Shown piece after piece: positions 1 to 64,000 of a stretch of 64,000 bases of DNA. Below the pieces are notes generated by a model. The model was given only the letters and a program-made list of their open reading frames with translations, was not told the origin of the DNA and searched no databases. The DNA is taken from positions 620,001 through 684,000 of the forward strand of contig JAWMAR010000384.1 of assembly GCA_036785375.1 (NCBI GenBank), written 5' to 3'. The DNA comes from Leucoraja ocellata. Lineage: Eukaryota. How positions within the stretch are numbered: the first letter of the stretch is position 1; every line of letters begins with the position of its first letter. The position numbers were made by a program, and so were the translations under genes.

Positions 1-125
1 CCACACATCTTTTGGATGCGAAACTAAACTGGAGTACCAAGGTCACAGGGAGATCAAACAAACTCCACACAGGTAGCAGCAGAGATTAAGACTGAACCTG
101 GGTTTCAGCCACTGAGGCAACAGGT
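1..125 (-). mobile_element. V-SINE fragment
   Basis: ggtcacagggagatcaaacaaactccacacag...gaacctgggt. Confidence 0.55.
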
Positions 126-519
126 CTAGGTAGAACCTATTTCTTTAAATAACAGTACGTCTGGGGAAGAATTCACTGTCGTGTTCCAATGTCATAATTT
201 AAAGAAAAAGCAAACTGTAACAAGTGTTTTAGGAAACTGGGATGTTTTAATGTGTGTCTTGAAGAAAGATCTTGATCCAAAATATCACCTGTCCATTTCA
301 CTCCATAGATGCTGCCTGACCCACTGAGCTCCTTCATCTGTCTGTTTTTTTGCTCAATATTCTAGTATCTGCAGTCTCTCATTTTCAAAAGTGATTTAGG
401 GGTTGATGTAGTCATTATGAACACTGCAAGCTTTCACAAACAGTAATATGAAAATTACCAGTTAATCTGTCAGTTTGGGAGTAAACCAATAATGTCTAAA
501 GAACTCCATCCAAATGGAC

Positions 520-1130
520 TAACTGCTCAAATTGTATGAACATGGTATTTAGAGGGAAATCATGTTTGACTATTGGTTGGTGTTCTTTTGAAGAAATAGC
601 ACGATAAAGGAGTATATTAACAAGAGCAAATTTGGAGTACTGTGCACCCTATTTGTCTCCTTTTTTATGGAAGAATGTAAATGAGCTGAAAGTAATCCAG
701 AGATTTAATTGACCAACAACCAAACTGGACAGGTTGTCAAATGATGAAAGATTGGAAGGCCAGACATCTGCAGGCGTTTAGATTAGTGAAAGAAAATCCA
801 ATTGAAATACAAGATCCTGAGTGTTCTTGCAAGGTTGAACGCGGGAACAGTTTTCTCTTCCATGGGAATCCAGAATTTGGGCTCACTATTTAAAATTAAA
901 GGGCTCACCAATTGAGACAGATGAGGTGAAATTTCTCTCAGAGGGTCAAGAGTGTTTGGAGCTCTCTTTTGCCAAAAGGACACTGTAAGCACGATCTTTG
1001 AATATTTAAGAATGAGGTAGGTACATGGTTGATAAACAAGAGAAGGAAAGGTTACTAAGGAATTGAGCTTACAATTAGATAAGCCACATTAAATGCTGGT
1101 TTAGTTCAAGTAACCTACTTCTTATCCTAA
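520..1130 (+). mobile_element. Degraded CR1 LINE 3' fragment
   Basis: Remnants such as ttggagtactgtg, aatttctctcagagggt and gctcac...aaaattaaaggg, homologous to the younger CR1 copies. Confidence 0.6.
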
Positions 1131-1575
1131 TTTGTATTTTGATGCTCAGTCATTAGATGTCCCGATTTGGGTATACCTGATATACAAACTCTCCTTGTTG
1201 CTACAAACTTGCTAAATGTATAATCAACATCTTGTCTTTTCTGATGAACACATGCTTATCCTTGGATTCACTCTGATCTCATCGCCTGTATTCACTAGTT
1301 TTAACCACCTCTCTTATCTCACCTTAGTTTTCTTTTCGCTCAACTTTACCCTGAACCATTAACACTCTCTCACAGGTTGGACCAATCGCCCTTTTCCCAT
1401 TTGAAAGATAAATAAGGAAAAAAATGCAACATTATTTCAATATTGTCTAAAGAGAATTCAGAATGGAAAATAAATTCTTACCCACAGTTTGGAATGAAAA
1501 TCCCACAGTGGAAAGAAAACAATGGGGGAAAGCATACATTTCCTATTGACAACTAATGTTTCAGAACACACAGAC

Positions 1576-1731
1576 CTGGATTCATCAAGGAACTTTGTGG
1601 GAGTGATAAAATCTTCGATTGGGATCAGCTCTGGAGGAACACGTTCCAACTTCTTCAATCTTTTTTTCAAACGGTCTCTCACTGCCTGCTCCCTTTTGGG
1701 ATCCACTTTTTTCTTTTTCTTAGGCTCAGCT
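1576..1731 (-). CDS. MRPL40: MRPL40 coding exon 3
   Basis: attttgcag acceptor; [12 protein letters not shown]...[19 protein letters not shown]; donor AG|gtctgt. Confidence 0.95.
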
Positions 1732-2707
1732 CTGCAAAATAAATTTATCCCCACTTGTTAAATGTATGGATTAATTCTGTCTGCATATTCATTCCCCAGA
1801 CTCCTCTACCAAGCAATATGATGGCGAGTAGACCAACTCCCAGCTTCTGCTGCTGCCACAAACCTGGCAATTGAGAAGTCCAATGATGACGAGCAGTCTT
1901 CCTTAGGCTTATTCCCTGACCCAAAAGAAACAATCATCAAACCTTGAGAAAATCATGGAGAGTAATTTTGTTCCAAAACACCAGAAAACACATTTGATAC
2001 AAGAATTCTGGTCAAAAGGACCAAGGGATCAAAACATTCTGATGCACATCCAGTTAGGTCAGCCTTTTTATTTAAATGTTTCCTATGTACTCTAAATTTC
2101 CATCCACATTTTCTCCCTGCCTGACCGTTCAATGGACTGTATATATAGTTGCTATAAAATGAAACATTAATAAAATGCAATTTATTTTGCCTTGATCCCC
2201 CTCTTAGTTATAATCCAATTGAAATTGGCCTGACGGAGACCGATAAATTGACATTCCAACAAAGGGTCTTCAGCCAGAAATGCGAGTGTTTTATTCCCCC
2301 AGAAACATTCTGACTTGCCGGGTGTTATCGGACATTTTTTTTATTTTAGATCTCCAACATTTGCAGTTTAAATAAAAGTTAACATTTTCCTCCCACTCAT
2401 TCACAAATTCTCACCAGCTTGTTGCACATTTCCCTATGTTGCAGATTTTCAGCATTGCCAGTGGTACCTTTTCTCTATAATGATGTATTTACATTTTAAT
2501 TTACATATTTCAATTATTTGAATGGCACTCGCAAGCAATTAAGTGAAACCTGGGATAAATGCAGCACAGCTACGTTTTTTATGCTGTTGCAACCATAAAA
2601 ATCACACCCAATAGAGATGCTGATCCTCATAATGTACTCTATGTTTTCCCATAGAGATCTAGGCAGCTGAAATGGAAAAAAACTAAAGTTTGTATCATAT
2701 ACTGTAC

Positions 2708-2791
2708 CTCATGGGCAACGATTCTCTGAGTGACAACATGGACGTATGCCAGTGGCTGGTTCGAACTGAAGCATTCCACACTGTACGTGAT
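2708..2791 (-). CDS. MRPL40: MRPL40 coding exon 2
   Basis: ttttttctctcacag acceptor; 84 nt encoding SRTVWNASVRTSHWHTSMLSLRESLPMR; donor AG|gtacag. Confidence 0.9.
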
Positions 2792-3653
2792 CTGTGAGAG
2801 AAAAAACAAAATCAGTTCTAGCTTTTAGTTACAAGACTCAGATTCATCTTGTGCTTTTATAATCAAAACATTGGCTGGGCCTGGAAAGGATGTTGCTTTT
2901 AGCACTTCCCAAACCCCAAACCTAGAATTACACCAGTGTAGCATTAAGGGAGGTGCTGCACGATTAGGGGTCATATCTTCAAAACAGATTCAATTCAGAA
3001 ATCCATCTCTCGAATGGATAAGGACATATAATGCTGTAAACAAAAGTATAAATAGGCCATTCAGTCCCTCATACCTGCCCCACCACTCATGAAAATCTAT
3101 GCTCACCTTTTACCTCAGTGGCGCTTTTCTGAACATCTAAAAACAAACCACCTCTTTCTTGAATATATTCAATAATTAAGCCTCCACTGTCATTGGGCAG
3201 AGACTGGAATATCCTGCAAATCATCACGATACAGGCTGAAGAAAGGTCCCTACCCGAAACGCTTAGCTACTCCAGCACGTTGTGTCCTTTCCAGCACCAG
3301 AATTATGTTTTATCAATTCATGTAATATTTGTTCATGTTTAATATTGTAATAAACAATACCTAATTCAGGCAATATGTTTTGGGAACCCCGAGGATCTGT
3401 AAGGCATTTTATATAAATGCGTGGACCTTACCTGCCGGCAACCGTTTTCCCGAAGCGCTTTGTGCTGGTTCCCCAGTTAATAGATATATAACCTGTCCAT
3501 GGGATTAATGTCGCCTCAAATCCGCTCCGTTTGAGGCAGTCTCACGGCCGGGTCCCGCCTCAGGCCAGTCACTATCAGCCGAGCCGACCCTAAACCCCCC
3601 GATCCCGGTCCAGACGCCGCCAGCTACGGCCTCTCCACGAGGTCAGTACTCAC

Positions 3654-3688
3654 ATCAGGCCGTGGAGCGGCTGGACCATCCATGCCAT
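3654..3688 (-). CDS. MRPL40: MRPL40 coding exon 1
   Basis: ATG GCA TGG ATG GTC CAG...CTG AT|gtgagt, in a CpG-rich region; phase 2 fits exon 2. Confidence 0.75.
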
Positions 3689-4861
3689 GTTATTCAGGAA
3701 CGCAGTCACCTTGAGATCGTTGCCACTCCTTTCTCCACCCAGCCCACTCAACCCGAGCAGTTTAAAGCGGCGCACAACTACCAGCGGCTTCTCCCCACAT
3801 AATGATGTCCCACTCGGGAACACAGTTCAGTACTAAATGTTCCCACCCCGACAAAGTTCAGAACCACAACAGTGGTATGTTTGCAATTGAACATTTGTTC
3901 ATTAAAAAAAAATCAAGCACATTAAAATCATAATTGAACCTGTAAACGAAGCTACCGGCAACCTTGTATCGAAATTTAGAGCACCTAAGTTTTGATGAAA
4001 ATGCTTTGGAAATTAGACTTTAGAATTGGCCATGACATTAAAAAATAATTTGCTTAACTGCTTGAAGGACAGCAACGAAGAATTATGTTGGAGCTTTCAT
4101 AAAGAAAGAACGAATATTTAGAGTGCTGGGACAAAGTGAAGTAACAGAAATTGTACAATAGTACCCTATCATCTGAACAAGATAACTCCCTATTTTAATG
4201 TTAGCCAGATTCTTGCATTGACACTAATATATTTTTTATCACCGTGCAACAGTTACTTGCTTTCTATATCTATTTTCTTTATACCACAAAGTAATTCGTT
4301 GTAGTGAATAATTTACCTTGTTCATTGTAGTAGATACATAGGTCATGTTGCCTGTTCCCATTACTGAGTTAAAGGCAAATCTTTTTTAAAAAGAGTATAA
4401 ATGTAGAATCCATTATAAGCAGCAGTTGGTCAAACACTTATCCGTCGTGACTAAAACAGGGCACTGGCAATATTGTTGTTGTCAAAGATCCTTGGTTGAT
4501 ATTGTTGGATGCTGCTCACCAAGTTACAACCAGATAATAGGCTAGAGATTTCGGGTTGCCGAAGCTTTTGATGGTCATAGACCTTTCAGTTGTTCTAAAT
4601 TTAAATCAGTTACGTCAGCTACGGTTGAGTTTGAAAATTATGCACTAAATCTAACTTTTTGGGGTTTTATTTTGTGCTCGGAACGCTTGTTTTGACCTTG
4701 ATTCTTTTCCCGAGCCGTTGTGCCGGGGGCACCGGAGTTTCTGGGGAGCGTTGAGTGTGTTGCTCCCTTCCGGCGGAGCGGAGCGAGAGACCGGGTCGCC
4801 TTGGGACAGTGACACCGAGACCGAGAGGGTGGTGCTTGTGTCCCAGGTACCGCGGCCCAGC
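3689..4861. promoter_or_regulatory. Divergent (bidirectional) promoter and 5' UTR region of MRPL40/HIRA
   Basis: The two start codons face away from each other ~1.17 kb apart. CpG-rich patches at ~3400-3860 and ~4670-5100; CRE-like TTACGTCA near 4610. Confidence 0.75.
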
Positions 4862-4898
4862 ATGAAGCTGCTCAAACCTGCTTGGGTCCATCACAATG
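4862..4898 (+). CDS. HIRA: HIRA exon 1 (coding part)
   Basis: ATG...MKLLKPAWVHHN G|gtgagc. Confidence 0.95.
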
Positions 4899-5455
4899 GT
4901 GAGCGGCTGCAAGGATGGGGTGGGTGAGGAGAGGGAGCGTGCAGTGACTGGAAGGCGTGTGTGAGCTCGGACTGAGGATGGTCAGTGGAGGGAGGGAGGG
5001 AGGGAGTCAGAGGAGCTGCAGGACTTTCCGAGTGAGTCCACCTGTCATGGGGTGAACGGCACCGCGCCTGAGACTGGAGCCTGGGGATGAAATAGTGATG
5101 TGGGGAAGCGACGATGGAAGCTTGGATGTGGACGTTGGGGTCCAAGTTGTCCCAAGAGCCAAGCGGGTTACGAGGAATAGCAATGGGCTGTGGAAGGGTC
5201 TGGAAATCTGACCAGGTTTTCAGCGGCATTAAGATTCAGGGCTGGGGAATGCACGGCTCGTGTAATGATGGACCTGAAGGAATAGTACATGGTGATCCAC
5301 AGGTATTGTCCATGGAGAAGTAAACTGTGGGAAGGGTTTCAAATGAAAGGAAGTGCATTGCTCAACAGTCGTGTGCGCAGGGATCAACCGAAGGAAAGCA
5401 ATTATGACATGTGATTAGAATAAATCCAACAGTTGATGAGTGAATACGAGTGAAT

Positions 5456-5549
5456 GTCTGAAGAAGGGTTTCGGCCCGAAACGTTGCCTATTTCCTTCGT
5501 TCCATAGATGCTGCTGCACCCGCTGAGTTTCTCCAGCTTTTTTGTGTGC
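5456..5549 (+). mobile_element. Penelope-derived short repeat with hammerhead core
   Basis: CTGAAGA-A-GGGTTTCGGCCC-GAAACGTT; flanking direct repeat CAGTTGATGAGTGAAT. Confidence 0.8.
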
Positions 5550-7588
5550 CAGTTGATGAGTGAATGCGGGAAGTTTTTCTGTTGGCACGACGAGTTTATA
5601 ATTTGTGTGAGAGAAGATTTCAAATGCCTATCAAGAGTCACAATGGCCAATCGGCTGTATAACTGCAAAGAAAAGCCTACACGTTTATGTTTAGCGAGGC
5701 ACTTGATCTGCTGTAGTATCAATGGCAGATTTTCGTTGAGAATGATTAGAAAGTGAAGATTTTGCTTTAAATTTTCCTCCTCACTCACTTCAACACTCTT
5801 GACCATGTATTTGCTCATTTTTATAATGTTCTGTTTGGGGTATATAGCACCTTGGAGAGATTTTCCAAGTTAAGAAAACAATTCAATATGTTTTCTATTA
5901 TAAATATTCATTAAATTGTGTATTTTTTATATTCATCCAATAAGGGAGTCACTCGCTATGTTGGATTTATTGGTCATGACCATTTACCCTTGCGATGGTG
6001 ATGATGAGCCATCATTTAGGAATTTCTGTGGTGTTTGGTGAAGATACTTACAAAGATTTGTTAGGGAGTTGCAAGGTTTTCATTGGCATAATGAAGGTGT
6101 GATATATTTTCTTGTTAGACTGTGTGACTTGGGGAAATTCCATGCACCTGCTGACTTCTTGATGGGAGAGGTCACAAATTTGAGAAGTAATGTCAAAGAG
6201 ATCTTCGTGTCTGTGATAAATCTTGTGAATGGTACACACTATGCTTTTGGTGAATGAATCTTCTTCAATGAATCTTTCAGACAGATTTGTGCATTGTCCG
6301 GGATGGTGTGGAACTTTGTTATATGAACGTCAATCATCTAGGCAAAAGGAGAATATATCGCTCGATTCCTGAGTTGTGCTTTGTGAATGGTGGAAAGGGT
6401 TTGTCAAGTTAGGGGGCGAGTCACCGTGTGCAGAATTCACAGCTTCTAATCTGTTCACGATGTTTCTTTGGCTAGTCTAGTTAAAATATTGTGAGGGTTG
6501 AGGCTGCTTGTATAGTGGTAAATAATACTAATGGTATCGTTGTCAACAATGGTAGTCAAGAAGACATGTTACACACCCTATTATTGAAGATCGTTGTCTG
6601 ATGCTTGTGTAGTGCAGATGTTACTTGCCAAGTTTTAGCAACAAGCTTGTAAATTAAGATTGGTGATTTAACGAAAACCAATGATTGGTGTGTGAATTTG
6701 TGAAGCTCTTCTTATTGGTATAACAAATTTATTCAGTCTGTTGTATACATCATTAGAAGGTAAATTATTCAAACAGCCAATTAGGCGAGTGTGAATTTGT
6801 GTTATCTTGTGTTATATATGTCTTGCTGCATATGGCTACAAACCACCTTGTAATCTAAAGAGTTATGAATGAAACTGAATAAATGCACATTCATATGAGA
6901 GACCTTGCATGACAGAGGGAAGGTCTTGAAGCCATAGGAGATACTTGGATCTAGGGCAATTTCCTTTGGTACATTTAGTTCAATACCTTGAGGCTGAGAT
7001 CGATCACCAAATAACCTATTTTCTTTTGTGTTCAACATGATTCTTGCCAGTGGAGAATTTTCTCAGATTCTTATTCAATTTTGTTGTGTATTTTTTTTTT
7101 AAAGAATAGTCATCTTTGTCTTCGGATTGCAACTGTTCTGTCTATATTTTGGGCAAGGCTGAGGTAAGACCTGACAAAAACATATTGTGAGTACTGAGTA
7201 GGGAATTATTGACCAGATGGGCCACCTTCCACCTTTTGATGAGGGGATGACAATTGTTAGGATTTGATTGTCTTGCATTCCAAGGGCAGAATCTCAGCAT
7301 CGTGCTTTTTTTCTGAATACTGGACAGTTCCTTTTTAGGATTAACAGGAGTAGATTGGAAGCGGAGAGAGAAAAGGCAGTGTTAGGCAAACAATGGCAGG
7401 AGTGAATTGGCACAGAAAGGTTTAGAAGTGGCAGAAGTAGCTATGCTAACAGGAATGCCAATGGAGTGAATTAATGCAGACTATTCACAGCTGAACTAAC
7501 AGAAGAGAAATTAGTGGTTCTCTGTTGTTTGTAAATGTCGGGCATTCTTTAAATCAATACTTGCATCAAACAGTTAATGTAACTCCCA

Positions 7589-7682
7589 GGTACACAAAAA
7601 ATGCTGGGGAAACTCAGCGGGTGCAGCAGCATCTATGGAGCGAAGGAAATAGGCAACGTTTCGGGCCGAAACCCTTCTTCAG
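7589..7682 (-). mobile_element. Penelope-derived short repeat with hammerhead core
   Basis: Near-identical reverse complement of the 5456 copy; TSD ACTCCCA. Confidence 0.8.
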
Positions 7683-10119
7683 ACTCCCAACTGTGCAAGA
7701 AGATAAGAGAAATTTAACATTTTGCGCTTGGTGATCAGTCACATCCTGTGACAGTGTAACCAAAACAGACTTGCACATGATAGCTTCGAGAAGATTGCAA
7801 ACAATAACCAAATCTGAGGGCGTGATGGCTGAAGAAGTAAGTGTGAATCTAGTGATCCATGAAGCATTTGAAATTGTTGATGGGATTGGTGCTTTATAAT
7901 CCATTTAAACCATATTATTTATGTCGTTGAGTTTGTTGCTTAATGTTAATTATAGCTTAGCCTCAGAAAAGGATTGAAAAAGTAAGTTCCACTTGGAACA
8001 TGTTGTTTTCTGCAGTAGTTATTTCGCTAGACTATCATTGCTGTGTTGTATTAACAACTTCCTTTTAACATGACATGCTGTAAGATTCTTCATATGTGCA
8101 AGGGGGGAAAAAAAGTATGGACGTCTAGGCAAGAGAGTCAGTTTTAGTTTATTGTTGCGGGTACCGAGGTACAGTGAAAAGCTTTTGTTGCGTGCTAAGA
8201 GAGTCATGAGAAAAGATGTCCAGACAGGAAGGTTGCAGTGTTTTGAGGAGAATGCTGAAGGCATGGCATCTATAGTTGGGGTAAAGGAAGGTACAATGTT
8301 CAAGAAGGGAAAACTCAATACTGGTTAATTGTCACATGGGGTAGGATAAGGTTACAAAATTAAAGGAGGGTCTGGAATTCAAGTCCAGTTTGTTCTTAAA
8401 ATGTAAGGCTGCATTAATTAATATTCATGGTTGCAAACTCTTGTTATTTGACATCTTTGAAATTTTGCACCGTTTTAGCTTCAACCTGAACATGGTCAAA
8501 AACGTGCTGTGGCTGAGATTTGCAATCCCAGAACAAAATATTGGTTAGAATTCTACCATTAGTAACACTAGTGGGACCAATTTGCAAGAATGCAATTAAC
8601 TGCCAACTGAGCCAAACTGATATCTTGTGTTGTTGATCCTTAATCGAGAGCAAAGTATGTGGGTTCAAGTCACACTTGGAGTGGGTTATGAGAGCCCAAC
8701 TTAATTTGTCTTCATGTCATAATGTGTTGGACAGTACTGTGGGGAGACAGTTGGGGATAAAGAAAATCAGCTAAAACCCCAATTCCAGTTTTCAGTAATT
8801 TGTACTGAAAATGTTATTGGGTTACGATCAAAATGAGCTGGGATTTCTTATCTCAGTAACCTTGGTGGAATATCTTTCCAGGTGTGGTGACTCTTTGCAT
8901 GCTTTTTCAGAGATGGATCTACTATCAACTGATACAAGTGTATACCTATTGTACTTGAGTTTGACCTGATTATATTTATGCATAGTACTATTTGATATGA
9001 TAGCACAATAACGCAACAAAAGCGTTTCACAATAGCTCAGTGGACGTGACAATAATAAACCTAGACCAAGTTCACTGTTGAGGCTTGCATTGTGAGGATT
9101 TTTTTACTTGGATGAGGTAATGAAAAAGGACAGCCATACTTGGCACTGTGAGAACTTACACTTTCAGGTGAGCTGTGGGTAAAAGTAGATTTTTTTGAAT
9201 ATTTCCAACCTATATATATGGTTACAGTTTGCTAATTCCCTCTCTGTAGCATCTATAATTAGTTTTGCATTTGTATGAATGAGCTGGAGCATAATAAAGC
9301 AACAAAAGCTTTTCGCGATACCTCGGTACACGTGACTAAACGAAACAGAATCTTTCTTATTTATACTTTGGTGTTTCAACAACCTTGGGCTTAAAACTTG
9401 ACACCAGTATGTATTTGTCTATGAAACTTGAAATAATGTTTTACCCCTTGCTGCAGGTTTAAGGATATTTTAGGTTCCTGTCAGGTTGTTCCTTAATTGT
9501 TGCTGATTGGCATCTGAATGATTGATTTTATTGTAGATTTTCAGGCAATGTCACTGTATTTTAGGTGCATTCGTTTGCATGGACAAACATTGTGTTATTG
9601 GTTAATCATCCTTGCTTGGCAAGTGTGATGGTTTGGTAAGTTGTCTGATTTGTAAGCTCTTAAAGTAGTCCAGTATTAGTATTTCTCTGTATGGAATATT
9701 GTTAGATGTTCATCGGCAACAACGTTTATTGTCCGAATGTTAACAGCTACACTCATTTTAACGAATGACCTATTTATAATCACGGTTGTAAATGGATCAG
9801 TGAATTTTGTATGGACTGTTATGAGTGTTTTATAAAGTTTGATTTAGTATTTTCCATCATGGTTGGGAACTTCAACTGGCTTCACAAGGATTTCATAGTT
9901 TGTATTTGTTACCTTCCTAAATTAATGGCATGTTTTTTTCCCCATTTGATCAGTTGATGTCTTTTTGTACTGGCTACTTTGCTTTAAGTTGTCAGTAAGA
10001 AGGGAAAATATTCTGATTTTAAACGCTCATAAATAATATTTTCATTTGAAAGTATTAATCTGGATTATTACAGAAGGAGCTATGAGTAACGTTTCTTAGT
10101 TCTAACTGACCTATTCCTC

Positions 10120-10990
10120 TTGGTTTTATTAATGTCATGTGTACTGAGACACAGTGAAAAGCTTTATTTGCAAACTAATCGGTCAAAACAAGTCAAGTCA
10201 AGAGTTTATTGTCATGTGTCCCAGATAGGACAATGAAATGATACACGAGTAAAATAAAGCCACATACAAGTACCACAGGTAGTGCAAAGGGAAAAATACC
10301 AGAGTGCAGAATTACAACAGTAATATTAAATAGTCGCAGAGAAAAATTCCAAGGTTCGCAATGAAGTGGGTTGGTAGATCAGGATGACATCCTAGTTTAT
10401 GTGAGGATTATTCAGAGCTCTGATAACAGCGGGGAAGAAGCTATTCCTGAATCTGGTGGTCTGTGCTTTCATGTTTTTGTATCTCTACTTGTTAGAGGAA
10501 ATTACTAAGGGTGAAAAAGGTCTTTGATTATGTTTGTCTGCTTTCCTAGGACAGCATGAAATGTTGATTTAGTCCAGGGTGCAGGGGACATTGATGGGCG
10601 AAAATGTGGATTGGGGTGGGTCAGTGTGATGTACTGGGCTACATCCACAATTCTCTGCAATTTCTTGCAGTCTTGGTCAGAGCTGTAGCCAAACCAAGCT
10701 GTGATGTAACCCAGCAGTAGGCATTCTTCAATACATGTATAGAAGATGGTAAGATTCGTTGGATACATGCCAAACTTCCTTAGTCTTTTGAGGAAGTAAA
10801 GGTGTTGTGCGCTCTTTTACCCTAGCTTCAAGTTGGTTGGTTCAGAATTCAAATTGTTGGTGATATTTATGCCTGTTGGCAAACTGTAGGCATGGATCAA
10901 TGTTATCTGGGAGGCTAGAGTAAAAGTGCATCATAACTAGCCTCTTGAAGCACTTCATGATGATTGTCAGAAATTGCCTTGAAGTTGTCT
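10120..10990 (-). mobile_element. Degraded Rex1/Babar-like LINE with an embedded short Rex1-type 3' end
   Basis: Residual peptides IIMKCFKRLV...IDPCLQFA and GYITAWFG...KKLQRIV; (CAAGT)n/TTTATTGTCA tail at ~10189-10240. Confidence 0.7.
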
Positions 10991-12292
10991 GGGATATTTT
11001 GTTTGTTGGAGCACTGTACAAATACCAATCTTTGTTTTCATTAGTTAAATAACCATAACATTTTGGATGAGGCCTGCAAGGAAGTGATATGGGGTCTGTA
11101 TACAGTGTCTTGCTGGAATTTTGAGTACTGTTCTGGACACGTAATTCCAGAAAAGTTGTGATGCACCGGTAATGACGCAGAGGAGATTTGTAAAGGTCTT
11201 GCCATGACTTGAAAAATTTGGCTCTGAGAAGAAATTGCATATGATGAGGTTGTTTTAAACATGTTGAGTGCTGACTTAAAGAAGGTGCTATCTCAATAGT
11301 AGGGATATCAAGAAGCAAGGGGTATAGATTTAAATTGAGATTCCAGGAGATATGAGGAAAACCTTTCCCCCAAAGGGAGATGGAACTTGGAGATTGCTGC
11401 CTGAAAGGGTGATAAAGGCACAACCCTTCACTGCATTGAGAATTAATAGGATGTATTTGAAGCGCCATTGCCTGCACAGCGACAAACCTGGTGCTGGAAA
11501 GTGGGAGTATTTGGGTAGCTTCTTTTCAATGAGCAACTACACAGTGTGCCAAATATTCTTCTTTGTTATAAAATTGCAGTCTTCTTCTTGGTGAGGGAAG
11601 ACTGAATATTGTGTTGCACTACTTTTGAAGTGACAAATATTTTATAATGGCATGTCTGTATGGGAGTGGTGTGCTCAACAGAATTCCATAAGTATTTCAT
11701 TATGATTTGTTTTGAAAGATTAGAATCCAAATCTTTAATTTATGAGGGTGGAAGCTTTCTAACAAGCAATTGCTTAGGATTCACTCAAGGTATGGTGGCA
11801 CAGCTGAATGATACTATGTCTTGGCTGATACATTGAGCCCCTTGGGTAGATGTAAATAATCTAATGATAGTACTTGAAGAGTAGGGGAGATCACACTTTT
11901 ACCAATCAACAGTTTTATTAAAACAAGAAATAGAGTCGTGGAATCATTATCAGGGGAGTTGCAGACAGCAAGGAAGAGTGTCAGAAGAAACAGCAGGATA
12001 GAGATCAGCTGCAGAGATGGGCAGAGAAATAAATGGCAGATGGAATTTAACCCAAGCAAGGGTGAGGTGTTTTAATCTGAAAGAGTGCTGGATATGCTGA
12101 AATGACGTGCTTGTTATCAAGAATGAACCCAGTCAAATTAATTACATGCTTAGGAAGGGTGCTAGTAATCAGAAATTGAAAAATAGATAAAAATTGACAA
12201 GTAATTATTGTGAATGGATATCACAAGTGTTGAAAACGGCCAACACCAGTTAAGTATCAATAACAAATGATAATCTATTTGCAAGATCATAC

Positions 12293-12794
12293 TGTTCCGC
12301 GGCGTTCTGGCATTCCGGCGGCGGCGGCGACCTGAATTCGGGGCTCGGCCGCGGCCCAGTGGACGACATTGCCGGGAGCTCGCAGGTCACAGGTTGGTGA
12401 CCTGTTCTCCGCAGCACCCGGCACAACAGCTGCATCCGCTGGACTGGAGGGCGGCAGCTTCAGCAGCTTCTACCACCCGGGCCACGGAGCTTGAACCGGC
12501 CCGTTCGCGGAGCTCGGTTGAGCTGCGGGACTTACCATTATCCGGCGGGTCACAACAACGGAAGCCTGGATCGCCTCAGTGCAGAGGGAGTACAAGGAGG
12601 GAAGAGACCGAGACTTTAAGACTTTTGCCTCCATCACAGTGAGGAGGTGCCTGGTGAACTCACTGTGGTGGATGTTAATTTGTGTCTATTGTATGTTTCG
12701 TTATTTATTATTATATGTATGACTGCAGGCAACGAAATTTCGTTCAGGCCGAAAGGTCTGAATGACAATTTAAGGAATCCAATCCAATCCAATT
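12293..12794 (+). mobile_element. GC-rich non-autonomous retroelement with Rex1-type 3' end and (AATCC)n tail
   Basis: CpG-rich body without an RT ORF; internal 14-bp stem at 12630-12672; GAAATTTC-hairpin-TGACAAT then AATCC repeats. Confidence 0.7.
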
Positions 12795-12952
12795 CACACG
12801 GTGAAGCTGTCAAACAGGCTTCTGATGATGTAACTGGCATACACTGAACGAATGTTGCTTTTTATTTTGCTTTGAAACTCGTGGCTTTTCTACATAAGGC
12901 CATCGCGCCCTGATGTGTGACAGTCTGTTCAATGATTTCATTTGTCTTCCAG

Positions 12953-13015
12953 GTAAGCCAATATTTTCAGTGGACATTCATCCTGATGGAACCAAGTTTG
13001 CAACAGGTGGCCAAG
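12953..13015 (+). CDS. HIRA: HIRA exon 2
   Basis: KPIFSVDIHPDGTKFATGGQ; ttccag / gtaaga. Confidence 0.95.
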
Positions 13016-13604
13016 GTAAGAGCCAGGCCACAGGCTACCTACTATTTATTGAGATTAAGGCTCTGACATCGAGGTGAAAATCATGTTGCTATCATCTTTT
13101 GTCATTCAAGTTGCAGATAAATCCAATACCTGTAATTCTGGCAAGTGTGCATGTTAAATTGGGAAACAGGTTATTTTTCTCCACTCAGTTCTTTCTTATC
13201 TTATATTGTAGACTCTGGATTTGCTGGCCTTCGTGCTTCTGTTTGACAGCTGTATTTGACTTTGCAGTGGAAATAGTTTTACTATATGCAATGGCCTTTA
13301 AAATGCCCACCGGTGCTTGAGATATGTACAGGCAGTACAGCAGCACAAAGCTGGTTGTTGCTGTGCTATTTCTACTGTTTCACCATGCTTTATTTTGTGT
13401 GTTTTTTTTGATGACTAGGCCAATATGTGCCACTAGCCTTTAATTTGGGTTTATTTGATTAGGTGGCCTAGATGTAGGTTTCCATTTCTCATGCAATAAG
13501 GTCATTTTGATCATTCCTAAATCAAACAATTATTTGCTAGAGTTTTATATTTAAGACTTAATTTATCAAATACAGAAAGCTCATTATTTGTGTTCTGTCT
13601 GCAG

Positions 13605-13715
13605 GGGAGGACTCTGGGAAAGTTGTCATATGGAATATGCCACCAGTTGTTCGAGAGGAGGATGAGAAGAACGAAGCTATCCCCAAAATGCTCTGCCAAA
13701 TGGATAACCACCTGG
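13605..13715 (+). CDS. HIRA: HIRA exon 3
   Basis: EDSGKVVIWNMPPVVREEDEKNEAIPKMLCQMDNHL; ctgcag / gtacat. Confidence 0.95.
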
Positions 13716-14632
13716 GTACATATAAAATATACATGGAAAGCTTCTTTAGAATGTCACAAATATATTGCTGTATATTTAATGATTATTCACTCATTACAGT
13801 CCTCAAAAATGGTACTCCATTCAGAGGGTTGTGGAAAGTTGATTTTGGTGTGGTGTTTGGTTACTTTTTGTGAGTTACTATTAAATCTTCAGATATAAAT
13901 TAAAACCGTCACTTCATATGGCCTAAGCTACTAATTAGATTATAAATATTGAATTTTCCTGTTTCCGGTAACCAAGAGTATCTGTCCCACTCTCACCAGT
14001 CCACCAATTATCGCTACCTTTCTTCACCTTTTCCATTCCTCGAACCTGATTGCCAAGTTATCTACCTCCCCACCTGGCCTCATCTGCCCTTTATCCCTCC
14101 CTTATCTGGTTACAATTATCACTTACCACCCCTTTCTGAGCAATTTCTTCCTTTCCACTGCTGACTCCATTTGTCCATCACACCCTCATCTGATTTCAGC
14201 TATCACCAACCATCGTCAGTCTCACACCCCACCTCTCACTTCTCGACACTGGCTTTCTTCCCTCTGTGCTTTCAGTCCTAGTACAGGGTCATGACCTGAA
14301 ATATCAATCATCCTTTTTCTTCCACATACTGCATGACTGGCTGAATTCTTCTGGCAGTTTTTTTTTAATACGTTAGCTACTTCACTAGCCATTTTAAACT
14401 TTCAATGTCAGTATCTTCTTAGCCCAGTAGAATGACAAGAAATGTTATTAAATTCTCTCCAACCAAAAAAAGACTGCAATTTTTTAGATTGCTGTTTCTA
14501 TCACTGTATAATTTCATCTGGAGTGTGCGTTAATCAGATTAAATGACCGCTTTCATTTAGTACAATTAAAGATAAGTCATTTTATTTCACATTTTGGCTA
14601 GTTTCTCTGTAATGTGGGCACTGAAACACAAC

Positions 14633-15829
14633 CAAGTCAAGTCAAGTCAAGTCAAGTTTATTTGTCACATACACATACGAGATGTGCAGTGAAATGAAAG
14701 TGGCAATGCTCGCGGAACAACAAAACAACCAAACAAATTATAAACACAATCACACATATTATTTTACGTAATAAATAATAGAAGGAAGAACGTTCTGTAC
14801 AGTTAGTCCCTGGTGAGAAAGGCGTTTACAGTCCGAATTGCCTCTGGGAAGAAACTCCTTCTCAACCTCTCCGTTCTCACTGCATGGCAACGGAGGCGTT
14901 TGCCTGACCGCAGCGGCTGGAACAGTCTGTTGCAGGGGTGGAAGAGGTCTCTCATGATTTTGTTTGCTCTGGAGTTGCACCTCTTGTTGTATAGTTCCTG
15001 CAGGGGGGTGAGTGAAGTTCCCATAGTGCGTTCGGCCGAACGCACTACTCTCTGCAGAGCCTTCTTGTCCTTGGCAGAGCAATTCACGAACCAGATTGTA
15101 ATGTTCCCGGACAAGATGCTTTCCACCGCTGCTGCGTAGAAGCACTGGAGGATCCTCAGAGACACTCTGAATTTCCGCAATTGCCTGAGGTGGTAAAGGC
15201 GCTGCCTTGCCTTACTCACCAGTGCTGAGGCGTGTGATGACCATGTCATATCCTCAGAGATGTGGACTCCCAGATATTTAAAACAGTTCACCCTATCCAC
15301 AGGATCCCCATTTATACTCAATGGAGTGTACGTCCTCGGATGATGTGCCCTCCTAAAGTCCATGATCAGCTCCTTCGTTTTTTTGATGTTCAAGAGGAGG
15401 CTGTTCTCCTGGCACCAGAGTGCTAGATCAGCCACCTCCTCCCGGTAGGCCCTCTCATCATTGTCTGAGATCAGGCCCACCACCACAGTGTCATCAGCAA
15501 ACTTAATTATTGAATTGGAGCTGAACCTAGCCACACAGTCATGTGTGTACAGGGAGTACAATAGGGGGCTGAGGACGCAACCCTGGGGCGATCCTGTGCT
15601 CAGGGTGAGGGACTTCGATGTATTCCCTCCCATCTTGACTACCTGGGGCCTGGCGGTGAGAAAGTCCAGGACCCAGGCACACAGGGAGGTGTTGAGCCCC
15701 AATTCCAGTAGCTTCCCGGCCAGTCTGGTGGGGACTATCGTGTTGAAGGCTGAACTGTAGTCTATGAACAGCATCCTCACGTAGCCCCCCTTCTGGCTGT
15801 CCAGATGGGAGAGAGCGGTGTGCAAGACC
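14633..15829 (-). mobile_element. 5'-truncated Rex1/Babar-type non-LTR retrotransposon with uninterrupted RT ORF
   Basis: ORF 14803-15906 with [39 protein letters not shown] and FKYLGVHI; 3' UTR ending GTGACAAATAAA(CTTGA)n. Confidence 0.9.
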
Positions 15830-16010
15830 GGAGGGTCACTTTTATCACAACTGACATGGGATTCAATGTGAAAGTGTCTTGGCCTACATTGTAAAGTCAC
15901 TCTCACAGGGTAAATACCCTGAAAACTTGTCTATACTTTTTTAAAGTTTTGTGTTCAATGTATTCTTGCATACAAACAGTAAATTATAGAGCTCGTCTGT
16001 TTCTTTACAG

Positions 16011-16101
16011 CCTGTGTAAATTGTGTTCGTTGGTCTAATAATGGGTTGTACCTGGCATCGGGTGGAGATGACAAACTAATAATGTTGTGGAAGAGAGCTG
16101 C
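16011..16101 (+). CDS. HIRA: HIRA exon 4
   Basis: CVNCVRWSNNGLYLASGGDDKLIMLWKRA; ttacag / gtaagt. Confidence 0.95.
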
Positions 16102-16516
16102 GTAAGTATGTCAGTCAGACCTAATTAGCTGCTTTTTGATATATCCAAAATAATGATGTTTGAGAACGATTCAAAGGCAAATGTGTATTTGCATAGGGAA
16201 CTAGTGAATCAATGTTACACCGCTGTGCAGCACTTACAGAAAGAATGGTTTTTCATAATGTTGTTAGGTTTATATTACCAGTTAATCTAATACATCTAAA
16301 ATCTACTGTGTTTATTGTGATAACCAAATGAGTAAATAAATACTGGCAACACAAAACTGCAAGTGCTTTCTGAAATGAGATCAGGCATTGTTTTGTGTCT
16401 GATAAATTGTCATAACAATGTATAAAATGTTTTAACATTCTTTAAATTCACATGTTTTTTAAAAAAAAAGCTAAGATTGACGTGTTATATAACAACTGTG
16501 TGACTATTTCCTACAG

Positions 16517-16611
16517 ATATATTGGGCCAAGCAATGTCTTTGGCTCCAGTAGCAAGCTAGCTAATGTGGAGCAGTGGAGGTGTGTTTCTATTCTCAGAAG
16601 CCATACAGGAG
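16517..16611 (+). CDS. HIRA: HIRA exon 5
   Basis: YIGPSNVFGSSSKLANVEQWRCVSILRSHTG; ctacag / gtaaga. Confidence 0.95.
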
Positions 16612-18591
16612 GTAAGAGTTTACGGTCATGTTCTATCCTCACGATTTGGGGAAGCAAAAGATGGTTTTCCATTTCAAACATTTCTTGCATCGTGAAATGG
16701 GACCGGTCTCCTTGTCCTTCATCATCTAAACATTTCTACTATATATTTAGATTTAAACTCTGAATTGGATCTCCATAAATGAAGTTTCATGAAAGTGCTT
16801 AATATTATTACAGATCTAGATTTGCGAAATATTCCCACTTTCTTCTCCATTCATTTTGATACTTTGCTGTCTTTTGACAAATTACCTGTTGTCTTCACCA
16901 AAGATGTCAAATTTTATATGTTGTTTGATAATTTGCGACCCCTCATAATTTCAGAATTATCAGTGTGTAGTTCTAACTGAGTATAGAATGCAATTGAACA
17001 GAGGCAGGAAACAAGATCAACTAATCAGAATGGATGACTGTGCTATTGTTGTTTGGACAGAACAAGACTTCAAAATGTCTTCAATTAATTTCAGTGAATT
17101 GTCATATTTATTTTAAAAACTAACTCTTCTATATCCTATTCATTTTTCTACTGTCTTGCATTCAGATTCCTCCATAAAAACGATTTAAATAATAAAATGA
17201 ACATATCCAGGAATTTCAGTCTTAAGTACAGCTGGCTCTTTGGGTCTAAATGATCCTCCTCTTTGTCTATCCATTTGCGCATTTTTTAAATACTTATTTT
17301 ACATGCTTTGCCAGTTTGTCTTCATGCTTAATATAAACATTCTTAATTTTTTTTCTATAACCTTTGTAATTCTTTTAACTTTGTCTTATAACTTTTGTTG
17401 TTTGTATCATTTTTGTATAGAAAAAATATTTTCTGGCTTTATCTCTCCTGTCAATGAATCCACACCCGCATTCTATATCTAATTGGAATCTATGAAACTT
17501 TTACCTTATTTAAATTGTTATTAAAGAACACCTATTGTGTTCAATCTAATATTGTTTATTGTGACATTGCAATGACCTGAGATGTCCCATCTCTGCTACT
17601 GAAATCACCTTTATCTCAAACTTCTTATTTGTCTATTTTCAATGTCACTATTTCCACTTCAGTTCGCTTTCTTGTCCCATCATTTGTACTATTACCATTT
17701 GCAAACCATTCAGAATGATATCCAATGGTCTTCCTCAATTATTTCATGGTCTTGTATTATTTCATGCTCTAAGTAATTGCAGATGTTGTCATGATCATCA
17801 TGGAGGGATTTCGGTCTAAGGATGGAATTATGATTTCAAATTTGCTGGTTAGGAGTTTGACCGAAATCTCAGTGAAACTGATTTGTGTCTATAGTGGACA
17901 TTTCATGTTATCAGAGAAAAATGCAGTCTGAACAAGTCCCGACCTGACACGTCACTTTTCCATGTTCTCTAGCGATGCTGCCTGACACATTGAGTTAATC
18001 CAGCACTGTATCTTTTTTTGTAAACCAGCATCTGAAGTTCCTTGTTTCTACATATTATTTTTCAGAGATTACACTAATTTTCTTTCAAAGTTGTGATGAG
18101 AGAACATTATGCAAATTCCACATCCACAAATTCCAAGCTATTTCTACAACTTACATTTTTTTTTGTCTTGCCATCTTTCTCAAAATCTATCTACCAACAG
18201 ATCTCACACAGTCCAAAGTTATATGTGGTCCAAACTGCCCACTATCCATTCATCCTGATTAGCTCAGCTTGTTCAACAAATTGTTCAATACAGGTATCAA
18301 CATACTTGCAGTTGTCAGTACTTTTTTAGTCTTATTCTCTCCTTCTTAACCTTCCTTCATATTCTTCATAACTTATTTATTTACTCTTCCCACCCACTTT
18401 TCATTCTAGGTTTGAGATTGGTTAGGCACTTCATCCAAAATTTCCACCATAGCTTACCAAGAAAATTTTGGTATTTTAAATTTTTGTTGTCAATGATGAA
18501 TGGTCCACTGAAGTGGAACATTGCCATAAGCTTTGCATGACCAACATCTCCATGTACAGTACACTGACTGAGGATTCTGTGTATGTTCCAG

Positions 18592-18687
18592 ATGTGATGG
18601 ACTTGGCCTGGTCACCCCACGATGCTTGGCTCTCCTCCTGCAGTATTGATAATACTGTTGTGATCTGGAATGCCCTGAAGTTCCCAG
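18592..18687 (+). CDS. HIRA: HIRA exon 6
   Basis: VMDLAWSPHDAWLSSCSIDNTVVIWNALKFP; ttccag / gtgagt. Confidence 0.95.
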
Positions 18688-18969
18688 GTGAGTTTGATGT
18701 TCATTGGTGTAAAGACAAAACTCAAACTAGTATACAAAGGAATCTCTCACAAGGCAGTGGTGAAAATTCACTTTCAGCAAAGTTATTCCTTATTTCCACT
18801 TCATGTAGAATTTGTTTTCTATGAATCTATTGCAATGATGACATTTGAACTCTCAAGTATAACAACAATATAGTTGATCATGCAGGTTATGGGGGGTTGC
18901 GATCGGTTGGAAATGTTGTAAGCTTCAAGGATGAATAAGCTGTGAAAGCTTTTCAACACTTTCTTACAG

Positions 18970-19130
18970 AAATCATTGCAACATTACGTGGTCATTCGGG
19001 CCTGGTAAAGGGTCTTACCTGGGACCCTGTCGGAAAGTACATTGCATCCCAAGCTGATGACCGGAGCTTAAAAGTGTGGAGGACCATGGATTGGCAGCTG
19101 GAGACCAACATTACTAAGCCCTTTGATGAA
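18970..19130 (+). CDS. HIRA: HIRA exon 7
   Basis: [53 protein letters not shown]; ttacag / gtatgt. Confidence 0.95.
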
Positions 19131-20831
19131 GTATGTACATGCAGCAAATGTCCCAACTATTGTCCAGTAATTCCTTACTGTTTTTAGCCATGTACGCAAG
19201 TCCTGTTGATATCTCTGCAGCTATCTGTGGCACAGGTTTTCTATAGATATCATGAACCTGGCACCCTTCCTTCGTGCTCTCCTACCACTGCATTCAAAGT
19301 CAATTTCAAGTGATCAACAGATGACCTTTTGTTCACTGATACAGGAACTGCAGGTGCTGGTTTATAAAAAGGACACAAAGTGCTGGTGCCGGATAAGTCC
19401 TAACCCAAAACGTCACATACCCATGCCTTCCAGAGATGCTCCCTGACCCACTGAGTTCCTGTAGCGCGTTTTGACTGTTTGCTTGTTCTTCAACATATTG
19501 TACCCTGAATCTATGTTTTAGATTAAGGCTTTAACACTGCATCAGTTGATGAATTCAATGTGAGATGGGCCATATGGCCTAGAGTAGTCAACTGCAATAG
19601 ATAACACCAATTTATTCAGAAAATATATGTTTGAAGAGTTAATTAAATTCAGCTTATGAAAGACACTCGTGCAACGTCTGTCAGCACTTATCTAGAAATG
19701 CAGGAAGGAGTGGATGGTGTGCTTCAGTTTCATCTTGAGCACTTGCAGCAACATTGTCAGCAGGTTTGATTAACAACTATTTGGAATTGTATACTGGAAT
19801 ATTATTTTTACAAGAATTAACTTAAAATAAATGAACATGGCATGTACTGCCCTCTCCATTCCCCTGCTGCCACAAGTGGAGTCTTTTTTTGACTATTAGA
19901 CAAACGTATATCCTACCTATTGACGCTAGTTTGTTTGATTGTTATTGGAACCATGGCAAGCCATTCATGAACAGGTACTTTTATAATTTTAAAAGACCTT
20001 GTGGAGTAGATAGAGCTGTAATGCCCCACTGATCTCAAGCAGCTTTCCTATCCTTACTCACAACCAACACCATCTGGGTTGCAGTCACAATAAATCAAGA
20101 TTGCAAAGAGGATAATCTGCCACCATTATAATAAGCATTAGTTTTGTCTTTGAAGACATTGCAGTTAAATGCCGTGTAGGACATGATTGAACAGATTTAG
20201 GCATGTAAGTGTGAGAAAGCTGGGCTTTTATTTGGGAGGGGGTAACACATTAAACGGCCTTGTAAAAGAAGGAGTGACTGGAAATGGGCTTAGTTTGCAA
20301 GGCACAGAGGACAAAGGTGGGTTTTTAAGCAGGGGGTTGGTGGCGACATATTTGAAAGGGAGTGTGACATTTCTCAGAGGCATCCATAAATGGTATGTTA
20401 ACAGCAGGGGCGGAAATCGCTATCAAAACATGGGGGGGGGGGAACACAATTTCTTGATGGCCGCGCACGCGCACACATACGCAAGACTTCACGGGCTTCG
20501 GCTGTGGGCCCTGTGGACAGTAATATCGGGAGCTGACCTGGTTGGTGACCGACTCCGAACTCCAATCCTTTATAGATATCATAAGCGACAAAGGTGCGGT
20601 ATTGGTCCTTGCATTAATGGTCACAGACCTCCAATCATAGAATCTCCCAGCCACCACTATCTTCTACCTTCAATGCTTTCTTGAAAGAACAAAAAAGCCC
20701 ATGGTTCAGAGCTGTTTTAAATTTGCAGCGTCTTAAGTTCCATTATTACTAAGATATTTGGCGTATGTTCTCTTAGTTTATGTGGTCGTGCATCATTAGC
20801 GGTCCATAAGATTGTTATTATCTCTCTTCAG

Positions 20832-20999
20832 TGTGCAGGCACGACGCACGTACTGCGTTTAAGTTGGTCCCCAGATGGCCATTACCTCGTATCTGCGCAT
20901 GCGATGAACAACTCTGGCCCCACAGCCCAGATCATTGAACGGGATGGCTGGAAAACAAATATGGACTTTGTTGGCCATCGTAAAGCAGTGACGGTGGTG
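20832..20999 (+). CDS. HIRA: HIRA exon 8
   Basis: CAGTTHVLRLSWSPDGHYLVSAHAMNNSGPTAQIIERDGWKTNMDFVGHRKAVTVV; cttcag / gtaagt. Confidence 0.95.
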
Positions 21000-22910
21000 G
21001 TAAGTGTTCTCACCTTTTGAACCCTGCTGAATAGCACTTGGCACAGTGTGACATAAGTAAGTGTTTCGATTTATACAAAGAGAGCAAGGTAGGAAATAGT
21101 TTAATTGGCAAGAATTTTCTGTCATAATAACGAGCCTAACATCTTACGTCAATTTCTGACAATAGGTGATGCCCAACTAAATATGAAAATCCTGTAGTTA
21201 TCATTAATGATGCACCTCCCTCAAAACAGTTTCTTGCTGTACCATTGACGTGGATGTAATGTTCTTCCACTTCTTTTTTTGATTATCTTCTTCTTGCGAA
21301 TGAAACATAAACCAAAGGAATAGTTAGATCTCAAGACGGGTGTTGAGCAGCGTCAATGTCTGCGTCAATGTCTGCCAGATCTGCGTCAATGTCTGCCAGA
21401 TCCTGAGCTCCATTTGGTGGGTGGCAGAGTGGTTTGATACAAACTATGAACACTCCACAGAAGGTTGGGGCATGGAAATTTCTAAATATTTTTTCAAATA
21501 GTAGTCTTTAGTTTCATTCTTGATCAGGGATTTTACTTTCCCATTTGACTAGCCAAGTGGTTGCAAGATTGCTTGGTCTGATCGCACAGATCCCAAATAT
21601 TGTGCAGAGCAAATGTTTCCATTCTGATCTCTAACATCACAAATAAAAAATTTTAGAAATTGATTCAGCAATTTCCTTTGGCCTCGTGTTCAATAGCTCA
21701 AAAATATTTTCAAGGTAATTGATAGAAGAGTTAGTGAATTAAAGATTTTTTTCCCCCCAAAAAACTGATGGGATCACTCTGAAAGTGTCATGCAGGCAGC
21801 AACCTTCACCATAGTCACGTTGTAACTTTTGATGCTATGGCCCAAGAGCTGGGATTTGGATTGGCCTACATTGGTCAGTTTGGTTTCACGTGGACAGGTG
21901 AGATGAATCCTTTGTTCTATGCTCTACATTTCAAATTTTATGAAGTACGGTTAAAATGTCGGTCGAACTATAGTTATCTTTGCTCAGCAGTAATTTCTTT
22001 AAATTGGAAAATTGTGATCGTCACTTTGTCAATTCAAAAAGATGAGAAGAGGAAACCAAGGAAATATTGGCGAATGATCTAGCATATGTTTCAGAAAATT
22101 ACAGAAATCCTCGCACTACTTTGCAAGAACACCAGGAGACCTTTTACATCCCTAGTCTAACATCTTATCAGAAGGTATTGCCTTGAATGCAGCACAACTC
22201 CCATGGTGCTACTTCAGAGTGATGATTGAGGAAGCCCTGAAGTCTTTGACATAGGATTAAAGCTCAAGCTTCAGACTTTGAGCTGAGGGTCTAATCACTA
22301 AGCCATTTCCAGTTTGTGGCAACTTGGCTCCAGATAATATAGGAGAATAAGGGATGTTTGTCATAAATATGAATGTTGGGAGTGAAAACATTGATGTAAT
22401 GGTAATTCTTATTACTGAAATGGACTATTTAATGCTGTTATAAATAAACTGGGTTTTGGCTTAATGCAAATAATGACTTGAATGAAAGGAATAATCTTTG
22501 CCAGTAACTCAGGCGTACAGGTTACCTACACTTGTAGATGCAAAGAGGATCATCTGGACATAGGAGAAGGATAGGCCAAGTTTATTTGTTACAGTTTGGT
22601 TAATGCACTAATAGAAAAACAATTAAGATCAGTTTTTAGTTTCAAAATAATAAGCTGTCCCAACTTACATCAGTGCCCAAGTTTGTCTGTTTATTTAAAA
22701 CCGTAAATTATAAACATTTGTCTGTGATCTGTTCATTAGGTTCAATACAGCATTAAATTCTATTTAGCGATGTGCACTTAAAATGGGCTATGTGTCTGAA
22801 TATGCTGCTGATCAGAAGACTGAGTGAATGAGCAGTTTCTTTAGACTTTGGATGTAAAGCGGCGCTTTGTTAATCTGATGCTGACGTTTTTCTTCTATTC
22901 CCATCTTTAG

Positions 22911-23024
22911 AAATTTAACCCTAAGATATTTAAGAAGAAGCCACGGAATGGGAGCTCCAATAAGCCTAGTTGTCCTTACTGTTGCTGTGCAGTGGGGAGT
23001 AAAGACCGGTCCCTCTCTGTTTGG
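22911..23024 (+). CDS. HIRA: HIRA exon 9
   Basis: KFNPKIFKKKPRNGSSNKPSCPYCCCAVGSKDRSLSVW; ctttag / gtaagt. Confidence 0.95.
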
Positions 23025-23051
23025 GTAAGTCCAGAGACCTGGATGCCTTGT

Positions 23052-23170
23052 GTTAGAAGGAACTGCAGATGCTAGTTTAGTTTGAAGAAGGGTCTTGACC
23101 CGAAACGTCACTCATTCCTTCTCTCCAGAGATGCAGCATGTCCCGCTGCGTTACTCCAGTTTTTTGTGTC
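23052..23170 (+). mobile_element. Penelope-derived short repeat (inverted 5' piece plus forward unit)
   Basis: TTGAAGAAGGGTCTTGACCCGAAACGTC; 16-bp TSD GACCT(G/A)GATGCCTTGT. Confidence 0.8.
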
Positions 23171-23310
23171 GACCTAGATGCCTTGTTTTTGGGGTGACAT
23201 CTCAAGAAAGATAAACTGACTTTTCACCATGTCATAGACATGCTCGATTCTATGCTCCCCTTTGACTTTCTTTCCCCTCAAGATACATTATTTTTCTGCA
23301 TCCTAAACAT

Positions 23311-24067
23311 AATCATCATAATGATAATCATAATCATACTTTATTAGCCAAGTATGTTTTGCAACATACGAGGAATTTGATTTGCCATTCAGTCGTACCA
23401 ATAAAAAGCAACAAGACACACAAAATACATTTTAACATAAACATCCACCACAGTGACTCCTCCACATTCCTCACTGTGATGGAAAGCGGGAAAAAAAAAA
23501 GTTCAATCTCTTCCTTTCTTTGTTCTCCCGCGGTGGGGGACCTTGAACCTTCCGTTGACGGGGCGATCTTGGCTCCCGCAGCCGGCGGTCGTGCCCTCCG
23601 CATCTGGGCCATCAAGCTCCCGCATCGGGGGGGAATCTCAGCTCCCCTGCGCCGGGCGATCGGACCCTGGGTTGGGGCTAGTCGAACCTCATTGGAACTT
23701 CCCGATATCGGTCTTTACCCAAGACTGCGAACTCCTCGATGGTGAAATCCGCAGGCCGGGGTTGGAGCGTCGATCCCAGGCAAGGGATCGCAGGCTCCGA
23801 TGGTAAGTCCAGGGCCCCGCGGTAGGGCTCAAAGTCAGTCTCGAGCAAGGTTGCCAGCTACCTGATGTTAGGCCGCAGAGCGACCGGAGATACGATTCGG
23901 AAAACAATCGCATCTCCAGCAAGGTAAGAGATTGAAAAAAGGTTTCCCCACCCCCCACATAAAACAAACCAGAGAACATTAACACAAACTTTTAATAACA
24001 CTGAAAATAACAAAAAAGACAGAAGACCATTGGCAAGGCTGCCATCGCTGACAGCACCACCCGGTGG
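23311..24067 (-). mobile_element. GC-rich non-autonomous retroelement with Rex1-type 3' end and ATG/ATT-rich tail
   Basis: Same internal stem as the 12293-12794 element; 3' hairpin plus CTAATAAAG and microsatellite tail; candidate TSD AAACAT at 23305-23310 and 24068-24073. Confidence 0.7.
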
Positions 24068-24556
24068 AAACATGATTTATTTCTAACATTTTGCATTTTT
24101 GATAAAATTTAATTGATCTAAAATGTTATCTGTGGTTGTTTCTCCATATCGTAATCTCCATATTGCTGAATTACCTTAACTCTCAGATCCTTTAAACCCT
24201 TCTGTATGAATCCCTTCAGACATCTGATATTTACTTCTGTTATGACCTTCTCCAAGCTGTGCATTTCTCCAATTCTGGGGCGGCCTACCTCTTTGATCAC
24301 ATAATTAGTCTTCTGTCCATGCTCTAAATCTTATCGAGCCCTGAATTCTCTCTGGCTTATTATCTGTTTCTCCTTTAAGGCACACATTATAACCTATAAT
24401 TAGGCCTCTCTACCTTCAATTGGAATTGATTTATTTTGTGCATGGGCATTTGGCTTTGATTTGCTTTGCTAGAGTCTTAAATGGCCTTCTTGAATGAAAG
24501 AAACAACATATTGCAGTCAAACCGGCTAGTGTTCACTTGTTGCTTTGTTTCAACAG

Positions 24557-24627
24557 CTTACTTGCCTGAAACGCCCTCTGGTGGTGATCCATGAATTATT
24601 TGATAAATCTATTATGGATATCTCCTG
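24557..24627 (+). CDS. HIRA: HIRA exon 10
   Basis: LTCLKRPLVVIHELFDKSIMDISW; caacag / gtaagg. Confidence 0.95.
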
Positions 24628-25334
24628 GTAAGGATTGTGATGGATTCTCTAATGTTGCTCCATTTCACACTATACTTGTATACTCTCGTCAATACTTGTA
24701 TCAGAATGAAATCGATATTAATATAATAGATATGTTATTGAATTGAAATTAATTCAGTAAATTAGAGGAAATACTTTTCTCTTGCGTTTCAATTATATTT
24801 TACAATCAAGCAAAATGTTCTTTTGCAAACATTTTTTATTGTTGCTGGCAAGAATAAAATGCGAGCTAACCTGTTCTTGGATCAGTGTGACATAACTAGA
24901 AACTGGCAATCCTTGTGCATTCCCAAACCACAAGATTGAAGCATCAGGTTTGGCTGGCAACTATTCCACCAATGTAGATATTGACTCCCCCTCCCCCTTA
25001 CGTAGACCCATAAAACAAAATGAAAAGAAAATCTTTGGTTTAGTTGTTTTGGTATGATCAATTGTGAATGTTTAAAATTGATCATGGGACACAATCTTAA
25101 CACATCTCCTTTCCACAATGCTATAATTGTCTCTGTGGCAAGAGTCATATATTGTGCCACAGGTTCCGCTGCTGTTTTGCAGCTGGTAATGAGGAAAATG
25201 ACAATGGATGAAGGAAAAGTGTCTGATGAGAGTCTGAGGCAAACCATCAGCAGCTTGATGGAAACTACTACTACTTTTGCTACTGCGACTGCTCCAGCAA
25301 TCCCTCTGGATCAAGGATAACTTACTTGAGCTAT

Positions 25335-25720
25335 GTTTTTGTGGATTCTGAGGTGGCTGATGAGGCCATTAGGGAAAACCACTGACTTTCCAAAAAAGGA
25401 GCAGGAGGAGATGCATTTGTGGTTTGTGTTCCCCTTCCATTGCTTAGATAGGGCTTCTCAATAATACATGACCTCAAGTTTCTCAATAGCATCCAAATGC
25501 TCATTCTCCACTTTGATGTGTCAAAGAGGGTGTTGCGCATCTTCGAAAAAGCTTTCAACACGTCCTCGCAACTTTTCTGCTGAACACCAGGGAATCTCCC
25601 ATGACAAATCTTGCAATATACGAGTTGGGCTTCAGGCATTGCTGAGAGTAACCTGGGTACCACTGTGGTGCAGTATTCTGCTGCAGCGCCACAGGTTCAA
25701 TTATGCCCTTGTGTACAATC
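25335..25720 (-). mobile_element. Degraded RTE-clade LINE 3' fragment
   Basis: Peptide QLVYCKICHGRFPGVQQKSCEDVLKA...SKWRMSI resembles the RTE C-terminus (LLYxELxxGxRxxGGQxKRFKDxLK...WR). Confidence 0.5.
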
Positions 25721-25833
25721 TGTGTGGAATTTGCATGTCCCAGATCCTTGAGGTGTCTGATGTAGGAAGTCCAGATCTCAGAAGTACAGGGGAAGACAGG
25801 GAGCACTATTGCCTGGTTGAGAGCACTAATGCC

Positions 25834-25960
25834 AGAGTCAGGGGATATGGGGAGAAGGCAGGAACGAGGTACTGATTGTGGATGATCAGCCATGATCACA
25901 TTGAATGGCGGTGCTGGCTCGAAGGGCTGAATGGCCTACTCCTACACCTATTGTCTATTG
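25834..25960 (+). mobile_element. CR1 3' end
   Basis: ggatatggggagaaggcagg...atggcctactcctacacctattgtctattg. Confidence 0.85.
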
Positions 25961-27105
25961 ACCCTGTTTAGAGGCTCCTTTTTTTGGCACCTTTTACCAT
26001 ATTTGACCAAAGACTCTGCTGGTGCATCGAAGGTGGTGGTGAATTTCATCACTGATGTTTATCTTTGCCGATACGTCACCTGTGAAGATATGGGAAGTGC
26101 TCCATGTTTTTTAGAGTTCTTAAGCAGTGCTTTCACCAGCAAAGCCGCCTCCTATTCCGCAAAGTTTCATGATTCTATCATATCAAGAAAACATGCATTT
26201 TTCCATTGTGCAGTCTCTAATTGAATATGTGATAGTGTAACTAAAGTGGGGACTTGATGGCCAATGCGGATTGGGTGGATTGAAGGACCTGTTTGAGTGT
26301 AATAACATTGCTTGTCTCTGTGAATCTGCCCCTCATACTTGTGTACATACATTTATTTAGGAGGAAGACTACTCTGAAAGTTTGCGACTCTTGAATGCAA
26401 CCACACTTTGGTTGAATCCTTTCCTGGAGGGTCATTTTATGCAATTACTAATTAATTAATACTACTAATTACTAATCTCATTACCCAAGAAGAAAAGATA
26501 AATTGTTTCCTGTTTGATGCCAATGTATATTGCTCCAGGATATGGTTTCAAATAAACTATTTGAAATTATTTTTCAAACTACTTTTAACACATCAATTTA
26601 TCCAGTTAAAACTCCTATGACTTTTACATTACCTTCATTCAAGGCTGTTATTTCTTGATTGATTGTAATGTTAATGATGATATTTTCCTAAAGAGTCTTT
26701 TGTCCTTTCTTATGCCACTAATTCAACCATTTTGGGTTATCTTTCCTGATTCAGCTAAGATTATACCTCACAATTACCTTCCATCTTTGTCATTAGAATA
26801 ATCTCAAAGCTTCCTTTTCTTTGTTATCTTAACTGTTCCCATTTTTTTTTCAATGTTAGAATGCCATCTTCGGCTTTTCAACTCTTCTTGGCCCAGCACG
26901 ACTTTTCTATATGCATCTAATTTTTTTTTAAATGTTAATTGTACTCATTTATTTAATAATGCAAATTGATAAGCAGATCCTTCTTCTCATCCATGAATTT
27001 TTAATTGATTGGAACTAATCATAATTTGCAGCAAATTCATAATTTGAGAGCAAACGTGTTGACTTTGAAGGTGTTAAATATAGTTTGTGTTTTATTTTAC
27101 ACCAG

Positions 27106-27211
27106 GACTTTAACAGGATTGGGTTTGCTGGTATGCTCAATGGATGGAACGGTGGCATTTCTGGATTTCTCCCAGGAAGAATTGGGTGATCCACTAACTG
27201 AGGAGGAGAAG
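27106..27211 (+). CDS. HIRA: HIRA exon 11
   Basis: TLTGLGLLVCSMDGTVAFLDFSQEELGDPLTEEEK; caccag / gtaact. Confidence 0.95.
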
Positions 27212-28565
27212 GTAACTGGGCTAATTTAAAGTACAGCAGCAGCAACTACATCAATGTGCTTGTATCCTCAACTTGGTGCAAATTACTAACTTACTTGCAG
27301 GTTGGTCTGTTCTTGTACCAGAGAAACAAGAATCTTCAAGCAGGGATGTGGTTTTGATATCATGGGACTATATATGATATAACTTTCCCAAACTAATAAT
27401 GTTACTCATGAGGTTCGGTAGGGGTGATCTCATAAGAAGGTGAAATGTAGAAGTTGAAAAAGAAATGAATTACTACTTGAAAATGAGGATTCAAAATAAA
27501 ATAATTAGAAAAATTATCCAATGAATACTTGTTTGTTAATTTCCAGGTGACAAATGTTGTGATTTAGTACCCTTGTGTTATTGAGTGATGATGCCATTTT
27601 ATGGTGGATCACTGGTGTTCTTGGTAGTAAATATTTTTGGCACCAAGTGAGTGGGTCCCCTAGTGCAGGATTGTTTGATGTTGGAAAGGTTGGAGGAGAT
27701 CACCATTTTCCACAGAGCTACACATGAGCATTCATAGCCTTTGGTGACCTGGCCAACTATGACTGAAGAAGAAGAGTAAGCAAAATGCAGTTAAACTGAA
27801 CCCAGGCTTCATTACATAGAGATTTATATAGCAGTAATAACTAATCCCCACCACTCTCATTTATGCCTTTACATTAAAACGCGTACTCTCTCGAGTACCC
27901 TCAACTCTCCCGAGTACCCTCAACTCTCCCGCAGTTTGTTCAGAAGGACTCAACATCATGTATACTGCAATTATTAAAATGTATATTTGGTGAGATCCCA
28001 ACTTGAGTAGTTTAAAAACAAATTCACAAACTGACTATGCACGTTTTTGTCTTTTTATACTAGTGGTCTGAATTGCACTGACTAATTTGTCATTAGCATG
28101 CTCATTTAGCTCCTGCATCAAACAAATACTTTTTGTATGTATACCTGGAATATGTTCTTGGAGATGAATTGTTTCCTACTTGCAACAATAGTGCTGGACA
28201 ACGAGAGTTATACTTGTGCCCATTCATGTTTCCAGTATTTTCACCAGTAAAGTTAGGGCAGGGTAAGGTTTAATATCCATACACTGTGCACTGTTTGGTT
28301 TTCATCCATTTCAATTCAAAAGGTAATTAAAATGTAAAATTTTGGCTGAGTTACTATTGCTACAGTTTCCATAAATGAGCAGAAATCTTTTATTGCATGC
28401 AGATATTACACTCACCTACATAAGATTGCTTCCTGTTGTCAAGAGAACATAACTCGCTGTGGGCAGAAATATATCTGATTATTAGATTATTAAACATTCC
28501 CCTTTAAGGCAAATTATCACTCTTCACCTGCCTGGTGACCCACATTTTCTATGTCTGTCTTACAG

Positions 28566-28778
28566 AATATGATTCACCAGAAGACTTATGGCAAAAGTTT
28601 AGCAATTACAACGGAGCAGCAACTGTCCACCACCATCATTGAAAATCCAGAGATGCTTAAGTACCAACAGCAGCAGAAGCAGTTACAGGAGCAGAAAAAT
28701 GCATTGGGTTCCAGGGAACTGATGGCCACCAAAGTGCCGAATATGCTGAATGGAGAGAGCTTGGAGGACATTCGGAAG
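28566..28778 (+). CDS. HIRA: HIRA exon 12
   Basis: NMIHQKTYGKSLAITTEQQLSTTIIENPEMLKYQQQQ...NGESLEDIRK; ttacag / gtaatg. Confidence 0.95.
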
Positions 28779-29110
28779 GTAATGGATAAGAAGCAGCTTC
28801 TTGAGCATTAAAATGTAAATAAAAACAACTTGTGTTTTTGGGTCACAGGTTTGAATATAGCAGGGATGGTTTATAACTGATACCCAGAGAGGCTTTCATT
28901 TATGGGACCTGAAACAGAATCCTCTTATTAATCATTGCTATTTCAAATGTTTTGGAAATGCACACAAATGTTTCATGAGAACAAGTGGCATTTCCATCTG
29001 CTCCTTTTTCTGCCCCAAAATCGAGGAGTGGCCGTATAAACGCGTATAAAATCATGAGGGGGAAATGCACATAGTCTTTTTCACAAAATAGGGGAATCAA
29101 GAACTGGAGG

Positions 29111-29226
29111 TCTCGACCCAAAACATCGCCTATTGCTTTGCTCCACAGATGCTGCCTCACCCGCTGAGTTTCCCCAGGATTTTTGTCTACCTTCGATTTT
29201 TCCAGCATCTGCAGTTCTTTCTTAAA
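29111..29226 (+). mobile_element. Penelope-derived short repeat inserted in a CR1 fragment
   Basis: Homologous to the 5456 unit; 13-bp TSD CAAGAACT(G/A)GAGG. Confidence 0.75.
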
Positions 29227-30825
29227 CAAGAACTAGAGGGGATAGGTTTAATGTGAGAGGGAAGATTTAATAGAAACCTGAGGGACAATTTGTCACACAC
29301 AGAAATTGATGGGTACACGGAATAAACTGCCAGAGGATATCATTGAGGCAGGTATATTAACAGTATGTAGAACACATTTGGACAGATAAATGGATAGAGG
29401 TTTTGAAGGATATGAACCAAATGTGGACAAATGGGACTAGCTTGGATTTGGTTGGTATGGAAAGTTGGGCTTAAAGGCCCGTTTCCCTGCTGTAAATGAG
29501 ACGTGCACTTTAATGCAATTTGAATTAATTTAGAATTCGTATCAATGCAATATTTTTGAAATATTTTGGAGGAAATTAGACTTGAGAAGTAAGTGTCTTT
29601 TTCCTGAATGTAGCTTGTAAAGTGCACCCCTTGTTGATTGCCTGTTGTAATCATACATTCAAAATCTGATCTTTTATTCTGTAATTTTTTTAAACTTATC
29701 ATTTTGGACGCAAAGTAATTCATATTTTTTAATTCCATTCTTGTCCTCTTTCTTTGGACTTGCTTTTCATCGCTGCCCAAATGGGATCTAAGACGAAGGC
29801 TGTACGCTCTCAGCGATATTTGTCACTGTTTTATTCCTTTGTCTGATCACTTTTATCAAAATGTTATGTTAAACCAGTTGGTCTTTCATTTGAAGCAGAA
29901 TTTAATGTCCTATGACACTATATTCACCCTCCCCTGCATCCAAGTCATTATTTTCTTCCAAATTATTTTCACTGAAACTGGTTTTCTCATCTTTATTATA
30001 ATGCAGTTTGTGTGTCCTTGGTGCAAATTAGTTGCTATGCTAACAGTGTTCATGACCCCGATGCTACTTGAGAAATCTTCAACTGACGTTAAATACTTGG
30101 AACTATAGGTCGTGATAGAACCAATAAAAATATATATTGTTTGCAATTCGGTAAAGTGATGGAGCTGCCATGTTCCAAAGATGTGAAGTGTAACTGAGTG
30201 TAACATCTAAATAACCTGGGAAAATTGAAGCTAGCAAAAATACTTTTGTGTTTGGAATTGTATCTTGCACAAAAGAAGGTAGTTGGTCAATAATGGAGCC
30301 ACAGGACACCTGTGTGGGAGTTCTTCAGAGCATCGTCATAGGCCCGACTATCTTCTCCTACTCCATTGGTGACCTCACTTCATCACAAGATCGGAGAGGA
30401 TATGCTTGCTGATGATTGAACACATTCTATTTGTAACATCTGCAAATAAAGCTGTTCGTGTCTGCAAATTCTGGACACCATTCAGGCCTGAGCTGAGGAA
30501 TGGCCATTAAAGTGCCAGATAAAGACCATCTGCAGCAGAGAAAGTCAAATGACTTCAATGGCATCACCATCACTGAGTCCCGCACCATGATATCCTGGTA
30601 GTCAGCACAGAGCAGAAATTTAACTGGATGAGCAACATAAATATTGTTGCTGCAAGAGCAGGCAAAGGCTGGATACCCTGCAGTGACCAACTCGCATTTT
30701 AACCATCTGCAAGTCATCTTGTGAGCATGATGGAATGCTCCTGGTGTGTGCAGCGCCAGTGACTGTCAAGAAGCCTGCTTGATTAGCATACCATCAGTCA
30801 CCTTGAGCATTCATTTCCTGGTCTG

Positions 30826-31135
30826 CAGGTAATGCAGCTAGTAGAACTGCTGCCTCGCAGCACCAGAGACCCAAGTGTGTTTGATCCTGACCTTGGCTGT
30901 TGTCTGCATAAACTTTGCATGTGCTCCCTGTGACTGTCAGTTTCCTTCGGGTGCTGCTCAAGTTTCCTCCCACACACCAGACAAGCGAATTTGTAGGTTA
31001 ATTGGCCTTTTTTAATTCCCCCTTGCGTGTAGAGATTGGATGTGAAAGTGGGATAATATACAACTGGTATGAACAGGTGATTGATGGTTAGTGTGAACTT
31101 GATAGGCTGAAGTGCCTGTTTCCGTGCTATATTAT
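30826..31135 (+). mobile_element. tRNA-derived V-SINE (HE1-like) with CR1-type tail
   Basis: tRNA-like head, V-domain tttccttcgggtgctg...gtttcctcccaca, and tail ggctgaagtgcctgtttccgtgct. Confidence 0.7.
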
Positions 31136-32002
31136 TCAATTAATTCACCAATCAACCATTAAGAAACAAAAAGCAAGTGCAATTTTTAATTTTAAGAAAT
31201 GATGAGCGGAACACAAATCATTTTCTATTTTCACTGTTACTTAGATATCAAGTAATCTTTCACACTGATTATGTGGTGTGGGAAATTTAAAGTTAAATTA
31301 TGATTTCTTCATTGCAGGATAGGGTACACTGTTTAACTGCTCTTCACCAAGGTGCTACAAAATCTAAATGCATAGTTTCACTGTCTTCAGTTTCAGTTAC
31401 TTTATTTTTAAAAGCCTGTTGATAGCAATGGAATGCAGTTGAGAGAGCCAAAATGTATCACTCATTTCTAAAGTATAGCGTGTCCTTGAATCACTTATGA
31501 TTAAATTCTTCCAGAGTGTCTGAGAATTTCAACCCAGCAATAAAAAGAGAACAATGATGCATTTCCAAGTCAGTTTTGGTGTGTGGCTTGGAGGGGAATC
31601 TGCAGGTGGTGTCCTTTAGTGATGGGAGTAATGGTTTTAAGAGGTGCTTTCAGGATCTCTTGATGCGTAACTATAGCTGCAGGACTTTAAAGAGAAATAA
31701 ATGGCAGTTAGTCAAATTTAACTTCATGTAGGATCTTTCCATTCAGTTGATATGGAAACATCCTTTCATGTCCTTACCATCCTTATCTGGCAGCTAATCC
31801 CCTAGCAAATCCGGTGATTTATTCACACAATTCTTCAATGCAGAAAGACAAATAAAACCTGTTGGGAACATTTGACAGGGGTGCATTTAGCTTCACTTTA
31901 GAAGTGTTGTCATTCTCTCTGTCCCATAACTCTGCTTTATCCTTAACGTGGAGAATCTAACTGATCACCAGTAACCGAGCAAACTAGACATGACTATAAG
32001 AT

Positions 32003-32095
32003 CGAAGATAGACACAAAAAGCTGGAGCAACACGGCGGATCAGGCAACATCTCTGGAGAAAAGGAATAGGTGACGCTTTGGCTTGAGACCCTTCA
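32003..32095 (-). mobile_element. Penelope-derived short repeat (degenerate)
   Basis: gacacaaaaagctggagc...gaataggtgacg...gagacccttc. Confidence 0.7.
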
Positions 32096-32670
32096 AGATG
32101 CTTTGTTTTAAACTCTGGAGTACATGGGGAGGCTACTAGTACGTTTATTTAAAATGAATCCGAATATTGCATGAAATACAAGTGCTAATCTGTAGTTGAA
32201 AATTAATTTTTATAACAAAGAGCTGTCACTTTTTTTATTAAATAACTTAATTGCTGCCCTGCACTGAGAGTTAGTCTTGATTGTGCCACTGCTATTATGC
32301 ATGTCTGGTGTAATATGATGCAGCTTGTTTCTAAGGGGTGTTGGGTTTCAAAAATCCCCTGAAAGATGGCAAGAGAGCCATTCACAAGAATTGTTTGCAT
32401 GGCAATTGTAGCAGCCTATCGTGTATTGTGTAGGTATTTTACCACCGTCGCATTTGGTCCTTTGTTTCGAAGGATTTGTATTCTGAATGAAGGCTTCTCC
32501 GAAGTGCTGCACTTTCTGTAGTATGTGACGTTAAAAAAGCAGTCTGAATAACCGTAATGCTTATTAAAAATTAAAGCCTGGGCCATGTTATTGAGACCTT
32601 CAATGGGAGGCAAATAGTGTGCTGGATAATAACATCTGAACTTTCTTTCTCTCTTGTTCTCCCTTTATAG

Positions 32671-32756
32671 AATTTATTAAAGAAACAGATTGAAACTAGG
32701 ACAGCTGACGGACGGAGAAGAATCACACCCTTTTGCATTGCTCAGTTAGACACTGG
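32671..32756 (+). CDS. HIRA: HIRA exon 13 (B-domain, ASF1-binding)
   Basis: NLLKKQIETRTADGRRRITPFCIAQLDTG; ttatag / gtaaga. Confidence 0.95.
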
Positions 32757-33602
32757 GTAAGAGGTCATTTCAGTACCCTTTGAAAAGTTTTACAGTGTAT
32801 GTTGCACAGTTAGGAAACAATGAAGGAACAAATGTGCACTTGAAATCCTATTGTGGCGCTCAGTCCAATGTAGCACTACGGCAGCCTTGCAAAAAATGCT
32901 GATTAGGTGTATAATCCCCAACAGCCAGAATTTCCGACCCCATGTGTGTTTTATCTCGAATATAAAGCTGGAAGAGACAGAGTGCCAGTTACTTAAGATT
33001 TCTTTAGGTGGTTATCATATTGTAAGGGCCTGATGTCATTTTGGCATAATTCATTGATTTACAGATTTTTTTTTACTCTCCAACCAGTGACTTCCACTGC
33101 TCTTGATTTAATGTGCATTATGGGATGATCAAGGTATTTTACAGACCTCGGGTGCAGCCGGCAGGCTGAACAGAGCAGGTTGTTTGGTCCACAAGCCATT
33201 GTCTTGAGATTGCCGCAGCACAGAGGGGCCTCACTTAACACCACCTCTGCTAAATTGGTTGTGGAAGTACTGATATCTTGGAATAAAGTGGAGAGGGTGT
33301 AGTCAGGATATTTGCCGATTTTACATCAGAATATTTGAGCTGTGGTGTAATGTCACTGAACACTGCGGGTAGCAGGTCCTTGGCCATGACTTTGAAGTGA
33401 TTGATTTTCCAGTAATTTTACAACTCCAGGGGGTGCTAAGTGGCAGCTGCTCAATGACTCATGGCCATGAGTGGTTGCAAGGCCAGGTTATGAGACATAT
33501 TATGTCTGAGTTGATTCTCATGATCGCTGGCAAAGCAAAGCTCTTATTTGTTAATCGATGTACTGCTAGCAGTGACCTGGTTAGATTCAATCAGGCTGGA
33601 TA

Positions 33603-34238
33603 CATAGTCATGGAGTCATACAGCATGGAAACAAGCCTTCGGCCCATCCTGTTTCCACTAGTGGGCGAATCTAGGACCAGAAAGAATGCCCAGCCTCGGG
33701 AATAAGAGTGCATACCTTTAGAAAGGAGATGAGGATGAACTTCTTTAGTCAGAAGATGGTGAATCTGTGAAATTCATTGCCACAGATAGCTGTGGAGGCT
33801 GGGTATTTTTAAGGCTGCAAGTGACAGGTTCTTAATTAGAAATGGTTGCAAAAATTGCGGGGGGAAGACAGGAGAATGGGGTTGAGAGGAATGATAGATC
33901 AGTCATAATTGAATGGCAGAGTAGACTTGATGGATCGAATGGCCTAACTCTGCTCCTCTGAATTATGAACTCATCGATGATGACCAAAATTGCCCGTTTG
34001 AGCTAGTCCCATTTGCCTGCCTTTGACCCATATCCCTCTAAACCTTTCATATCCAGTACCTGTCCAAATGCCTTTTAAATGCTGTAATTGTACCTGCCTC
34101 AACCACTTCTTCTGACAGCCTGTTCCATACATGTACCACCGACTGTGTGCAAAAGTTGCCCCTTCGGTTCCTATTAAATATTTCCCCTCTCACCTTAAAC
34201 CAATGCTCTCTACTTCTGGATTACTCAGCACTGGGGAA
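33603..34238. mobile_element. Nested CR1 3' fragments (plus-strand copy ~33648-33970 inside a minus-strand copy)
   Basis: The minus-strand CR1 tail ...ttcggcccat is interrupted by a plus-strand CR1 segment and resumes at ~33972. Confidence 0.7.
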
Positions 34239-35155
34239 ATGGTGGTGTGAATTCTTGAACTTATCGGGACTTCCAGGGCCGATCAGTGGATCAAATTTTC
34301 CCCCTGCGACGGACCGTTCTGGTACAGTTCAACTCTTTGAGGCCGTAACCTCCGCAGTTCTGGCAATTTGGATAATCCAGCAAGGCTCTGGAACCAAGGG
34401 TGCCGGAAAATCGATGATGGTATAAAATTGGAAAACAACTATCTTGTTGAAAGCAGTTGAAGACCATGTAGCTCCTCAGCTGTTCAATTATATCATATGC
34501 CCTTGCAACACTTCCAAACAATTATTGTTGCTCCATATCCAACTGTACAAAGAAGCACAGGAAGTGGAACGTGTTTCTGAAATGAAAACACAAGGTAAAA
34601 GGAGAACAATGAATTAGAAACATTAATGGATCACAAACGAGTAAATTGCCATCTATAAAAGGAGGTAGCTATGGAATAAAAGAAGCCACCTGCGATTGCA
34701 TTATTATTATTGAAACTTTGCAGTGGTATCAGGCGGAACAATACATCCTGATTGGTTCTTGTACGTGGCCTTTGAATAAATTGAGTGGTTTATCTGCTCC
34801 ATTTCATGGCAGGTGGGATCTTCCAACTTTGCAGATGCACCAGTGGTGAGTTGCCAATGCACACTCTGGGCCAAGCATTACTGGTACAGTGTGTACTTCA
34901 AATTAAACTTTGTTTTAGACTGTGTGAGGGCAGTATTTCAACAAATTTGTCATTATTTGACAAGTGAGCCAAGCAGTTCTGAAGCCATTTTCAGATGCTT
35001 TCTTCGATGTGGGTGAAATCCTCTGCACTTGTACTTTTCATGTCTTCATCTGGTAAAACCCCGAAAAGAGCCTGAAAACTGATGAATGCAGGGATGGCTA
35101 AACTTTCAGTTAGCCCACAAGTCTCACATTATGGTTCAAATGCTGCCCTGAGAAT

Positions 35156-35360
35156 AGTTTAGTTTTATTTAGAGATACAGTGCGGAAACAGGCCCTTCGG
35201 CCCATCGGGTCGACGCTGACCAGCGATCCCTGCACATTAACACTGTCCTACACCCATAGGGGCCACTTTTTTTATATTTACCAAGCCAATTAACCTACGT
35301 CTTTGGAGTGTGGGAGGAAACCGAAGATCTCGGAGAAAACCCACGCGGGTCACGGGGAGA
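35156..35360 (-). mobile_element. V-SINE (HE1-like) fragment
   Basis: tgtgggaggaaaccgaagatctcggagaaaacccacgcgggtcacggggag plus CR1-type tail. Confidence 0.75.
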
Positions 35361-35927
35361 CAAACAAAAGAATACAAGTCTGATCTCAGTGCAAATGCTG
35401 CTCTATTCACACACTCGCAATCACCGTTAATCATACAGTACTTTGGCGCTAACTATATGTCTCGTGTCCCATTTGGGACAGTCATAGATGTAATTGCTGG
35501 GCTCCCGAAATCCAGGATTCTCTGCTCATGAAGGTCGGTTTCTTCTTTAGGTGGTGCTGGTGTCATCTTCCCTCCCTTGGTTGGAGCCCCCCAGCGTTGG
35601 CCTTCAGTGGCTGCTGTTAAGGTTCTTCACTGCTGACAACCAGGCAGAGTAATCACTGCTCTGGCGTGCTGATGGGTTAGTTGCTGTGGCTTTTTAGAAA
35701 GTTGTCCCAGCTTGACTAATTGGATGGCAAGGTGAGAGGGCCACTGATATTCACCTCGAAGGATCATGAGTTTGGGGGGGAGCTTTGAATCTGTCAAGGG
35801 GCTGCATTGAGCCTGTTTCTCTTGTTTCTCTTTCTCTGGACTGAATATTCAATAACTGATCAGTGAGCCTGAATATAGTCAGTAATGCACATTCTTGCCA
35901 TAGTATCACTAATCTGTAAACTCAGAC

Positions 35928-36148
35928 TGAATAGAACACAAAGTGCTGGAGTAACTCAGCATCTCTAGAGGACATGGCTAGACAACCTTTCTGGTCGGGT
36001 CTCTTCAGACACCGTCGGATTACAGTTTGAAGAAGGATCCCGACCTGAATTATCGCTGATCTACGTCCTTCAGAGATGCTGCCTGACCCACTGAGTTACT
36101 TCAGCACTTTGTGCTGTACACAATATTCCAGCATCTTCTGTTCCTTGA
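35928..36148. mobile_element. Inverted pair of Penelope-derived short repeats
   Basis: Minus-strand unit ending cttcagac, then a plus-strand unit starting gtttgaagaagg. Confidence 0.7.
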
Positions 36149-37441
36149 ATTTCTAGCTCGGACTAAATATATGGTCCAACTAGTTGGTGGATTTGGGTCC
36201 CTCTTGTCTAAAGTCACCTTGGCCAACCTTCCTGTGATTTCCAGTTCCTGTTCTGGGAGCTGCTTCTCCACAATGGGAAATGCACTCTTTCATAATGTGG
36301 CAGATGTGAATTGGTGGGGGGGAGGGGGGGGGGGGGGGAGATATGATTTCCAGAGTACAAAGATCTTTTAACTTGGCAGACCGGCTTGGCCAGCAGTGGA
36401 GAAGTGATATCAGGTGCCTGTTGTTAGACTGGATTCATTGCGGAACACAACGGGTCAGGCAGCATCTGTTGAGGCAAAGAGACAGACAATGTTTGAAAGG
36501 TTCAAATCAAATGTTTTCAGTCACTCCCCTCTAGAGATGCTGCCTCCTCCAGCAGTTTGTCTTTTCCTGGTTATTATTAAATGCGGCTACACGGACCAGA
36601 GGTTTAGAGCTCATTGGGATGATATGTATTACAATTTGGTCATATAATAGAAAGTGGATTTTTGTAAATCTTGTTCCAAATCATAGTTTGCTACTGCAAA
36701 AACTAGATTATGATTATTAACAGAAATCTACATTTAGTGTACAGATATTTAGAGTACCTGTTCAGGATTTTGTGATTTTAAGTTGGACTCAGATTATGTC
36801 AAACTCACTAATGGATTACTGTTTCCAAACGTTGTGCCAATATCTGTTGTATATGCTGGTAGGCATGTGTAGCGCAATAGTTTTCAGGCTCTCGTATCAG
36901 CATTGGTTTTGTCAGGGGGTAGCTGAAGTGAATGTGTTAAGGTGCCAAAAATTCTCATGATTTCAAATTATTTCATTGCAAAGGACCTTTGCTGTTAACA
37001 CATTCCCAGTTGCTATGTGATTTATGATTTATTTTTGCAGTATCTAATAAGGTAGGATTTCCCGGGGGCCAGACAGAAGCTGATTACTGTAATTGATTTT
37101 TGTATTTGATGTGTGTCTATCGTATCAATCAGTCCTTCAAACCTCATCTCCTGTTTCAGTGTGCTGGAGACGGAGCTAATATTGTCAATATAAGCAGGTA
37201 TAAAGATATTTTTATAATTTAGGATTTATGTTATTTATTAAAATTATTATGTACCAGATATCAATTATTTCAGTTTGAATTATTTGCAAACATTTTTCTT
37301 CTTCGTATTAAACCATTGTGCTATGAATTCCCTATAGTTTATCCAAATAATGTTGTTGCAATATTATATTTGCTGCAATAAGTATGCCAGTTTACCTTGA
37401 TAGAATTATGAGGTATTTAGGATAGATGCATCAAGAAGGAA

Positions 37442-37603
37442 TGTGTAGGATGGAACTACAGATGCTGGTTTAAACTGATGATAGACACAAAATGCTGGAG
37501 TAACTCAGTGGCACAGGTAGCATCTCTGGAGAGAAGGAATGGGTGACGTTTGGGTCGAGACCCTTCTTCATACTAGGACTGAAGAAGGGTCTTGACCCGA
37601 AAC
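37442..37603. mobile_element. Penelope-derived repeat with back-to-back inverted hammerhead-like cores
   Basis: ...gacgtttgggtcgagacccttcttca-tactaggac-tgaagaagggtcttgacccgaaac. Confidence 0.75.
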
Positions 37604-39090
37604 TGAATCTCCACCAAGGGAGAAGTCACAGATCCATAATGCTGGCAGTTCCATATAGAATTTTGCTTTGGTTTCTTTGTGATTAATTAGGCCGTATTAT
37701 CATGTTATTATTCAAAACAATATTCACTGCAGGTGATCAGTCCTTACCGCAAAGTGTGCTTTGATATTTAAGATGTGGACTTTATCGGCAAGCTGTGCAG
37801 TTGTTGGCCATGTCTTAGCATAATTGAGAAGGTGGTCACTTCCTGTCATTGAAGTTTTGGATATTCCGTTGGCACCTTTTTATTGGAAATTCCTATAGCT
37901 AGGCCAGCAATGCTAAAGGATTGGCCACATTGTTTCATGCCAGGATGCTGTATTCCATTGGCTGTCCAGAAGCAGATTGGGTTGGAGGCGCCTTTGAAGA
38001 AGCAGCAATGAGATACTATAGTGCACTGATTTGCTATACTCATTATAGCAAAAGAGGGAGTGAATATTTAGCTGGGTAGGGTCCAAATCTAGTAAGTAGC
38101 TGCTTTGACCTGAAGCACCATTCATCCAAGGAATTTACACTTCTGACATGTTCCTTGTGGATGGTAGACATTCAAAGTTAGGAAATGAATCACTTGCCAT
38201 ATGTAATAGTATCATAGGGTTCTGCTCACTGGTGTCTCCCTCTGCCATAATGTTGGTGAAGGATTAGCAATAATAATATCATTTAACGTGGACGGAATGT
38301 GATAAACCTCTTCTGTGTTGCTGCTGAACATTGTCTCCCTCTTGTATATCACCACCCTTACCTGTTCGTGTGTTAGGAAGACCCTTTACCATGTGGATGT
38401 GGTGGTGATGCTGGCTTGGTTGGGGGGGGTGATGGGGGAAAGTGTGGTGGTGGGGAAACTTTTACAGTTTCGAAAGGACATCCTTATAATGCTCCCCCCC
38501 CCCCCCCCTGATAACAGATGCTAGTTGCAATATGTCTCACAGGATTAGCAGAGGCTTGATGGCTCGTCCAATCCTCCCAATTAATGTTAAAATCTGTGTA
38601 GCAGTAAAAAATTGAATTAATGTCATGAAATATTCAATCCCTGCTACCTTGCACATTTCAGTAAGCTTACTGGATTCGGTCCTTGGTGTCCCATGTAATG
38701 TTAGATATTAAGAATCCTCCTGGCTAAGACCTGCCTGCGTCCTCTTCTTTTGCCCTTTCCTTTACGAGGCTTAGTGTACTTGCAGACTTGTGATTGTGTG
38801 CTCTTGCCCACCTTGGTAGAGATTTGTTGTAGTATAGAGTGCATTCTCTGAACAGCTGAAACCAAGGAGTCTCCAGCATTTGCCATCAGTAAATGAAACA
38901 TGCTTCACTGTCACTCTCTGAGCTGTTATAAAAAATTATGTTTTGGATTAATTAACTCAACAAAATTGTTTTCATTTGAATAAATTCAATGCAATATTTA
39001 ATTCCCCAAAATCCATTGTGTAAGAAACTATGAATGCCACAAAATGGCTTCTCACATGACCTGCCTTTTGTTTGTTTCTTTTATCATTAG

Positions 39091-39282
39091 GGATTTTTCG
39101 ACTGCTTTTTTTAATAGTGTACCCATCACGGGGGCACTTCCAGGGTCAGTGCTGTCTTCACAGATCAGCCAGCCACAGCCTTCCTCAGACTCTAATGCTG
39201 CCAAGTCCGTCTCTGCTAAACTATCTCAGGACCCCGCACCAGCCATTGCAAAGCCACCTGAAGACAGCCCCATCAAAGACGG
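39091..39282 (+). CDS. HIRA: HIRA exon 14
   Basis: DFSTAFFNSVPITGALPGSVLSSQ...PIKDG; cattag / gtaagg. Confidence 0.93.
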
Positions 39283-39620
39283 GTAAGGTGCAAATGCTGA
39301 GTACAACTGGATTTGAATAGTGATACACACCTACATGGATATGTCACCCTATTTCTCATCAGTAACTGGGTACAATGCTTTATTTTATAACTCGGCTTGT
39401 TCAGATGCAGTATAAATCTAAGTGCGAGAATGTTTCTTTGATCCCAGCTCAGATATTTGATTGGTGCTGAACAAAATCAAAGCTAATTCATTTGATTAGA
39501 GTTGTTTGAAGCTGCAGTTTTCTGCGGAAAGTACAGAGGAACAAAAGACTCTTCCCCTCCCCCACTTGTGGGAAGCAGCCGAGCAGGTGCAGTGAACTGT
39601 GGTGGTTGCTGTGGAGCAAA

Positions 39621-39637
39621 AGTGCCATCTAGCGACA
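39621..39637 (-). promoter_or_regulatory. Candidate CTCF site
   Basis: Reverse strand TGTCGCTAGATGGCACT with an upstream CTGTAATAC resembling the U-motif. Confidence 0.5.
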
Positions 39638-39848
39638 GGAGACCAGTATTACAGCAATAGGGAAATTAATTAAACTTCCAATCCTTCAACTGCAGATATG
39701 AAATAACATCAAATGTAAGGAAGTTAACAGCTTAGGCGACATCTGTGGAAAAGAGAACGGAGGCGAGGGAATTAACAGAATGCTGACTGACAAACAGTCC
39801 AACCAATATTTCAATCGGCGAAAGCCACAGGTTCTCTGTCATCTCTGT

Positions 39849-41068
39849 GAAGATGTAACTAGGAAAATGGACAAGGGAGAGCCAGTGGATGTAGTGTACG
39901 TGGACTTTTAGAAAACATTTGATAAGATCCCACATAGGAGATTAGTGGGCAAAATTAGGGCACATGGTATTGGGGGTAGAATGCTTACATGGATAGAGAA
40001 GTGGCAGACAAACAAAGAGTAGGGATTAACGGGTCCCTTTCAGAATGGCAGGCAGTGACTAGTGGGGTATCACAAGGCTTGGTGCTGGAACTGCAGCTAT
40101 TTACAATATACATCAATGATTTGGATGAAGGGATTCAAAGTAACATTAGCAAATTTGCAGATGACACAAAGCTGGGTGGCAGTGTGAACTGTGAGGAGGA
40201 TGCTATAAAGAATGCAGGGTGACTTGGACAGGTTGGAGGAGTGGGCAGATGCATGGCAGATGAAGTTTAATGCGGATAAACGTGAGGTTATCCACGTTGG
40301 TAGCAAAAACAGGAAGGCAGATTACTATCGAAATGGCGTCAAGTTGGGGGAAAAAGGGGAAGTACACCGGGATCTGGGGGTCCTTGTACATCAGTCTATG
40401 AAAGTAAGCATGCAGGTACAGCAGGCAGTGAAGAAAGTGAATGGCATGTTGGCCTTTATAACAAGAGGAATCGAAAATAGGAGCAACGAGGTCCTTCTGC
40501 CGTTGTACAGAGCCCCAGTGAGACCACACCTGGAGCATTGTGTGCAGTTTTGGTCCTCTAATTTGAGGAAGAACATTCTTACTGTTGAGGGAGTGCAGCG
40601 TAGGTTTACAAGGTTCATTCCCAGGATGCTGAGAGAATGGAGCAGCTGGGCTTGTACACTCTGGAGTTTAGAAGGATGAGAGGGCATCTCATTGAAACAT
40701 ATAAGATTGTTAAGGGTTTGGACACACTAGAGGCAGGAAACATGTTCCCAATGTTGGGGGTGTCCAGAACCAGGGGCCACAGTTTAGGAATAAGGAGTAA
40801 GCCATTTAGAACGGAGACGAGGAAACCCTTTTTCTCACAGTGAGTGGTGAGTCTGTGGAATTCTGCCTCAGAGGGCAGTGGAGGCGGGTTCTCTGGATGC
40901 TTTTCAAGAGAGAGCTGGATAGGGCTCTTAAAAATAGAGGAGTCAGGGGATATAGGGAGAAGGCAGAAACGGGGTACTGATTGGGGATGATCAGCCATGA
41001 TCACATTGAATGGCGGTGCTGGCTCGAAGGGCTGAATGGTCTCCTCCTGCACCTATTGTCTATTGTCT
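39849..41068 (+). mobile_element. CR1 (HER1-like) LINE, 5'-truncated RT region, frameshifted
   Basis: VDVVYVDF, VTSGVSQG, ISKFADDTKLGG and VRPHLEHCVQFWS; 3' end ...cctattgtctattgtc; possible TSD TCTCTGT. Confidence 0.92.
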
Positions 41069-41272
41069 CTGTTTAGTCCGTGGAGTGAAACTTTTATGGT
41101 GTTTCGGTTCTTTTGTTACGTCTATTTCCAGTTGTAAATTTCTCAGTGAAAGCAACAATGTGCTGAAACGTAGTGTGAAATTATCTTCATTACCCAAACT
41201 GTGACATTTTTTGCAAGTCTAAAGCCACGCTATTGAGGTTTTTAAATACTTTAAACTGAATTGTTCAGAGTT

Positions 41273-41286
41273 CCACTAGGTGGCAG
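41273..41286 (+). promoter_or_regulatory. Candidate CTCF site
   Basis: CCACTAGGTGGCAG, a close match to the core consensus. Confidence 0.6.
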
Positions 41287-41542
41287 CAACGCCTAATATT
41301 GCTCTTCTAAGTAATTCATTGCAATATTTTAGTTATTTTTGCGCAACAAGGTTGTATTTTTCCCCTTCTTTATTTAAATAAAACAGGTACCTCTGTTTAG
41401 TTCCTGAATTTTCAGGGAAGATAATTGTCTAAACTACTTTATGAATCAGCTGGTGGTGTTTTTCTTGGTTATGTTCTCTCCAAGAGCTTCATATTTAGTC
41501 AATAAAAGGTGACCACACCTGAACAGACTGTCCCATGGCTGA

Positions 41543-41732
41543 AGGTAGACACAAAATGCTGGAGTAACTCAACGGGGCAGGCAGCATCTCTGGGAGAAGG
41601 AATGGGTGACATTTTGGGTTGAGACCCTCCTTCAGACCGCTCCAGAGATGCTGCCTGTCCCATTAAGTTACTCCAGCATTTTGTGCCTACCTTCGATTTA
41701 AACCAGCATCTGTAGTTCTTTCCTACACATTT
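41543..41732. mobile_element. Fold-back Penelope-derived insertion
   Basis: Inverted halves; perfect 14-bp TSD TGTCCCATGGCTGA. Confidence 0.8.
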
Positions 41733-42319
41733 TGTCCCATGGCTGATTTCACTATTGTTTCATAGTGTTTTCATAATAGTGTATTTGTGCTCCATGCATT
41801 GGCATTATATACCGATGTTTTAACCAGCCGTTATATGCCAACTTTATTTTCCTGTTAGTCACAAAATTGAATTTTTGGGAGTCGTGTTTATTTTCTGTAT
41901 TTACTATACCTTCCAATATTAATCATGTTATGGTCAGGGACGATAATCTGAGGCTTTCATAAAAATTGAACAGGGTGATGCAGTCTTCAAAGCACCAGCA
42001 AGATGCCAGGTTGTGTGTTTTCATATATTTGCTTAATTCGGTCACCTTCAACTAGATTTAGGCAATTGGGTTTATTCATTCTTTGTTTGAATTGTATTAC
42101 ACTGGGCACCTCTTTTGTCACACCAATTGATGCTACCTGCTTCATCATTTTTATTAAGTTTATTTCTACAAATTAGTTCAGCAGGGTTATTCAATGCAAA
42201 CCACTTAAGTCCCACTGCTGCCTGATTTTTTTGTTTTGTGAAATATCACGGAGTGACCATCAGGATAAGCTTCATCCCCCTCCACCATTTCCAATCTCAG
42301 TCTGCAGTGAGTTTCCATG

Positions 42320-42545
42320 ATTTAGTTTAGAAATACAGCGTGGAAATAGGCACTTTGGCCCATTGGGTTTGCGCCGACCAACCATCACCTACACGCTAGT
42401 TCTATCCTACGCACTAGGAACAATTTATAGAAGCCAATTTACCTACAAACCTGCATGTCCTCGGGATGTGGGAGGAAATCAGAGGTAAGAGGGAGAACGG
42501 TCGAATGCCTTGCAGACAGCACCCGGAGTCAGGATCGATCCCTGG
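42320..42545 (-). mobile_element. V-SINE (HE1-like)
   Basis: Homologous to the 30826 and 35156 copies. Confidence 0.7.
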
Positions 42546-42789
42546 TAAACATTCATTTCTGGATTCATATGTAAAGGATGAATACTTCAAGACCCATTAA
42601 GAAGAGAAATTAAAGCAATATATAAAATAACGACAAATCAAAAATGGCATGTAATAGTTTTTTTTTGCAAAATTTCAGGATGAACCCTGTACATATTTGG
42701 GAATACTATAGTTGGTTTGAAATATCTGTATGTTGTTGGGTGTTATGTAGGCCAGACCTGTACATTAAAGTCATGTCTTTGTTTTTCAG

Positions 42790-42960
42790 GTCTGCAATCA
42801 CTAGTACACCCACTGCTGTGCCCACAAGCACTCAGCTTTTGACTTCTCCTTCAAGGATTGAGCCGATGAAAGCTCTTGACTCGAGGTTCACTGAAAGATC
42901 CAAATCTACACCTGGAACAGCCCCCATCTCTTCTGTTGCCAGGCAGACTGACTTGGACAG
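42790..42960 (+). CDS. HIRA: HIRA exon 15
   Basis: SAITSTP...LLTSPSRIEPMKALDSRFTERSKSTPG...LDR; tttcag / gtatta. Confidence 0.93.
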
Positions 42961-43315
42961 GTATTACGACAGCAACGTGGACGACTTTGGTGGAGTCTGT
43001 TTTAATTGACTTAGGACTGTCCGCAAGTTAATACTGCAATGAGTTCAAATTACATTACTTTATCACGAAAATGTATTACAAGGTGTATTACTTCTCAGAA
43101 GTTTGAAGTTAATGCTTACAAGAAAACAGATATTTTATGTTGCATCTCTCCCATTAGAACAGGTCATTTGTTGCGATCTTATCCATTCTTGATGTCATGA
43201 AAGGGTTTTTTTTATTTTTTGCTCGAGACACACTCCAATTGACGACATACTTGGTTCATCCAAGGTGAATGAGATGGGCTAATAATATATCTTTGTTGTG
43301 GTTCTCTCTTTATAG

Positions 43316-43520
43316 GGGTAAAGATTTGGGCCTGTCCAAAGAGTTGAAACCCAGAGAAATTCAAGAGAGCAGCAGTGACAGTGACGAGAAGATTCCGGCT
43401 TCTAAAATCTCGTCATCGTCCAAACGCAAGTATGACACTGAAGCAGAAGTTGTGGAAAAGAAAAAGAAAGGTCGACCCAGGAAAGAAACAAAGCATATGC
43501 CTATAACCATAACAACTCAG
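43316..43520 (+). CDS. HIRA: HIRA exon 16
   Basis: GKDLGLSKELKPRE...ESSSDSDEK...EKKKKGRPRK...TTQ; ttatag / gtacgg. Confidence 0.93.
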
Positions 43521-43663
43521 GTACGGGTGAAATTATCACACTCCTAAAGATGTCAGTAAACGTTCTTCTATGGATGTATACTATCTCTTTCTGTCACTGC
43601 ATTTGTTTGGGCCCTGTTCTTTGCCAGTTTGGAGAGGCAGCATTTGGCAGAGATAGGGTAAAC

Positions 43664-43849
43664 CTTCTTTAGCTCATGGCCCCCTTGGACTCTTTAATTT
43701 TTCTGTGGCCCCCCTGACATTATTAGCGGAAAAAAGGTGTCCCCCTTCATTGAACCTGTGGGCCCTATATCCCCAAATTTTTCTGTGGCCCCCCTGAAAT
43801 TTGCTACGGCCCCTTTGGGGGCCATATGACCCCAGGTTGCGAATCACTG
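43664..43849. mobile_element. hAT-like MITE (left TIR lost) inserted in a CR1 fragment
   Basis: Right end GGTTGCGAATCACTG; 8-bp TSD GGGTAAAC/AGGTAAAC; repeated TGGCCCC subterminal motifs. Confidence 0.6.
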
Positions 43850-44619
43850 AGGTAAACAGTCAGAGCAATTTTCCCAGGATGGAAATGTCAAAGCCCAGGT
43901 TTTCAGGTCAGAGGGGGGAAGTTTAAAGGAGATGGGTGGAGATGTTATTTTACACATAGGGTGGTGGGTTCTGGAATGTGTTGCCTGAGGTGGTGCTGGA
44001 AGTTGAAACAATTGTGGCCTTTAAGATAGGAACGCAGATAAGTAGGAAAGGAGGGAAATGTAGATTAACTTGGCATCATGCCCAGCACAGACACTGTGGT
44101 CGGAAGAGCCTGTTCCCGTGTTCCTGTGTTGTGCTGTTCTATGTTCACTGTATTTGCCAATGGAATGGAAGATCTACCTGGTGTAATTTATTCGAAACAG
44201 CTTTGTCAGGTTATACGGCATATGTTGTTAGCTAATCAATACAACCAACTAAGATTCTTTCCTATGAGCCTATTAGTTATGTTGTGCATCCAGTCTGCTC
44301 CCATTGCAGTGTCTATACAAAATGCCAGATGTTAACTTCTGTGTTGCACCATCATGTATATTTTTAACATATTATGTATCTCCTGTCAAACTGTTTTGCT
44401 AACATAACCTCCCTGATAAGCCTGCATTTTTTTTTGTCTGATCCTAAATGTCCGTGAGACGGTGGCGACGAGCCTTCTTGAACCACTGTAATCCATATAG
44501 TGAAAGCACTCGTATATTGTTGCCGTTGAGTTAATCCTGAATGTTGTGTCTATTGTCGGTGCAAACCACCGTCTGCAGTCCCTTCCTACTCTCATATTAC
44601 TGGTGGTAGGCAGTTCTGA

Positions 44620-45720
44620 AATTTAGAGCAAGTGGCAATGAAGGAATAGCAATTCACTTCCAAGTCGGAGGTTGTACTTTTTGAACATGCTGGTGGAGCA
44701 TCTTAAGTGATGGTACACATTGTAGTTGCTGTGCGTCAGTGATGGAGGGAATGTATGTTTACATGGTGAGATGGTGGGTGGGTTGTTAGTCAAGTGGACT
44801 GCTTTGTCTTGAATGGTGTTGAACTGTTTGAGTATTGCTGGAGCTGCGCCATCCAGGTCAATGAAGAGAATTTTGGACCTCTTTAACCCCCTCACCCCAC
44901 TTCCCAATGTGCTATGATAGAAAGCCATTGAATATCCAGGATGGATGATAAACCTGTTTTGTGTGATTAATGTTACTTGGCCTGAACATTGTGTAGATCA
45001 TGAAGTACATATGGTCTTATTGATGATTGCACAATGTTTGATCCATGCACGACTCATTAATTGACTAGTTTTGAATGGCTCAAACACCGTATCTGTGAAT
45101 GTAGTCAATCCTAATGTTACAGTGGAAGGAAGTTCACTGCTAAAGCAGCAGAAGATGGCTAGCCCTAGAGCACTGTCTTGAGGAACTAGCTCTGGAGATC
45201 TCTAGTAGCAGTTCTGGGACTGGGATGATTAACCTCCCACAGCAATACAGCAAAATGATTCCAATCATTGGAATGTTCGTTCCTTGATGCCCATTTATGT
45301 GTGTGATTATTGAGGGTGATCATCCTCAACTCGCCTCTGGAATTCAGCTCATTGGCTATGTTTTGTCCAAGGCAGTAATTTGCCCTAAAACTGGGAAACA
45401 GAGTATTGTTGAGGAGGGTCATGGAGAGTAAGTGGAGCTGCATTGTGGATATCATCTTTCATCACTTTGTTGAGGACTGAGAGTAGACTGACTGGGTGGT
45501 AAGTAATAAGATTGGATTAATGCTGCTTCATTGAACAGAACACACCTGGGCAATTGTCTGGTATATACCAGAGCAGTAACAATACTGGAACAGCTTGACT
45601 TGGCTGGAGGTGCAGTCTTCAATACTACATTACTTTGAAGTCTTCAATACTACAATGATCTGGTCCTGTGACCTTTGCTGTACCTAGTTCTGCCAGCTGT
45701 TTCTTTCACTCATCTGGAAT
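44620..45720 (-). mobile_element. Old degraded non-LTR (CR1/L2-clade) fragment
   Basis: Shares degenerate blocks with 5950-6640, 30330-30800, 31500-31680, 38050-38400, 49670-49920 and 52600-52990. Confidence 0.5.
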
Positions 45721-45860
45721 GGAACTGGCTCCTGTCATCTCAGGATGAAGACAGTGCTATGAGGGTAGTGCCATTGTTGTCTTTTCACTGATTTCTACTC
45801 TTCATTTACACAATCGATCTTGACTGAAGTCAAATATTGAATGAAGTACTTCTATTTCAG

Positions 45861-45959
45861 CCTGCTCCCTCAACAGAAAAAGAGGTATCACGTGTCTCGG
45901 CCCCTGTCATAGTATTTAAACTCCCGACACCGACACCAAAGAAAGCATTTAACATACAG
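45861..45959 (+). CDS. HIRA: HIRA exon 17
   Basis: PAPSTEKEVSRVSAPVIVFKLPTPTPKKAFNIQ; tttcag / gtaaga. Confidence 0.9.
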
Positions 45960-46154
45960 GTAAGAGATGGCATTGTCTGGGACCAGTGTTTCTAAATGCT
46001 ACTTCAGGATTTTACAAGCCCTTTTATTGCAAGGGCCTGTTTAAGACTGTAATACAAGAATGTTACATAAGCGACCATTACTCAAGTTAATATTAACTTA
46101 CCCAACACCATGTGCGTCAGGAATATTTCTGCTCGCTTTGTGGACAAGGTACTG

Positions 46155-46168
46155 GAGCCCTCTACTGG
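46155..46168 (-). promoter_or_regulatory. Candidate CTCF site
   Basis: Reverse strand CCAGTAGAGGGCTC. Confidence 0.4.
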
Positions 46169-46428
46169 AGGTGGACGGATATCGCTTCATTGTTCGGTTA
46201 GCTTAATTGTTTAAAACTTTTTAGAGCATTAGCGTAAAGAAATTAACATTCTCCCTGTTGTAAACTCAAAGAACATCTCTTCAGCGTGTGCTGTAATTAC
46301 AAAATTCAAATGGGGAAATGTGAGATTTATTTAGAAAAATGTTTAAGGTGATATAATACGTGAGCTGAGAGAATTTAATTCAATTTTCTATGTGTATAAA
46401 GTAAGTTTTCTACTTTACTGAATTCCAG

Positions 46429-46577
46429 GTGAGCACTGAGCCAGCTATGTACATAGAGGTGGAAAATGAAGTTCCAACAGTAACGGGGTGGAAGCTCAGC
46501 CGGCTAAAGTGCATGAGAGAAGGCAAAGAATGGGACACACTACTAACCAGTCGAATCCTCACTGCTGCTGGAAGCTG
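46429..46577 (+). CDS. HIRA: HIRA exon 18
   Basis: VSTEPAMYIEVENEVPTVTGWKLSRLKCMREGKEWDTLLTSRILTAAGS; ttccag / gtgagt. Confidence 0.95.
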
Positions 46578-48135
46578 GTGAGTGTGAGCTCTTTGGGGAA
46601 AGTCCAGTGGTGAGAAATCTGAGAGTTGATTTCGAGAACTGGTGATTGGCTTTGGCTTTGGGGAAGACTGAATGACTGTGCACCACTGATCTTGTCAACC
46701 ATTCATTTTGTTCATGGAACTTATGAAGGGGAATTTTTCATACTTATTTGTAGTTCTGCTTTAAGTAATTAAGTAAAGTATAAGGTTTTTTAGTTTTTAT
46801 GGTGGAGATGCATGCAATCCGTAGCCAGGCTGTTCAAACTTGCAGTGTAGCAGCCTCGTACCTGTGTGAGGTTTGTGTGCCATTAATGATACCTTAATTT
46901 TAATATTTTAATTTTAATATGATCAGCCATGATCATATTGAATGGCGGTGCAGGCTCGAAGGGCCGAATGGCCTCCTCATGCACCTATTTTTTATGTTTC
47001 TATGTATTATTGGATAATCAAATAATGTGCAAAGTTATTGTCGGTCTCCTTTCATGGAAGCTGCTGATATTATGTAATTTTGGTGTTATAATAGTTATAG
47101 CGTAATATGTTAACATTTTAAGTTATATAGTTTGTGTTTAATTAATGAGACTGTTAGCATGTTCTGAATTTTGATTTACAAACTTACTTAAGTGTTTGCT
47201 TTGTATGATTGGTGCTGGGTGGTTGCAATGCATTGTGGGAGAATCAGTAACCCCCCCCCCCCCCCCCCCAACTTGGGGAATAACGCAAAGGGAAAAATAA
47301 ACCTTAATGTCTAATACTGGGACCCAACCAACATGTTTAGGGCTTTTTGCAGTCTGATGATAAACATCCTTATATATAACATGGGACAACTCTTTACTGT
47401 GTGTGGTGTAGGGCATCTGTTCCTGCTGCAGAGGCTTGGCTAAAAATGAAATGAAACTTTAAACACTGGGAGAGTTCCAAAGGGCGACTGTTGTAAGATG
47501 CAGCTGGTCTGCGTTCTCACTTGCTCCATGCTTTATTTAGCAAATGTTTCAGGTTAAGACTGGTTTAAACAAAACTGTATGCCATATGAGGAAAAATGAT
47601 GTCAACTCATTTAAAGTAGGAATATGAAGGGTATTTTTGATGCAAAGGTCATCCAATGTCCTCTGATGGGCAGCTTGCCAATTTCACTGACACAGAGACA
47701 ATTAATTGAATAGCATTGCATTGTGCTCTAAGATTCTGGAATAAGTAGTGTGATTTATTCATGCATGTGATTTTCTTTAAACCTATTACTGTTTACATTG
47801 AGCTGCAAGCACAAGAATTTCAGAAGGAAAATTTCATCTACTGAATAGAGATTCTCAGAAGTGAAATAAGTTTCAGAGAAAGGTTTCCTCAGCAACTGGA
47901 ATGTTCTTAAAAAATTTTGAGCTAAATATTTTTATACAGAATGGTCTTACTTGGAGACTACAGATGCACTGATCATTTCTGCGAGTCCATTATTCAACAG
48001 AATTATTATATCTAAATTTAGTGTTTCTAGCTTTTGCCTTTTAGACCTCTTTCAACAATGATGTTCTGAGAAATATTGTAGTCGCTCTCTAGAACTCTAA
48101 CCTCAATAATTCATATAAATGGGCAAATAATGATA

Positions 48136-48733
48136 AGAAACATAGAAAATAGGTGCAGGAGTAGACCATTCGGCCCTTCGAGCCTGCACCGCCATTCAAT
48201 ATGATCATGGCTGATCATCCAACTCAGTACCCTGTACCTGCCTTCTCTCCATACCCCCTGATCCCTTTAGCCACAAGGGCCACATCTAACTCCCTCTTAA
48301 ATATAGCAAATGAACTGGCCTCAACTACTGTCTGTGGCAGAGAATTCCAGAGATTCACCACTCTCTGTGTGAAAAATGTTTTCCTCATCTCGGTCCTAAA
48401 AGATTTCCCCCTAATCCTTAAACTGTGACCCCTTGTTCTGGATTTCCCCAACATCGGGAACAATCTTCCTGCATCTAGCCTGTCCAACCCCTTAAGAATT
48501 TTGTAAGTTTCCATAAGATCCCCCCTCAATCTTCTAAATTCTAGCGAGTACAAGCCGAGTCTATCCAGTCTTTCTTCATATGAAAGTCCTGCATCCCAGG
48601 AATCAGTCTGGTGAACCTTCTCTGTACTCCCTCTATGGCAAGAATGTCTTTCCTCAGATTAGGAGACCAAAACTGTACGCAATACTCCAGGTGTGGTCTC
48701 ACCAAGACCCTGTACAACTGCAGTAGAACCTCC
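48136..48733 (-). mobile_element. CR1 LINE 3' fragment
   Basis: LVRPHLEYCVQFWSP and LYSLEFRRLRGDL; typical 3' UTR. Confidence 0.9.
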
Positions 48734-49169
48734 CTAGAGTTACCTAGACCCAAATGAAGAAAACCTGAAAGAACAGAAATAATTCTGCATATTAAAAATA
48801 TGAGGCACAAATCCTGAACCTTTGACCTCCATAATACATAAAGCTGTCGACAGAAGCCTCATGTATGATGTGCTACGTTGTTATATGTGTAAGATAAGAA
48901 TATTTCAACTAATTGTTGGCTTGTAATTTTGGACAGAATAGGACTTTTTTAAATTCGTCAATTAGAAAATTGGTTGGTTTTCATGTTGCATTTTGTGTGA
49001 AAAGTCCAGAATTTGGTGTAAATGCCAGTCTCTCAATTCATTTCCATGAGAGCCAACTTCCCATGAAGATAACCAATGTAATTTTGAGCGCTTATATTCC
49101 TGTAGCAGCAGATTTGTGAATGTGCACCCTTCAATGACAACCGTTCAGTTTATGCAGTTTGGCACAAAT

Positions 49170-49665
49170 AGCACAACTTGAATTACGCAGTCATAGAATC
49201 ACACAGCACGAGAACAGGCCATTTGGCTGAACTTGCCCATGCTGACCAAAATGTCTCATCTACACTAACCCCCAGTTGCCCACTTTTGACCTATATCCCG
49301 TTAAACCTTTCCTACCTATGTCTAAAGTCTCTTAAATATTGTTATAGTAACTGCCTCAACTTCCTCTTCTGGCAGCTGGTTCCATATACGAACCATTCTG
49401 CGTGTGAAAAAGCTTGCCCCACAGGTTACTATTAAATCTTACCCCTCTCGTCTTAACCCATGTCTTCTGGTTCTTGATTCCCCTGTTCTGTATATCTACC
49501 CTATTTATTCCCTTCATGATCTTGCACATCTCTATAAGATCATTTCTCATCCTCCTGCGCTCCAACAAATAAAGTCCTAGCCTGCCCGACCTCTCTCATA
49601 GCTCAGGCTCTCAAGTCCTGGCAACATTCTCATAAATGGGGCACTCTTCTTAGCTTAATAACATC
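49170..49665 (-). mobile_element. CR1 3' fragment
   Basis: LERRRMRNDLIEMCKIMKGINRVD peptide plus 3' UTR. Confidence 0.75.
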
Positions 49666-49991
49666 TATTGTTGTTAAATAGCATTTATTGCCCAACCCTA
49701 ACTGTCTTCAAGAAGATTGTGATGAATTGCAACATATCCTACTGGTGAGGATCCCACTCAAATCCTCTAAGGGCAATGATGAATGAATAGCAATATACGT
49801 CTAAGTGAGGATGGTTGACTTGGACAGGAACTTACAAGTACCTGTATTGATGGTGATCGCATGCTTGTGAATGGCTTGCTTCCTGCCTCAGCACAGTTGC
49901 CAGTCTGAGTTTCTGGGAATTTGTTGCTGTGGATGTTTTCACTAACTGTTGTAGTCCCAGGCTCGCACTAATCCATCTCTTTTTTTTGCAG

Positions 49992-50153
49992 TGACCTTGT
50001 CAGTGTTGCCTGCGAGGAGCGGATGGTGTCTGTGTTTTCAGCAAATGGACGACGGTTGCTGCCAGCCATTCTCCTCCAGTCGCCCATCTCCACGTTGCAT
50101 TGTGCAAGTCACTTTGTGATGGCGCTAATGGCTACTGCCACTCTCTCTGTCTG
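49992..50153 (+). CDS. HIRA: HIRA exon 19
   Basis: DLVSVACEERMVSVFSANGRRLLPAILLQSPISTLHCASHFVMALMATATLSVW; ttgcag / gtaagt. Confidence 0.95.
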
Positions 50154-51035
50154 GTAAGTGCGTGCCTCCGGGTAAAAACAACAGGGAAAATGCCCATCAA
50201 AATGGGTTACACCTGGGGTATGGGACCGTGTGGGAGTGTGATGTATGTGGTCAACTGCATCGTGTTGACAGCTCTGCCAGTGGAGGGAGCTGCTTTTTCT
50301 TTAGGGAACTGCTGATTTACAGCAGTGACTGAAGTATCGAACACCAAACTCCCTGCCATTGCACTTGCAGTGTAAAAGTCAGGAATATGCTGGAGCTTAG
50401 ATGCGTGCATATCGAATCTCATGCTCTGATGCTGCATTTTTCTTTTGACTGAAAGGCATTCCGTAAATTGCTCAGCCTAGAATTTGGAAAAACCTCTTAT
50501 CTGACTTTCAGCTGCATGGCATGCATGGTAGGAACAACTAGGAGGGGGCATGTTTTTTAATATATTTTTCTTAATGTATGTTTATATTTATGATACCAAC
50601 TTTTCAATATGTTTTGAAATAAAATTCTATTTTTTAATTTATTCAATATTTTTCATGTTATTAGTTTCATTTTAAGTTCCGTTTCAAACACATGTATAAT
50701 TTTTAGACATAAATTGATTCTGCCTTCCATTTTTCAATAGAGAATGAAGCTTTTTAAATAGACGAGTAAATATCAGAGGTGGAGAGTAGAATCTCTAAAA
50801 GGTGATTGGAATATTTTATGGGTGGAAAAAAGATGAGAAAGCAACAATGTATCCAAAGACGTGAAATTGTTAAGGGGAAAATATTGTTGGCAAGACTTTG
50901 GTGTTTTGGATTGGAACAGCTTTAAGCATTAATTTGATGGCATCAGATCTGAAAAAGGTTTCTGCTTCTCAATTTGGTCAGCAGTGAATGCAAACTGGGA
51001 ACATAATTGCATTTCATGTTTCCTTGTTCTTCCAG

Positions 51036-51094
51036 GGATGCAAAGAAACAGACTGTGTTGGTCAAGGATGAATCTCTGATCACTATATTATCAG
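51036..51094 (+). CDS. HIRA: HIRA exon 20
   Basis: DAKKQTVLVKDESLITILS; ttccag / gtattg. Confidence 0.92.
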
Positions 51095-51185
51095 GTATTG
51101 GACCAGCTGTGAGGCTGCAAACAAAATGTACTAACTGCAAAAGTGGGTGTGAGTGGAATCATGGAACTCTCATAGAGATTACTCT

Positions 51186-51244
51186 TGGGTAGACACAAAA
51201 TGCTGGAATAACTCAGCGGGACAGGCAGCATCTTCTTTCCTACA
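51186..51244. mobile_element. Very short fold-back Penelope-derived insertion
   Basis: Perfect 15-bp TSD CATAGAGATTACTCT. Confidence 0.75.
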
Positions 51245-54159
51245 CATAGAGATTACTCTGGTTCGCTAACAAATTACTGTTTCCCTTGACTGTCCACATT
51301 TTGTAAAGCATTTATATTCTCCTCACAACCAGCACAGTTAACGTTTTGATTCTCTTTGGTTTCAATATATTTTAGATCAGATTGAAACATATTTGGAAGT
51401 TAATGGGAATTTTCTGGTCTGGAACTGCACATGCGTAGTAAAAAGCAGAGATGAACAAAGGCTATTCTCAACTCAGCCTGATATATTTTTGTGAACTGCA
51501 CCCACATAGCTCTCTTAGTTAATGCAAAATGGCAGCTCATTAGGAGCAAGACTGAACTGTTTGGCCCACCTTCTCCTCTGCATTTTTTTGCAGATTTGCT
51601 GTTAATTCTCTGTATTTTTAGTACCCATAAAGTAAGTGCTTTCATTCTTCATTTACTGTTGCCTTAATGGCTAGACAGCTTTAATCATTCACAAGAATGA
51701 TAACAATATATTAATTTTATGTTGTGGTTTTAAAATTAAAAAATCTCTGCCATCCATCAAAAGAAAGGAAACGGATGTTGAACAGGAAGGGAGCATTTAG
51801 GAAAATAAAACGCTGGAAGCGATGGGTTGGAATACATTTTAAAAATGAGGGAGGTTTAAATACTATATAGTTTAGAGCAGACGTTGTAGACAGTAGAAAA
51901 GGCAGATGGCAAACAAAAAGGAATGTGGTTGTAAAAGGCCAGGCTCGGGGAAGCATGCTTAATGTGAAATATTGGCAGAAACAAGTCCTGGAGAAGGAGG
52001 GGTCTTTGTTCTGAGACATAAATTCATGGATAAGTCTTTAATATTGATGTTCTGGAGGGTTGGGATTAAAACTTAGCTTAGCAGGAGAGTTGTTGGGCAA
52101 AAAGGGCCAAATGTGGGAGAGAATGTGTGTGGCAGTATCGGGGAGACATAATTTATAGGGGAATAGTTGAAGTAGTCACGTCTGGAGATGATATAATTAC
52201 GCATTAGGGTTCAGCAACATATAAAACGTAAGGACAAGTGTGGGTAATATTGCAGAAGTGGAAGTGGGTGTTATTTGTTGTAGAAAATGTACAAAATATT
52301 GAGCCGTTCAGTGTCATATTTATTGAAATTGAAATGTGGCCCCTTTGGTAACGAGCTGTAAAGGCTGCAATCATGACGTTTCTTTATGTCTGCTATTTGG
52401 GTCTCCTAGAAACGTCTCTGTATCATTTTATAATTTAAAGAGACAGATTGACAAAAGAACACATTTATAGTTTGGCACGAGTAACCACCTATTCCCCCAT
52501 TTATTCGGTTTCCATGGCCATCTTGGAGTACTGCATTCCCACAACCTTTGCGTGAAGACATTTTAATAAATTTGCTGTTGAGCTTTAATGAATTTGCGAC
52601 CGTATTTTAAAATAGTACTTGAAGGTTTACTGCTGTGGATGGGATACTGATCAATGTTCATGGTCTTTGATGATGTTAAATTTGTTCAATGGTATTGAAG
52701 TTGCACTCATCCAGGCCATTGCAGAGTGTTCCCTCAGACTTGTGATTGTGACTTGTAGACAATGGAAAAGCTTTTGGGTGTTTGGTGAATCACACACTAG
52801 ACAATACTCAACTTCTGAGCTGCTCTCGTCACCACTGTATGATCCTGGCTGATTCAGTTTATTCTTTTGGTTGCTCCCAGGATGTTGATTGGGTCGGGCT
52901 GGGGGAGAGCGGTGGGAGGATATCTTGATAATGGCAGTATTCAAAAGATAGAAATGCATCTTTTTCTTTGCCTTGGAATGCTTTTTTAAATTAATCATTT
53001 AATAATTTCTCTAAATTTCTTAGCACGGTTGTAATATGCAAACATTGAGCCATTGAACGTTCCCCGAGCTGTTTTGTCAGCCGCACCTGGATGTACTGAA
53101 ACCCGAGCAGGGACTTGAGTGAACTAAAATAAAAAGTTTACACTTAATGTTTTGTCACAACAGTCTTAGTTTTTTTGCCTTTTCCTGTACATCTGTTTCC
53201 TTGGAGTCAAATCAGCTTGAGAAAAACAAACACTTCCTCTTCCATCTGCTATAGTAACGTCATGGTTAAACAACAGGCGTGTGAATTGTGAAATGCCATT
53301 GTTCAGAACTCAAGTTTTCTTTACCATCAAGTCACATAGCTTACCATTCCATTTTTTATTTACCCGGCATATCTAAATGAAGTTTCCTAACCATTGGAGT
53401 TTAATTAAAAAAGAGAAGAAAATTCTAGTGGTGCAATAAATAGGAATTCTGCTTAGTGTCCCAATCAATAATTATTTATCTTTATTATGTGGACATCTAG
53501 TCTTGTTGTACTTCAGTTACTTGAGAAATGAATTTCCACTTGAAACTTACAACTTGCCAAACACCACATCCAGTCATTCTTGGTGCGTAGCTTGTAGTAA
53601 CTATTCAGATTTGTGAAATATTTTCCTTGGAGCAAATGAGGCTAAAGGGGAATTTATTAGAATTTAGATTTATGCAGGTTATTGAAGAGGATAATAAGGA
53701 GTCACAAGAGACTGTGGATGCTTGAATCTTGAGCACAAAAACTGCTGGTGTAAATCAGTGGGTCAGTCGGCTTCTGGAGAGGAAAATGGATTGATGCTGT
53801 TCTGCAGCAGGAGACTTCTTCAGATCCAATCTGGAGAAGGATTTCAGAAAATGTAGGTATTTCTTGTGGCAGATTGTGGATAAAATGAATGAACGAGGGA
53901 AGATTAAAACTTTATTTGATCAAATAGTATCGACTTTGTTAGATCAAATGATCTAAGTACATTTTTGGGAGAATGGTGGAAAGGTTCTACATTAATTTCC
54001 AAAAAGGACGTGGGTATACTTTGAAAATGAAGTAGTAGAACTGAGGAGAAAGAGTGGAAAAAGTGGGACTAAATCTATAGGCCTTTCAGAAATGCAGCAC
54101 AGGTGTAAAGGGGTGAATGCTATGAAATTTAGTTATAGTAACTAGTTGAATACAGTGTT

Positions 54160-55012
54160 AGTCATACAGTGTGGAAACAGGCCTTCGACCCAACTTGCCT
54201 ACACTGCCCAACAACATGTCCCATCTACATTAGTCCCACTTGCCTGCGTTTGGCCCATATCGCTCTAAACCCGTCCTATCCATGTACCTGTATAATTGCT
54301 TCTTAAATGTTGAGATAGTCCCTGCCTCCACGACCTCCTTCAGCAGCTTGTTCCCTATACCCACCACCCTTTGTTTGAAAAGTTACCCCTCAGATTCTGA
54401 TAAAATCTTTCCCCTTCAATTAAACTTATGCCCTTTGGTTCTTAATTACCCTACGCTGGGCAAAAGACAATGCATCTACCCAATCAATTTCTCTCATGAT
54501 TTTATACACCTATATGAGATCACTCATCCTCCTGTGCTCCAGGGAATAGTCCCAGCCTGTCTAACCTCTCCATATAGCTCAGACCCTCGAGCCCTCGCAA
54601 CCTCCTTGTTAATCTCCTCTTCACCCTTTCCAACTTAACAACATCTTTCCTATAACATGGTGTTTAGAAATGAACACAACAATACTCCAAATGCGGCCTC
54701 ACCAATAGTTTGTATAACTGCAACATGACCTCCTAACTTCTATATTCAATACTCTGACTGATTAAGGCCAATGTGCCGAAATACTTTTTGACCACCCCAT
54801 CATCCTTTTGTGATGCCTCCTTCAAGGAACTATGTACCTGCACTCCTCGATCTCTCTGTTCTGCAACACTTCCCAGAGGCCTACCATTCACTGTGTAGGT
54901 CCTGCCCAGGTTAGACTTTCCAAAGTCCAACACCTCACACTTCTCTGTTTTAAATTCCATCAACCATACCTCAGCCCACATGGCCAAGGTATCGAGATTC
55001 TGCTGCAATTTT
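54160..55012 (-). mobile_element. CR1 LINE 3' fragment
   Basis: WLMEFKTEKCEVLDFG peptide; CR1 3' UTR. Confidence 0.85.
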
Positions 55013-55305
55013 GATAACCATTTTCAGATGGTTCAGTGTTGTTTTCAAAATACAAACCTTTTCATCCGCAGCTCATTATTAACTTCTCCACAAATCGGTT
55101 AATTGGGTTTGAGTTCTTAGATTTGCCTTTTACTTAGCTAAAAGAAGATCGTAAGCAAACTAAGACTCTTTCTGTTAATGTGAAGCTACTTTGCAGTAAT
55201 TTGATTCAAGAATCTGGAGAAAATTGGTACAAGGCAATTGTGTATGAATTTGATCTTTTGTGTACTCAGTGCTGCAATAGCTAAACACAGGCACTCCCCG
55301 ACTTA

Positions 55306-56931
55306 CAGTGCCCTCCTTGATTTTTGGGACAAAGACCCATCATTTATTTACTTGCCTCTGTATACCACAATTTGAGATTTGTATTTGAAAAAAAACTATA
55401 TGTGGTTAAAGTGCACATTGTCAGATTTTAATGAAGGCTATTTTTATACATTTTGGTTTCACCATGTAGAAATTACAGCAGTGTTTATACATAGTTGTCG
55501 TCCCCCCCCCCCCCCCCCCCCCCCCAATTCAGGGCACCAAAATGTTTGGGACACAGTAATGTCATGTATATAAAAGTAGTCATGTTTAGTATTCTGTTGC
55601 ATATCCTTTGCATGCAATGACTGCTTGAAGTCGGCGATTCATGGACATCACCAGTTGCTGGGTGTCTTCTCTGGTGATGCTCTGCCAGGCCTGTATTGCA
55701 GCCATCTTCAGCTTATGCTTGTTTTAGGGGCTAGCCCCCTTCAGTTTTCTCTTCAGCATATGAAAGGTATGCTCAATTGGGTTCAGATCGGGTGATTGAC
55801 TTGGCCACTCAAGAATTGACCATTTTGTAGCTTTGAAAAACTCCTTTGTTGCTTTAGCAATATGTTTGGGATCATTGTCTTGCTGTTGAATGAACTGCCG
55901 GCCAATGAGTTTTGAGGCATTTGTTTGAACTTGATCAGATAGGATGTGTCGATACACTTCAGAATTCATGATGTTACTACCATCAGCTGGTTGTATCATC
56001 AATGACGATAAGTGAGCCAGTACCTTCAGCAGCCATGCATGCCCAGGCCAAAACACCCCACCACCGTGTTTCACAGATGAGGTGGTATGCTTTGGATCTT
56101 GGGCAGTTCCTTCTCTCCTACATACTTTGCTCTTGCCATCACTCTGTTATGTTAATCTTAGTCTCAGCTGTCCACAAGACCTTTTTTCAGAGCTGTGGCT
56201 GCTCTTTTAAGTACTTGGCAAACTGTAACCTGGCCATCCTATATTTGCGTCTAAACAGTGGTTTGCTTCTTACAGTGTACCTCTGTATTTCTGTTCATGA
56301 AGTCTTCTGCAGATAGTGGTCATTGACAAATCCACACCTGACTCCTGAAGAGTGTTTCTGATCTGTCGGACAGGTGTTTGGGGATTTTTCTTTATTATCG
56401 AGAGAATTCTTCTATCATCAGCTGTGGAGGTCTTCCTTGGCCTGCCAGACCCTTTGCGATTACCAAGCTCACCAGTGCTATCTTTCTTAATGATGTTCCA
56501 AAGGGTTAATTTTGGTAAGCCTAAGGTTTGGCTGATGTCTCTAACAGTTTTATTCTTGTTTCTCAGCCTCATAATGGCTTCTTTGACTTTATTCTTTGCA
56601 ATAAAAGTTTCCAAGGGTGTTGGAAAGACTGGAGGAAAGACTAGGTGCTGTGAGCTCTCTTATACCTGCATTTAATGAGGCAGTTAAACACGCCTGAGCA
56701 ATTACAAACGCCTGTGAAGCCATGTGTCCCAAACATTATGGTGCCCTGAAATGGAGGGACTATGTATAAACACAGCTGTAATTTATACATGGTGAAGCCA
56801 AAATGTATAAAATATGACAATGTGCACTTTAACCACATGTGATTTTTTTCTATTACGAATCTCAAATTGTGGAGTACAAAGGCAAATAAATAAATGATGG
56901 GTCTTTGACCTAAACATTATGGAGGGCACTG
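55306..56931 (-). mobile_element. Tc1/mariner DNA transposon (DD34E, IR/DR type) with frameshifted transposase
   Basis: TA-CAGTGCCCTCC...GGAGGGCACTG-TA ends. TIRs of ~210-250 bp carry inner and outer direct repeats. Peptides GRPRKT, QQDNDPKH and WPSQSPDLNPIE, with 34 residues between D and E. Confidence 0.95.
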
Positions 56932-57127
56932 TATGCAGTAGGGCCCTTAAGTAAACTTACACTTGCGCTTTATTTCCGAGCGCACATCTTGGCACTCTCA
57001 GAAGCAGTGCACCACTGCACATGCAGCCGTTTTCGCAAGCCAGTCAGCTGAACTCGTGGATGCTCCCACTGATACCCCACTGTATGAATAGTGAATGATG
57101 CATGCGTAGTATTACTTCAGTTTCCGA

Positions 57128-57341
57128 CTGTGGAATTCTCTGCCTCAGAGGGCGGTGGAGGCAGGTTCTCTGGATGCTTTCAAGAGAGAGCTAGATAGGG
57201 CTCTTAAAAATAGCGGAGTCATGGGATATGGGGAGAAGGAAGAAACGGGGTACTGATTGGGGATGATCAGCCATGATGACATTGAATGGCGGTGCTGGCT
57301 CGAAGGGCCGAATGGCCTACTCCTACACCTATTGTCTATTG
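57128..57341 (+). mobile_element. CR1 3' end
   Basis: Near-identical to 40854-41065. Confidence 0.85.
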
Positions 57342-57760
57342 ATCAGTGTAACATCTGACTACACAACCCTGGGGTTAGTCGGGAAGTGTCTGTATACTGG
57401 GTTCCATTTAAAACCATCGTTGTTACAGTGCAAAATTATCCATGGCCCTGTAATGTTTGACACAATGCTGTATTACACAGTCCATTGCAATGAATAAGTT
57501 ATCAGGTGGCTGCATTACGGAATAAACTGTAAACCCAGACGAAGGTGCCACATTGAGCTTTGTCCATCTGGATTTAAGGGTCCATCATAATCCTTTTCTC
57601 GGATGTCATGTTGCAGAAGGCATTGTTTTCCCAGACCCTTAAAAGAGTTGCCCCTGGATTATATGTTAAGGAATAATGTGCAGTCCCTGACACTGTAAGC
57701 TGAATAACATGAAGTAATCTGTAGGCTAAGCTTTAAGATACTCTTGCATTTTGTTCACAG

Positions 57761-57866
57761 GTAATGATACCACTATAACCCAATCGCTGCTTACACATCA
57801 TGGCGTTCCGGTGGTAACTTTGTCCAATGGCAAGTCATACTGCTTCAATACATCCCTTTGCACATG
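57761..57866 (+). CDS. HIRA: HIRA exon 21
   Basis: NDTTITQSLLTHHGVPVVTLSNGKSYCFNTSLCTW; tcacag / gtaaga. Confidence 0.95.
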
Positions 57867-58255
57867 GTAAGAAATTAATGTTTTATTGGTTGAAAAGAGC
57901 CTTGTCTAAAACAGTAAAAAATAAAATGGGAAAAGTTGTTTTTAATTAGAACAAATGATCATTGCAGGACAGGAGAGAGCAGCTTTGGCATGTGTTTTAT
58001 GTCAATAAAGGAATAGATTCTATACTTTTCTCTTGTGTAAGACTTTTCCATAGTGACCTTCAATCACCTTTCCAATGCACCAACGCAACATTGCGTCTGC
58101 AATGGTCCCAACCTCATATGGGCGTGGCAAGGTTTTCCATTCTACTCGTGTTGAATGGCGTCAACATACGCTTAAATGCTATTTCTTGCTACCATTATTC
58201 ATGACTTTGGCGTGAACATTGTGGTTTGCCCCAACTGCAATCCATCCTCCTCTCA

Positions 58256-58695
58256 GAACATAGAACAGTACAACACAGGAACAGGCCATTTGACCTGCAA
58301 TATCAGCATGATGCCAAGTTAAATGAATCTCCTCTATCTGCAGGTGATCCATATCCCTCCATTCCCTGCATATCTATGTGCCTATCTGAAAGCCTCTTAA
58401 ACTCCACCATCACATCTGCCTCAACAAACACCCTTGGCAATACATTCTAGGCACCTTATACTCTCAGTATAAAAAATCTTGCTCCCTGCAATTCTTTTAA
58501 ACTTTGCCCCTCTCACTATAAAGCTATGCGCTCTAGGCTTTGACATTTCCACCCTTGGTGGGGGGGGGGGGGGGGGGGGGAAGGTTCTGTCGATCCACCC
58601 TATCAATGCCTCTAATAATTTTATATACTTGCATCAGGTTTTCTCAGCCTCTGATGCTCGAGAGAAAACAATCCAAGTATGCCTTTATAGCTAAC
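58256..58695 (-). mobile_element. CR1 3' fragment
   Basis: agaacatagaacagtac... tail and RT C-terminal remnants. Confidence 0.75.
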
Positions 58696-58744
58696 ACATG
58701 ATTCAATACTTGAGCTAATACATGCATTTTCCTTCCACTTTTTC

Positions 58745-58860
58745 ATTCCTCCCCACCCCCCATCAGTCTGAAGAAGGGTTTTGACCCGAAACGTCGCCTA
58801 TTTCCTTCGCTCCATAGATGCTGCTGCACCCGCTGAGTTTCTCCAGCATTTTTGTGTACA
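58745..58860 (+). mobile_element. Penelope-derived repeat with intact hammerhead core
   Basis: ccccatcagt-CTGAAGA-A-GGGTTTTGACCC-GAAACGTC. Confidence 0.8.
58765..58798 (+). ncRNA. Candidate minimal type I hammerhead ribozyme
   Basis: CUGANGA, extra A, 4-bp helix II, GAAA, palindromic ACGU minimal helix III and GUC site. Helix I is only ~2 bp, so activity is uncertain. Confidence 0.5.
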
Positions 58861-59439
58861 TTGATTCAATTAATGTCCCCAAATTCATGAATTCCAAAGT
58901 TCCAAACTCTGACTGAATGTGTTTCTCAAGCGATTGACGGTATGAGGTGAACAGAACAAGTATGTATCCTTAGAAAGATTGAAATCAACTTGTTTTTCAT
59001 CTTGAAGTCTGATAGTGTCACCCTTCCTTTCCTGATGACTCGGGTGAGCCGGGCATTACACAACCTCTCCGTTCATCATCTAATCTTCTGTTTCCTTAAC
59101 ACATTGCTGGCCTTTACTTTTTCTTCTAATACCTTGAGACCTATATTTGTGCCATTTGTTAGTTCCAGATATTCACACTTAAGTACTGTCTTTACTCATT
59201 TTCCAGACTATAGACAAATGTCTATTCCATCTCCACCGTCAACCCTTTAAGTATAATTTGCCCGTCCATCCTAGCCAATTCCCGTCTCATACTTTAAGTC
59301 TCCTTTCTTTAAGTTCAGGACCCTAGTCTCTGACTTAGCGTGTCACTTTCCATCCTAATGCAGAATTCAACCATATTATGGTCACTGTTGCCCAAGGGGC
59401 TCTGCACAACAAGATCGCTCACTAAGCCTTCCTCATTAC

Positions 59440-59705
59440 GTTTAGTTTAGTTTACTGCAACACAGTGTGGAAACAAGCCCTTCGACTGCTGATAATCTCC
59501 TCTACACTAGTTCAATGTTATCGAGCTTTGTATCTTACACACTGGAGGGAATTTTACTGAAGCCAATTACCTACAAACCAGTGCACCTGGAGAAAACCCA
59601 CCCGGTCACAGGGAGAACGTACAAACTTCATAATGACAGTACCCATAGTCGGGGTCGAACCTTGGCCTTTGGTGCTGTAAGGCAGTAACTCTACCCCTGT
59701 GCTGC
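59440..59705 (-). mobile_element. V-SINE (HE1-like)
   Basis: ggagaaaacccacccggtcacagggagaacgtacaaact...ggtcgaacc. Confidence 0.7.
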
Positions 59706-60326
59706 TGAGCAGCTTGATGCAATACCATTTCAGATTCAGATTCAGATTTGGTTCTATTGTGACTAGCAAGCTACGTGAATTGTTAAATGGCACCATCTTT
59801 GAAAGGTTTAACCAGGTGGTGGCCACTATCATGAAAGAAAATGAGATTATGGAGGAGATGCAGTGCTGTATTTCCTGGAAAATAGGAGTTTAAGGTTTAC
59901 AAGACTTTGTACTACACATAGCAGAGAGGAGAGGATTAATTATGCATCAACTTGCTTGTGTGGATGTTCATTGCTGGCAAAGAGGCATAACTTGAGGATC
60001 AATGTCAAAATATGACAGAAAATGTACATTAAAAGGTTATTAGAAGATGGAGTTATGACCACGAAGGGCAATTAAGGTCATATCAATCTGAGCATTTTAG
60101 GAATGAGGTAAACAGTGAAGGGATAACATCCCAAGGTTTGTTGGGAAATAGCAGGAAATGAGATTAGTGTGGCAAGCAGTCATTCTTTGGAGATATCTAG
60201 TGTGATGTGCTGAATCAATACTTCATTGCTGTACAGCAATTTCAACAATCATCTGATTAGTATTTAAGGATAAAGCGGATGCCATTAAATGCACAGCGCT
60301 GGCAAGTTATTTGTGGGTAACAGTTC

Positions 60327-60391
60327 CATTATTATTCTGTGAATGAAAGATTGCACTCTGTATGCAATATTTCATTCACAGAATAATAATG
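60327..60391. repeat. 29-bp inverted repeat with 7-nt loop
   Basis: CATTATTATTCTGTGAATGAAAGATTGCA-ctctgta-TGCAATATTTCATTCACAGAATAATAATG, one mismatch. Confidence 0.95.
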
Positions 60392-61989
60392 TAATTGTGA
60401 ATGTAATTGTGAATTGTGAATGCAGCATTGCTGCAGTGATCATGGCCATCATGGTTGTGATGATTCTGACTAGGAACTAAACACTTAATTTCACTCCATT
60501 TGTCTTAGCAACGCTATTCTTTCTTTCTAAATATATATTTGCTTCTCTTTAAATTTTGGTTTGGATTTGGAGATTCCAAGCTGGTCAATGCAATCTGAGA
60601 GTCTCTGAAAGCTTGATGGACAGACTGGTCCTTGTCGATTCATCAGAAAGCTCCTGTCCTTTGGCGTCAATGCAAGCTTCCTTTGTCAGAATGCTTTGCA
60701 CTGCAGCTCTTTATTGTGTAACTCTCTCAAACTTTGTGCATGGTCTCAAAATGCTTCGAATAAGTTTTACTTAAAGTTTTTTTGAAACATTATTTTCTTA
60801 CTTGCATTGCTCACCTCTAATGGCAGCTTTCTTGTTGGTCTGAAGATGAACAAACCTAAAAATATGTAACTAATACCAGTTAACTGATTTGACTAACTGG
60901 GGAGTTGCTTGTACTTTCAAATAGATCTAACTCAGTAGTTGTACATTCATAAATAGTGCTCTGGGGTGTGTTTTTAATCAGATGTAGATATTTTGTGTGC
61001 TCGGGATTTCCCCTTGGTATAAACAATCTATTTTGTGGGCAGCACACTGGTGCTGTTTGTAAAGATAATAAACCGACCATTCAGATATGTTTCTGTGCAT
61101 TGGCCACTCACAGGGGAAGGACCAGCATTCGCTGGGGTTGCACGAATCCCAGGCTACGCAGGTGCACATCCACACCATAGCTTCTCACAAAATTATCCGC
61201 TTTGGAACCCTGTTGACATATCATGCAAATATATTGAACTATGCCTTTTTCTGTTTGATATCTGTTATGATTAAATGATTTGGCAGTTATAAATTATTAA
61301 CATTTGAGAATAGCTCTGGTTGTTTTTTTCCCACTGTGACCAATGTTGTAATTGCAGCTTCCAAATGTAATAGTTATATTTTGTCAAAAGTATAAAGGGA
61401 AGATTTTGTTAAAGCAAACTTGCAGTAAAATCTGGTAACCATTGTGAAATCTTAGTCGGTATAAACCTGAAATGGAGCTAGCCCATATATCTGATCGGTG
61501 AAGGTTAAGGGAACAGATTATTCGTCATATAATTTGGCACTCATTTCCCAGTATCTATAAGTGTGTGTTCTGTCCAAACTGAGTTATTATTTATGTCACT
61601 GGATCACTACCGAGCATCACGAAAACAGAGAGAGCAGATGAATCAGACTCTGTGCTTAATCAGAAATAAAGTCATGGAAATTCCTGTACAGCTCCCAGTC
61701 TCCCTTCCCAGAAAACACCATGTAGTCCAGTATTAACCCCTACAGGATGCAATAAACTTCCCAACACCCTTTCTCTTTGATAAGCTTTCAAGACATTCAT
61801 GTATCCTGACGCTATAACCCATTTGGGGATATATGTATTGGGGCAGAGACACACGCAGCCCAGTAACTTTTACATCCCCCCTTTATCATCACGAAAGAAT
61901 AAGATGACCACGGTTTTCACCGACACCTATCCGGTAATCTCTGTAATCACTAATAGTCTGACACCTGCAAGTGACTTTCCACAAACGTT

Positions 61990-62333
61990 TGTAAATATGA
62001 GAGAAGTAGATCGGGTAGACACAGTGTCTTGCCCATAGTAGGAATTGAGAACCAGAGGATGTAGCTTTAGTGTGAGGGGGCATAGATTTAATAGGAACCT
62101 GATGGATAACCTTTTCACGTAAATGATGGTAGGTGTATCGAACGAGCTGCCGGAGGAGACGGTTGAGACCGGTTCCATCGCAGCATTCAAGAAACACTTG
62201 GTGCATTTAGAGGACAGGTTTAGAGGGATGTGGGCCAAATGCAGGCAGGTGGGATTAAGGTAGATGGGACATGTTGGCCAGTGTGGGCAAATTGGGCTGA
62301 AGGGCCTGTTTCCATGCTGTAAGACTCTATGAC
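61990..62333 (+). mobile_element. CR1 3' fragment
   Basis: gagaaccagagg...gggctgaagggcctgtttccatgctgtaagactctatgac. Confidence 0.75.
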
Positions 62334-62438
62334 CATATAATGATCTGACACCAGAGAGGGATGATGCGGGTAGTCCGGTAAGATTGATTTGTATCAACCT
62401 GTTCAGGGCTTTTACCTCACGGTTTCTTTATTTTCCAG

Positions 62439-62561
62439 GAATTTGATCTCGGATAAGCAAGATTCGCTGGTTCAGTGTGCAGATTATCGCAGCTGTTTAA
62501 CTTCCCAGGAGGCCATGTTGTGTTCTGGACCCTTAGCTACAGTGCAGGGATGTGGAATAAA
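62439..62561 (+). CDS. HIRA: HIRA exon 22
   Basis: NLISDKQDSLVQCADYRSCLTSQEAMLCSGPLATVQG; ttccag / gtaagt. Confidence 0.95.
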
Positions 62562-63027
62562 GTAAGTAATAGTGTTGCCGATCTATCCACTGATAAAGGC
62601 ACATTCTTCATGGTTTGAATTAGGCATTAGATTTTCAGCGGTTGTTGATCTTGAAACACTTCTGCCATATGACTTCTGTAACATTCCTCATGTTCACTCC
62701 ATTGATTGGAAATGGTTTAGCTGTTTGATATATATGACTGTTCCAAATCCCACAGTTTACCTCACCTTACAAAGGGATCAGGCACATCAGCAAGTTGTGC
62801 AATAGGATAGCAAAGAACATTACATTGGTGGTGCAAAGTTGTTATTTTGTATCCATCTAAAAATGTTCATAATGCAATTACATGGAGTGTGTTCTTGCTG
62901 GTTATGGATGAAAAGGCAGCTCAATTCAGAGCACTTTATTCAGCCTATAATGGGAATGTGAAACTTGCTACCACTGGAGTCATTGATGCGTATAACAGTG
63001 GCTTATTATGAGAAATTTAGACTATTA

Positions 63028-64000
63028 AAGAGTCAATGTGGATTGAGTTGAGGAATTGTGACGGCAAGAAGACACTAATTGGCATTATCTACACACCCCC
63101 AAATAGCAGCCCGGATGTACGTTGTAAGTTGCAGCAGGAGTTAAAAGTGGCATGTAACAAAGGTGATGCCACTGTGGTGATGGGGGATTTCAATATGCAG
63201 GTAGACAGGGAAAATCAGGTTGGTTCAGGACCCCAAGAATGAGAGTTTTTAGAGTGCCTCCGTGATGGATTCTTAGAGAAGCTTGTAATGGAGCCGACAG
63301 AGAAAAGGCAATTCTGGATTTAGTGTTGTCCAATGAACCAGATCTCATAAGAGAACTCGATGTAAAGGAACCGCTTGGAGGTAGTGATCATAATATGATT
63401 AGTTTTAATCTGCAATTTGAGAAGGAGAAGGTTAAATTGGATGTGTCAGTGATGCAGTTGAATAAAGGGGTCTATGAAGGCATGAGAGAGGAGCTGGCCA
63501 AGGTAGACTGGAAAGGGAGGTTACACAGAAAAGCTGGAGAAACTCAGCGGGTGCAGCAGCATCTATGGAGCGAAGGAAATAGGCAACGTTTTCGGGCCGA
63601 AACCCTTCTTCAGACTGATCAGGGGTGGGGGTGGGTGGGGGACAAGAAAGGGAAAAGGAGGAGTAGCCGGAAGGCTGGAGGGTGGGAGGAGACAGCAGGG
63701 GAGCTGAGGAAGGGGAGGAGACAGCAAGGACTAACAGAATTGGGAGAAGTCGATGTTCATGCCCCCGGGGTGCAGACTCCCCAAACGGAATATGAGGTGC
63801 TGTTCCTCCAATTTCCGGTGCTGCTCGCTGTGGCCATGGAGGAGACCCAGGACAGAGAGACAAAGACTGGAAAGGGATCCTAGCAGGAATGATGGTGGAA
63901 CAGCAATGGCAGGAAGTTCTGGGCATAATCCGGAAGATGCAGGGTAATTTCATTGCAAAAAGGAAGAAAGATTCTAAGGGGAGTAGGAGACAACCGTGGC
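63028..64000 (+). mobile_element. CR1 LINE ORF2 endonuclease region, interrupted by a Penelope-like insertion
   Basis: WIELRN...IGIIYTPPNS...VMGDFN...EPLGGSDHNMISF...KVDWKG|ILAG. Confidence 0.9.
63519..63863 (-). mobile_element. 5'-truncated Penelope-like element (GIY-YIG C-terminus plus 3' region with hammerhead-like motif)
   Basis: Minus-strand LSVLGLLHGHSEQHRKLEEQHLIFRLGSLHPGGMNIDFSQFC* (63731-63859); 14-bp TSD AGACTGGAAAGGGA. Confidence 0.85.

Follow-up and report, generated by a model that had tools for sequence, protein, structure and literature searches.

Short hammerhead-motif insertions in Leucoraja ocellata as probable run-off products of a Neptune-type Penelope-like element

Minimal type I hammerhead motifs have been described in the pLTRs of metazoan Penelope-like elements (PLEs), including fish Neptune PLEs, along with thousands of dispersed single motifs, which were ascribed to truncated PLEs, and some opposite-strand pairs (Cervera and de la Pena 2014, PMC4209133). 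Minimal motifs of this kind are described as needing a dimer or a protein (PMC4209133; PMC11167929). The closest biochemical system is the anole Poseidon element PAc (Frangieh et al. 2024, PMC11167929), in which two internal reverse transcriptase (RT) start sites bound the tail and the hammerhead lies upstream. Both strands are extended there and cleavage is dispensable for insertion, and the system sets an in vitro precedent for internal initiation with a product length determined by the template 5′ end (PMC11167929). Insertions of EN+ PLEs are described as a pLTR, an inverted 5′-truncated copy and a 30–40-bp tail (10.1101/2021.04.23.441226; PMC3846280). The PLE cycle is still unsolved as to where the RNA begins, why there are two start sites and what the hammerhead does.

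The window analysed here is a stretch of 64,000 nucleotides of L. ocellata DNA (GCA_036785375.1, contig JAWMAR010000384.1, positions 620,001 to 684,000, forward strand). Exons of a WD40 gene lie on its + strand from 4862, where the gene starts, to about 42900; Pfam and PDB searches gave a WD40/HIR1-type hint only (CAF1B/HIR1 in Pfam), and from motifs at 12955, 13622, 16013, 18591, 18990 and 42854 we take the gene to be HIRA. The window also holds a stop-free 375-aa LINE RT frame (14803-15930, − strand), a Tc1-type DDE transposase relic (55724-56659, − strand) and a 70-bp AT-rich palindrome (60320-60398). Copies of the hammerhead-bearing unit are listed below; element coordinates count from the C of CTGAAGA as zero (window 5458), which places the predicted hammerhead cut between +27 and +28.

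5430-5445, + strand: left copy of the 16-bp target site duplication (TSD), CAGTTGATGAGTGAAT
5446-5455, + strand: 10-bp filler at the 5′ junction, in which part of the target is copied again
5456-5549, + strand: short pLTR unit of 94 bp, beginning GT-CTGAAGA, positions −2 to +91, young subfamily, tail absent
5456-5487, + strand: putative minimal type I hammerhead motif, read from the sequence and from base pairing counted over 475 copies; the cut is predicted to fall between 5485 and 5486
5550-5565, + strand: right copy of the 16-bp TSD, CAGTTGATGAGTGAAT
7589-7685, − strand: second short unit, starting at −3, with a 7-bp TSD at 7582-7588 and 7683-7689
37442-37608, both strands: older head-to-head pair, each arm beginning at about −3
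41541-41731, both strands: older head-to-head (inverted) pair
58750-58860, + strand: young copy that also carries a few bases of the C-rich UTR
63518-63860, − strand: longer 5′-truncated copy with the GIY-YIG ORF end, the C-rich 3′ UTR and the pLTR unit; TSD of 13-14 bp
about 260, 3232, 14285, 17924, 19395, 23079, 29108, 32012, 35935 and 36023: older relics, from a profile search
about 36441, 36496, 51192 and 53738: further older relics, from the same search

The first two units lie in the first intron of the WD40 gene, about 550 and 2,700 bp past exon 1. The preliminary description had proposed a unit of about 95 bp that begins at the ribozyme core within a target duplication, which agrees with the 94 bp and 16-bp TSD at 5456-5549, and a near-identical antisense copy with its own duplication, which is the unit at 7589-7685 (96% identity; its 7-bp TSD overlaps the unit start by 3 bases). 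Fifteen of the 16 further copies that it listed are among the profile matches; the one at about 2263 is not. The profile, built from natural copies, gave 22 matches in the window and 0 in the shuffled window.

The copy at 63518-63860 runs into the end of a GIY-YIG ORF and thereby ties the pLTR unit to a parent element. A search with this GIY-YIG peptide leads to head-to-tail tandem monomers of 3,946 bp with a 1,221-aa RT/GIY-YIG ORF, in which Pfam recognizes RVT_1 at residues 705–874 (E=1.6e-6; 28.4 bits, slightly under the 29.6 cut-off) and GIY-YIG at 1125–1159 (E=0.013, under the curated cut-off). The parent thus combines, in one ORF, the RT and C-terminal GIY-YIG of EN+ PLEs, and their tandem or partial-tandem pLTR structure, inversions and optional tail are also seen. 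A CX4CxxC motif at residue 1088 fits the CX2-5CxxC linker between RT and EN, which is described as marking Neptune or Nematis (Craig 2021, 10.1101/2021.04.23.441226). Judged by these sequence features, the parent is probably a Neptune-type autonomous PLE, the linker being common to Nematis. Its location between the stop of the parent ORF and the ATG that follows (+164) identifies the unit as the pLTR of this element, and the link to Penelope drawn in the preliminary description holds in the form of an intact RT/GIY-YIG element in the same genome. The short unit belongs to a known class, as the hammerhead-motif end piece of an autonomous PLE. The very high copy number that had been claimed is borne out by 83,702 exact matches to a 31-mer of the pLTR 3′ core in the 3.44-Gb genome; the ORF start gives 322 matches and the stretch immediately past the tail 377.

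The putative hammerhead comprises a 2-bp helix I, CUGAAGA, an unpaired A, a 4-bp helix II, GAAA and a loopless palindromic helix III. The minimal hammerhead motif of the preliminary description is supported: the CUGANGA and GAAA cores, the UH, the palindromic 15.2–16.2 and helix II are all present. Rfam hammerhead models find no match in the window at E≤5, only 14 unrelated weak ones, so that the call depends on the minimal-core pattern and on base-pair counts. Helix pairs are kept in 79–87% of 475 copies and the core is identical in the majority sequences of four subfamilies; five motif positions vary, either in the loop, at N17 or by G-U/A-U swaps, which keeps the structure, with no two-sided change among them. 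Of 229 young copies 148 have the complete pattern, in sets some of which were selected for an intact front, and of 135 copies from three older subfamilies 17 have it. The expected excess conservation of the core is borderline among the four subfamilies (0 of 11 core against 14 of 61 flank positions vary; p about 0.06), and per copy there is no excess over the flank by a measure that is biased by copy anchoring. Folding gives no thermodynamic support (z-scores −0.7 to +0.5) and the hammerhead is not the minimum-energy fold; together with the 2-bp helix I, this is in line with the reported need for a dimer or protein.

The distribution of 5′ ends was obtained from loci chosen by the 3′ core alone on contig C1 (101 copies, 87 after duplicate removal, with 6 of the 87 moved to the long class on account of similarity further upstream). 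Many copies in the first 2.8 Mb of this contig occur twice with the same flanks (for example L035/L100, L038/L099 and L041/L096), which is a large inverted duplication or an uncollapsed assembly haplotype. The uniform scatter of 5′ ends that would have refuted the preliminary description is not seen: 48 of the 87 fall within the 18 nt from −6 to +11, at the front edge of the hammerhead, with 10 in +12 to +48, 7 in −7 to −300 and 22 further upstream. End density is 0.046 per nt in this cluster, compared with 0.0009 in −7 to −300 and 0.0033 in +12 to +48. The cluster occupies no single base, and it also holds 30 of the 56 copies without an inverted partner. The 3′ ends fall into two classes, at about +90–95 or +128–132, the difference being the tail known for PLEs. 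In 40 of 45 inverted pairs one arm has the tail and the other lacks it, which suggests two subunits or strands using different start sites.

TSDs of at least 7 bp (mode 14) flank 31 of 51 short and 19 of 39 long copies but only 7 of 300 mismatched-flank controls, in keeping with the TSD-flanked retroposition originally proposed. Exact TSDs of at least 8 bp are present in 40 of 58 clean short copies; in 19 of these 40 the TSD abuts or overlaps the unit start, the others having short unrelated inserts, and 18 of the 40 have inserts of at least two bases. A cap-derived G was considered because 100 matches listed at −2 were preceded, by a count made by eye, by 49 G, 38 T and 13 C. It was dropped after 19 of the G's were read as inversion or duplication junction contexts and clean copies gave no signal: the base preceding −2 in 25 of them is T in 15, G in 8 and C in 2, and single-base inserts are T in 3 of 3.

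Cleavage by the ribozyme itself is not what fixes the 5′ boundary. Raw end counts of 420 at +28, 172 at +30, 430 at +32 and 234 at +26 leave no distinct peak, and at most a step, at the predicted cut after sorting of 78, 40, 30 and 30 rows, in this order. Clean ends genome-wide are estimated at about 4,100 at −2, 80 at +26, 400 at +28, 225 at +30 and 320 at +32 (from 27, 27, 64, 36 and 28 unique rows, respectively). The copies are also unlikely to be retrozymes: they start at a point some 30 nt before the cut is predicted and do not have the form of cut-to-cut monomers.

Information on the templates themselves comes from loci at the ORF start, 94 of which were fetched from the 322–377 matches and 80 parsed after removal of 14 from the same array or a segmental duplicate. 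They comprise 54 jump insertions, 20 long-ORF copies and 6 others. In a jump insertion, RT proceeded from +94 or +130 up to a first stop, jumped to a second position and resumed copying. The landing lies within +190 to +299 in 51 of 54, a range whose lower bound is largely imposed by the search pattern. The first stop is inside the cluster in 11 of the 54 and at −7 to −300, often with microhomology, in 37; jump insertions make up less than 0.4% of copies and may not represent the bulk. Across all 54, no later pass goes beyond the first stop and 7 final stops coincide with it, which favours physical template ends over a pause. Where the first stop is inside the cluster, none of 8 later passes that came close (chosen by eye) crossed −6, compared with 15 of 18 on templates known to extend upstream (14 of 17 without one fold-back piece; p=1e-4), although several passes at one locus are dependent observations and an RNA that is copied again may have lost its fold, hiding a structural pause. 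Repeated stops agree with those of their own locus (−3/−3, +2/+2, +4/+4 and +44/+44). On the whole, the re-copied templates are better explained by RNAs with a physical end, or by circles, than by a pause.

At eight jump loci the junction recurs without change, as many as three further times, and several of these junctions have no microhomology. The resulting head-to-tail arrays of 200–350 bp (L146, L152, L156, L191, L134, L175, L267 and L194) have the appearance of rolling copies made on small templates that are circular or joined end to end, and they are similar to retrozymes in the making. At one further locus (L188, G000:C58:5476150-5481150) the order is +4 to +2596, a T run and +4 to +93. 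About 23 T's stand at the junction between ORF position +2596 and +4, and they could be a uridylated RNA end or an untemplated addition. In the direction of synthesis, the piece +4 to +93 came first, then a jump to 2.6 kb inside the ORF and a second stop at +4. We infer for this locus that RT began in the 5′ pLTR of an RNA that carries the ORF and ends at +4.

The long-ORF copies behave differently. None of the 20 starts in the cluster (15 start at −51 to −1296 and 5 pass the fetched edge), against 48 of 77 (p=2e-7), and the long copies thus stem from a different RNA class. Together with the missing cap-derived G, this makes a single promoter at −3 for all products wrong.

We favour, with a probability of roughly 0.62, an origin of the short copies as run-off products of PLE RT from internally initiated RNA. 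The RT would be primed at a genomic nick, initiate internally on the RNA at +94 or +130, within the 5′ pLTR, and run off an RNA whose physical 5′ end lies at roughly −3 to +8, the short copy being inserted with a TSD at the nick. A start in the 5′ pLTR is suggested by the analogous behaviour of the anole element in vitro and by the order of the pieces at L188. For the RNA 5′ end, our expectation is split about equally between a transcription start and a boundary of 5′-to-3′ decay at a protein-bound ribozyme. In the case of transcription, short templates would be transcripts from −3, with long copies derived from multimers or circles; TCAGTCT at −5 to +1, which we take to be initiator-like, is preceded by a C-rich tract with stretches that we likewise read as resembling GC/CACCC boxes. 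Penelope of D. virilis is described as having a promoter inside the pLTR that includes an initiator (PMC2377424). In the case of decay, short templates would be trimmed RNAs, which would fit the T run and the A's added at junctions. A tentative extension, to which we give rather poor odds, is that a linear transcript from a typical locus offers the 5′ pLTR alone as a complete start site and so yields tiny run-offs, with whole elements and perfect tandems arising from circles of one monomer whose ends are joined at the hammerhead cut. If so, the ribozyme would gain its missing job, the absence of long copies beginning at the cluster would be explained, and the rolling arrays would be snapshots of retrozyme birth.

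Much the same evidence bears on the alternatives. Telomerase halts at a boundary element, and PLE RT might by analogy copy a long RNA and halt at the folded or protein-bound hammerhead edge or at the C-rich tract. In young subfamilies as in old ones the boundary does match the edge of the ribozyme, a cap signature is lacking, and 3 of the 18 later passes on long templates halted at +7 to +10. However, the other 15 crossed the boundary, no long-ORF copy halts there on meeting the upstream pLTR, repeat stops track the position of each locus and the hammerhead is not the favoured fold, so that we consider such a pause improbable, if conceivable. Chance 5′ truncation may describe the copies that extend beyond −7, which appear randomly truncated, but an approximately 50-fold excess of ends in the 18-nt window leaves it next to no credit as the general cause.

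A boundary set by RNA processing, either self-cleavage or splicing into the polypyrimidine-CAG acceptor before −1, draws on this acceptor-like sequence and on an intron of the D. virilis element described as ending at helix I (PMC4209133), as well as on the jump in clean ends from +26 to +28. Junctions at L097, L193 and L239 place one or two added A's against exactly +28, as cleavage would allow. It is nevertheless very unlikely, as the main cluster lies 30 nt upstream of the cut, the ends at +28 are comparable to those at +30 (225) and +32 (319) and amount to one-tenth of those at −2, and the clean copies have no upstream exon in common, with the TSD meeting the start or only short unrelated inserts intervening; an origin at a splice acceptor was rejected on this last ground. 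Somewhat less improbable, but still doubtful, is the separate short retroelement family of the preliminary description, in which solo units would be transcribed independently and copied by PLE RT in the manner of SINEs. Short units have their own TSDs and are more numerous than long ones (56 and 36 young copies; 38 against 3 and 28 against 1 in older subfamilies, where long copies are harder to detect). In the young set, however, the two do not differ at 7 variable sites (p 0.18–1.0), the commonest haplotype is found in 18 short and 18 long copies of this small sample, and TSD lengths and tail fractions (14 of 51 short, 12 of 46 long) are alike. Without a diagnostic site and with common haplotypes, the short copies form no lineage separate from their autonomous partner. 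Solo units, moreover, end by +130, and by analogy they may lack what the anole enzyme is described as needing in vitro, sequence beyond this point (PMC11167929). The run-off origin remains our preferred reading.

Presumed RNA reads show no site where many molecules begin or end. In four 2026 raw-read runs most reads (70–94%) continue into unrelated flanks; these runs probably derive from a relative (element reads mostly 90–95% alike) and are uninformative on the start site, the loose ends at −3/−2 being genomic copies of that species and not RNA ends.

The element class and the dispersal of minimal PLE hammerheads are already known, and the single insertion is ordinary. Like the motifs in the account of PMC4209133, the present one has a loopless palindromic helix III, an unpaired base before helix II and G10.1-C11.1; unlike them, it has a 4-bp helix II and a 2-bp helix I. 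The main account there reports no fixed 5′ boundary, and the present subfamily exceeds 80,000 copies. Relative to anole PAc as described in PMC11167929, the parent is of Neptune type and its ATG lies 164 nt past the core instead of inside it; in 40 of 45 inverted pairs the two arms start at different sites, in contrast to the lack of a strand difference in vitro. The text of PMC11167929 makes no mention of solo run-off insertions, and its supplementary figures may show the same 5′ edge. Partial tandems, head-to-head inversions, a tail at one end, TSDs and solo pLTRs are common to the EN+ PLEs described by Craig et al. (2021) and Arkhipova et al. (2013). The solo pLTRs of those elements are described as partly without TSDs and as arising by recombination or deletion (10.1101/2021.04.23.441226; PMC3846280), whereas the solo units here are the majority product and mostly have exact TSDs. 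Non-LTR retrozymes, as presented in PMC7229834 and 10.64898/2026.07.22.740005, are likewise hammerhead-bearing and related to PLE pLTRs, and the rare head-to-tail arrays resemble them. The window units, in contrast, stand alone instead of in tandem, and the cut does not bound them; short arrays occur in only 8 of the 80 ORF-start loci, with junctions that are unique to each locus and off the cut site. A limited literature search found no published counterpart to a genomic test of RNA end against pause by means of re-copied insertions. The copies are of value as a natural archive of PLE transposition on a very large scale. To what is known they add the evidence for run-off from re-copied templates and the different behaviour of the long copies, by which the PLE cycle can be put to the test.
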